Shown here one piece after another: positions 1 through 64,000 of a DNA stretch of 64,000 nucleotides. The notes under the pieces are model-generated. The model ran no database searches and was not told the DNA's origin. It saw nothing but the letters and a program-made list of their open reading frames with translations. The DNA lies in the NCBI GenBank assembly GCA_951406725.2, contig OX597816.1, positions 72,478,001 through 72,542,000 on the forward strand, given 5' to 3'. The stretch is from Octopus vulgaris (lineage: Eukaryota). How positions within the stretch are numbered: position 1 is the first letter of the stretch; each line of letters starts with the position of its first letter. A program made the translations under genes and the position numbers.

Positions 1-2
1 TA

Positions 3-64
<62 letters not shown>

Positions 65-123
65 GATGCTTGTGTGTTGTTTTTCTGTTGTTTAGTTCTA
101 TAAATAATGTGTATATGTGTTTG

Positions 124-179
<56 letters not shown>

Positions 180-234
180 ACTATTCACCAATACATACAT
201 ACGTACGTACGTACGTATGCATGTCAGTATGTCT

Positions 235-545
235 TGGGTTAGGCAAAAAGCCGTTGGTTTTTGCCGACAATAATTTTCAAGTACTCTAATAAATATCTAG
301 CGCCAGTCTCTCCCTTGTGCATGTGCACTCGTTATTTACTTAACACTTCAATGTAGTTCAACGATTGCGACGAGACAGGTTACATTTTGTGTGCCTCGTA
401 TCACACTGAAAATGGAAAATTCAAAACGAACATTATCTCCATCTCAAACTTTTTTTTATTTAAAACACGCAAGAATGCAGCAGAAAATATTCACTCTGTA
501 TTGAGAAGATGCTGAAACTATACTGGCAATGCGTTTTCCAGCAGC
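235..545 (+). mobile_element. Decayed mariner 5' end (TIR + transposase N-terminus)
   Basis: ttgggttaggcaaaaag..ggtttttgcc is TIR-like. From 413, MENSK..HY.HL..F..RKNAA..IHSV..EDA resembles the mariner N-terminal HTH, frameshifted. Confidence 0.55.
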
Positions 546-584
546 TCGTTTAAATTCTGCATGAATATACATACATACAAACAC

Positions 585-1546
585 CCGGTTCTTGACTGAA
601 GACTGAGGGTTTCGAATGTCCTGTCCGTGTTTATTGTATCGTCTTCTAAGAGTTATACGTTCTTGTCCATGTTGTATTTTTCTACATACCTTAACATATA
701 TTCCAGGCGCCCCGTACCCCCTTAACATTAATGTGAGCACATATTCTTAATAATTGGTACGACTCTCTGTTTGTCTCTCTCTCTCTCTCATTTTTACTTG
801 ATCTGTCCCCCTCTCTCTCTTTTCTCTCCACTCATCCTCTTTTTCTCTTCTCTTTCCTCTGATTCTTTGGTCTAGTCTTCCACTACCCTCCTATTTCTTT
901 GTCTCGCTCTGCACTCACAGGTCATTCTTCGACACCCATCCCTTCTCCTCTCTGATTCCTTCTTTCTCTCTCTTCTCTCTCTTTGTTGCGTTTGTCCCTC
1001 CTCTCTCTCTCTCCTCTCTCTCTCTCTTCCTTTGCTTCTCTTTCTTTTCTTTTCCTCTTCTCTGTCACGTGACTGTTGGCCGAAATCTGCCTTTCAGCTC
1101 CTGACCCTCGTCCTGTTAACATCGCTGTTTTCGTCCGCCGCTATAAAGGCTTTTTCCATTGCGCCAGAGAAAAAAATTTGTTTGCTTGTTATCAGTCGTA
1201 AGACACTGTTGTTTTCACCGTTAATGCTTCTGTATTTCATGTTTCTGTATTCCATTATTGTTTTTTGTTTTTTTATATCTGTCCCTTTTGCTGTCCTGGT
1301 GTTCGTATGCATTCGATCCTTCTTCCAGGAAATCTACGCTTCCAGCTTAGTTTTTCTAATGCTCGTTGCTTAGTTTTTCTTGGAGGGCTGGCCGTGATCT
1401 AGTAATCTCAAGATTAATCAGCCGAAATTACTACGATGATCCGGTTCTTGACTGAAGACTGAGGGTTTCGAATGTCTTGTCCGTGTTTATTGTATCGTCT
1501 TCTAAGAGTTATACGTTCTTGTCCATGTTGTATTTTTCTACATACC

Positions 1547-1550
<4 letters not shown>
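585..1550 (+). mobile_element. Non-coding element with 110-bp direct terminal repeats (pLTR-like), ending at (TA)n
   Basis: 585-694 and 1441-1550 are identical except for one base. The interior is CT-rich. Diverged relatives occur at ~4780-5140(+), ~41543-41990(-) and ~47990-48200(-). Confidence 0.7.
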
Positions 1551-1636
<86 letters not shown>

Positions 1637-1638
1637 TG

Positions 1639-1681
<43 letters not shown>

Positions 1682-1972
1682 GTCTGTCTGTCTGTCAGCA
1701 TGTCTTGAGCAAGAGACTTTACTTTCACGTTGCTCCAGTTAACTCAGCTGTAGAAATGAGTTGCGACGTCACGGGTGCCAGGCTGTATCGGCTCCTTTGC
1801 CTTTCCCTTGGATAACATCGGTGCCGTGAAGTGGGGAGGCTAGTATGCATGGGCGACTGCTGGTCTTCCACTAACAACCTAACTCGGACTCGTGTCTCGG
1901 AGAGCGCAATCTAGGGGCAATCCCATGGCCATTCATGACCGAAGGGGGTCTTTACCCTTTTACATACATACA

Positions 1973-2034
<62 letters not shown>

Positions 2035-2652
2035 TGTGCGTGTGTGTGTATGCGTGTGTGTGTATGCGTGTATATAACGGGCCTTGTCACTGTTGCATCC
2101 ACCAAGTTTCTTTCACGAAACGCTGTAATACGAGACATTTGAGCTAAATTTAATACTCGTGCAGTGGGATCGAACCAGGATGCAAGTGATCGATTAAACT
2201 GCGCCGTTCACAACACCACAATTCCTAAGCGACCCATTTATATAGCTTTAATGGCGGCAAGTATCTCAATTTAATTTACTGCGGTTATTTATTTTGCAGG
2301 TTCAATATTAGGTGTTATGCTATTTCAACAATAAGACTGCCAGGTCTTATAATTTTATTGTATTCGTAATTTTTGCCATTAACGAAAATGATAAATGGAT
2401 TTTATAAGAATAAATTACTGATTTCTAATATATTCCCTGGCAGCATACCTTGGCCTGCGGGGCTTTAAGGGAAATTGAATCATTGCCTGAAGATATGTCA
2501 AAGTCATAGAATGTCTCTGGAAATGGTAATCATGAGTTCGATCCGGTCTTGCGAAACTTGAAATGGAGGTTTTAGTGGATAATGTGTATGAAAGGCAAAG
2601 AGGGAGGGAGCGAGAGAAAGGACATACACACACACACACACGCACGGACGCT

Positions 2653-2684
<32 letters not shown>

Positions 2685-2735
2685 GAGAATGCGAGTGAAA
2701 AGGGGAGTATGCGAGTGTGTGCGTGTGCAACTAAG

Positions 2736-2766
<31 letters not shown>

Positions 2767-2832
2767 CAAATAGACAGAGAGATAGTTGATAGATAGACAG
2801 ATAGATAGATAGATAGAGAGAGAGATAGATAG

Positions 2833-2865
<33 letters not shown>

Positions 2866-3040
2866 ACGGGGGAGAGAGAGAGACAAGGACAAAGAAGAGG
2901 AAAGAGAAGTATGAGTGTATGCAACAGAAAGAGAGAGAGAGAGAGAGCGAGAGAGCGAGAGAGAGAGAGAGAGAGAAAGGGGGAAGCAGGTAGACAGACA
3001 GAGAATATACCTGTATGTGATAGGGAAATAAAAATAAATT

Positions 3041-3132
<92 letters not shown>

Positions 3133-4414
3133 TGTGTTGTGGGACGTAATTATGTCTAGAGGGATATGCGTGAAAGTATGTGGAGTGTGTGGCACAATGA
3201 GAGAGACAGTGTGTAAAATTGAGTGAGATTATAAACTTGTGGAAGACATTTTGAAAGAGATTGCGACCCGAGTGTGTGTTTCTCTCATAGATTGAGTTTG
3301 AAAGAGAGAAAGAGAGAGAAAGAAAGAGAGAGAGAGAGAGAGCAAGAGAGAGAGAAAGGGAGAGAAAGAGTGTGTGTATTTGAAAAATATCTGAGAAGTC
3401 GAGACAAAGAGAAAGAAAGAGGGAGAGAGAGAGAGAGAGAGGACGAATGGGGGGAAGGAGCAAATGAGAGCCAGAAGATGAGAGATCATTATAAGCCTGG
3501 TCCTATGTTTATGAGAGCTGAGTAGGCTTATTATATAGAAATCTCACGTAAATAAATGTGAAACCATGCATGAATTTTATCTAGATGAGCGATGTTCGTT
3601 TTCACCGACGAAAGAAGGAAACATTTTTCTCTATATCTGAACATAGTATTCATAAGTATTCAGCAGATACAGTGTTTGTAATAGAAATAGCAACGTACTA
3701 TGATAATCCAACTTAAGGCGGCAATCGGGTAGAATCGTTATCCCGCCGTGAAAAATGCATAGTGGCATTTCCTCCATCTTAACGCTCTGAACTCAAATTT
3801 CGCTAAGATCGACTTAGCGCTTCATCTTTTTCAGGATCGATGAAATAAGTACCAGTTGAGCGCTGGGGTCGATGTAATCGACTTGTCCCCTTCCCCGAAA
3901 TTGCTGGCCTTTTACCAATTGAAACCAATATGATAATCTACCTTGCTTGTAATTTACTAATATATCTTAGTTACGTGTATAGCAACGAGAAGGTCTAAAC
4001 ATTACATCAGCGAAGCTGCATACTGGGCCACTAGATGGCATTGAATAAAGAGGACAGCCCGGTAGTTCGCTGCTCCTGGGATGCAGGCTGGGATTTGATT
4101 AACCCCAGCCAGGTCAACTAGACGAGGCGGTGTCTAGTTTCGTTCAAAGACACGAAATCTCCGAAGAAAAGAGAAACATCACTGATGATTCACCCCAGAG
4201 CTTCTCTGAGATTTATTTTGAAATCAATGGTAACAAAACTAACAAGGAAATGTTTTAAAGCAAAACGTGAAATTCCAACGGCCTACAATCTCAAAAAAAA
4301 CAAAGCAGTTTTTGATCCTTAAGCTGCGATTTGAGTGAAATTTGGTTGATATGTCTAGCAGGCTGAGAGACCCATCTAAATGCGTCCTCGTCAACTCGTA
4401 GATTGTCTGTAGAG

Positions 4415-5167
4415 CAATGTTTCTTAACTATTTTTTGCATATGGGGACCCATTTCATTCGTATTTTACTCGGGTGGACCCAAATAGCCATTCTATATTTC
4501 ATAAAATCCTATTATATTTTTATAATCAAATATTTTTAGGAATACTTTTATTTTTTTATCTGTTTCAGTCATTTAGCTGCGGCCATGCTGGAGCACCGCC
4601 TATTAGTCAAGCAAACCGACCCAAAGACTTATTCTTTGTAAGACTAGTACTAATTCTATCGGTCTCTTTTGCCGATCCAATAAGTTACGGGGACGTAAAC
4701 ACACCAGCATCGGTTGTCAAGCGATGGTGGAGGTGACAAGCACAGACACACTCCACACATCTACTCAGTTTGATTCGTCTCTAACAGTCGAAAAACACCT
4801 GTTGTTATTTTCTTGTTTGTATTTCTAATTGAGTAACATTTTCTCCCTTTTTCTCGTTTTTTCTTGTTCTTGTTTTTTTTTTGTCCTTGTTGCGGTACAC
4901 ATTCACTTGCTTTCTCCCAAAATATTTAATGCCTTTAGCTTAGAATTTTGGAGCCAGCCAGATTTGAACAGTCTCAAGTGTAACCGGCCGAAACTGTAAG
5001 GATAATCTGGTAACTTGTCTGGGGAGAAAAGGCCACCAATGGCTCGTCCCTGTTTTGTCCTGTCCGTCTTCGTATCGTCCACCTGTCCGGAGGATGTTTT
5101 ATTTTCGTCTGTTGCGTTCTTGTTCCATTTTGGGATTTATATATATACATATACATACATACATACA

Positions 5168-5203
<36 letters not shown>

Positions 5204-5233
5204 TATATATGTATATATATATGTGTGTATGTA

Positions 5234-5319
<86 letters not shown>

Positions 5320-5604
5320 CGACGGGATTTTTTCAGTTTTTGTGTACCAAATCCACTCATAAGGCTTTAGTTGACCCGAGGCTATAGTAGAAGACACTCG
5401 CCCAAGGTGCCATGCAGTGGGACTAAACCCGAAATCACGTGGTTGCGAAACAAGCTTCTTACCACACAGCCACTCTTGCGCCTTTAAGCCACGCCTGCGC
5501 CTATAGCCACGCCCAAGTGTAACCAATTTAGTGCAGAGAGATTTTAACAACAAAATCCTTTATAGACTTCCTTGGGTCATATTGAACCCGGTTGTGGACC
5601 CCTG
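4415..5604. mobile_element. hAT-like MITE with nested SINE and further nested insertion
   Basis: 8-bp TSD ctgtagag (4407-4414) / ctgtagaa (5605-5612). Ends caatgtttcttaac / gttgtggacccctg. Homologous to 18660-19341 and 23508-24135. Confidence 0.62.
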
Positions 5605-6990
5605 CTGTAGAATAAAGGAACAATAAAATATTGGAAGGATCAGCTTAGTCACATTCTCGGATTAGTCAGTCAAGATATTTGTTATCTGTAGACCAGAGAT
5701 AGTTTAACAGGATCTAAGGGACAACTACTCCCCGAAGGGTTCCCCAGTTTCCATCTGCCGAATTTTCGGTAAAGGGTAAGTCTCCTGCCCCCTCGGCTAT
5801 GCATAACCATGGGATTGCACCTTCAAAGTTCCCCTCCAATGTACAAGTCCGGAGAAGGTTGTTTATGAAGACCAGCAGTCGTCCATGGACACCACCCTTC
5901 CCTCTCTACACCACCGATGTTATCCAAGGGAACGGCAAAGTCCAATACAGCTTGGTACCAGTGACATTGCAACTCTTTCTACAGCAGTGACATGGAGCAA
6001 TGTGAAAAAAAAAATGTCTTGTTCAAGAGAACAACACAGTCCGGTCCGGTCATCGAACTCACTACCTCATGGTTGGGAGCCCGACGTTCTTACCAGTGAC
6101 CAATGCGCCTTTTCAGTTGGGCGATGCTTATCCATGATACTGTACTGAAGGAATGATCCGAGAATCAGTTGATTGTGAAGTACACGTCTTCATTACACGG
6201 CAATTCTACGTAGAAATACCGAGCATGATAAATAATTCTCATTGCTTCTAGACTTGAGTATAAGACAGCGCTGGGAGGTATATTTAATATCCAATTACAT
6301 TTCATAAAGATCTAGCCATTTGATAAAGGTCCTCCACCACAACCACCACAACCCCCCCACCACCACCACAGCTACCATCATAACCATCACCATATCCATT
6401 GTCACTACGAAAACAGCAACTGTGGACTAAGCAAGCGCACATGGTAAACACCAAAAAACTGAGGCACCGGATTAGTTGATGGCTGAAATATAATGGGGAA
6501 GTAGAGTTGCATTAAAAAAATGCTGCACATACGATTAAAAAAAACAAAAAAAACAAATGAAATAGAAAAAGGAGCATATTAAGATCATTCTTGGATTTAA
6601 ATGGATCTATAGTTGGATAAAGTGTTAAAATAAGTCCTGATCTAACGTGTGTAGAGTGTGAACGGCCATCTTGATGAACAATAAGTAGCACGCATACGTT
6701 CGCAAACAAACGAACATTTGCGCGCACACGTTCATAATATTCGCTTATAGATACATACAAACATACATACATACATACATACATACATACATACATACAT
6801 ACATACATACGTAGATATATACATACGTAGATACATACATACGTAGATACATACATACGTAGATACATACATGCTTAAGTACGCACAGACACAGACATAT
6901 TTACGTATATATATATATATATAATTTAATACACACACACTCACACGCACACACACACACACACTCATATATAGAAATATACATGTATGA

Positions 6991-7059
<69 letters not shown>

Positions 7060-7150
7060 ACTACCTATCTCTATCTATCTCAAATATAGCCTCGCACCGA
7101 CCAAAGCCTTGCGAGTGGATTTCGTAGATGGAAACTGAAAGAAGCTCTTC

Positions 7151-7226
<76 letters not shown>

Positions 7227-7408
7227 TTGTCTCCCCAGCATCGCTTGACAACCGATGTTGGTGTGTTTACGCCCCGGTTCGGCAAAAGGGACCGAGAGAA
7301 TAAGTACTAGGCTTACAAAGAATAAGTCCTGGGGTCAATTTATGCGACTAAAGGCGGTGGTCCGCATCAAAAGGATTGAAACAAACTAAAGAATAAAAGA
7401 ACGAAAGA

Positions 7409-7463
<55 letters not shown>

Positions 7464-7465
<2 letters not shown>

Positions 7466-8602
7466 GGTCTCACGCCATTTCCGCTCCACCGGTCACTCCT
7501 TGCAACACCTATCTGTGTTCGGTTTGTCCTTACACAGAGGCCATCCGGATTCCCGTTTGCGCCGTGAACAGGAATTAATCTTCTCTCTTCGCTCTTATAC
7601 GCCATTTGGTCTCAACTCTCCCCCTCCTCATCTAACCCCCTCTCCCCCCTCCTCACCTATCCTTTCTCCCCCGACTCCTACTTCTTCAGTCCTTCATCCT
7701 TTCACCCCTACTCCCCTTCCCTTCTTCCCTCTTTCTCCCTCCCTCTTCCCCTTCCCTCTGCTCCCTCACTCCCTCTCTCCCCTTCTCTCTCCCCCTCTCC
7801 CTCTTTCCTCCTTCATCCCCCTCCTCCCCTTCCTTCTCCCCCATCCTATCCTCTTCCCCCTTCTCCTCCCCCTCTTCTTCCCCTCCCCTTCTCTCCCCCT
7901 CTTCTCCCCTCCCCTCTTCTCCTCACTACACCACATGACTTTACACATCACATCACATATGATGTGCCATACTAATACACACACCAACTAATACATACTA
8001 ATACGTACTAATACATACTAGTACATACTAATACTTACACCAACCCTATACATACACACGTCCAGACCCCGCATACGCACTTATACTCTCTCACACACAC
8101 ACACACCTATACATACCAATACGTACTAATACATACTAATACATACTAATACATACACCAACCCCATACATACGCACGTCCAGACCAATCATACGCACTA
8201 ATACTCTCTCATACACACACACACACACACCCTTATACATACTAATACATACACCAACCCTATACATACACACATCCAGACCCCTCCCACGCACTATTAG
8301 CTGGTCCCTCAACCCTTTTATCAACCCTATTATCTCCCCTTATTTCGCTCTCGCGTCTCATTTTTGATCTTTGACCTCTGGCCGAAATCAGATCGCCATG
8401 TTGATTCGTTAGCTACTGCACGCATTTTTTTTCTCTCCTTCTTTCTGTGTTTTTCTCTCTCTGTGTATCTTTCTGTTGAAGAGCGTAGGCTCGAAACGTT
8501 AAAGACTTGTTTTATTTATATTTCCTGAGCGCCATACTAATACAATTGTTCGTTTGTTTTCCACCTGCCTTCGTCTTTTGTTTATGTTCATAAAGCTTCC
8601 CG

Positions 8603-8604
<2 letters not shown>
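7464..8604 (+). mobile_element. 5'-truncated Penelope-like element (second family): GIY-YIG C-terminus + CT-rich/minisatellite 3' UTR + hammerhead, within (TA)n
   Basis: 7464-7620 translates PVSRHFRSTGHSLQHLSVFGL...SRLRREQELIFSLRSYTPFGLN, the typical PLE endonuclease ending (HF...H...R.REQ.LIF.L...P.GLN). (TA)n on both sides; HHR at 8468. Confidence 0.8.
8468..8505 (+). ncRNA. Minimal hammerhead-like motif (CUGUUGA core variant)
   Basis: tcttt-CTGTTGA-a-gagc(gtag)gctc-GAAA-cg-TT-aaaga. Stems I and II are perfect; AACGTT palindrome. Confidence 0.65.
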
Positions 8605-8643
<39 letters not shown>

Positions 8644-9557
8644 TATAATTATAATTAAGGGTATCTAAGCGATACCACCACGCTTGAAATAGCAGCCAAA
8701 ACTTGACTCTAAAACCACATCAAATGTTTATACAGCAACAGGAGAGAAGACAAAGAGACAAAATAACCGAACAAAAAAATGAATTAAAGTTAAGATTGGT
8801 TTCCTGTGAAGAAAAGTAGGAAAATATCCAAGTATCTTAACATTAGCTATTTTCCAGAATGGAGGCGAACACATTTCTACATGTGAATGGCTTGAAAAAT
8901 TGTTAAGGCTCGAGGAAATTTTCCTGCTTTTCTTAACATGAAACCAATGGTAGCCTTAGTTCACATATAAATAAATTATATCCACCAATTTCGGTGTTCA
9001 ACGCGCATTTTCATAGTTCGGCATTTACGTATATGTGTGTGTGTGTGGGGGGGGGGAGGGACGTGCTGACAAGCATGTACATGCGCATATATTTCTGGAT
9101 ACTTATTTAGTCATATTTACAGATAGAAATGTGTGCGCGTGCGTGCGTGCGTGCGTGTGTATGTGCATATGTGTATGTGTGAGTGCATTATCTTATACAT
9201 AAGGAGAATAGATAGATAAATGGATAGATATAGATATATTCAAATGTATAAAAAAAACCATGGCGACATAAAAAGGTATAAACAAACATAAAGATATAGA
9301 TAATATATAAAAAATACATTTAAATACATAAGTAGGCAAACATATGGACACACATTTACACACACATAAACACATACACAAACATATACACTATTTATGC
9401 ATAAGCTGTTATTACGAATGACGTACACCTGTCACTCTTACTATGTACACCTGTGTGAATGTGAATTTGTTCTCATAAAGAGAGAGATCAATAAACACTT
9501 CTTTTTTTCATATAAGTGTGTTGTGTATGTGTGAATACATACATTCATACATGCATG

Positions 9558-9589
<32 letters not shown>

Positions 9590-9728
9590 CACACATACAT
9601 ACATACATACATACATACATACATACATACATGCATGCATGCATACATATATGTGAGATATACACACGCACATATAGACAGACAGATAGATAGATAGATT
9701 GATAAGTAGACATATATATATATACATG

Positions 9729-9873
9729 TGCTTACCAACCACATGGTTCCGGGTTCAGTCCCACTGCGTAGTACCTTGGGTAAGTGTCCTCTACTATAGC
9801 CTCGGGCCGACCAAAGCCTTGTGGGTGGATTTGGTAGACGGAAACTGAAAGAAGCCCGTCGTATATGTATATG

Positions 9874-9914
<41 letters not shown>

Positions 9915-10065
9915 GTGTGTGTGTGTGTTTGTGTGTGTGTTTGTTCCTCAACATCGCTTGACAACCGATGTTGGTGTGTTTACGTCCCCGTAACTTAGCG
10001 TTTCGGCAAAAGAGACCGATAGAATAAGTACTAGGCTTAAAAAGAATAAGCCTGGGGTCGATTTG
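9729..10065 (+). mobile_element. SINE family A copy (ends truncated)
   Basis: gcttaccaaccacatggttccgggttcagtcccactgcg...gaataagcctggggtcgattt. Confidence 0.88.
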
Positions 10066-10239
10066 ACGTATATCCCACAGTTGGGTCTCCCGCATCTTTT
10101 TATTGACGGCTTCTGTCAGTAAAAAAATACGGAAGACAAAACTGTGGGATATGATTCAATTTAATTGAGAGATCAGAGTTCTCCTTCAAACAGGGACAAC
10201 GTTTCACAGTGAAAAGCAAATATATGTATGTATATATAT

Positions 10240-10624
10240 GAAACTGTGAATGTATGTATGAATGAATGTGAGTATGAATGTATGTAGGTTTCGGTTTCCA
10301 TGTCTGTCTGTATGTATGTATTATGTATGTATGCATGTATGTATGTATGTATGTATGTATGTATGTATGTATGTATGTATGTATGTATGTATGTATGCAT
10401 TCATGTATGTATGTATGTATGCATGTATGTATGCATGAATGCATATATGTATGTATGTATTATGTATGTATGCATGTATGTATGTATGTATGTATGCATG
10501 TATGTATGTATGTATGTATGTATGAATGGATGGATGTATGCATGCATGTATGTATGTATGTATGTATGTATGTATGTATGTATGTATGTGCGTGTATGTA
10601 TGTATGTATGTATGTATGTATGTA

Positions 10625-10655
<31 letters not shown>

Positions 10656-11000
10656 ATGCATGTATGAATGGATGTATGTATGTATGAATGTATGTATGTA
10701 TGTGTGTGCGTATGTATGTATGTATGTATGTATGTAGGTAGGTATGTATGTATGCATTCATGTATGTATGTATGTATTATGTATTATGTATGCATGTATG
10801 TATGTATGTATGTTTGTATGTATGTATGAATGGATGTATGTATGCATGCATGTATGTATGTATGCATGCAGGCATGTATGTATGTATGTATGTATGTATG
10901 CTTGTATGTATGCATGCATGCATGTATGTATGTATGTATGTATGTATGTATGTATGTATGTATGTATGTATGTATGTATGTATGTATGTGTGTATGTACG
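10240..11000. repeat. Long (TATG)n compound microsatellite
   Basis: Direct reading. Confidence 0.97.
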
Positions 11001-11379
11001 TATCGCATGACTGTATCGTCTATATTATAGGAGACAATTTCGTGTGTCAGAAAAATAAAGTGCAGACATATTTCTACACTCAACTGTGGCAGGATATTAC
11101 AACAGGATAATGATTTACCATTAAATTCCACACTCTAATCACGAAGTTTGACCTCAGATGGCGCTGCCAGTCCGATTTATGGCGATTAGCTCACCGCCTC
11201 CTGGCTTTTCGAAACGAAATAGAATATAAACACGGAATCGAACTGGATTTGGTTCTATGGTCCTATGTACTTATGAAGAAATATGGTGTGGAGCGGCGGA
11301 GGAGAAAAGGAGAAATTGTAAGAAACGTATGAGTGAGATAGGGAAGCAAGAAATAAGCAGTAAAATAATTAAACGGGAA

Positions 11380-11419
<40 letters not shown>

Positions 11420-11432
11420 TGTGTTTGTGCGC

Positions 11433-11482
<50 letters not shown>

Positions 11483-11578
11483 CTGTGTATCGATATGTTG
11501 ATATGTGCATATGTAAGTATGCATCCATATATATAGTATATATACTGTATGTATTATATATACATACATACATACATA

Positions 11579-11618
<40 letters not shown>

Positions 11619-12047
11619 CATACATATATATACATACATATAAATATGTATATATCCCCACATTACACACGAATATATATATATATATATATATATATAT
11701 CTATCTTATATGTGCACCTAACATATATGCGTGTTTATATATAATGATATATATGTGAGTATAAATGAAATACATATATTCACGTGCTTATACATATATA
11801 TGTATAAATTCAAGCACATACTCACATACACACACACACAGATACACGCACATTTATCTGATATACTGATCATTTTTCTATATCTGTGTGTTGTATGTCT
11901 ACTAAGGTATTGTTTAATTCGTGACCCACCCATAATTTTAGTTATTCTGTCTCTCTCTCACTCTCACCATTGGCACTCTCTCCGCGGACGTTGCACTTAT
12001 ACATACACACATACATACATACATACATACATACATACATACATACA

Positions 12048-12118
<71 letters not shown>

Positions 12119-12282
12119 TGTCCCTATTGCACGTCCTTCTTGTTACCACCAACACCACCACGAAAGGTCCACCACCACCGTCTTCATCATGATTATCATT
12201 GTTACAGCCTATTCAAAGAAGACACCCATTGTATTAGGAGTATGAGGTTGGTTTTTGAAATAACAATAACAATAATAATAGC

Positions 12283-12344
<62 letters not shown>

Positions 12345-13928
12345 TGATGATGATGGTGCTGATGATGATGATGATGGTAATAAATAAATATTGAATCTAA
12401 TTGGACTGACCAGCCACGAGGGCGACCAACAATGGCCAGAGAGGATTTAATTCTCAATAGATGTGGGTCAACGAAAACAGACAGTATGGCGATAGTACTT
12501 TTGTAGGGCGATCATGAGACGACAATGCGTTAAAATTGTAAGCGCCGCCTACAACTATGTGGTCTTTACAATATAGATCAAGCTGTACCAAATCTTTTAG
12601 TTCTATCGTTAACTTGTTCTGCTTGTGTTAATTTATATATATTATCTTTTATCTTTTACTTGTTTCAGTCATTAGACTGCGGCCATGCTGGGGCACCGTC
12701 TTGAAGAATCTTTAGTCAAGTGGACTGAAGCCAGCAGTTAATTTTTTTCAAGCCGGGTACTTATTCAATCAGTGTCTTATCACGAACCGGAAAGTTACAG
12801 GTACGTAAACACACCAACACAACACCGATACATACACACACAGACACACGCACACTGGTTTCAAATTTTGGCACAAGGCCAGCAATTTTTGGAATCGAGT
12901 AAGTCGATGACAGCGACCCCATTGCTCAACTGGAACTTATTCTATCCCGAATGGATGAAAGGCGAAGTCGACCTCTTCGGCGGAATTTGAACTCGGAATG
13001 TACCTACGGACGAAATGCCCCTAAGCATTTTGTCCAGCGTGCTAACAATTCTGCCAGCTCACCACCATACAGACAGACAGACAGACAGACACACACACAC
13101 ACATATGCACGCACACATACATAGAAACACACACAAACACGAACGTAAACACACACAAACACAAAAACATACACTTACATATTAAAGAAACTTTTAGACA
13201 GGTGGCATTCAGAACTCCGCTCGAACGTGCCTCTTTCATAGGCGCGTTTGAGGGAGCGGAGACTGGCGACATCACATAGTCAGTTAGTAGTTTCTGCTGA
13301 TTTTTCTGTAATGATGCTCTACCTTCCAAAGTCATCTCATGAGTGCCTCTTATGTAGTAGTCAGTACTAATGATGTGAAGTAGCTAGAAATGCATTGATC
13401 GATCTACGGAGGACGTCCTGAAGTGACTATTGGTGTTTTAACACTGTTGCCAAACGTGAGAATTTTCTCCACGACAAACCGTTGTGAAAATGGCCTTTTA
13501 ACTGGTCAACAATGTCCAAACATTCAAACTGATCTAAACGTTTGCTTAATTCACAACCCCGCTATCACGATTCTACTATATGTCAATGTATCACTGTATC
13601 GATCAGACTATCAGATATTGTTATACACCGCTGGTCACAAGGCGCTTTCTCGCACAGTTGTAGCTTCCGAATGGTGCCAGTCTGCTGACTTGGTAAGTTA
13701 GGCAGGCCTACATCACGCCCTGAACTGGAGGCAAGTCCGTCGCTGTGTTGTCTATTTCACTGCTCAGTGGACCGGACTAACGTGAAATGAAGATTGTTGC
13801 TCAAGAACACAACGAACCGCTGGTCTGGGTATTGAAACCACGATCTAGTGATCATGGGCATAATACCCTAACCATAAGGCCACGCGCTTTTACACACAAA
13901 CACACACGCACACAAATAATGCACACAC

Positions 13929-13961
<33 letters not shown>

Positions 13962-14532
13962 TGTATGTATGTATGTATGTATGTATGTATGTATTGGAAG
14001 CTAATAACCTTGTGTTAGAACTCGGTATACATACGTTTCAAGATAAAACATTAGTTGAGTACAGAGCGTAATATGGAATGAAATAATTGACAAATGAATA
14101 GGAATTATATAAAAACCATCATATCAGCTCTGAGCTGATGAAGTTTTTTTACGTCATTATTGACCTCTTGTCATGTGTTTAATTCCATCATTGTCCTGCT
14201 CTTGTTACCACTTTCACCCTCCGCAAAAAATTCCAAATTTTATTTAATTTGCTTTGCGGGAAGGATTGTTTCAACGAAGTCGCATATTGTCCCTGCCCTC
14301 GTTACGCGGAGTAGATGAAACAGGGTGAACTGATGAAGGGGAATATTCTTTATGCTGCATGTCTCGTTCCTCTGTTTGTGTTTTTATGTTTTCGTTTCTC
14401 ACTGTGTTCAACGTTCTTTTGATGTCCTGTACCCATATATGCATGTGTGTGTATATATATATATATATGTAGGTATGTACATATGCATATATTTATATAT
14501 TATATATTATATACGTATGTCTGTATTATGTG

Positions 14533-14564
<32 letters not shown>

Positions 14565-14678
14565 TGTATGTATGTATGTATATAAGTAGTGGCGTTAAAA
14601 ATTACTTGTCAGTACGAGTACTGCTTTCATCTCCTATAGAGATTTCCTTGACTAGCCACTTTGCTTGTTTTATGCATA

Positions 14679-14898
14679 CAGTAATCCCTCGACTATCGTG
14701 GGTGTTATGTTCCAAAACACCCACCGCGATTGGGGAAAATCTGCGAAGTAGAAGCATCACTGTATATTTTTAAAAATTATTTTTATAATTTGTATATATT
14801 TATTTTATTATAAATGCAAAACAACATCGTGGAGAAAGCGACGTAAGCTTAAATAATAAACCGCGATGGGTGAACCGAGATATGGCGATAGATTACTG
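14679..14898. mobile_element. pogo/Tigger-like MITE
   Basis: ta|cagtaatccctcgactatcg ... gatatggcgatagattactg|tg imperfect TIRs. Second copy at 22393-22607. Confidence 0.7.
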
Positions 14899-14902
14899 TG
14901 TG

Positions 14903-14946
<44 letters not shown>

Positions 14947-14981
14947 TACATATAAAAGTAGATAAATGGTACAACAAGGCA

Positions 14982-15029
<48 letters not shown>

Positions 15030-15034
15030 TATCT

Positions 15035-15915
15035 ATTCCCTCACTCCCCTTCTCTCTCCCCCTCTCCCTCTTTCCTCCTTTCCCCCCTCCTCCCCTTCCT
15101 CCTCCCCCTCCTCTCTCTCACCCATCCTCTCCTATTCCCCCCACCTCCCCCTCTTCTTCCCCTCTTCTTCTCTCCCCCCTCTCTCCCCCTCCCCCTCTTA
15201 TCCTCACTACACCACACGACTTTACACATCACATCATATATGATGTGCCATACTAATACATACACCAACTAATACATACTAATACGTACTAATACATACT
15301 AATACATACTAATACATACACCAACCCTATACATACACACGTCCAGACCCCTCATACGCACTTATACTCTCTCATACACACACACACACACTTATACATA
15401 CTAATACGTACTAATACATACTAATACATACTAATACATACACCAACCCCATACATACGCACGTCCAGACCAATCCTACGCACTAATACTCTCTCATACA
15501 CACACACACACACACACATTATACATACTAATACATACACCAACCCTATACATACACACGTCCAGACCCCTCCTACGCACTATTAGCTGGTCCTTCAACC
15601 CTATTATCAACCCTATTATCAACCCTATTATCAACCCTATTATCTCCCCTTATTTCGCTCTCGCGTCTCATGTTTGATCTTTGACCTCTGGCCGAAATCA
15701 GATCGCCATGTTGATTCGTTAGCTACTGCACGCATTCTTTTTCTCTCCTTCTTTCTGTGTTTTTTTTCTCTCTATGTATCTTTCTGTTGAAGAGCGTAGG
15801 CTCGAAACGTTAAAGACTTGTTTTATATATATTTCCTGAGCGCCATACTAATACAATTGTTCGTTTGTTTTCCACCTGCCTTCGTCTTTTGTCTATTTTC
15901 ATAAAGCTTCCCGTT
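15035..15915 (+). mobile_element. Second, shorter copy of the 7464 PLE family within (TA)n
   Basis: Near-identical to ~7762-8604 (taatacatac repeats, ggccgaaatcagatcgcc, cataaagcttcccgtta terminus). Flanked by (TA)n. Confidence 0.85.
15779..15816 (+). ncRNA. Identical hammerhead-like motif in the second copy
   Basis: Same 38-nt sequence as 8468-8505. Confidence 0.65.
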
Positions 15916-15916
15916 A

Positions 15917-16094
<178 letters not shown>

Positions 16095-16320
16095 GTATAA
16101 GAAGGAATTCCAACGACGTTTCGTGGTTCGCTACGTCAAAAGCTCCTTTATAGGATCCAGTGGCTAAGGACATCATCAGGAAGAACCAAATCCGATTTCG
16201 GCCCCCACTTCTCAACTGCTTTCGATGTGGCATCCCCTCCCCCCACTTTCGGACGAGTCTTCAGCTCTGGTGTTGAGTCCGGTTTTTTTCTTTTATCTTT
16301 GGCCTTTTGCTCTTTAGTTT
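16095..16320 (-). repeat. Dispersed repeat (PLE-tail-like) adjoining (TA)n; homolog at 53635-53830
   Basis: Shared agctcctttataggatccag..gacatcatcagga and gtcttcagctctggtgttg. Confidence 0.6.
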
Positions 16321-16445
16321 CTTACACACACACACACATATATATATATATACACATATATATGCATATATATATATATGCATATATATATATACATATA
16401 CACATACATACATATACATACATACATACATATATCATGTATACA

Positions 16446-16483
<38 letters not shown>

Positions 16484-16892
16484 GGTATGTAGGTAGGTAA
16501 CTAGACTTCCTTACGATACCTGGTCATGTTTGCTTATGTGCTTAGTAAAAGCATTGTCAGAATTCATGAACGTCGTACCAGTTATGTATTCGGGTCTATA
16601 GAATGGACAATTTAACGTTTTCCGAAAAATGTGTGGCACTGCGTCACTGGTAGAAATTGTTAGATACGTTTATGAGTGCATGGGTGGGTGTGAATGAGAG
16701 AGAAAGAGAGGAGGATGGAAGGAAGGAGGGAGGGAAAGAGAGAGAGAGAGACAGACAGAAAGAGAAGGGCGAGTGGGGAGAGAGGGAGAGACAGGGAGAG
16801 AAACTCAGTAAAATGTTTTGCTGTATTGGTTGGGTGGATTATGTATTCAAAAGAATCTATACATTTCAAAATCACATTTCTGCTCTAAATAG

Positions 16893-17560
<668 letters not shown>

Positions 17561-18659
17561 TCCTGAAAATAATGGTACTTATGGGAAGGATTTTTACAGA
17601 AATTCAGCCGATATGTTAACGTTGATAGGAGGAAAATGAATTTTCAAACTGTCAACAAGGCGCGAACATGAAATTCTTTGTTATTCTGTATTTTTCAGAT
17701 CTTTTCTTAGTCTGTCGGGATGAATGTATTTCTTTCTCTTCTGAATTTGTCCTTTATCATACAAATTTCCGCCCATTTTTATTTTATTTTATTATTTTTA
17801 CCATCAATATACATATATATATATATATACATACAGACATGTGCATGCACACGCACACACACATAATCTCATACAAATACACACACACATATATATGTTG
17901 TATATTGATGTATCGTCTGCTTTCAGTGATTTCAGCAGACGGTTTTTGAAAAACAAAAAAACAAAAACGAAAAAATGTAGAGAGAAGAAAAATAAAACCG
18001 TCCATGAATTGATTTATACATTTTGCTGTAGATATTCTTTCAGTTGCTGCCTATTTCATTAATGTCTTGTTATTAATATATCGTTTTTTTTTCTTTCTTA
18101 TTTTATCTTATTTTATTTTATTTTCCCTTCTTTAAATCTCAACTCTAGCTTTATAGATTTCTGAATTGAATATAAGCATAACATGGCGATAGGTTCATAG
18201 AAGAGAGAAAGAAGAAGAGGGGCGGAGAGTGAAAGAAAGAGAGAGAGAGAGAGAGAGAGTGGGCGGGAGGAAGAGTGAGAGAGTTTTCTGGCAACGCTGT
18301 ATATCTATAATATGTTACATATATTTCAAGCATTCCTTTAGTACTATTATACACGTAATTCACATATGCAGAAGCATTTGTCTATTTATGTGTGTCTCAC
18401 CCATCGTATGTTCTATACTAAGCAATTCCATTTTATGGCTTAGCTAGGTAGGAGAGTGTGTTGTGTAAGCCCCGGTAAGGGGACGAAGGTGGTATGCAAT
18501 GAGCTAGATAAAAGGAGCATGGGTTCGTTATATTAGCGATATTAGAGACATAAAGAGGAGACAGTGCGTCTTCTGGTTGAAAAGATTTAGTATATGTTGG
18601 AGAGAAGGTTTTGGTTTTGTCAATGAGACGGATGGCTTTCTTTTGGGTATAGCCTTTGT

Positions 18660-18950
18660 CAGTAGTTCTCAACCGGGGTCCATATGTCCATTGGGGGCCC
18701 CATATAAGATACCTTTCTTAAATTATTTTTTCCAATAAATTTGCTATACTTCTACAATACACAAAATATATTAATAATTATTTTTATATAGTTACTAATA
18801 ATATTTTATCATAGGCGTAGGAGTGGTTCCGGGTTCAATCCCACTGCATCCCACTGCACCTTGGGCAAGTGTGTGTCTTCTACTATAGCCTCGGGCCAAC
18901 CAAAGCCTTGTGAGTGGATTTGGTGAGACAGAAACTGAAAGAAGCTCGTC

Positions 18951-19036
<86 letters not shown>

Positions 19037-19341
19037 ATATGTTTGTGTGTTTGTGATTGTCCCCGCAACATCGTTTGACAACCGATGCTGGTGTGTTTAC
19101 GTCCCCGCAACTGAGCGGTTCGGCAAAAGAGACCGATAGAATAAGTCCTGTGGGTCGATTTGCTCGACTAAAGGCGGTGCTCCAGCATGGCCACAGTAAA
19201 ATGACTGAGACAAGTAAAAGAAAGTAAAGAGAGTATAAGAATAGAACAGGATTTTTTAAGCATCGAATGACCAGGAGGGCACATCCAGGTATAATAGGAA
19301 TGAAAGGGATCCATAGATGAAAAAATGGTTGAGAAACACTG
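18660..19341. mobile_element. hAT-like MITE containing a family-A SINE (18812-19232)
   Basis: TIR cagtagttctcaacc / ggttgagaaacactg. Confidence 0.7.
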
Positions 19342-20345
19342 ACTCTAGGATGTTTGTGGTTATCTGTAGCAATGCTTTGTGAAGGTGCGTAGCCTTGTGA
19401 TTAGGTTATCGGAATCACGGTTGTAAGTTAGAGGGTTCGATTCCCACATCGGCAACGCGTGGTGTCTTAAGGCAATGGTTTTTCTTTCACGCCGCCCCTG
19501 TCCACTCAGCTGAAAATAAAATGTATCTGCTGAGGAATAGAACCTTAATGACTATTAGCTCCAAAACCTGCAAAATACTAACGATCCTTGACCTGGCTTT
19601 CTATCGGTTGCAACGACAAGGGCTCTAGTTGACCCAGTCAACAGAACAATCAACAGTTGATCCAATCAATAGAGCGTGCAAGTGGCTGAGTACCCCACAG
19701 ACACACGTACCCATTATGTAGTTCTCAGGGAGATTCTGCGTGACGCAGGATGTAACAATGCTGACCTTTCTGAACTACAGCAACTACTCATTTTTGCTAT
19801 AATGACTATAGATCACTGGATGGTGAGCCACGGTATCGCCCTAGATGTGGGAATAGTTCTCCATTGTTGGTCTTGTTTGAAATTTGTTGAGAACCAACAA
19901 GTGATCGGAACCGAAAAGGTTTGCTTTCCTGGCGGTAAAGAAGCAGTTTTATATGTTGTGTATGTAAGTACAAAAGAAAATGTCATCAGAGATTGTTAGG
20001 TCAAGCACTAGTAGAGAAGTCAGTTCTTTGGAGGTGTGTTCCCTACATTGGTACCGGAATGACTGTGTGGTTAGGAACATTTTCCCACCACCTGGTTTCA
20101 GGTTCAGTCTCAGTGTGCGGCACTGTTATCCTCGAGCCGACAAAAACTTTGTGAGTTAATTTGATATACGGGCATTGTGTGGAAACCTGTTGTGTGTGTC
20201 TCTCTATATATATATACATACACACAAGTAAAAGATAAAAAAGTACAATATTCTTTTCTACTCGAGGTTCAAATATTACCTCTTCAGAGCATCTCCGGAA
20301 GTATATGAATGGCCATTACGCATACACACTACTCGCACAACTGCA

Positions 20346-20381
<36 letters not shown>

Positions 20382-20512
20382 ACTTCGCATTTATAAACAC
20401 ACCCACATACACATACCTTCGCAGTTATAAGCATACACACACGCTCGTGACCCAAGAGATGCGCTATCTTAGAAGAGACTTGCTCAAGGCTCCACACATA
20501 TACACACGCGTA

Positions 20513-20554
<42 letters not shown>

Positions 20555-21553
20555 GACCCACCCAGACCCACTCACCAAGAGACGCGCTATCATACAAAAT
20601 ATTTGGCCAAGGAACCACACATTGCGATCGAACTGGAAGCTTCATATTCGTTAAGCCATCCTGTTAACCACACAACACATTGCTTGTGCTCTTGTAACTA
20701 AATTTTACACCATAAGCGACCAGTTAATACACAATCTATAACACAATGTGCAGTACATTGATTGCTTATTAAAGTTTTCTTTCCGTTACTTTCATGGGTA
20801 ACTTCTGTAATTCACACAGAATGTACTAATGCTACACATGTCACGATATATCTAGGCAAAGTATTTACCACACAAACATACCCCGAAGCCATATCGATAA
20901 TATCGACGCATTTCTTTGAATGAATCATCCTTTTACATTCATCGTAATGTTAAGACGACGTATTGGCATAAGATGTTCGCTAATAAAGGAAGAATGAGCC
21001 GCCATTTTCATAATTTCTAGTCACTGCGCTCACCTGACATTTCTCTCGGTGGTCTTTTGTTGCCGAGTCAAGATAAAATGTGAAGAATACAATAGCGAGA
21101 AGCCAATGTAATCGCAAAATCTTAAATCTATTTAGCTGTTATTACTAGCACAATAATATTTATTACAGGGCATCATTAATTCATTTAGTTGGACGTACAT
21201 TGTGTAAAAGCAGCTTGTTAGGACTTGGAGTTTAAATGGCGTTCGCAGTGAAAGAGATTTATGCATCGCAGTGTTTGTTAATTAAAATAGCATCGCCTTC
21301 TTTTAATTCGCTCACTCGTTCGTTAATTTATTCTTCACTGTCTTTCACTCTACATTTATGTCCTCCTTTCATTGTCACTAGGGATATTTTCAGAAACGGG
21401 AACACATACACATATACACACACACATCAGTATGTGCGCGCAAACACACGCTCGCACACATACACCTACGCGAACATGTACACACTCCAACACGCACACA
21501 TATACACATATTGCTAAAACTTCGGGCGTGTGCGTACGTGTGTGTGTATGTGA

Positions 21554-21600
<47 letters not shown>

Positions 21601-22214
21601 GTATTGTTTACCGCGAGAGCAGTGCATAACTGTGTGTATCCGAGCGTGTGTGTATGTGTGTGTGAGAGTGTGTGCGTGTGTGTGTGTGTGTTTGTGTGTG
21701 CGTGAGTGTTTGTGTGTATATATATATACATACTATTGTTTACCGCGAGGGCAGAGCATAACTGTGTGCGTTTGAGAGAGCGCGTGTGTGTATGTGTGTG
21801 TGAATGTGTGTGTATATATGCGTCTGAGAGTGTGAGTGTGTGGTGCGTGTGTGTGTGTGCGCGCGCGCGCGCGTGTGTGCATTGATGGGTACAGGACATC
21901 ACCAACTGTGTAAACAACATGAAATACGTAGACAAACGAGTTAAATACGTAAACAACGAGAGAGAAAAATTGAAGACAGGACAAGTAAACACAGAGAAAC
22001 AAGCCTTCATCAGTTGTCGGTTGTCTAACTACTCCTCATTTCGAGCATTCAAACGACAATATAAGTCTCTTCAAAGACAGCTGCTCCCATAAATTCTAAA
22101 ATAAAATTTAGGATTTATGGGGTGAGGGGGACAAAAACAGGACAGTGGAGACATGCAAAGAAACCGAACGAAAACAAACATGGAGGGTAGCCAATACTAC
22201 GCACGCGTATATAT

Positions 22215-22280
<66 letters not shown>

Positions 22281-22392
22281 AATGTAGGATAAAATTCTTT
22301 CGAAAAAAATCTTATCAATGGCCAGCATATTAAAAAATACCTTTAAAGGTTAAATTATAAACAACTTATAAATAAATCTTATAAATCTTATA

Positions 22393-22607
22393 AATCTCTC
22401 GACTATCGCGGACGTTACGTTCGAAAAGTCCCCGCAATAGGCGAAAATCCGCAAAGTAGAAGCAGTACTGTATTGTATATTCTTTTTATTATTTTTATAT
22501 GTATATATTTATTTTATTATAAATGCAAAACCACACCACGGAGGAAACAACGGAGCCTTAAATAATAAACCGCGATAAGTGAACCGCGATATAGCGGTGG
22601 ATTACTC
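22393..22607. mobile_element. Second copy of the pogo/Tigger-like MITE
   Basis: Collinear with 14679-14898 (gaaaatccgcaaagtagaagca, aataataaaccgcgat..gtgaaccg). Confidence 0.65.
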
Positions 22608-22671
<64 letters not shown>

Positions 22672-22762
22672 GTTTATCTTTTACTTATTTCAGGCATTAG
22701 ACTGTGGCCATGCTGGGGCACTGCCATGAAGAATTTTTAGTCGAATGAATCCACCCCAGTAC

Positions 22763-22818
<56 letters not shown>

Positions 22819-23507
22819 GTAAACATTGGGACTTATTCTATCGGGTTCTATAGCCGAACCACTAGGTTTCGGGGATGTAACTACACAAACATTAGTTGCC
22901 AAGCTGTGGTGTGGAGGAAACACAGACCATAAGACACGCCCACGCACATAGATATACTTATATATATATATATATACAACGAGCTATATTCAGTTCCCAT
23001 CTACCAAATCCACTCACAAGTGTTTGGTTGGCCTGAGACTATTGTAGAAAACACCTACCAAAGGTGCCATGCTGTGGTATTGAACCCGGAATCTTGTGGT
23101 TAGGACTCAAGCTTCTTAGCACACCGTCATATCTGCACGTTAGCATTTGAGAATTAAGCCAAACGTCTTTAATTGAACTCAAGATTCTCGAAACACTGCG
23201 CATGACAGATCGATATCAAATGAATTTTCTCTTTTCTTATGTTAAAATTGAAACAGAGTTTAGCGTTAAATTTTTCTTTTCTTAAATAATTTTCAAGATT
23301 TGTGACTTTGATAGAATATATCCATGGAGATTGACTTTAATTTAAATGTTATTAATAATTCTCAACATAACACGTAGGCTTGCCTCAAACAAGGAAATAA
23401 ATGGTGCTGCAGCACAATGTTTCGTTCTTTGTGTTTTTAGATGTTATGGAAGGTAGTTTAAGGAAGATTTGACTGCTATTTCTAGCAGATTGAGACAGCA
23501 CGTGAAG

Positions 23508-24135
23508 CAGTGATTTTCAACCAATTTTATTTTTCTATGGAACCCTTTGATTACTATTTTACTCGTATGGAGCCTCCTAGCCATTCGGTGTTTTAAAAAA
23601 TCGTATTGTATTTTGATGATTAATTATTATTAATACTCTTTTACTCTTTTACTTGTTTCAGTCATTTGACTGCGGCCATGATGGAGCACCGCCTTTAGTC
23701 GAGCAAATCGACCCCAGGAATTATTCTTTGTAAGCCTAGTACTTATTCTATCGGTCTCTTTTGCCGAACCGCTAGGTTACGGGGACGTAAACACAACACC
23801 ATCGGTTGTCAAGCGATGTTGGGGGGACAAACACAGACACACAAACATATACACACTCATACATATATATATATACATATATATGACGGGTTTATTTCAG
23901 TTTCCGTCTACCAAATCCAGGCTTTGGTCGGCCCGAGGCTACAGTAGAAGACATTTACCCAAGATGCCACGCAGTGGGACTGAACCCAAAACCATGTGGT
24001 TGGTAAGCAAGCTACTTACCACACAGCCACTCCTGCGCCTGATATTAAAAATGTGTTAATATATTTGGTGTATTGTACAAATATAACCAATTTATTGCCC
24101 CTAAATCTTATATGAACCCGGATTGAGAACCACTA
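23508..24135. mobile_element. hAT-like MITE containing a family-A SINE
   Basis: TIR cagtgattttcaacc / gattgagaaccacta. Interior homologous to the 18660 copy in reverse. Confidence 0.62.
23636..24040 (-). mobile_element. Full-length tRNA-derived SINE family A with internal (TA)/(TG) microsatellite
   Basis: Head tggctgtgtggtaag (A box)...gggttcagtcc (B box), cttgggtaa core, internal microsatellite, tail actgaaacaagtaaaagag. More than 15 full or partial copies in the window (e.g. 7087, 9729, 12645, 18812, 22672, 32115, 34900, 41020, 44913, 47776, 48961, 50158, 52215, 60360). Confidence 0.9.
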
Positions 24136-24345
24136 TATAAAGGTTTGCGCATGCTGATCTGGAAATCAGAACAGACGATAGGTTGTCAAATGGAGGCTTA
24201 ATTATTATATTCTTGAAAAATGAATGCGATTTTTGCCATCAACATGCAAAAACTACATAGGAACTACATTTTTCGAAAATAATCTAGTGAAGATTTGAAA
24301 AACTTGAAGAGGTTTGAACAGTGCTGATGCAATATTTTCCGCCTT

Positions 24346-24967
24346 TTAAGGCGGCGAGCTGGCAGAAACGTTAGCGCGCCGGGAGAAATGCTGAGCGATA
24401 TTTCGTCTGTCTTTATGTTGTTCTGAGTTCAAATTCCGCCGAGGTCAACTTTGCCTTTCATCCTTTCGGGGTCGATAAAATAAGTACCAGGTACGCTCTG
24501 GACTCGATATAATCGACTTAATCCCTTTGTCTGTCCTTGTTTGTCCTCTCTATGTGTAGCCCCTAGTGGGCTGTAAAGAAATAAGAAACATTAGCGCGCT
24601 GGGCGAAATGCATAGCAGTATTTTGTCTGCCGCTACGTTCTGAGTTCAAATTCCGCCGAGGTCGACTTTGCCTTTCATCCTTTCGGGGTCGATTAAATAA
24701 GTACCAGTTACGCACTGGGGTCGATATAATCGACTTAATCCCTTCGTCTGTCCTAGTTTGTCCCCTCTGTGTTTAGCCCCTTGTGGGTAGTAAAGAAATA
24801 GGTATTATTTTGTCTTTATGTTGTTCTGAGTTCAAATTCCGCCGAGGTCAACTTTGCCTTTAATCCATTCAGGGTCGATAAATTAAGTACCAGTTGCGTA
24901 CTGGAGTCGATCTAATCGCCTGGCCTCTTCCCCCCAAATTTCGAGCCTTGTGCCTAGAGTAGAAAGG
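24346..24967 (+). mobile_element. Tandem trimer of tRNA-derived SINE family B (Meta-domain-like core)
   Basis: Three repeats of gttctgagttcaaattccgccgaggtc..gcctttcatcctttcggggtcgat..aagtaccag. 15-bp TSD aatattttccgcctt at 24331-24345 and 24968-24982. Other copies at ~3715, 12860(-), 40615(-), 51380(-), 53985, 54368. Confidence 0.88.
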
Positions 24968-25022
24968 AATATTTTCCGCCTTGTACAACTGCTGAAGCGC
25001 TTACGTCGTCGTTTAGACAGAC

Positions 25023-25144
25023 AGACAGACAGATAGATAGATAGCTACAAATGAGATAAGAATGAGAGAGGGATCAAATGAATTAGTGAGGGAGTAGGCG
25101 GGGTTATGTTACTCTCTTTCGTGTTCCATATTACTGTCACTCTA
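25023..25144. repeat. Dispersed unclassified repeat; homolog at 49921-50022
   Basis: gctacaaatgagataa..gagagagggatcaaatgaattagtga is shared by both. Confidence 0.6.
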
Positions 25145-25748
25145 TCATTTCTAGTACTAACATCGAATAACAACATAACGACATTATAACATGGAACGAG
25201 AGGCTGTTCATAGAAGCCACCGTTTTTTTTTTTTTTTTTTTTCATTGAGCCAGAAATTAAGATGAAATTAAATGACAATTGCATACAATTATGTTATGAT
25301 TCTTGACACCATTATTGTTTTTGACGTTCATTAAAGAGAAAGACAGGACTGAAAACAACAACAACAACAACAACCAAAACGGAAAGCAAGTAAAACGAAA
25401 AAAAAAAAAAAGAAGAGGCATAAAAGAACGAAAGGAAGGGAGATAATAAAGCGACTGACAATTGCTGTGTGTCTCACACGTGCCTGTCCCTCAACGTTAT
25501 CATTTCAGAGATTTTTTTTTCATTCTCTTTCTTTTCTCTTTCCATTCTTTCTTTTCCTTCATATCACCTACCCACTTTTTTCTTTTTATTACAGCCCTTA
25601 TCCGGCTGCATTTCTTTTTATTCATTTTCCTTCTCTCTCACTATTTTGTTTTTCTCCCCTTTTTTTCCCCCTTCCCACTTTCTCACCTCTTCCCTTCCTC
25701 TCCAACCCACCTGCACTCCCCCCGACTCATTATACCGCTGTTCCTTAG

Positions 25749-25885
25749 ATGACAAGTTTATGTATGCCAGCCAGCTAATCAGCCTGCTTGATGTCAAGAG
25801 ACATACGACCAGGCGAAGTGACAATTGCAAAGTGATCTATGCACCCCAGAAGTACTACTTATCCACGGCGTTGCCATTGTTTTAA
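25749..25885 (+). other. Possible host coding exon (unidentified)
   Basis: Unique, balanced-composition island after a long pyrimidine tract and ttccttag acceptor. Reads (D)DKFMYASQLISLLDVKRHTTRRSDNCKVIYAPQKYYLSTALPLF*. No homology recognised. Confidence 0.2.
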
Positions 25886-26067
25886 CCCGACAGTTGACAG
25901 TTGTCGTGTTTTCTGCGCACGCGCCCTGTCTCTTTAGACACAGACGTTGACAGCGACAACCTTTCTCTCTCCTCCTTTCCCTCACTCTCCCTGTACCTTT
26001 CTCTCCCTCTTCTTCTTTCTCAAATACGTTTTCTTGTTCGTTCTTTTTTTCTCTCCTTCTTTCTGTA

Positions 26068-26109
<42 letters not shown>

Positions 26110-27302
26110 TCTCACTGTCTGCCTCTCTTACACTTTGAATATGTGCCTTTCTCGCTCTTTTTCCTCAAGTACATTTTCTCGTTCGTTATTTTTCTTTCCT
26201 TCCCCATCTCTCTCGTTTACTTCTCCGTGTCCTGCACTTTATAAAACTTTCTCTCCGTTTTCTTTCTCAGATACGTTTTCTCCTTCGTTCTTTTTCTCTC
26301 CTCTCTCTTTCTTTCTCTCTTATTCTCCTTGTTCCAGATTCACACTCTCAACTATTTTTCTGCCACCAACACTCGTTCATTCATTCACACATTCATTATC
26401 CAATAATTCATTAAATCATTTTTCTTTCATCCATTTACACACTCTCGTTCGCGCACTCCCACTTATTTGTTTATTCCTCTACACAGTCATTCCATTGCGA
26501 ACTCACTCACTCACTCACTCATTCATACTCTTTCTCTTTCCTTCCCTTCCTTAAACTCTGTTATTCATTCTCAACTTCATTCACTCCCTCTCTCTTACCT
26601 TCCTCTCTTACTCATTCACTCCCTACCTTCATCAGTCTTCAAACCTCACCATCATTGCCTTTTTTCATTCCTTCATCATTTATCTCCTCCCTTCAACGAA
26701 ATTCTTTCTTTCTCATCACTCATTCATTCACTTACTCTTTCTTTCTCTGTCCCTCTTTCCCTCCCTAAATACTAACTCATCCATTATCGCCATCATTCAC
26801 TCCCTTCCTCCCCATCTCTCTCTAACTCCTTAAAAATCCACCCCCGCATCCTCTCTCTTTTCATCCTTTTCAATGACACAAACCCTAATCGCTTTGATGT
26901 TAGCGATACAAGACATGGCGACAAGATGACAAGATGACAGGGTGACGAGGTGACAAACCAACTGAGTTTATATGGTGACAAAATGACACGATGCCCGACT
27001 AGATTTCTTGTTATATACAATAATACAATTAACCTCTACCATATACATACTGTAATCATATTTCCCTGACAAATGAAGAGATAACATCTCCATTTGAACG
27101 ATAACAAATGAGCTACGATTTCCACCACTGTCATCCATTAAAGATGTCGTTTTTGGACTGTTCTGGATTGGACTGTGCTGCCGCTGTTGTGGCAGCAACG
27201 CCACCTACATGAGAAATTTTCTCTGCGCATCAGATCAGAATAAAGCACTGGCACTAAAACAAGCACGATCGTCACTGCCGCTATCACCCCCTGCCCCCAC
27301 GC

Positions 27303-27336
<34 letters not shown>

Positions 27337-27391
27337 GTCATCGTCGTCGTCGTCGTCTTTATCATCGTCATCATCTTCGTCGTCAACGTCG

Positions 27392-27428
<37 letters not shown>

Positions 27429-28671
27429 ATTCTTTTTCTTCATCACAAGCAGCGGTAGTAGCAGCAGCAACAACAGTAGCAGTAGCAAAGCATCCTCATC
27501 ATCATCATGATCAGCAGCAGCAGCAGTGGCAACAGCAGCGGCCGTGGCAGTAGCAACAGCAGAGGCAGTAGGCGTAGCAGTACCCCTATCCCATCATCAT
27601 TATCATGATCATCACCACCACCATATTTTTAGCACCCCCATCACCACCACAACCATCATCACATTACCCATCACCATCAGCACCAGCACCACCGCTACCA
27701 CCACCGCAACCATCATCGTCAAAGAAGGAACTTTTACGTGGTTTTATTACCTACAGGAAATAGCAGTCAAATTTAACTCAAATCGTACCCTGAATAAATA
27801 AGGAAAATATTAATTAGTCAATGTCATCTTAGAGAAACGCTCTGGCTGAGAACAGGTTGGGATAGGTCATGATCGGTACACTTTTGATCATAGTTCTACA
27901 CAGTCAACTTGACCCGAAAATACGCGAACAACGGACAATGAACAACGAATAACTAGAACGGTAGCACAACTACGAGGTGGCAGGGCTATTACGTAGTTTT
28001 GGAAGTTGCTAAAATAGCAGCCAAATCTCCATCTACGTGGTGGTCGTGGTTGGATGAACGTTTGTTCATAATTCAGATTAATCACCACTGAATGTTCTTA
28101 AAGAACATTATCATTTCACCTGAAGTTCAATAGCAATGGATCAACGCATCTGGTCGGTGCAGGAGTGTAGTATTGTAATGTCCCTTCTGTTCGCTGAATG
28201 CTGAGGGGCGTCCTACAACGCATAATGCTAGATATAACACCAAACGCTCCACCTTCGCTTAATTTAGGTCTGTCAAGAGCTTAAGGACTCATAAGTCTCG
28301 AGCATAACCTGCGCTCTCTGACGAATAAAGTAACTGAGGTTATAACACTCACTCTGGACGGGACGGCGGTCTATCGCAGAGTTAACTTTCCAGATGTTGC
28401 TGAGATTCATTGAGAGGACTGGAGCAGCGTATAATAAAGTATTTTGCTCAAGAACAATGCTCTATCTTGTCCAGGAATCGAAACCACAATTTTACGTTGG
28501 TGAGTACAACACCTAACAAGTAGCTCACATGCCTTCCCTCCCACCCTGTTTAATCGATTCATGATAAATCCCCTTTGTGTGACCCAATCATCTTCTCCAA
28601 TATATGCTGGTTGTGGCAAGAGTTGAGCTCAGTACTATTAACTATCGAACAGTGCAGTGAATTTGTTACTA

Positions 28672-29234
28672 CGAGGGTGAGTCAAAGAGTAATGCCATTT
28701 TGTTTAGGACAGGTATAATTACCAACACAGGAATATGCATCATACATCAAAATGAAGCTGGTTCTCTATGGATCACATCCCTACTCCTCAACACAGTCAC
28801 CGTTTCTCTCAATAGCAATGTTCCACCTTCGAATGAGAGCATGTATCCCTGCCCCGTAAAATTCTGTTGACTGTTCTTTGAGCCACTTCTTCACTATAGT
28901 TTTCACTTCCTCATCACTGGACTATCATCGTCACTGAACTATCATCTCTTCGGCCTCATGAAAGAGGGTTTGAGAGGCAAACATTATTCCAGTGACGAGG
29001 AAGTGAAAACTGTAGTGAAGCAGCTCAAAGAACAGTCAACAGAGTTTTACGGAGCAGGGATACATGCTCTCATTTGAAGGTGGAATATTGCTATTGAGAG
29101 AAACAGTGACTATGTTGAGGAGTAGAGAAGTGATCCACAGGAGACCAGCTTCATTTTGATGTATGATACATGTTCCTGTGGTGGTAATTGTACCTGTCCA
29201 AAACAAAATGGCATTACTTTTTGACTCACCCTCG
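28672..29234. mobile_element. Mariner-derived fold-back MITE with ~250-bp inverted arms, TA TSD
   Basis: ta|cgagggtgagtcaaa...tttgactcaccctcg|ta. Arms 28672-28921 and 28988-29234. 28937-29125 translates YHLFGLMKEGLRGKHYSSDEEVK...FYGAGIHALI*RWNIAIERNSDYVEE* (mariner transposase C-terminus). Confidence 0.92.
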
Positions 29235-29279
29235 TATATTACGGAACTTACAGCTAGGTTTACTGGACTCTATGAAAGA

Positions 29280-29740
29280 TCTTGGTCACGAACAGAAGAA
29301 AGGTATTGTTGTTTAGGACAGAGGGGTAAAGGTGTGTACCATCACAGAGTTTGCTGTCCTGCAGATATAAATATCTGTTTGAAAATCAAAGAAAAAAAGG
29401 GATATCAATGGGCTCCTAGTTCGAAACCTCCAGCATCTATATCCAGATTATGAATTCATATTCAAATCAATAATAATTGGAGCACTAGGTTTTGTTAGCA
29501 AATGCTTTAAGGAGAATCTGGATAAACTGGGATTTTCAGAAAGAGAAATTGATCGGCTGATTCGTACATTACAAGTGCAATCTGTGAGTGGAACGGTAAA
29601 AATATGCAAGACTTTCCTCAAGTTCCAAATGTGAATTTGTCTGTGTTAACTACAGCCCAAAGATGGAGCCTTGTATCTTTGTTGGAAATCGGCTCTTACC
29701 TCAGTGGAAGATTTATAACAATTAAAAAATAGAAGGAAGA
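29280..29740 (+). pseudogene. Restriction-like endonuclease C-terminus + 3' UTR of an R4-like retrotransposon, followed by (CATA)n
   Basis: CPADINICLKIKEK, then GLLVRNLQHLYPDYEFIFKSIIIGALGFV...[21 protein letters not shown] (stop at 29632-29634). Confidence 0.75.
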
Positions 29741-30050
29741 CATACATACATACATACATACATTGAGCGGGATGGCTACTCGACTAGAAGAAAATTCAAA
29801 CTAGACCCCACCTGCAAGGTCATGCACTGTTTATCTTGATATGAGATCACCATGTTGCGCACTGTGATGTATATGCCTGGTTACCCTTATCAGACGGGTA
29901 AGTCATGATGGGTAAACTGGGCTTCGTATATTTTACCCCAGTGTCACTTTGATGGCATGCACTGCTCACTCATACCTACATACATGCATACCTGCATACA
30001 TACATACATACATACATACATACATACATACATACATACATACATACATA

Positions 30051-30162
30051 CAAAAATACCCTGTTGTTGTTGTTGAATTTCCAATGAAGAAGCCTTGGAT
30101 CTAGGTTAGAAACTGGTTCTTTCTCTAATGGCAAGAAATCTTGAAATAAACTGAATAATGAT
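30051..30162 (+). mobile_element. Related 3' UTR fragment between (CATA)n/(CCAT)n tracts
   Basis: agccttggatctaggttagaaactggttct resembles agccttgtatctttgttggaaatcggctct (29668). Confidence 0.45.
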
Positions 30163-30251
30163 ATCCATCCATCCATCCATCCATCCATCCATCCATCCAT
30201 CCATCCATCCATCCATACATACATACATACATACATACATACATACATACA

Positions 30252-30283
<32 letters not shown>

Positions 30284-30450
30284 CAATCTGTAAGCGGCAC
30301 AGTGAAAATATGCAAGAGTTTTTTCAAAGTTTAAAATGTGACGTTGTTTTTGTTGACTACATTTCAACGAGGAAGCTTTGTATCTTTGTTTGAAACCAGC
30401 TCCTTCGTAACAGGAATTCATCAGATAATTAAAAATAGAAGAGAACAGAC
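30284..30450 (+). mobile_element. Second 3' end of the same R4-like family, between (CATA)n tracts
   Basis: [15 protein letters not shown] and a UTR homologous to 29578-29740. Confidence 0.7.
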
Positions 30451-30752
30451 GTACATACATACATACATACATACATGAATACACAAACATATACATATAT
30501 ACATACACAAACGCATACATAAGGAGAGGGAGAGAGAAAGAGAGAGAGAGAGACAAAGAGGAAGAGAAACCTGTCTACGAATGGCTGTTAAGAGGATTTT
30601 CATATATTTCACAGTATATTATGTATATGTCTGAAACAGTTATTTGCTGAAAACACAGTCTTGCTTTAAAATAAGATTATTACCCGAGTGTTGTGGATGC
30701 ATATACGTTTTAGTAGTAGCAGCAATTGTATATATATAAATACATACATACA

Positions 30753-30808
<56 letters not shown>

Positions 30809-30841
30809 CATGCATATATATATATATACATACATACATAC

Positions 30842-30886
<45 letters not shown>

Positions 30887-30955
30887 AATACATACATGCA
30901 TATATATATATGCATTAATACATACATGCATATATATATATATATATATATAAAT

Positions 30956-31008
<53 letters not shown>

Positions 31009-31411
31009 CATACGTATATATATATGTGTGTGAGTGTGTGTGTGTATGTATATATATGTATATATAAAGATGCCTGGATGTATATATATGTATATATAAA
31101 GATGCCTGGCCTGGATGTATATATATATGTGGGTGTGTGAATGTATGTTTGTGTGTGTGCGTGTGAGATCTCTTCATATTTAATTTGTGTATATGCTTAA
31201 AACATTACCCACACAAAACAACACACGGCCACACATCCACGTATACACGCTTGCGTACACACATACACACGCACACACACACACATGCACACACACACAC
31301 ACATGCATGAACACACACATATTTCAAATACGTAAATACATAGTTTTTCTTTTACACATGTATTTCAGTCTGTGTATGTGTGTGTGGGTGGGTAGGGGAC
31401 CAGTTTCGCAC

Positions 31412-31464
<53 letters not shown>

Positions 31465-32596
31465 CGTGCGTTTGTCAACATGGTATTATTCGGCATGTGT
31501 GTGTGTGTGTGTGTGTGTGTTACATATGGTTGGAACGTAATGACGAAATCGAGACTAAGCTATCGTAGAGTAGGAGTGGGAGGAGGAGGGATAGGAGGAG
31601 GAGAAGAAGGCGGGACGAAGGTGGGAGGGTGGCAGCAGTCAACAGAACCAAGATAATTTGAGTTTATTAATAAAATTACATCAAACAAGTCTTATACAAA
31701 AGGCTCAATTGATTTAAAGTAAAGTAGAGAACGTGTGTATGTGTGTATACTACCGTATATATGAGCGTGAGTGGGCGTCTGTTGACGCCTATGTGTGTGT
31801 GAACGTATATTATTTTGTTCGTGGCTTCACGTGTATAAGACCGTGTGTGTGTATATGGGGTGAGGCTGTTTGTTAACGTCTCTGCGGTGTGAGTTTGTGT
31901 TCTTTGTTCGTGTGTATATGTGTATATAATCGTGTATTTGTGTGTGTGGCGGTGGCTGTTGACGTCTATGCGTGTGTGAACGTATGTGCTTTCACTCGTG
32001 TGCATGCGTGATTGTGTACATGTGCATATATGGGTGTCTGGTTTTGTGTGCATGTGTTGGCATGTATATACGTGTGTGTATGTTTGCAGTTTGTGTTTGT
32101 GTATGTGATATTCATTTTTTCTACTTGTTTCATTCATCTGACTGCGGCCATGTTGGAGCACCGCCTTAACGAGGTTTTTAGTCGAAGAAATCGACCCCAG
32201 GACTTCTTTGTAAGTTACGGGGATATAAACACACTAGCGATAATATATATATGTATGTATGTATGTATATAATATATATATATATATATGCGTCGGTGTA
32301 TGGCGAGAAGCTTGCTTCCCAACCACATGGCTCCGGGTTCGGTCCCACTGCGTGACACCTTGGGCATGTGTCTTCTACTATAGTCTCGGGCCGACCAAAG
32401 CCCTGTGAGTTAATTTGGTAGACGCAAACAAGGCATTGGTCGGCCCGATGCTATAGCAGAAGGCACTGCCCAAGGTGCCACACAGTGGGACTGAACCCGG
32501 AACCATGTGGTTGCGAAACAAGCTTCTTATCACACAGCCACGCCTGTGTATGAATGTGAATTAATGACTATTGGCGTGTATATGTATGTATGTATG

Positions 32597-32630
<34 letters not shown>

Positions 32631-33747
32631 TGTATGTTTGTGTGTGTGTGTATGTATGTATGTATGTATGTATGTATGTATGCATGCATGCATGCATGCA
32701 TGTATGTATATATGTATATATGTATGTGTGTATGTATGTGTTTGTGTATGTATCTATGTATGTATGTGAATGAGGGTGCTTGTGTTATTCGAGTGTGTAT
32801 GTGCGTGTGTACAAGAGTAGAATGGTTGTATGATGTAGTCGTAGGTATTGGTGCCTGCTTTAATGTTTGCGTGTATGCGTGTGTGTTATTGTGTTTGTGT
32901 TTATGTATTTTTATGTGTATATGTGTGATTATATGACAGTGTGTTTGTAGGGCGTAATGAGTGCATATCTGGATGAACTTACGGTGTGATTGTCTTTATA
33001 TCCATTCATATGTATTCACAAGCTTTATTAATGAGTTATGCCGACTCACAAGGGCCGGTTTCCCGATTTAAGGATGTATATATTTCCCCACTTGGACGGA
33101 AATCCGGTCCATCGTAGGAGAGGACGGGAGTAACATGAAATGAAGTGTTTTGCTATAAATAAAATAAATAAAAAACACACAACGCGCCGCGCCTGGACCG
33201 GGAATTGAAACTGCAACATTACGATCATGAATCCAACTCTCGTAACCACTGAGCCATACGACTCCGTTGCATGCAAGAGTGAGTACGAGTGCATGCAAGT
33301 ACGAGTGCTTGCTTGGAATGGCTTGTATATTGTACGTGTGTATGTGTATGAGGGTGTTTGTATCATGCGTGTGTATGCGCGTGTGTGCATGAGTGCTTAC
33401 TTTGTATGATGTAGTCGTATGCGTTGGTGTCTGCTTCAATGTTTGTATGTACGCGCGTGTGTTCATGTATGTGCGTGTGTATGTGTGTGCAAGCGTATAT
33501 GAGTGTATGTGCGCGCTCGTATGTTTAAGGGCATAGTTAGAAGAAATAGGACAATTATTTACGGCCCTTTCCAACTACATTGAAACCAGAAACCTTGCCT
33601 GTATCCATGCCACATCGTGTGACGAAGTCAATCAATTACCCAAACAGGCCACGGTGTAATTCGAACTCGGAATACAAAGTGCTAGAATGAATACCGTAAG
33701 GCACTATAAGGACGCTGTAACGATTCCATCAACCATATGCTCTAGAA

Positions 33748-33922
33748 CAGTGCTCCGCAAGCTGTATGCCGCGGCACACTGGTGTGCCACGAAACGATGC
33801 TAGGTGTGCCACAGTGTAAGCTCAATATAATTTTTTTCCTTATACTTTTAGTTAAGATGTGCTTCCGAATTTTGAAAAGAATATAGGTGTACCGTTAGTA
33901 AAAAAAAAGGTGCAGAACACTG
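33748..33922. mobile_element. hAT/Charlie-like MITE
   Basis: TIR cagtgctccgca / tgcagaacactg. 8-bp flanks ctctagaa / ctcttgat; internal gccgcggcacactggtgtgcc. Confidence 0.7.
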
Positions 33923-33939
33923 CTCTTGATTGGTGGTAC

Positions 33940-34276
33940 TCGCATGGCGCAGTGGTTAGAATGTGGGGCTCACAGTCATGAGGTAGTGAGTTCGATTCCC
34001 GGACCGGGATGTGTGTTGTGTTCTTGAGCAAGACATTATATTTCACTTTGCTCCGGTACCAGTCAGCTGTAGAAATGAGTTGCAGCGTCACTGGTGCCAA
34101 GCTGTATCGGCCTTTGCCTTTCCCTTGGACAACATCTGTGGCGCGGAGAGGGAAGGCCGGTATGCCTGGGCAACTGCTGGTCTTCTATAAACAACCTTCC
34201 GCGGACTAGTGTCTCGGAGAGTAAATTTCTAGGTTCAATCCTATGGTCATTCGTGACTGAAGGGGGTTCTTTACCC
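33940..34276 (+). mobile_element. tRNA-derived SINE family C
   Basis: A box tggcgcagtgg, B box gagttcgattcc, ttcttgagcaagac core. Copies at 1700-1960(+) and 5770-6110(-); head-sharing relatives at 13760, 19390, 28350, 33100, 40370, 59120. Confidence 0.85.
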
Positions 34277-35140
34277 TGTTATCTATCAATCCCAGAAGAA
34301 TAAAAGACAAAGCGGATAACGGCGGGATTCGATCTCTCAACGTAAGTGATTAAAATAAACACTGCAATGTAATTCTTCAGACGTTCAAACGACTCTTTCA
34401 GTTCTTCGTTTGAATGTCTCAGTTAGGAGTTCAATCTATGTCCATGGACTTTTCCAAGGATTCACACACACACACACACGTGTGTGTGCGTGTGTGTGTT
34501 ATTTCGCGTAGTTCTAATCTGTGCCTTTCCATCTTTGTCCCTCCGGCCTTTCTCTTTAGATACAGCACACTCGAGAATGCATTAGCTACGATGCTCTGCA
34601 ATTTTTAAGTCTGTACTGTACGAATTGATAAAGATTTGGTTGTTATTTGCAGCATGTCAAGTTTGTGAGTTTTTTTTTTGTGTGCATATAGCATGTGTGA
34701 ACATACGAGTGCATGAACATGCGTTCACCTATGTATATGTAGGGCATACTTTCGTGTATTTTGATGCTTAATTGTATATATGTGTCTCTGTGTGTGTGCG
34801 CGCATGCGTGCGTCCCTTACATACATCCATAATGCATACTTATAAACACACACACAGACACACAGATACACACATATATATATATATATGTATTACGTGT
34901 GTGTGTGTCTGCTACTCCCCCCAACCACTGCTTGACAGCCGACGTTGGGGTATTTACGTCGCCGTTACCTAGCAGTTCGGCAAAAGAGACCAATTGAATA
35001 AGTACTAGGTTTACAGAGAATAAGTCCCGAGGGGGATCATCGATTTGTTCGACTAAAAAAAGGCGGTGTTTCAGCATGGCCGCAGTCAAATGATTGAAAC
35101 AAATAAAAGAATATGTACACACACACACATACATACATAA

Positions 35141-35315
35141 AAGGTTTTATGAAAAAGTTCCCGGACCAGTTCGGTAGCGCGCCAACAGATGGCAGCACAC
35201 GGTTGCCTGTGCAGTGAGAGCTAGCAGTGACCTTCATGAGGCAGGGCGGTGCCGAGTGACATCGCTGAGTTTACTTCGCAAGTTGTCAACTTTTATGCTT
35301 CTGTGATCACGTGTA
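35141..35315 (+). mobile_element. Probable mariner-type 5' terminal fragment
   Basis: tgaaaaagttcccggac...gcgccaacagatggcagcac resembles mariner TIR/subterminal motifs. Recognised by eye only. Confidence 0.35.
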
Positions 35316-35621
35316 AGATACGTCTATATACATAAATATGCATCAAAATGTTTATACACATGTAAACATATATATACATTTATATGCATGCACATATGTG
35401 TGTGCATGAACACACACGCACACATATACACACAAACATACATATATACACACACTCGTATACGACGGGTTTCCACAAAGTTTCCACCTTTCAAATTTAA
35501 TCCCAAGGAATTGGGCGGTCGGCGGCTATACGAGAAGGTACTTGTCCAAGGTGCCGCGCAGTGGGAGTGAACACGAAACCACAGGATTGAATAGCGAGCT
35601 TCTAAATCAGACATGCACGCG

Positions 35622-35668
<47 letters not shown>

Positions 35669-36016
35669 TTCTCTCTCTGTCTCTCTCTCACACACACACA
35701 CATACACACATGCATGCATACATGAACGTGTGTCTGCGCGCATGTAGACATATACGAATGGACAAGAAGCTAAGACGCTCTCAATGCAATCCTGTGGCCT
35801 CAGGTTCGATCCCTTAGCGTGGCACAATGGTTAATCGTCTTCTATCATAAGCTCGGGTAAACCCAAATATGTGTAACTGATACCGAATTGATGGAAATTG
35901 TAACGAAGCCCATGAGATAGATGGAAGCTGTTATGCAATAGGTCAGCGTTGTCACGCATTGTGTGTCACTGATTCCACTCGATAATTGGGAAGAGTACAC
36001 AAGAGTATACATACAT

Positions 36017-36070
<54 letters not shown>

Positions 36071-36074
36071 GTAA

Positions 36075-36114
<40 letters not shown>

Positions 36115-36115
36115 C

Positions 36116-36182
<67 letters not shown>

Positions 36183-36280
36183 CATATATGTATATATATG
36201 TATATGTATATATATATATGTATGTATATATATATGTGTGTGTGTGTATACATATATGTATATATATATATATGTATATA

Positions 36281-36348
<68 letters not shown>

Positions 36349-36356
36349 CCTATATG

Positions 36357-36397
<41 letters not shown>

Positions 36398-36413
36398 TAA
36401 ATATATATTTGTA

Positions 36414-36446
<33 letters not shown>

Positions 36447-36447
36447 A

Positions 36448-36505
<58 letters not shown>

Positions 36506-37081
36506 CAAAATGGATGTATGAATGCATGTGCGTGTGTAGGCATATGTATATTTGTGTGTTTGTGAGTGTACATGTGTGTATGTGAGAATGTATGCATGCA
36601 TATGGAGAGTGCGTATGAGCGTGTATGCATGTATGTATGTATGAGTGTGTGTGTGTGTGTGTGAAAGTGTTTGAAAGTCTGTGTGTGTATAAGTGCATGT
36701 GTGTGTGTGCGTGTGTGTGTATGTCCATGAATGTATATATGTATATGTACGCATGCATACGAGTACACACGTGTATTCTCCGTCTCTAGATGCAGGTAAT
36801 GTGTTTCAAGTAACATTACAACGATGCATTTCATCTTTACGCGGCCGTAAAAAACCTTGCCAGAGCCTGCTAAAAGCAACGGAGATTGTGTGTTTGAATA
36901 GGGGCCACTGACAGTTAGTCGAACGTTGCCAAAATTATATTAGAGATCGCTCCTGTCCCTAACCTCATCCTAAAATATCAAACGGCCCCGTCGGCCTCGC
37001 CGTAAGCGCTCTGCTTTATACCTTCAGCTTTTAAGTGTGTGTGTACGCACAGACAGACACACATACACAGTCATGCACGGA

Positions 37082-37148
<67 letters not shown>

Positions 37149-37194
37149 AAACGCACACACATACACATTTGTTTTTCACACATTCGCGGGCTCG

Positions 37195-37422
37195 TCGCCA
37201 TCAGCATCACTTCCACCCCAGTATAACGATCGCCAATAGCAGCAGCACAGGCAGCTGCACCGGCAGCAGCACCGACATCAGCAGCGCCGGCAGCAGCACC
37301 GACATCAGCAGCGCCGGCAGCAGCACCGACAACAGCAGCAGCAGACTCTGGGTTCTCGTTGTCGTCGCTGTCGTCGTCATCAATAACCTGGTCGTCATTC
37401 ATTCCAATCATCATCATCATCA

Positions 37423-37454
<32 letters not shown>

Positions 37455-37645
37455 ACAGACCTCATCGCCGCCGCCGTCGCCGCCGTCGCCGCAGTCACCA
37501 CCACCACCACCACCACCACCACCACCACCACCACCACAACCACCTCCACCACCACAACCACCACCACCGTCGTCGTCGTGGTCGTCATCATCATCATCAT
37601 CATCATCACCACCATCATCATCACCACCATCATCATCATCACCAC

Positions 37646-37709
<64 letters not shown>

Positions 37710-38705
37710 GTCATCATCGTCGTCGTCATCGACATCGTCATCGTTTGTCGACGTCATTATCATCATCATCATCATCGGAATTTTAAGCACAACATCGCCC
37801 ACAAACACTCAACATCATAGCTTCAATATCCCATTAAAAACTCACCACCACCACCACCACCATCACAACTATCACCACCACCATCACCGCCACCACCGCC
37901 ACCGCCACTACCACCACCATCACAGTCGTCACCAACATCAACGTTAGTAAATGTGGAACTTGTACGTGATCGCTCGACCGGCTAGAAATAGCAGCCAAAT
38001 CACACTGAAAAACCACTCCTTATAAAAACAAAAAAAATATATTAATGAGCACATTGAATAAATGTAGTCCAACATAGCCTTAACAGACGATGTATCAATA
38101 ACAACAGCAACTATTATATCGCTGCTAGCAAAAGTACAACCGCTATCACCGCCGCCATCATTCGTAATTACACACCAGTAGCATCACCACCACCACCACC
38201 ACCACCACCACCACCACCACCACCACCACCACCACCACTGCCGTCACCACCGCCACCGCCACCATCACTATCGTCACCGTCACCATCACCACAGTGACAA
38301 ATATTCTAACGTCGGCACTACTATCATCGGCACTACCACTGACAACTCAACTGCCACCACCACCACCACCACCACCACCACCACCACCACCACCACCACC
38401 ACCACCACCACTACCACGACCACCGCCACTTCTACCTCCACTAAACACCACCACCACCACTACCACCACCACAACCACCATCACCACTACTACTACCACA
38501 TCCATCTTCACTAACTATCACCACAACCACCACGGCAACCACCATCATCACCACCACCACAAACCATCTTCACTATCACCACCACCACCACCTCCACCAC
38601 CACAACCACTACCACCACCACAGCCACGACGACCACCGCCTCATCTAAACACTACCACCACTACCACCATCACCGCTGTTAACGTCGCCGCCGCCGCCAT
38701 TATCA
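37195..38705. repeat. Mosaic trinucleotide low-complexity region (CAG/CAT/CGT/CAC) with a 27-bp unit x3 at ~37261-37341
   Basis: Direct reading. A similar mosaic lies at 27300-27720. Confidence 0.9.
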
Positions 38706-38986
38706 TTATTCCATTGACGGCGTGCAACTGGCAATGGACTTAATGCTGTTAGTTTATTTCGCCATAAAACGTCGACAAAAGAATGCAACAACACCAACAA
38801 CATCAACAACACTAACAACAGCAAGAATGGACGGACTTCTTTTGTGCGGCGTCGTCAATTCACTTTCGAGAATTCGTTAATTTCCAGCGCTCGCAACCGC
38901 CCCCGTCTGCCTCTCCTCTTCACCATAGAAGGCAATGTGTTAACAATTTAGTGAACGTCGCACTAAGCACTATACAGCACACACAG

Positions 38987-39076
<90 letters not shown>

Positions 39077-40614
39077 AAAACAACACGAATACACACACAC
39101 AACACACACACACAACACGCAAACAAACACAGACATATGCGCACATACGCACATAACACACACACGCACGCACGCTCAAAACAACACACACGCACACATG
39201 CGCACACACGCACACAACACACACACACAACACACACACATGCACACACAGCACATGTAACACACATCCGCACAACACACAACACGCACAACTCACACAC
39301 AGCACACACAATACACACAAACACAAAATACACACACACAACACACACACACAACGCACACACACACACAACACACACACACAACACACACACAACACAT
39401 ACAACACACATACGCGCACACACACAACGCACACACAAACAACATACACACACAAATACACACACACACAACGCACACACACACAACACACACGTACACA
39501 AACAATACACACACGCGCTCACAACATCTCTATGAATTCTGTGAAGAGAAAGAACGGTGATTCTGAAAACATTGATATAAAAATATTTTGTTGTAAAATA
39601 CCTTACACGCCATTTTTACATTCACCTTACACACCGAACGTGTTTGCATGTGTGTATGTATGTATGTATGTATGTATGTATGTATGTATGTATGTATGTA
39701 TGTATGTGTGTGTGTGTGTATGTATGTGTGTGTATGTATGTATGTATGTATGTATATATGTGTGTGTATATATACATGAGTGTGTATGTGTGTATGTGTA
39801 AGTATGTATGTATGTATGTATGTCTGTGTATGTATATATGTATGTATGTATGTATGCATATACGTATGTGTGTGCGTGTATGTATATATGAGTGTGTATG
39901 CATTATGTATGTATGCATGAGAGTGCGTGTATGTCTATATGTGTGTCTGTGTGTATGTGTATGTATGTATACATGTGTATATATATATGTATGTATGTAT
40001 ATATGCGTATGTGTGTATGCATGTGTGTAGGTATGTGTGTGTGCATCCATTTATGTATGTGCGTGTGTGTATGTATGTGTGTAAGTGTATGTGCGCATCT
40101 GCATGTATGTGTGTGTATCTATATGTGTACGTGTTTGCGTGTATGTGTGTCAATGTATATTTTTGTATGTGTGTGCGTGTTTATGTATGTTTGTATGTGT
40201 GTGTATGTATGAATGGGTGTATGTTTGTATGTATATATAGGTAGGTATATACCCAATGCATGTGTGTATGAGTTTTGTGTGTGTGTTGGTGAATTATGCT
40301 GTTAACTAACTCCCACTATTTCGCTATGCATTTACACACATATAATTTTTAATGGGCCCTTTTAAAAGGCTAGCCAGGTTCATGGGCCGGGTTTCCCGGT
40401 TTCTATGGCGTATATGTTCGCCAGCTGGACAGGATGCCAGTCCATGGCAGCGTTACTCATTTTTGCCAGCTGAGTGGACTGGAGCAACGTGAAATGAAGT
40501 GTTTTGCTCAAGAATACAACGCGTCGCCCGGTCCAGGAATCGAAACCACAATCTTACGATCATGATGCTGACACCCTAACCACTAGGCCACACACCTCCA
40601 CACACACATATACT

Positions 40615-40840
40615 TATTTCTTTACTACCCACATGGGGCTAAACACAGAGAGAACAAACAAGGTCAGACAAACGGATTAAGTCGATTATATCGAACCCAG
40701 TGCGTAACTGGTACTTATTTAATCGACCCCGAAAGGATGAAAGGCAAAGTCGACCTCGGCGAAATTTGAACTCAGAACGTAGCGGTAGACGAAATACCGC
40801 TAAGCATTTCGCCCGGCGCGCTAACGTTTCTACCAGCTCA
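40615..40840 (-). mobile_element. SINE family B monomer
   Basis: Reverse complement of the unit at 24585-24800. Confidence 0.88.
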
Positions 40841-40919
40841 CAAACACACATATACTGATACACAAATATATGCACACATGCACACATGCATGTGCTTGCA
40901 AGTATATATACTATATTTC

Positions 40920-40951
<32 letters not shown>

Positions 40952-40983
40952 TGTATGTATGTGTGTGTCTATGTGTGTTTGTG

Positions 40984-41024
<41 letters not shown>

Positions 41025-41248
41025 TTATGTCTGTGTTTGTCCCCGTCATAGCCGCTTGACAACTGGAGTTGGTGTGTTTACGCTCCCGTAAATTAGCGTT
41101 TCGGCCAAAAGAGACCGATAGAATAAGTATTAGAGTTAAAAAGTAAAAATATGTACTTGGGTCCATTTGTTCGACTAAAAAACCCCTTCAAGGCGGTGCT
41201 CCAGCTTGACCGCAGTCAAATAACTGAAACAAGGTGAAAGATTACATA

Positions 41249-41325
<77 letters not shown>

Positions 41326-41365
41326 GTATATATATATATAAGAAAGTTTGTTTGTGAAAGTTATG

Positions 41366-41424
<59 letters not shown>

Positions 41425-41445
41425 GTATATATATATATGTATATA

Positions 41446-41542
<97 letters not shown>

Positions 41543-41544
<2 letters not shown>

Positions 41545-41799
41545 GGACAAGAACGCAAAACATTCAAATAGACGATACAAAAAACACGGACGGTTCATTC
41601 GAAGCTTCTAATCTTCAGTCAAGAACCGGATCATCCTCGCAATTTCGGCTGATTAAACTTGAGATTGCTCCAATCTGGCCAGCCCAAAGGAAAAACTAAC
41701 CTAAGAGCATTAGATTCCTCGGAAAATGGATCGAATGTATACGAAACAAGGACAGAAAAATGGACGGTGTTACACGAATATAAATACAAAAAAAAAAAA

Positions 41800-41839
<40 letters not shown>

Positions 41840-41986
41840 TTAATAATAATAATAACAGGACATAACAACAGGCGTCTTTCGACCAGAGGCGAATTGAACT
41901 CAGCTAGCGTATTTGAAAATAAGGTCTTACGGCAGACGAAGAAAGCGGTGTTATCGTGACGGTGGTCCGAAGCGAAAGGGCTATAG

Positions 41987-41990
<4 letters not shown>
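41543..41990 (-). mobile_element. Diverged relative of the 585-1550 element between (TA)n tracts
   Basis: tcttcagtcaagaaccggatcatc...aatttcggctgattaa is the reverse complement of 1415-1458. Confidence 0.65.
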
Positions 41991-42035
<45 letters not shown>

Positions 42036-42040
<5 letters not shown>

Positions 42041-42827
42041 TCGGGGTGAGTACTTGATAATTATAAGCACCTGTGTATACCATTTGGTGGTGTAGGTGGT
42101 GGAGTGAATTGATCAAAATAAAATAAAAACATGATGCGAAGGATTCAGCGGTACATATGTTTCGGGCCTTTATTAGACAGATTTATAACAATGCATAATG
42201 TATGTCTGTGGCCTTCTTCAGCCGCGCACAACAGCTTCCACAAGGACATGTGTTACATCAAAAATTCTTGGTTGGGGATGCAAATCCTCTCATTCACGTA
42301 CGACATAATGCGGCAGCAGCATAGAGTTGAAGCGTCCATCTCTTTCTTCTCTCAATGTAGAATGAGGAAGATTGGATGTTGAGGTAATGTAAATAAATAA
42401 ATACATATATAGAGGTGAAGATGGAGGGGCGAGAGTTCGGTACGAGGGATAAAAAATGTATAAAGAGTGTAAGTATAGAATAATATAAAAATGTAGAGGA
42501 TAAAGATATAAAGAGTTGTAAGGAGATGTAAAGGGGGTATAAAGAAATATAAAGAAATATAAATAAATGTAAAGGCATAAGGTTATAAAGTAAAAATAGG
42601 AATAGAAATAAAAGTAAAAAAACCCTGATAAAAACATGATAAAAGTGTAAAAGAATGTAAAGATAAGGGATGTATAGAGGTTACAGACCAAGCATGGTGG
42701 TCATGAGATTGATAAAATTTAGTTGTAGAATTGTCAGTAAATCAACATTTTCGTCTGGGGACTTAATGCGTTGTAAATCAGAGCTGATGAGCATTTGATC
42801 TGGTTCCTTGAATTAAATGGACTTCTA

Positions 42828-42830
<3 letters not shown>
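42036..42830 (-). mobile_element. Probable truncated PLE 3' end carrying a hammerhead, between (TA)n tracts
   Basis: Bounded on both sides by long (TA)n, contains the HHR at 42148-42225, AT-rich UTR. Only a doubtful coding remnant (LEVHLIQGTRSNAH). Confidence 0.5.
42148..42225 (-). ncRNA. Type I hammerhead ribozyme with extended stem II (canonical CUGAAGA core)
   Basis: Minus strand: gcgg-CTGAAGA-aggcc acaga...tctgt...ggccc-GAAA-catatg-TA-ccgc. Palindromic ACATATGT stem III, GUA triplet. Confidence 0.8.
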
Positions 42831-42902
<72 letters not shown>

Positions 42903-42937
42903 TATAGGTGCAGTTGTGTGATAAGAAACTTACTTCC

Positions 42938-44912
42938 GGTTCCGGTCGTCTGTGTTCTTCACTCACCTGTTGAAGTCGTCACGCTGGTGTGCAGCGGACG
43001 AAAGTTGAATTGAAAGACGCTCTACCATAAGGTAAGACTTTTTGCTCTTTGAGTCCAGTAGGATTTGTTGCCTATAGGTTTTATTTTTGTTTTGTACAAG
43101 CAAGGAGTCCTTACTGGATTCGGAGCTTTTTGTCTGCCGCGGTAGAGACGGTTGTGTGTTTTCTCACATAATTGTGAGAATTTCTTCGTGGAGTTTACTT
43201 CAAATTGTTTTTGAGAATTTAATTCTCTGTGCCTATGTGGATTATACAAAGGATTGGCTAGGAGTACCTTTCGGCCGAAAATTATTTTCTTTGCCATTAT
43301 TTGAACTCTTCTTCATACCTATCATTTAGTTTAAAACAAAAACTTTATTGAACTGTTATTTTTATTTTTTTCTTCCTTTCTGTTGAGTCTTTCTTTCTTT
43401 TTTGTGTATCTTTCTTTATTTTAAAATCTGTTGTGAACTTTATTTGGACTTTGTGTTGAAATGGCAAACGAATTATTAGTGTGGGAATTGACACCTCCCA
43501 AGACATGGCTCGAAGAGTTCGAAAGGAAGACGGTGGTATTGAGGACTTATTCAAAGTCGCTCGATACCATAACCGTCTTCCCGAAAGCCACAATTCTGAA
43601 AGAGCTGGCAGAATACATGCCAGCCATTAAATTTATTTCACGGGGAGTCAAATATGCAACGATCTAGTTGCTATTTGACTCCCCCCAAGAAGCTTGCGAA
43701 TTTGCAAGCCGGCCCCTGGTAATGAAATTATGTTCCTTCCCATTTATTGTGGGAAGAAGTTGACGAGGGCTTGGGTCTGCGGTTTGCCACCCGGAATTGA
43801 GCCCGAGTTGATAGAGGATTCTATCCGCCGGGGTCTGGGTGGTAGCAGTACCAAGCTGCTCAACGTAAAAATTTTGCCTGCGGCTGATTGGGAGGGGTCA
43901 AAAGCTGTTTTGACCCTATAGACCCAATCAGCCGAAAATCTGGTTTTCCCAGAATTTTTGAGGATGGCCTGGTTTAGGTATCCGGTGATGCTCGAGGGAT
44001 ACTCCCCAAGTGTCACCTGTGCTTAGAAACCGCCCACATCAAGAAAAACTGCCCCAGGGACCAAAATAGAGCCCTGGAGCAGTTAATAGAGGCATCACTC
44101 CCTGCTCCCTCAATGGAGGGAGAGAAGGAGGAGGATGTCGAGGAAGTGGAAACCTCCTCGAAAAAACGAAAGCGAAAGGTGGGCAACAATGGACCCGAGG
44201 GCTGCGGGAGGAAGGCAGGAGCTGCTGGACACAGCAAAGGAACACCCCCGCCCGCGGTCCAAGGGAAAAAGAAAAGAAAAATGAGGCAATGTCGGCGGGT
44301 TGTGACACGCTGCCGGCGTGTCCCGATGCTCCTTCGGCGGGTGTGCCGCTGGAGGAGGAATTTGTGGTCCTCTTCCACATTGCAAAGTGTAATTAGAAAA
44401 ATTGAAAGGAAGGGCCGGTGGGAGGGGCTTCTGTCCTGTACGGAGGACCCTGAGTGGCCTTCTCAGGTGACTGCGGAGGTCGTATGGGAGACCGATCTGT
44501 GCAGGATAATGAACTCCTTCCCGGCGGACTCCTTCAGATTTATGATGAAACATTCAAGTTTGAAACAGACCAGGTGCTTCAATGAAGCGAGGAGCCTGGT
44601 CGGACAGAAAAGTTGAAGTGTTGGACGTTTGTGTAAGAGGTATATTACCTCAAAAAGACTGTTTATAGTAAAAAGTAAGAGGATTATTGCCTCGTGTGTG
44701 TTTTGTTACTGAACTATGTAAGATGTTTATCGCCTCATTGTGCTTAAAAAAGAAAAAAAACAACGATGTTTTAAAGAAGCGAAATTCGGCGGGCGCTTTT
44801 CGTCTTCTCCCATCCTTATCATCCTTGTATCATTATCATTCATCCCATTAATGTTTGTGTCCAGCCGCAAGCTTCTCTCTGTGTGCTGTCCTTGTGGAAA
44901 TTTAATGAAAGA
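42938..44912 (+). mobile_element. ORF1-only L1/Tx1-like retroposon (HAL1-like), inserted in a SINE head
   Basis: Imperfect 15-bp TSD aagaaacttacttcc (42923-42937) / aagaagcttgcttcc (44913-44927). About 520 bp 5' UTR, decayed ORF1, ~300 bp 3' UTR, no ORF2. Confidence 0.72.
43461..44616 (+). pseudogene. Decayed L1/Tx1-type ORF1 (gag-like, CCHC zinc knuckle)
   Basis: Frames can be joined across stops and frameshifts: MANELLVWEL..., TRAWVCGLPPGIEPELI, RYPVMLEGYSP, then CHLCLETAHIKKNCP (CX2CX4HX4C, 44011-44055), followed by an acidic/basic KKRKRK tail. Confidence 0.75.
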
Positions 44913-45067
44913 AAGAAGCTTGCTTCCCAGCCATATGGTTCCCGGTTCAGTTCCACTGCGTGGCACCTTGGGCAGGTGTCTTCGACTCTAGCCTCGGGCC
45001 GACCAAAGTCTTGTAAGTGGATTTGGTAGACGGAAACTCAAAGAAGCACTTCATGTATATGTATATA

Positions 45068-45115
<48 letters not shown>

Positions 45116-45327
45116 TGCGTGCGTGTGTTTGTCTGTGTCTGTGTTAGTCTCGCCACCATTGCTTGACAACCGATTCTGGTGTGTTTATATCTCTGTAACT
45201 TAGCGGCTCGGCAAAAAAAACCGATAGAATAAGTACTATGCTTACAAAGAATAAGTCTTGGGGTCGATTTGTTCGAGTAAAGGCGGTGCTCCAGCATGGC
45301 CGCAGTCAAATGACTGAAATAAGTAAA

Positions 45328-45330
<3 letters not shown>
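44913..45330 (+). mobile_element. SINE family A body; its head is displaced to 42907-42937
   Basis: The consensus continues exactly where the 42907 head stops, apart from the duplicated 15 bp. Confidence 0.85.
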
Positions 45331-45359
<29 letters not shown>

Positions 45360-45595
45360 CGATCCAGGGATCGAGGTATAGGAAGAAAGTTAGCTTCAAG
45401 CAGTTCGTAGTAAATACAAATTACAACTTTCAGGGACAATAGAGCTTATTGAGATGGCAGGCAGGTTTCGGAATTTTTCGTACTGGAGTACGATGAACTG
45501 TAAAAGGGTCTTTTTATATTTCACGGTAAGCGACTAAAATGTTCGGGTTTGCGAAAAAGAATACAAGAGTTAAAGAATGGAATAAATAAGATCCG

Positions 45596-45679
45596 GGTTA
45601 CATATGTTTTATAGCGTGCGGAACCTCAGCTTTGGTAAATATCCAAGCGAGGTGTATACTGCAGTCTACTCGTCAGGCC
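45596..45679 (-). ncRNA. Degenerate hammerhead-like motif
   Basis: Minus strand: ggc-CTGACGA-gtag...internal hairpin...ctat-AAAA-catatg-TA-acc. GAAA is mutated to AAAA; same ACATATGT stem III as 42148. Confidence 0.35.
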
Positions 45680-45798
45680 AAGGGTATCTTGATTAAATGG
45701 AAGTTTGCATAGTCGAAAGTAGGTACATGTTAACACATGAAAGATTCGGTCAGAATATATACATACATACATACATACATACATACATACACACATAG

Positions 45799-45839
<41 letters not shown>

Positions 45840-45871
45840 TAAAAAATGGAGTTAACGCAGGTGTAAACAAA

Positions 45872-45966
45872 TATTTTTACTTTCGACACATGTTTCGAAA
45901 ATTCCACTGATACTATTCAAAAGAATAAATGGTATAAACAATGCAATCTTCTCTTCGGTAAAAATA
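45872..45966 (-). ncRNA. Candidate hammerhead (CCGAAGA core, long stem II)
   Basis: Minus strand: tttta-CCGAAGA-gaagatt...aattttc-GAAA-catgtg-TC-gaaag. Stem I is imperfect at the junction. Confidence 0.45.
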
Positions 45967-46279
45967 CACTCATCTATTTATATATATATTTACCGAATAT
46001 GGTCCTTTTCCATACCGAAATACTACTAGGTGAAATTTGTTGATTTTATTAAATTAATTATATTTCACCCAATATCTGACTATTTTACTCCCCTACGACA
46101 AAACTACGAATCTTTTTTTCGGCAGTACTATTTTGTGACTCACGTGGTAGAACTCTGGAGGGAAATACGAATTCACTTGTCTATGTAAATGTGGATATGC
46201 TGGCTGGCTTTTATATTTTTCGATGTCGCTTGATCGAAAATATAAGAGTTTTCCTAGCATTTCTAGATTTATGAGGAAT

Positions 46280-46338
46280 ATTATGTTGATAAAGGAAATG
46301 AACCTTACGATTCTAATCCAGAAACGTGCGTCCATAAT
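46280..46338 (+). ncRNA. Degenerate homolog of the 54855 hammerhead
   Basis: attatg-TTGATAA-agga...tcca-GAAA-cgtgcg-TC-cataat. Stem I differs in sequence but still pairs. The downstream ~170 bp is homologous to 54915-55072. Confidence 0.55.
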
Positions 46339-46529
46339 TGACCGAAGACTGTGTTAGTTCATTATTTTTCTTCTTTTTTTTTTGTTGCCATATGTGAGTT
46401 ACAAATATTGTTGTCTGTGGAGGCTTATCTTTGTAGTAAAAAGAAATAGTAGTCTTTTGGCTGCTATTTCTAAAATTTTCGGTATGTGGTTTAAGCAACT
46501 TGTTGCAAAAAAACCTTTATTATTATAAT

Positions 46530-46563
<34 letters not shown>

Positions 46564-46605
46564 TGTATGTATGTATGTATGTATGTATGTATGTATGTAT
46601 ATATG

Positions 46606-46649
<44 letters not shown>

Positions 46650-46971
46650 CATACACACACACATATATATACACATATATATACAGGTATATATATTTAC
46701 ATACATATACACATACATATGCATACATATATACATATACATACATATATATACATACATACACACACATATATATGTTTGTATGTATGTATATACATAA
46801 TTATGTATATATACATATACACACATATATATACATATATATATTTATACATATATATATATATTTATACATATATATATATAAACACACACACACATAT
46901 ATATAGTACATATATATTTATATATATAGATACACACATACATATATATACATTTTATATATATAAATTTA

Positions 46972-47014
<43 letters not shown>

Positions 47015-47036
47015 TATATATATATCTATGTGTATA

Positions 47037-47079
<43 letters not shown>

Positions 47080-47197
47080 TATATCTTTCAAGACAAGATA
47101 TATAAACCATAATCACTTTTTTTTCGTTTTGTGAAGAATCACCAGTAGAAATTATTCATTATATGAAATTTATCAAATCCTAAAATTAAATATATGT

Positions 47198-47264
<67 letters not shown>

Positions 47265-47939
47265 TGATGATGATGATAATAATAATAATAATAATAATAA
47301 TAAAACAGTGAGTCTCACAGGAGATTCTATTTCATGAATATACAACTAGTTGTATTTAGTATATATATAGCGTTCTGCTTACATTAAAAAGGAAAAAAAA
47401 ATGTTAGTGAGAAAAATATAATCTTGCTTAGTTGTAGAATAGAGTTATAATTAAATACAATTATATCAACGGAAAATTCCAGCGTATGAATATCATTTCA
47501 AGATTTTTATACATAAGAGAGAAGTCGGTCTATATCAGTGTGCTCAGTCACGCATGCGCAGATGTCTTTAGTTGTGCGTAGGCGTTAAGAAGTTCACTTT
47601 GTGGGCAAGTGGTTTCCGGTTCGTTACCCCTGTTCGGCATCTTGGGCAACTGTCTTTTACTCTAGCCCAGGGTAGACCAAAGCATTGCGAGTGTATTTGA
47701 TAGACGGAAACTGTGTGGAATCCCGTTGTATGTGTATATATATACCTACATACATATATATATATATATATATACAGGCGCCGGCGTGGCTGTATGGTAA
47801 GAAACTTGCTTCCCAACCACACGGTTCAGTCCCACTGCGTGGTACTTTGGGCAGGCGTCTTCTACTATAGCCCCGGGCTCACCAAACCCTTGTGGGTGGA
47901 TTTGGTGGACGGTAACTGAAAGAAGACTGCCGTATATAC

Positions 47940-47981
<42 letters not shown>

Positions 47982-48849
47982 AATAAAACTTTATATATAA
48001 AGAACGTGAAATTCCCGAATTGACGAACACGGAAAGCAGACAGTCATTCAGAGCCTTCATTCTTCAGTCAGAAACCGATTCATCATGGCAAATTTCGGCT
48101 GTTTAATTCTGAGATTTGCTCCAAAACGGCCAGCCCCAAGAAAAAGCTAAGCTATGGGCATTAGATTTCCTTGGTAGAAGGAAAGAATGTGACAACAGAG
48201 ACGAATAGGAAAACAAGAGACGAAGATAAAATTGGAAACAGTAACGAATAAAACCAGGAATGGTTTGAGACAAAATGGGACAAAAACAATTAATCAGCAA
48301 GCGTGGGAAGCGGTTACCTTTTCGGTAGAGATGACGTGTAGTACAGGCGGCTGTCACCAATGGAATGGCTTAGTAGCAGCAGGTTGCAAGAAGGTGAGAG
48401 AGAAAGAGAGACAGAGAGAGGGAGGATTAAGGAGGGCCGAGAAGAGAAGCAATGACCAAGAGAGAGAGAGAAAGAAAGAATTAAAGAGGATGGGAGGAAG
48501 AGGTGCCAAAATAACTTGGTAAAGAAGCGCCAAAATACCTTGGGGAAGAAGCAATGGCGAAATGGAAAAGGAAAATTTAATGTTAAAGAAGTCATGCAAT
48601 GGTGGAGATATGACAAACATAAATGGATTGGTGCACGTACGCTGCGATAGTATATGTTTGTGTGTCTGTTTGCCCCCCCCCCCGGCCACCGGCGCTTGAC
48701 AACCGATGTGGATGTGTTTATGACCCCGTAACTTAGCGGTTCGGCAATAGTGATTGATAGAATAAGTACTAGGTTTAGAAAAAAATAAGCCCCGGGGTCG
48801 ATTTGGTTGACTAAAGACGGTGCTCGGTATGGCCAAGCTGCGATAATTA

Positions 48850-48961
48850 CAAAAATATCACAAAAAACTGTGACCCAGAGTTGTGATCAAGAATCTCTAT
48901 CACAACTACTCGATAAATGCGAACATGAAACTCTGAGTAGTAGTTTTTTGTGATGTTTTTG
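48850..48961. mobile_element. Short palindromic MITE
   Basis: caaaaatatcacaaaaaact..cagagtt / aactctgag..agttttttgtgatgtttttg. Confidence 0.55.
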
Positions 48962-49070
48962 CAGGTGTGGCTGTGTGGTAGGTAGCTTGCTTAGCAACGA
49001 CATGGCTTCGGGTTCAGTCCTCAGGCCGACCAAAACCGTCATATATATATATATATATATATATATTATG

Positions 49071-49196
<126 letters not shown>

Positions 49197-49381
49197 TTAG
49201 TTATTTATTTATGTGTACACGATTGTGTGTCTGTGTTTGTCCGCCACCATCGCTTGACAACCGATGTTGGTGTGTTTACGTCCCCGTAACGTAGCACTTC
49301 AGCAAATTCAGCAAAAGAGACCGACAGAATAAGTTCTAGGCATATAAAGAATAAGTCCTGGGGTCGATTTGTTCGACTAAA

Positions 49382-49431
<50 letters not shown>

Positions 49432-50156
49432 TGCATGTGTGTGTGAGTGTGTGTGTATGGGTGAGTGCGTGTGTGTGTGTTTGTGTTTGACTCTCTCGCC
49501 ACTTGATCACAGGTACTGGTTTGTTTACGTCCTCATAACTTAACAGTTTGGCAAGCGAGCCCGATACAATAAGTGCCAGAGTTTAAAAATATCTCATAAG
49601 TACAGAGGGGTAAATTTATTCAACAAAACACTTCAATGCGCCACCCCATCATGGCCGCAGCCCAGTGACCGGGGCCAGTAAATGGTAACAGATAAAAGAT
49701 GTGGTTTATGACAGTGCGAGAAACTAATTAAGGAAATATTAAAAGAAATAATCAAGTGAGTATAATAGAATAGTATAATAGAAAATACGTTAAGACCCGT
49801 AGCTTAGTGGATATGGTGTTGCACTGGCGATTGCTAGATCGTGCGATCGAGTGACGCGTTGTGCTCTTTAACGTCGCCTTAGTCCACTCAGTTGTAAGTG
49901 GGTAACCCTGCAACGTTGAGAGCTACAAATGAGATAACCACGAGAGAGGGATCAAATGAATTAGTGACGGGGAAGGCGGAATTATGTTCCCCTCTTTAGT
50001 GTTATATATTACTCACATTCTATATATGTATATATATATATTTACATATATGTATATGTTTATGCAAACAAATCCCTATAGATATCGGTAATTAGATAAG
50101 CTCATATATGTGTGTGTGTGCGCGCGCGCGTTTGTATGTATGTATGAATGTATGTA

Positions 50157-50327
50157 TGGCTGTGTGGTATGTAGCTTGCTAACAAACCATATGGTCCTGG
50201 GTTCAGTCCCACTGCGTGTCACCTTGGGCAAGTGTCTTCTACTATAGCCTCAGGCCGATTAAAGCCTTGTGAGTGGATTTGGTAGACGGAAACTGGAAGA
50301 AGCCCGTCGTATATTTATATATATGTG

Positions 50328-50365
<38 letters not shown>

Positions 50366-50585
50366 TGCGTGTTTGTTTGTTGTTTGTGTTTGTCCCCCCA
50401 ACATCGCTTGACAACCGATGTTGGTGTGTTTATGTCCCCGTAACTTAGCGGTTCGGCAAAAGCGAACGATAGAATAAGTACTAGGGTTACAAAGAATAAG
50501 CACTGTGGTCGATTTGCTCGACTAAAAGCGGCGCTCCATTATGGCCGTAGTCAAATGACTGAAACAAGTAAAAGAATAAAAGAAT
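50157..50585 (+). mobile_element. SINE family A copy
   Basis: Collinear with the reverse complement of 23636-24040. Confidence 0.9.
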
Positions 50586-52028
50586 ATATATATATATATG
50601 TATATATTAAACATTGCAGTGGCAGTTTTACGCAGACAAAGGCTTAGATCCACATCCACACCACATACCACATACCTCACATCACAGGCCTTCTGCGTAG
50701 ATGGGAATCAACAGTGTAAAATATTTAGGTAGACTTCAATTGCAGTTTGTGAAGTGTAAAGAAAAGAGAATGTTAATAAGACACACATACACAAGTGGCT
50801 GATAATTCACTTAAGATAATTAAACAATCAAACGATCTCTTTAGGAGCGAGACCTTGCATTGTTTAATATCTTTGCTGATATTTACACATCTCTTAATGA
50901 ATTCACTCTTTTGTATAAACTTGTTAGATGTAAATCTATTCAGAAACTGATAATTATACAGTAGATTCCCTTCATTGCCCCCAACCACCTCTCCCATACC
51001 ATCCATTACCACCTGCTACCTTCTACCATCTTTACCAGTATCCTCTGTTTGCTAACACCTCCTTCGTTGGCGAAGCGGGTTTTCTATTTAGTGAATCGCC
51101 CACATTGACACTTCGCCGCGGTTTTTCGTTGACTTTCGTTGCTAAGGGAAGACGAAACCTGGATGTTAGACAAACATGGCCTTCGTTATAACAGACAACG
51201 AATTGTACAACTCACGTGCAATTATTCTATTCGCACACATCTATGTATGTGATAGATGTATATGAATATAGGTATACATACATATATATCATATATATGT
51301 ATTTTCTGTCTGTCTGTCTCTGTCTGTCCTCCCCTCTCTCTCTATCTACACACACACATATATATATATATATACATATATCGACCCCCAGTGTTTAACT
51401 GGTACTTATTTCATCGACCTCTGATAAGATGAAAAGCAAAGTCGACCTTAGCGGAATTTGGACTCATAACGTACAGACGGACGAAATAAAGCAAGGAGTT
51501 TTGTCCGACGTGCCAACGATTCTGCCCCCCAAATTTTATTTAGTTAGTTTTGAGGGAGCAACTGTTTTATCGAAAGCGTATGTTGTTGTTAAATGCTCGA
51601 AATACGAGAGTAGAAAAAAAGCCAACAACTGATGGACGGTCGTTCTTTATGTTGTTTGTTTTGTTTTCCATTTGTGCCTTTCGTTGTTCGAAAGAATAGT
51701 TCGTGTTCCATGTACTCGTGCTTCGTACTTTTCTGTTGTACACGTTTCGTGACGTCCGTGCCCACATATGCATATATATATATATATATATATCACCGTG
51801 ATCACCGTGACTGACCATGCTATCAGATGCTGTTACACAACGCCGGTCACAATGCGCTTCGCATTGTTTTAGCTTAGAAATGACGCCACACCGCTGGCTA
51901 AGCGAGCAGGCCAACAGAAGAAAGAGTGAGAGAAATGTATGGCGAAAGAGTACAGCAGGGATCGCCACCAACCCCTGCCGGAGTTTCGTGGAGCTTTTAG
52001 GTGTTTTCGCTCAATAAACACTCACAAC

Positions 52029-52070
<42 letters not shown>

Positions 52071-52951
52071 AGACAACTTATTAAATTTTCTGTAAGCATT
52101 TGAAAAACTTACCCGCAGTTATGTATCTATATGTACGTATTTACATACATACATGCATGCATACATACGTATGATGTGTATGTATGTTTGTATGTATGTA
52201 TGTATGTATGTATTCTTTTATTATTTTCATTCTTCTAGTTATTTGACTGCGACCATACTGGAGCACTACCTTAAAGGGATTTAGAAAAAAATCAACCTTA
52301 AGATTTATTGTTTGTAAGCTTAATACTTATTCTATCGGTTTCTTTTGCTGAACCGCTAAGTTACGGGGACGTAAACATCAGTTGTCATGTGATGGTGGAA
52401 GGACAAACACAGACACGAACGCACACACAGCGATATACATATACACATATATATGTACGACGGGCTTCTTTTAGTTTCCGTCTACTAAATCCACTCACAA
52501 GGCTTTGGTCGGCCTGAGGCTATAGTAGAAGACTTTGCCCAAGATGTCAAACAATGGGACTGAACCCGGAACCATGAGGTTGGTAAGCAAGCTTCTTACC
52601 ACGTAGCCACATGTATGTATGTACGTATGTATGTACGTACACCCATATACATATACAGACATACAAAATACATACACCAACGCACACACACACATTTAAG
52701 AAAATGTGCTTGCGTGTGTGGAAATATTTTTCTTATAATCTTTCAATGATGATATGTCGTATCTAAAGGTTTCATGTTTAGCATAATATAATTCTGTACG
52801 TTTTAGCTACTGTTTAGTATCATCTATAACGCTTTATATCATTTCAAATATTTTTCACTCAACTGCCAGAAACAGCTACAACCTCTCATACATACCTATA
52901 TGCCCACACACACATCGACAGACACACACACTCTCTCTCTCACTCTGTCTG

Positions 52952-53065
<114 letters not shown>

Positions 53066-54854
53066 CATACATACGTACATATATGTATATATACATATAT
53101 ATATGTATATATATATGTATGTATATATAGACATATATATTTACGTGTGCATCTGTGTGTGTGTGTGTGCATGTACGTGTGCATATGTATTCATGTATAA
53201 TGAAACGTATGAGATTTCATTTTGACCCAAAGCATTATGGACGCTGACATTCAATTTAGGATGATTGGCATCAGAAAGACTAGTGTAGTGTGAAGATAAA
53301 ACGAAGCTTAGTGAATTTCTAAGTATGTGGATAATTAATTTTAAAAGCGCGACTTTGAATTTTCAATTCATTTATTTCTTCATAGCAGGTCACGCAGATA
53401 TGCACTATAATTGTTATATAAGTACAATCATCTTATTGCTATTTCTCTATGCAAGAGAATATAAAATATCTGTAATAGTGTTCTACACTGACTCGATAAT
53501 ACTATTTCATTATTACTTTTCTCTGAAGGATCGCTTTGGTCCAATGGTAGAACGCCATTCATGCGTACAGGTAGATGTAGATTCGAATCCAATCTGCAGC
53601 TCTCGGCTTTTCTGTTTTTATTTTTATTTTTGATATAGGAGGAATTACAACCGTGTTTCGTGGTCTGCTACCACAACAGCTCCTTTATAGGATCCAGTTA
53701 GCTCAAGACATCATCAGGAGGAACCACGTCCGGTTTCGGCTCCTACTCCTCTACCGTTTTTATGTGGAGCCCCTCCCTCACTTTCGGAGGTGTCTTCAGC
53801 TCTGGTGTTGGGTGCATGTCTTCTTTCTTCTTTCTTCTGTTCCCTGGTCTCTTCGATGTACCGTCAGCGAGTGTCAGCCGGTGACTGACTGACTTGTCAA
53901 ACTTTTCCCTTTAAATACCTGCTGCTAGGCTCCAGCAGGCAGCCCCAGCAAGGGGTTTTCAATGCAATATTTACATGGAGAATGGTGAGGTGGCAGAATT
54001 GTTGGTACGCCGGGCCAAATGCGTAGCAGCATTTCGTCTGTCTTTACATTCTGAGTTCAAATTTCACAAAAGTAGTTTTTACTTTTCATTTTCGTGGGGT
54101 CGATAAAATAAAAAAAAAATTAAGTAAAGTACTAGAGGTCAATGTAATCACCCTGCTCACTCCTCAAAAATGCCAGACACTGTGCCTTTAGTAGAAAGTA
54201 TTATTACTTTGGTTGGTGCGAGGCTATAGTAGAAGACACTTGTCCAAGGTGCCATGCAGTGGGACTGAACCCGGAACCATATGGTTGGTAAGCAAGCTAC
54301 TTACCACACAGCCACAATCCCTATATGAAAAATTATGTAGTTACTGAACGGTCTAATACCTTGAGTAAAAGCGGCGAATTGTCAGATTTCGTTAACATGC
54401 CGAACAAAAGGCTTGACAACGTTTCATCTGTCTACACGTTTTGAGTTCAAATGTCACCATGGTTGACTTCGGCTTTCATCTTACCGTGGTCGATGAAATA
54501 AGTATCAGCTTATCACTGGGGTCGATGCAGTCGACTGCACCCCGCCATATCACAATTTCTAACCCTCCCAGCCTATTCATTTTTTCTATAATTTCCTTCT
54601 TTGTTCAATTAAAATTAATAATTATTTACCCTTATATTATTAATAATGGAATTTTTCACTCCCTTATGACAAACCATAGTTCTATTTCTAAGGAACTATT
54701 TTTGTGATGCACATAGTAAAATTTTGAAGGGAAAGTACGAATCCATTCGTCTATATGGATTTGGCCTATGTTGGCTATCTCATACTATCTCCGATGACGC
54801 TAGTTCGGGAAGCTGGAGGTATGTATAGCATTTGCAAAATCTATTTAACGGCAT

Positions 54855-54914
54855 GTTGCGCCGAAGAAGGAAATGAATTGATTTATAATTCTAATCCAGA
54901 AACGCGTCCGTAAC
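54855..54914 (+). ncRNA. Type I hammerhead ribozyme motif (CCGAAGA core)
   Basis: gttgcg-CCGAAGA-agga...gaatt..aattc..tcca-GAAA-cgcg-TC-cgtaac. 6-bp stem I, palindromic ACGCGT stem III, GUC cleavage triplet. Confidence 0.78.
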
Positions 54915-55076
54915 TAACCAAAGACTTTGTTTTCGTTATTTTTTCCTTCTGTTTTACATATGTGAGTCACATGTATATGTTGTATGTGGATTTATACTTG
55001 TAGAAAATAGAAATAAGTGGTCTTTGACTGCTATTTCTAATTTTTCGGTATGTGGCTAAGCAACCTGTTGCTTGCC

Positions 55077-55137
<61 letters not shown>

Positions 55138-55298
55138 GTGTGTGTGATTGTGTATAGAAGAATATATTAATAAAAGAATTCCAACCTTGTCTGATTTTCA
55201 CGTTTTATTTACAATCTTATAATGATATATTATAAGATAATATATTATAATTGAATAAAATAAAATGAAATAGTAGAATGTTAAATATTCATTCTGAT

Positions 55299-55343
55299 TG
55301 AACTAGTACTTTCATGCATTGAATTCTGCAATCTTCGGGTTCA
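55299..55343 (-). ncRNA. Mirror copy of the PLE hammerhead in the left arm
   Basis: tgaactagtactttcatgcattgaattctgcaatcttcgggttca is the exact reverse complement of 58784-58828. Confidence 0.75.
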
Positions 55344-55835
55344 TGTAGTAGTGTTGACAGTCATGCTTCACAATTTTTGACTGTAGCAAGATGAGTGATT
55401 CTGTGCTATAAATACAGCTGGTAGGCTCCAGAGTGCTAGGTTTTGCAAACTGTATTCTGACCAATCAGTGTGTAGTGTCACTCAATTACTTGCTGATTGG
55501 TTGGTTGAGCTGATTGGTTTAGGCATCACGCTTTGTTGGACAGGTCAAGAGTCCTGTATCTTGACCCTGGCCGAAGCAGCAATTGTTGGGTTATTTTTAG
55601 AAATGTTGTAAATATCCTTTGTCAGAGATTTTTATATTTTTATATTTCAATTGTCATCATCATCATTGTCAGCACCTTAATTATTGTTGCTAGTGGTGAT
55701 GGTGGTGGCAATAGAACTTTTAACCCTAAATAAGATAATTTTCCTGCTATCTTCGTCTTGATCACCTTTAGTATTGTTGTTGTTGTTAGTGGTCATGGTC
55801 GTAGCAGTGGAAGTAATACCTCTAAGTATTATTAT

Positions 55836-57060
55836 TATTGCTTATTTAGCTTGGGTTCGAATTTATCAATAAAATTCTTTTCTCTGATTTTCCTCCGATT
55901 TCACTTGGGCTGTGTAATTTGTAGAATGGAAATATTATATATATTTTCCGACCACATGTTGCTAGGTGGTTACTCAAAGGTATCTGACGGACCTCTGGGT
56001 CTCTAATCTGTTGCCGGTGTACACGTGAGCGTTCTAATAGTATTTCCCGTCTGACCTACATATATTTCTTCACAATTTGGGCATTTGATGCAGTAAATTA
56101 AATTTCTGCTTTTGCAGTTCATATTCGCGTTTGAATATTTTCCCGGTTTTTGTGTTTATATATTGACCGGTATGTATGAATTGGCATGTGCCACATCGGC
56201 TATCATTGCATTTAGATACCGTGAATGTTTGGTCTTTGTTGCTGAGGTCAAATTTTGCCTTTGTTAGTAATGTTTTCAAGTTTTTAGGCTGTCTTTTACT
56301 AAGTACCATAGCTCGATCCTTGATTATGTCTTTTAATTCATTACTTTGGGCAATGATTGGTAGGTTTGCTTTGGCAATGTTGAAGATATTCTGGTGACAT
56401 GGGTTGTGTGTCACTATGAATGGTATGACTTGTTCTTGTTTTCCTCTTCCTTGGGTTGTCCTAAGTTGTTGTATAGGTATTTTTATAGCCCGCTGTATGC
56501 CATTTTCTATAAGTAGAGATGGGTATTTTTGTTTGAGCAAAAATTCTCTTAGTTCTATTAGGCGTTTGTTCCTGATATTTGCATCTTCTACAATAGTACA
56601 AATTCTTCTGGCTAGGCAGTATGGGATGTTACGTTTTGTATGTGGTGGATGGCACGACTTAAAATTTAGGTATTGATGTGTGTCTGTGTGTTTATAGTAT
56701 ATATCTGTGGTGATGGTGGTGTCTTTTTAATTACCATTATATCCAGGAATGGTAATTTGGTACTACTCATCTCCTTTGTAAATTTGAGAGATGGGTGTAG
56801 GTTGTTCAGGAGGATATTGAACTCTTCCAGAGTATTTAGAGATTTCTGTCCAGATTATGAAACAGTCGTCTAGGTATCTCTTCCATGCCTTTTCAATATA
56901 CTTTCTAAATCCAGTGCCATAGTTTACCTCCACCTCTTGGTAGAGTTGTTCTTCTAAGTCCCATTACAGAGTTGGGTAAACGGAGCAAACCTCGTTCCCA
57001 TCGCGTGCTCTAATTTGGATGTAATTCTTTCCATTGAAGAAGAATGTGTTATTTTCTAGA
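55836..57060 (-). pseudogene. Inverted copy of the same PLE ORF with several 1-2 bp frameshifts
   Basis: Reverse complement of 57060-58289. ORF 56070..56540(-) repeats LKQKYPSLLIENG...KTGKIF. Differences are mostly small deletions. Confidence 0.88.
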
Positions 57061-58289
57061 ATAACACATTCTTCTTCAATGGAAAGAATTACATCCAAAT
57101 TAGAGGCACGGCGATGGGAACGAGGTTTGCTCCCGTTTACGCCAACTCTGTAATGGGATACTTAGAAGAACAACTCTACCAAGAGGTGGAGGTAAACTAT
57201 GGCACTGGATTTAGAAAGTATATTGAAAAGGCATGGAAGAGATACCTAGACGACTGTTTCATAATCTGGACAGAATCTCTAAATACTCTGGAAGAGTTCA
57301 ATATCCTCCTGAACAACCTACACCCATCTCTCAAATTTACAAAGGAGATGAGTAGTACCAAATTACCATTCCTGGATATAATGGTAATTAAAAAAGACAC
57401 CACCATCACCACAGATATATACTATAAACACACAGACACACATCAATACCTAAATTTTAAGTCGTGCCATCCACCACATACAAAACGTAACATCCCATAC
57501 TGCCTAGCCAGAAGAATTTGTACTATTGTAGAAGATGCAAATATCAGGAACAAACGCCTAATAGAACTAAGAGAATTTTTGCTCAAACAAAAATACCCAT
57601 CTCTACTTATAGAAAATGGCATACAGCGGGCTATAAAAATACCTATACAACAACTTAGGACAACCCAAGGAAGAGGAAAACAAGAACAAGTCATACCATT
57701 CATAGTGACACACAACCCATGTCACCAGAATATCTTCAACATTGCCAAAGCAAACCTACCAATCATTGCCCAAAGTAATGAATTAAAAGACATAATCAAG
57801 GATCGAGCTATGGTGCTTAGTAAAAGACAGCCTAAAAACTTGAAAACATTACTAACAAAGGCAAAATTTGACCTCAGCAACAAAGACCAAACATTCACGG
57901 TATCTAAATGCAATGATAGCCGATGTGGCACATGCCAATTCATACATACCGGTCAATATATAAACACAAAAACCGGGAAAATATTCACAAACGCGAATAT
58001 GAACTGCAAAAGCAGAAATTTAATTTACTGCATCAAATGCCCAAATTGTGAAGAAATATATGTAGGTCAGACGGGAAACGCACTATTAGAACGCTCACGT
58101 GTACACCGGCAACAGATTAGAGACCCAGAGGTCCGTCAGATACCTTTGAGTAACCACCTAGCAACATGTGGTCGGAAAATATATATAATATTTCCATTCT
58201 ACAAATTACACAGCCCAAGTGAAATCGAGAGGAAAATCAGAGAAAAGAATTTTATTGATAAATTCGAACCCAAGCTAAATAAGCAATAA
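57060..58289 (+). CDS. Penelope-like element polyprotein, 5'-truncated (RT motifs B-E/thumb + CxxxxCxxC linker + GIY-YIG endonuclease); Naiad/Neptune-type architecture
   Basis: Open frame from the palindrome apex: NNTFFFNGKNYIQIRGTAMG (RT motif B), WKRYLDDCFIIW (YxDD), LPFLDI, TDIYYKHTDTHQYL, SCHPPHTKRNIP, KCNDSRCGTC linker, NLIYCIKCPNCEEIYVGQT...RVHRQQI...NH (GIY-YIG with CCHH), ending FEPKLN. The N-terminal RT is missing. Confidence 0.93.
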   Translation, partial: NNTFFFNGKNYIQIRGTAMGTRFAPVYANSVMGYLEEQLYQEVEVNYGTGFRKYIEKAWKRYLDDCFIIWTESLNTLEEFNILLNNLHPSLKFTKEMSSTKLPFLDIMVIKKDTTITTDIYYKHTDTHQYLNFKSCHPPHTKRNIPYCLARRICTIVEDANIRNKRLIELREFLLKQKYPSLLIENGIQRAIKIPIQQLRTTQGRGKQEQVIPFIVTHNPCHQNIFNIAKANLPIIAQSNELKDIIKDRAMVLSKRQPKNLKTLLTKAKFDLSNKDQTFTVSKCNDSRCGTCQFIHTGQYINTKTGKIFTNANMNCKSRNLIYCIKCPNCEEIYVGQTGNALLERSRVHRQQIRDPEVRQIPLSNHLATCGRKIYIIFPFYKLHSPSEIERKIREKNFIDKFEPKLNKQ

Positions 58290-58783
58290 TAATAATACTT
58301 AGAGGTATTACTTCCACTGCTACGACCATGACCACTAACAACAACAACAATACTAAAGGTGATCAAGACGAAGATAGCAGGAAAATTATCTTATTTAGGG
58401 TTAAAAGTTCTATTGCCACCACCATCACCACTAGCAACAATAATTAAGGTGCTGACAATGATGATGATGACAATTGAAATATAAAAATATAAAAATCTCT
58501 GACAAAGGATATTTACAACATTTCTAAAAATAACCCAACAATTGCTGCTTCGGCCAGGGTCAAGATACAGGACTCTTGACCTGTCCAACAAAGCGTGATG
58601 CCTAAACCAATCAGCTCAACCAACCAATCAGCTTAAGTAATTGAGTGACACTACACACTGATTGGTCAGAATACAGTTTGCAAAACCTAGCACTCTGGAG
58701 CCTACCCAGCTGTATTTATAGCACAGAATCACTCATCTTGCTACAGTCAAAAATTGTGAAGCATGACTGTCAACACTACTACA

Positions 58784-58828
58784 TGAACCCGAAGATTGCA
58801 GAATTCAATGCATGAAAGTACTAGTTCA
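58784..58828 (+). ncRNA. Minimal type I hammerhead ribozyme in PLE 3' region (CCGAAGA core variant)
   Basis: tgaac-CCGAAGA-ttgca(gaattcaa)tgcat-GAAA-gtac-TA-gttca. Stem I tgaac/gttca, stem II tgca/tgca, palindromic AGTACT stem III, NUH=CUA. Matches the minimal HHR layout known in PLEs. Confidence 0.75.
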
Positions 58829-58957
58829 ATCAGAATGAATATTTAACATTCTACTATTTCATTTTATTTTATTCAATTATAATATATTATCTTATAATAT
58901 ATCATTATAAGATTGTAAATAAAACGTGAAAATCAGACAAGGTTGGAATTCTTTTTA

Positions 58958-59052
<95 letters not shown>

Positions 59053-59590
59053 GTTGACCCGATCAGTGGAACACTCTGCTCGGGAAATCAACGTGGCTGA
59101 GTACCCCATATAAATTGAAGGCACGTGGCTTAATCGTTAGGATATTTGGCTCACGATAGTATTGTCAGGAGTTCAATTTCCGACAATGAGGTTGTATCCT
59201 GGAGCAAAGCACTTTATCTCACGTTACTCCAGTCGGGTGGCAAAAAATTAGTCGTCCTTGTGTTTCAAAGGGCCAGCATTGTCACAGTCTGTATCACGAT
59301 GAATCACCTTGAGACTTACGCTAAGGGTACGCGTGTCTGTGGAGTGCTCAGCCACTTGCACGATATTTTGACGAGTAGGCTGTTTAGTTGAACGGATCAA
59401 CTGGAACGCTTACTGTCGTAACCGACAGAGTGCCACTTATGTGCGTGTATATAAATATATATATATATATTTCTCTTGAATGAAACAGTTCTAGTCCTGT
59501 AGAAGCTCCTTCTATATAATAAATTAATTTTACTCTGCTATGTATTGAGTACCTTATTTACTGTGGTTAACCCCGAATCAACCCGGGACC

Positions 59591-59627
<37 letters not shown>

Positions 59628-59920
59628 TATGTATGTATGTATGTATGTATGTATGTATGTATGTATGTATGTATGTATATGTGAACATAGGTAGTAGCAA
59701 GAATACCAGCAATTACGACGACGGCGACAACGACAACATCAATACCCGATTCACAACCAACCAATCTCGTAGGCAATCATACAAGACACAACAGACCAAA
59801 ATATGGTCTTTCAGAAAACCCACTTTCCGATCTAATCATTTCGCTGATTTGCTTCCCAGATTCCGCGATGCAATAAAAGTATTTCGACAACGAAACTGAA
59901 GAGTTTAATCATCTTCATCT

Positions 59921-60020
<100 letters not shown>

Positions 60021-61002
60021 TGTGTATGTGTGTGCGTGCGTGCGTGTGTGTGTGTGTGTGTGTGTAGCAGGATGGTATCAAAGTTTCTGCAATGCCGGTA
60101 TCACAAATTCCAAGCAATACAGTACATCATTAAATTCTGTAACCCTGGTGTATTCAAAGATTATGCTAACGGATATACTATGAAATATTATTGCATAATA
60201 TTAGATTTTCAACAATCCAAATAATAATAATAATAATAATAATGATGATGTTGATGATGATGCTGATATGATTTATTTGATACCAGGGTGGTTGGTGGTG
60301 GTGGTGGGGCAAATACAATACATACATAAAATGCGAGGATTTATATACAACGACGAAATTGTGGCTGTGTGGTAAAAAGCTTGCTTTCCAACGACGCGGT
60401 TCCGGATCCAGTCCCACTGTGTGGCACCTTGGGCAAGTCTCTTCTACTATTCCAGTATAGCCTCGGGCCGACCAAAGGTTTGTGAGTGGATTTGGTAGGC
60501 ATAAACTGAAAGAAACTTGTCGCGTATATGTACATACATACATACATACATACATACATACACACATACGTACGTACGTACGTACATACATACGTACATA
60601 CATACATACATACATACATACATACATACATACATACATACATACATACATACATGCATACATACATGCATACATACATGCATACATACATACGTACATA
60701 CATACGTATGTACGTATGTATGTATGTATGTATATATGTATGTATGTATGTATGTATAATTAAATAATAAGGGTAGAAATTGATGTTTATCAATTAAAAC
60801 CAGTGGCTTAGCATATTTAAAAATCCGAAGATTAAAAATTGTGTTACATCCAAAATTAAGAGGAATGACCACTAAAGTGGACACCCTGCATGCTAAACAT
60901 AGACGTCAAATCGTCATAACCACGAAGAATGTGTTCTCAAGAAAAGAGTCTCAGCAAAAACGCCAAAATGTAATAATGAGCAAGACAACCACTACGCCAT
61001 AT

Positions 61003-61079
61003 GCCCGGGCAGATGGCGTAGTGGTTAAGAGCGCGGGATACTAATACCAAGATTTCGAGTTCGATTCCAGGCAGTGACA
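61003..61079 (+). other. tRNA-like Pol III head (short SINE or tRNA pseudogene) followed by (TAA)n
   Basis: tggcgtagtggttaagagcgc (A box/D arm) and gagttcgattcc (B box). No clean acceptor stem. Confidence 0.55.
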
Positions 61080-61091
61080 TTAATGATAATG

Positions 61092-61130
<39 letters not shown>

Positions 61131-61184
61131 GTAATAATGATAATAATAACAACAACAACAATGATAATAATAATTTTTAAGAAA

Positions 61185-61760
61185 CAAACAAAGTTAAAAA
61201 GAGATTTAGGACAAGTTGATAGATTGAGTAGAGGGGGATTGTGGAACGAAAGCATAAGAATAATGCTGGAAAGAACATATAGAATAAGAGATAAAGGTTA
61301 TGATGTGATATTGGAAGAATTGAAACAAAGAGTAGGAGCAATCAATGCAAAACTGGTAAGATATGACAACAGAAAAAGACAGTTCAGGCAAAGCAGATTG
61401 TTTGAAGCAAATCAGAAGAAACTGTTTCAGGAACTAGATTGGCAAATACACGCAACAATGATACCAGATGCAGAGGAAAGCAGGACATTCTGGAGAGAGA
61501 TCTGGGACCAACCTGTAGAGCATAATGATGAAGCAGAGTAGCTCTATGAAATCCAAGATAGGTTAAGAAATATAAATCTCCAAGAAGACATAAAGATAAC
61601 TACAGAAATGAAAAAAAAACAGTTAAGAAAATTCCCAAACTGGAAGAGTCCAGGACTGGATGGGGTCCAAAGTTATTCGATGAAGAAGATGAGAGGTCTC
61701 CATGAAAGGATAGCACAACAGTTGATGAGTGCTTGGAGAAAGGTGCAGTACCAACCTGCA
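61185..61760 (+). pseudogene. R4/Dong-clade non-LTR retrotransposon fragment (pre-RT region)
   Basis: EELKQRVGAINAKLVRYDNR..QFRQSRLFEANQKKLFQEL..PDAEESRTFWREIW..EHNDEAE*..ITTE..PNWKSPGLDGVQ. Starts beside a (TAA)n tract. Confidence 0.8.
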
Positions 61761-61991
61761 TGTCAAAAAGAAAGACATTGTTATGGTAATCATATAAAGT
61801 AAATATCACAAATAATTCAGAATCCTTGTCCGATGCCAGATCGATCCCATAATCTAATCGGTTTGTGCCAGTCATGAAACCAAACATCCCTGAAAGTTTC
61901 TTCTGAATCCATCCAGCGGTTATTGAGATATCTTGTCCACAGACAAACAAACACGACTGAAAACAATACTTCAGCCTTTGCTAAGGCGGAA

Positions 61992-62048
<57 letters not shown>

Positions 62049-62051
<3 letters not shown>

Positions 62052-62302
62052 GCAGAAATTCAAAAGATAGTGCTCATGGGACCTGCTCATATCCTACGCA
62101 AAATACTTTCTATGTAATCTCAAGTTTTAAAACAAAGATAATTTTCGTATGGTTTTTTAGGCATGTACAACACTAAGTACAATACCAAATATATGGCACC
62201 CTAGGCATAACACCAGCATGAACTTCCAACTTGTTGTCTCTTGAGGTCTCTGGGTGAGACTTGGAGCCGGCTTGTGCAAATGTAAAGCAAAAGTCAAACA
62301 TA

Positions 62303-62304
<2 letters not shown>
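62049..62304 (+). mobile_element. R4/Dong 3' end inserted in (TAA)n
   Basis: MAEIQKIVLMGPAHILRKILSM* resembles the R4/Dong C-terminus (Q...L.GTA.ILR..L). Short 3' UTR; pure (TAA)n on both sides. Confidence 0.75.
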
Positions 62305-62364
<60 letters not shown>

Positions 62365-62980
62365 TAATAAAAGTATCATGAAATCACCATGAGGCCCTCA
62401 TATGGTTATGATGCATGTGCCTGGTGTACCCTTATCAGACGGGTGGTCATGATGGTTATATTGGGCTAGAGAAAACTACTCACACCCAGATATGTATAGA
62501 AATATTAAAATGTTAAACACATGAAAACGTATACATATATGTACATACAAGCCATACGTGAGCTAGTTGCTGTTATGCTTACTTATCTAGTAGGAGAACT
62601 TTAAGCCATACATAAATATAGTGGATAAAATAAGTCCCTATGTCGTTCCATACATTATGTTTTATATCTAACGAAGTATAAGCACATATGCGCAGGCTAA
62701 ATATACGAGTGTGTGGGTGTATGTATGCAAATGCACACAAAAATACATATACGCGCATAGATACGGCAAAGTGTACAAGCAAATGTTCACATATGCAGAC
62801 AAGAGGTCCATAAATACACAGTTAAAGGAACAATGCAATCATCAGAAATTAATATCAGTGGACAGTCATGTCTTTCGAATGCTAAACAAGGAACAGAGTT
62901 GAGGTCGATGTCAAAGTGGGACGGAATAAACAGAGAGACAGATGACAGACAGACTGAAAGGTAGATAGATAGATAGATAT

Positions 62981-63015
<35 letters not shown>

Positions 63016-63107
63016 CGCAGGCAGGCACACAGGTACGAAGGAAGGTAGGTAGATGGTTAGATATATGAATTGATAGAGGCAGAGGAGACAGAAAGATAGG
63101 TAGATAG

Positions 63108-63161
<54 letters not shown>

Positions 63162-63211
63162 GGTAAATGGTACAAGGCACCAATATTTACTGTATGTATA
63201 TACATATATAC

Positions 63212-63242
<31 letters not shown>

Positions 63243-63244
63243 TG

Positions 63245-63285
<41 letters not shown>

Positions 63286-63539
63286 GCATCTACGTGTGTG
63301 TTTGTATTAACAAATAGATAAATTGTCAAACTGAAAGATAGACAGATAGATAGATATATAGATAAAGTAGATAGATAGATAGATAGAAAGATAGATAGAT
63401 AGATAGATTGGTAGACAGATTATTAGATATATAGATAGATTGAGAGAGACTGACAGACGGACAGACAGACAATGGACGGATATAGATAAAATGATAAAAT
63501 GATCGATAGATAAAAAAGTGGCTTGATAGTTTAATGCTT

Positions 63540-63599
<60 letters not shown>

Positions 63600-63780
63600 C
63601 GCGCACGCACACACAGAGGAGAGTAGAGACAGACAGACAGAGAGCGTATTCAAAGAAATAGATGGATAGATAGAAAGCTAAATTATTTGGAATACGAAAT
63701 ATCTGATTGGTGTGGCTAGGAAAAATGCACAAGATGCAAATAATAAGAGGTAAACGTTACGGCGAAAACAAAAATAAACG

Positions 63781-63831
<51 letters not shown>

Positions 63832-63849
63832 TGTATGTATGTATGTATG

Positions 63850-63902
<53 letters not shown>

Positions 63903-64000
63903 CTGTATACACACATACACAAACACACATACATACACACACAAACACAAACACAAAGACACACACATACATGAGACAGATGGAAAACAATAAAAGCAAG

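What the first reader, a model, noticed from the sequence alone, without database searches (positions are those of the whole stretch)
55162..58966. 3.8-kb spacer-less Penelope fold-back with apex at a micro-palindrome and a ribozyme in each arm
Seen: two ~1.9 kb copies of a PLE 3' half are joined head-to-head with no loop, both 3' ends face outward toward (TA)n, and the apex is TTCTAGAA inside the RT coding sequence. The sequence beyond the arms is not mirrored, which argues against a simple read fold-back chimera. Known: PLEs can leave inverted, 5'-truncated copies. Inference: nascent cDNA snapped back at the self-complementary octamer and copied itself, or both target ends were primed. Read-through from either strand would give ~1.9 kb of near-perfect dsRNA, a substrate for ADAR or small-RNA pathways, with one sense hammerhead. 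The intact right-arm ORF and near identity of the arms imply a young event.
Basis: partly seen in the sequence, partly recalled or inferred. Interest (0 to 1): 0.75.

Follow-up and report, generated by a model that had tools for sequence, protein, structure and literature searches.

The report
Twin-primed head-to-head Penelope insertion
This 3.8-kb mirror-image sequence is one of many back-to-back insertions of a very young Penelope-like jumping gene, a layout already described; it was most likely made by copying the element's RNA from both cut ends of the target and joining the two copies, not by one copy folding back at a small palindrome.

Summary
The palindrome is in the assembly: two 5'-truncated copies of a young Neptune/Nematis-type Penelope-like element (4,271-bp unit, about 950 near-identical copies) meet head to head in a (TA)n tract. 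Corrections: the axis is a 5-bp stem with a 6-nt loop, not the TTCTAGAA octamer; the first 26 'unmirrored' bases are the element's own tail; the left arm's 13 small indels are probably read errors. Each arm has a hammerhead, with a U4C core change. The family argues against snap-back at palindromes. 60 of 60 scored head-to-head insertions pair one tailed with one untailed end. Most junctions are far from symmetric. Breakpoints are not enriched at palindromes (2 of 88; 3.4 expected), and this apex occurs once in the genome. At one hotspot, 75 loci have near-zero loops, against 2 with the junction that snap-back predicts. Best reading: both target ends primed, cDNAs joined by microhomology (0.68); local snap-back remains possible (0.2). 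The layout is published, and this scan has noted it and the twin-priming reading before, in this and other genomes. No raw reads or RNA data could be checked.

The parts
55080..55135 (.). (TA)n target tract, left side; it ends an older, different high-copy repeat
   Evidence: sequence; left flank repetitive
55136..55161 (-). PLE tail (unit positions 1-26; up to about 20 more bases merge with the TA tract): the left arm is the tailed end
55162..57064 (-). Left arm: unit 2354-4271 (3' half of RT, GIY-YIG, 3' pLTR); 13 indels and 2 substitutions not in the family, probably read errors
55299..55343 (-). Minimal type-I hammerhead motif, U4C core, left-arm copy
57049..57064 (.). Junction: 5-bp stem TTATT/AATAA around the 6-nt loop TTCTAG; 57060-57064 is the 5-nt microhomology shared by both arms
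57060..58966 (+). Right arm: unit 2365-4271, untailed end; identical to 29 other top copies except a C at 58649 that both arms share
57060..58289 (+). Open frame, 409 codons: C-terminal RT, thumb, C-x4-C-x2-C linker, GIY-YIG endonuclease; 5'-truncated, so it cannot encode the full protein
58712..58748 (+). Predicted pLTR promoter core: TATTTATA and an initiator-like ACAGTC about 30 nt downstream (unit 4018-4053), after three CCAAT-like boxes; mirrored at 55376-55415 on the - strand
   Evidence: sequence; function inferred from motifs (recalled consensus)
58784..58828 (+). Minimal type-I hammerhead motif: stem I TGAAC/GTTCA, core CCGAAGA, stem II TGCA/TGCA, GAAA, palindromic GTAC, predicted cut after 58823
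58967..59048 (.). (TA)n target tract, right side
   Evidence: sequence

Best explanation
This is a head-to-head double insertion of a young Penelope-like retrotransposon in a (TA)n tract, most likely made when the enzyme primed reverse transcription from both cut target strands, one at the tailed and one at the untailed start site, and the two cDNAs were then likely joined through a 5-nt microhomology. Shown: the layout, the one-tailed/one-untailed rule, the short microhomologies and the shared donor variants. Inferred: two separate cDNAs; joining by host end-joining repair (templated insertions at other junctions look like polymerase-theta work, a recalled resemblance); and, for the near-perfect symmetry here, both cDNAs stopping within 11 nt because they ran off the same broken RNA end, or by chance. 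The copy is 5'-truncated and dead as a transposon.
For: 60 of 60 scored head-to-head insertions have one tailed and one untailed end (45, 5, 1), while single-arm copies are 22 tailed, 19 untailed, 1 neither of 42 (hand count). In 19 of 44 other insertions the untailed arm is the longer one and in 25 the tailed arm; neither arm can be a full copy of the other in the former, since the tail is missing from the longer arm. 38 of 44 junctions are offset by more than 100 nt. Microhomology at 25 clean junctions averages 1.8 nt against 0.66 by chance. At unit 4048-4052, the predicted RNA start, 75 loci have near-spacerless apices, 45 of the 50 listed with a one-base loop, too tight for a strand to fold on itself (established minimum about 3 nt); only 2 loci show the junction that a 7-bp snap-back stem at that same cDNA end predicts. 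Three of the 6 near-symmetric insertions (L048, L064, L077) have arms that differ at variants seen in 3 or more loci, which points to two templates. Private variants shared by both arms also occur in asymmetric insertions (14 in 35), so the shared C here does not show self-copying. In vitro a PLE protein nicks and extends both target strands and starts at two sites separated by the tail (PMC11167929).
Against: For this locus alone the sequence fits snap-back equally well: the untailed arm lies wholly within the tailed arm, both carry a variant seen in only 4 of 947 pattern hits, and the cDNA end has a terminal 5-bp stem with a short loop, a feature of only about 1% of positions. Near-symmetric junctions are enriched away from the hotspot too (4 of 44 within 25 nt, 0.9 expected, p 0.006; but 6 of 44 within 100 nt, p 0.14, stratified permutation). 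One locus (L039) holds a 36-nt piece that looks like a true snap-back. The RNA start site is predicted from motifs only. Many pairs were found through variant patterns present on both arms, which favours concordant, long pairs.
Confidence: 0.68

Rival explanations
1. Snap-back with hand-over: the tail-primed cDNA stopped at unit 2354, folded on its 5-bp stem (TTATT/AATAA, 6-nt loop), copied itself, and the new sense strand then met the second target end or a short cDNA primed there.
For: Geometry allows it here; stem of 5 bp with loop of 8 nt or less occurs at about 1% of positions; shared rare C; excess of junctions within 25 nt of symmetry; snap-back-like piece in L039; self-priming is the published reading of such palindromes (PMC3846280 Discussion).
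Against: The hairpin is barely stable (-0.4 to -0.8 kcal/mol as DNA; the octamer end does not fold). Breakpoints with a terminal stem of 5 bp or more are 5 of 88, against about 3.4 expected. The apex is not recurrent (1 locus). At the hotspot the better snap-back stem is used in 2 loci against 75. The right arm ends exactly at the family's untailed start site.
Confidence: 0.2
2. Assembly artefact: a fold-back chimeric long read of one tailed copy was joined through the repeat to an untailed copy elsewhere, or the apex was mis-polished.
For: The left arm has the highest small-indel density of 111 arms of 800 bp or more (6.1 per kb, median 0), 6 of 14 events within 250 nt of the apex. No short-read contig listed from four other samples spanned the apex (only 32 of 231 pieces shown; other individuals may lack the insertion).
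Against: The locus obeys the family's tailed/untailed rule, has unmirrored flanks and a microhomology junction like its relatives. Missed base calls are the reported behaviour of real inverted duplicates in nanopore data (PMC7229812, abstract; the platform of this assembly is not known to me). Two other near-symmetric insertions also rank high in indels (L048, L082).
Confidence: 0.07
3. An ordinary asymmetric head-to-head insertion was later made symmetric by a hairpin-capped break, deletion or arm-to-arm gene conversion.
For: Long inverted repeats are unstable (established knowledge); conversion would explain the shared C.
Against: The copy is very young (right arm one base from the family); later change is expected to break the symmetry of a palindrome rather than perfect it (recalled); both outer ends are intact.
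Confidence: 0.05

Closest known systems
Inverted-repeat insertions of endonuclease-positive Penelope-like elements (PMC8557442 Fig. 2 legend and text, passages read; PMC3846280, passages and Discussion read; PMC2377424 Fig. 1 legend, passages read)
   Same: 5'-truncated inverted copy joined head to head, partial tandems, a 30-40-nt tail at one end only, palindromes at the inverted junction, (TA)n targets, hammerhead in the pLTR.
   Different: The apex here lies inside the RT coding region and the arms are 1.9 kb. The published reading of junction palindromes is self-priming on an antisense template; the family data here favour two separately primed cDNAs.
Poseidon element PAc of Anolis carolinensis in vitro (PMC11167929, main text parts 1-2 of 4 read)
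   Same: Both target strands nicked and extended; two reverse-transcription start sites separated by the tail; AT-rich targets.
   Different: Different PLE clade; the parts read do not link the two start sites to the two arms of inverted insertions.
LINE-1 twin priming (recalled; no call tested it)
   Same: Both target ends prime reverse transcription and the cDNAs are joined by microhomology, giving an inversion.
   Different: In LINE-1 the second primer anneals inside the RNA, so the two parts do not overlap; here both start at the element's 3' end and the arms duplicate each other.
Minimal hammerheads of metazoan PLEs (PMC4209133, parts 1-2 of 4 read)
   Same: Type-I motif in the pLTR, 5-bp stem I, extra base before stem II, small palindromic helix III, pairs on opposite strands.
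   Different: The youngest copies have a U4C core and a U-U pair in place of the usual G10.1-C11.1; activity untested.

Membership tests
Endonuclease-positive Penelope-like element | RT followed by a C-terminal GIY-YIG endonuclease | tested here: met
   Full-length relative L035: RVT_1 E 7.6e-7 (29.5 bits, cut-off 29.6) and GIY-YIG E 2.7e-5 above cut-off; window arm GIY-YIG E 9.9e-6
Endonuclease-positive Penelope-like element | Tandem or partial-tandem copies forming pLTRs, with inverted 5'-truncated copies | tested here: met
   4,271-bp tandem units and inverted copies at many loci
Endonuclease-positive Penelope-like element | Optional 30-40-nt tail at one end | tested here: met
   26 unique nt plus up to 20 nt of AT-rich sequence, on the left arm only
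Endonuclease-positive Penelope-like element | Hammerhead motif in the pLTR | tested here: met
   Stems I and II form in the predicted fold (z -0.59, so no unusual stability); 1,967 pattern hits against 13 controls, 36 of 100 listed with the canonical CTGAAGA core (hand count)
Endonuclease-positive Penelope-like element | Target-site duplication | tested here: inconclusive
   Both flanks are (TA)n, so a duplication cannot be delimited
Neptune/Nematis clade | CX2-5CxxC motif between RT and endonuclease; (TA)n targeting | tested here: met
   CNDSRCGTC in the ORF; nearly all ends lie in (TA)n; definition from PMC8557442
Neptune/Nematis clade | Placement in the RT phylogeny | not tested
   No reference set of named PLE clades was aligned; Neptune and Nematis are not told apart
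Self-primed fold-back at a micro-palindrome | Symmetry axis on the palindrome | tested here: not met
   The axis lies one base off TTCTAGAA; the shared bases are AATAA
Self-primed fold-back at a micro-palindrome | Family breakpoints enriched at palindromes or terminal stems | tested here: not met
   2 of 88 (3.4 expected) at 8-mers; 5 of 88 with stems of 5 bp or more against a 3.8% background; apex found once
Self-primed fold-back at a micro-palindrome | Second arm contained in the first and sharing its variants | tested here: inconclusive
   True at this locus, but sharing also occurs in asymmetric insertions
Active hammerhead ribozyme | Self-cleavage | not testable with these tools
   Needs an assay; U4C lowers in vitro activity in a viroid hammerhead (PMC3088659 passage)

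The most novel reading that the evidence does not exclude
This young family is a ready genomic test showing that Penelope-type elements prime both target strands from their two start sites, and that spacerless palindromes arise when both cDNAs run off the same RNA 5' end (the transcription start at the 75-locus hotspot, a broken RNA end here), overturning the self-priming explanation of PLE inverted repeats.
Probability: 0.55. Interest if true: 0.5.

Novelty: new member of a known kind. Interest (0 to 1): 0.3.

Why it matters
The locus itself is a dead by-product of a known kind. Its value is as one of roughly a quarter of the insertions of a very young family that are inverted (estimate from 12 of 77 loci on one contig, plus 4 of 36 further loci fetched). 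How PLEs make inverted repeats is described as unresolved (PMC8557442). The strict tailed/untailed pairing and the 75-versus-2 contrast at the predicted RNA start link the genomic layout to the two start sites seen in vitro, and give predictions that an in vitro assay can test. The locus also warns that indels in one arm of a long palindrome are probably not biology.

Tried and rejected
Rfam found no hammerhead; its hits were generic hairpin matches below threshold. Laying short-read contigs of other samples on the apex and on the left flank was uninformative: no listed contig spanned the apex, the flank is itself a high-copy repeat, and the TA tract was skipped, so neither presence nor an empty site was shown. 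No RNA holder was listed; nothing follows for expression. A Pfam scan of 113 of 124 complex reading frames of the window (the 11 within the element left out) found no family; this does not exclude that the locus lies in an intron. The shared C as proof of self-copying was rejected. The octamer as the axis was rejected. Left-arm decay as evidence of age or of arm order was rejected. Dropped before counting ends: L067, L143, L146, L152, L155 (one arm broken or unresolved) and L142 (inverted internal piece without a 3' end); L078's two ends were read from separate stretches; L039 and L048 end short of the usual untailed site and were counted as untailed. The microhomology mean used 25 clean junctions and left out those with insertions or nearby mismatches. 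Literature: 'twin priming' + 'Penelope' + 'inverted' gave 2 papers, neither on PLE mechanism by title; a five-term search gave none; the library lacks most subscription journals, and supplements were not read. The retrozyme preprint 10.64898/2026.07.22.740005 and PMC13282606 held nothing on inverted PLE junctions in the passages found.

Full report
Observation. The window holds two copies of the 3' half of one element joined head to head between (TA)n tracts. Aligned, the arms are 98.9% identical, with 13 indels of 1-2 nt and 2 substitutions. The right arm has an open 409-codon frame with a GIY-YIG domain. A search of the window's own genome G000 (2.8 Gb; unnamed) gave 2,061 candidates, of which 40 were scored, nearly all full-length at about 100% identity; a 24-nt 3' probe has 947 exact hits. 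The family is therefore very young.

The element. Tandem copies give a 4,271-bp unit. [quoted passage not shown] These are the marks of Neptune/Nematis-type Penelope-like elements in PMC8557442 (passages); I did not place it on a tree. The window's left arm is unit 2354-4271 plus the tail, the right arm unit 2365-4271.

First, intact copies read ...CTTATTCTAGAAAATAAC... at the apex, so the arms overlap by AATAA and the axis is a 5-bp stem with a 6-nt loop; the octamer is one base off it. Second, the 26 bases left of 55162 are the element's own tail, the start of the next tandem unit. Third, all arm differences lie in the left arm, which has the highest small-indel density of 111 arms examined (6.1 per kb, median 0). 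Missed base calls at inverted duplicates are a reported nanopore effect (PMC7229812, abstract); I do not know this assembly's platform, so read error is an inference.

Hammerhead. A minimal type-I motif lies at 58784-58828 (+) and 55299-55343 (-). Stems I and II form in the predicted fold, without unusual stability. A core pattern has 1,967 hits in the genome against 13 for the control; 36 of the 100 listed carry the canonical CTGAAGA core and 64 the CCGAAGA core of the youngest copies (hand count). U4C is reported to lower in vitro activity strongly while leaving a viroid infectious (PMC3088659 passage). In a read-through transcript the sense motif would probably be paired with the other arm and unable to fold (inference).

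Family test of mechanism. I fetched 100 stretches and used loci returned by searches. Of 60 scored head-to-head insertions, 60 have one tailed and one untailed end; single-arm copies are 22 tailed, 19 untailed, 1 neither of 42 (hand count). Among 44 insertions other than the window, the tailed arm is longer in 25 and the untailed arm in 19, and 38 junctions are offset by more than 100 nt. Clean junctions show short microhomology (mean 1.8 nt in 25, chance 0.66); others carry short insertions that repeat nearby sequence. Breakpoints are not enriched at palindromes: 2 of 88 at 8-mers (3.4 expected), 6 of 88 at 6-mers (12.9 expected). The window's apex occurs once in the genome. Private variants shared by both arms are common in asymmetric insertions (14 in 35), so both arms usually come from the same donor, and the C shared here (4 of 947 hits) does not prove self-copying. 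Many pairs were ascertained by variant patterns on both arms, which inflates concordance.

A hotspot as internal control. Short insertions with the apex at unit 4048-4052 appeared; a pattern search finds 75 such loci, and 45 of the 50 listed have a one-base loop (hand count). This site lies about 30 nt after a TATA-like box and on an initiator-like motif (consensus recalled), so it is the predicted RNA start. A cDNA ending there could fold back on a 7-bp stem (-5.0 kcal/mol), but the junction that this predicts occurs at 2 loci only. A one-base loop cannot be closed by a strand folding on itself, so these palindromes most likely join two cDNAs that ran off the same RNA end. This is inference from sequence; the start site is not mapped.

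Results against my reading. The window's own junction fits snap-back: the untailed arm is contained in the tailed arm, and a terminal 5-bp stem with a loop of 8 nt or less occurs at about 1% of positions, although the hairpin is weak (-0.4 to -0.8 kcal/mol). Junctions within 25 nt of symmetry are enriched (4 of 44, 0.9 expected, p 0.006), though not within 100 nt in the stratified test (6 of 44, p 0.14). L039 has a 36-nt snap-back-like piece. On the other side, three of the six near-symmetric insertions have arms that differ at variants found in three or more loci, one of them an older copy.

Real or artefact. No raw reads were available. Contigs of other samples did not span the apex or the TA tract. 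The locus follows the family's end rule and junction style, which a simple fold-back read would not; a chimeric misjoin is not excluded (0.07).

Mechanism. Most likely the enzyme nicked both strands of the (TA)n tract, primed one cDNA from the tailed and one from the untailed start site, both stopped near unit 2354-2365, and repair joined them through AATAA (0.68). Snap-back with hand-over to the second end: 0.2. In vitro a PLE protein extends both strands and starts at two sites separated by the tail (PMC11167929), which fits.

Known or new. Inverted 5'-truncated copies, one-sided tails and junction palindromes are published (PMC8557442; PMC3846280; PMC2377424), where self-priming on an antisense template is proposed. 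Two searches found no paper that applies twin priming to PLE inversions, within an incomplete library and without supplements. This scan's earlier notes reach the same twin-priming reading in other genomes and the same short-end/long-end rule in this one; they are unchecked AI notes, read after I had formed my view, and are not counted as support. One of them calls the genome an octopus; I did not test that label. The dsRNA idea is untested: no RNA run was laid and no exon was detected.

Verdict. A real-looking, ordinary by-product of a young PLE burst; the micro-palindrome is probably incidental. Interest 0.3, carried by the family-wide evidence on how PLE inversions form.

Noticed in passing
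window 54560-55079 (+), motif at 54855-54914: The left flank is the end of an older, different high-copy repeat with its own hammerhead-like motif (stem I GTTGCG/CGTAAC, core CCGAAGA, long stem II, GAAACGCGTC); the palindrome landed in its terminal (TA)n. Contigs of other copies often read T at 54862, so its U4C may be a local change.
   Followed up: partly
family unit 1267-1357 (L035; not in the window): The element's two reading frames overlap in the -1 register around a T TTT TTT run, identical in 66 of 66 copies covering it: a likely programmed -1 frameshift; PMC8557442 Fig. 1 legend mentions a frameshift with pseudoknot for some PLE types. No pseudoknot was tested.
   Followed up: partly
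family unit 4048-4052; L143-L152 and 65 further loci: 75 short spacerless palindromes (two pLTR stubs, about 0.5 kb where both arms were resolved) share one apex at the predicted transcription start.
   Followed up: yes
family hammerhead, window 58789-58795: The youngest, expanding copies carry the U4C core while more diverged copies carry the canonical core: the burst may have happened with a weakened ribozyme.
   Followed up: partly
L078/L090/L110 (G000:C23:4573900-4600300): A 25-kb insertion of about four tandem units head to head with three, still with one tailed and one untailed end.
   Followed up: partly
L039:5264-5301; L085; L072; L124: Complex junctions with short extra pieces of the element in either orientation, suggesting template jumps; the L039 piece looks like a true 36-nt snap-back.
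   Followed up: partly
window 61029-61980: Reading frames that look by eye like a decayed LINE reverse-transcriptase fragment (recalled resemblance; the frames scanned had no Pfam hit).
   Followed up: no
window 24364-24800: Two tandem copies of a 217-bp SINE-like repeat, 86% alike.
   Followed up: no
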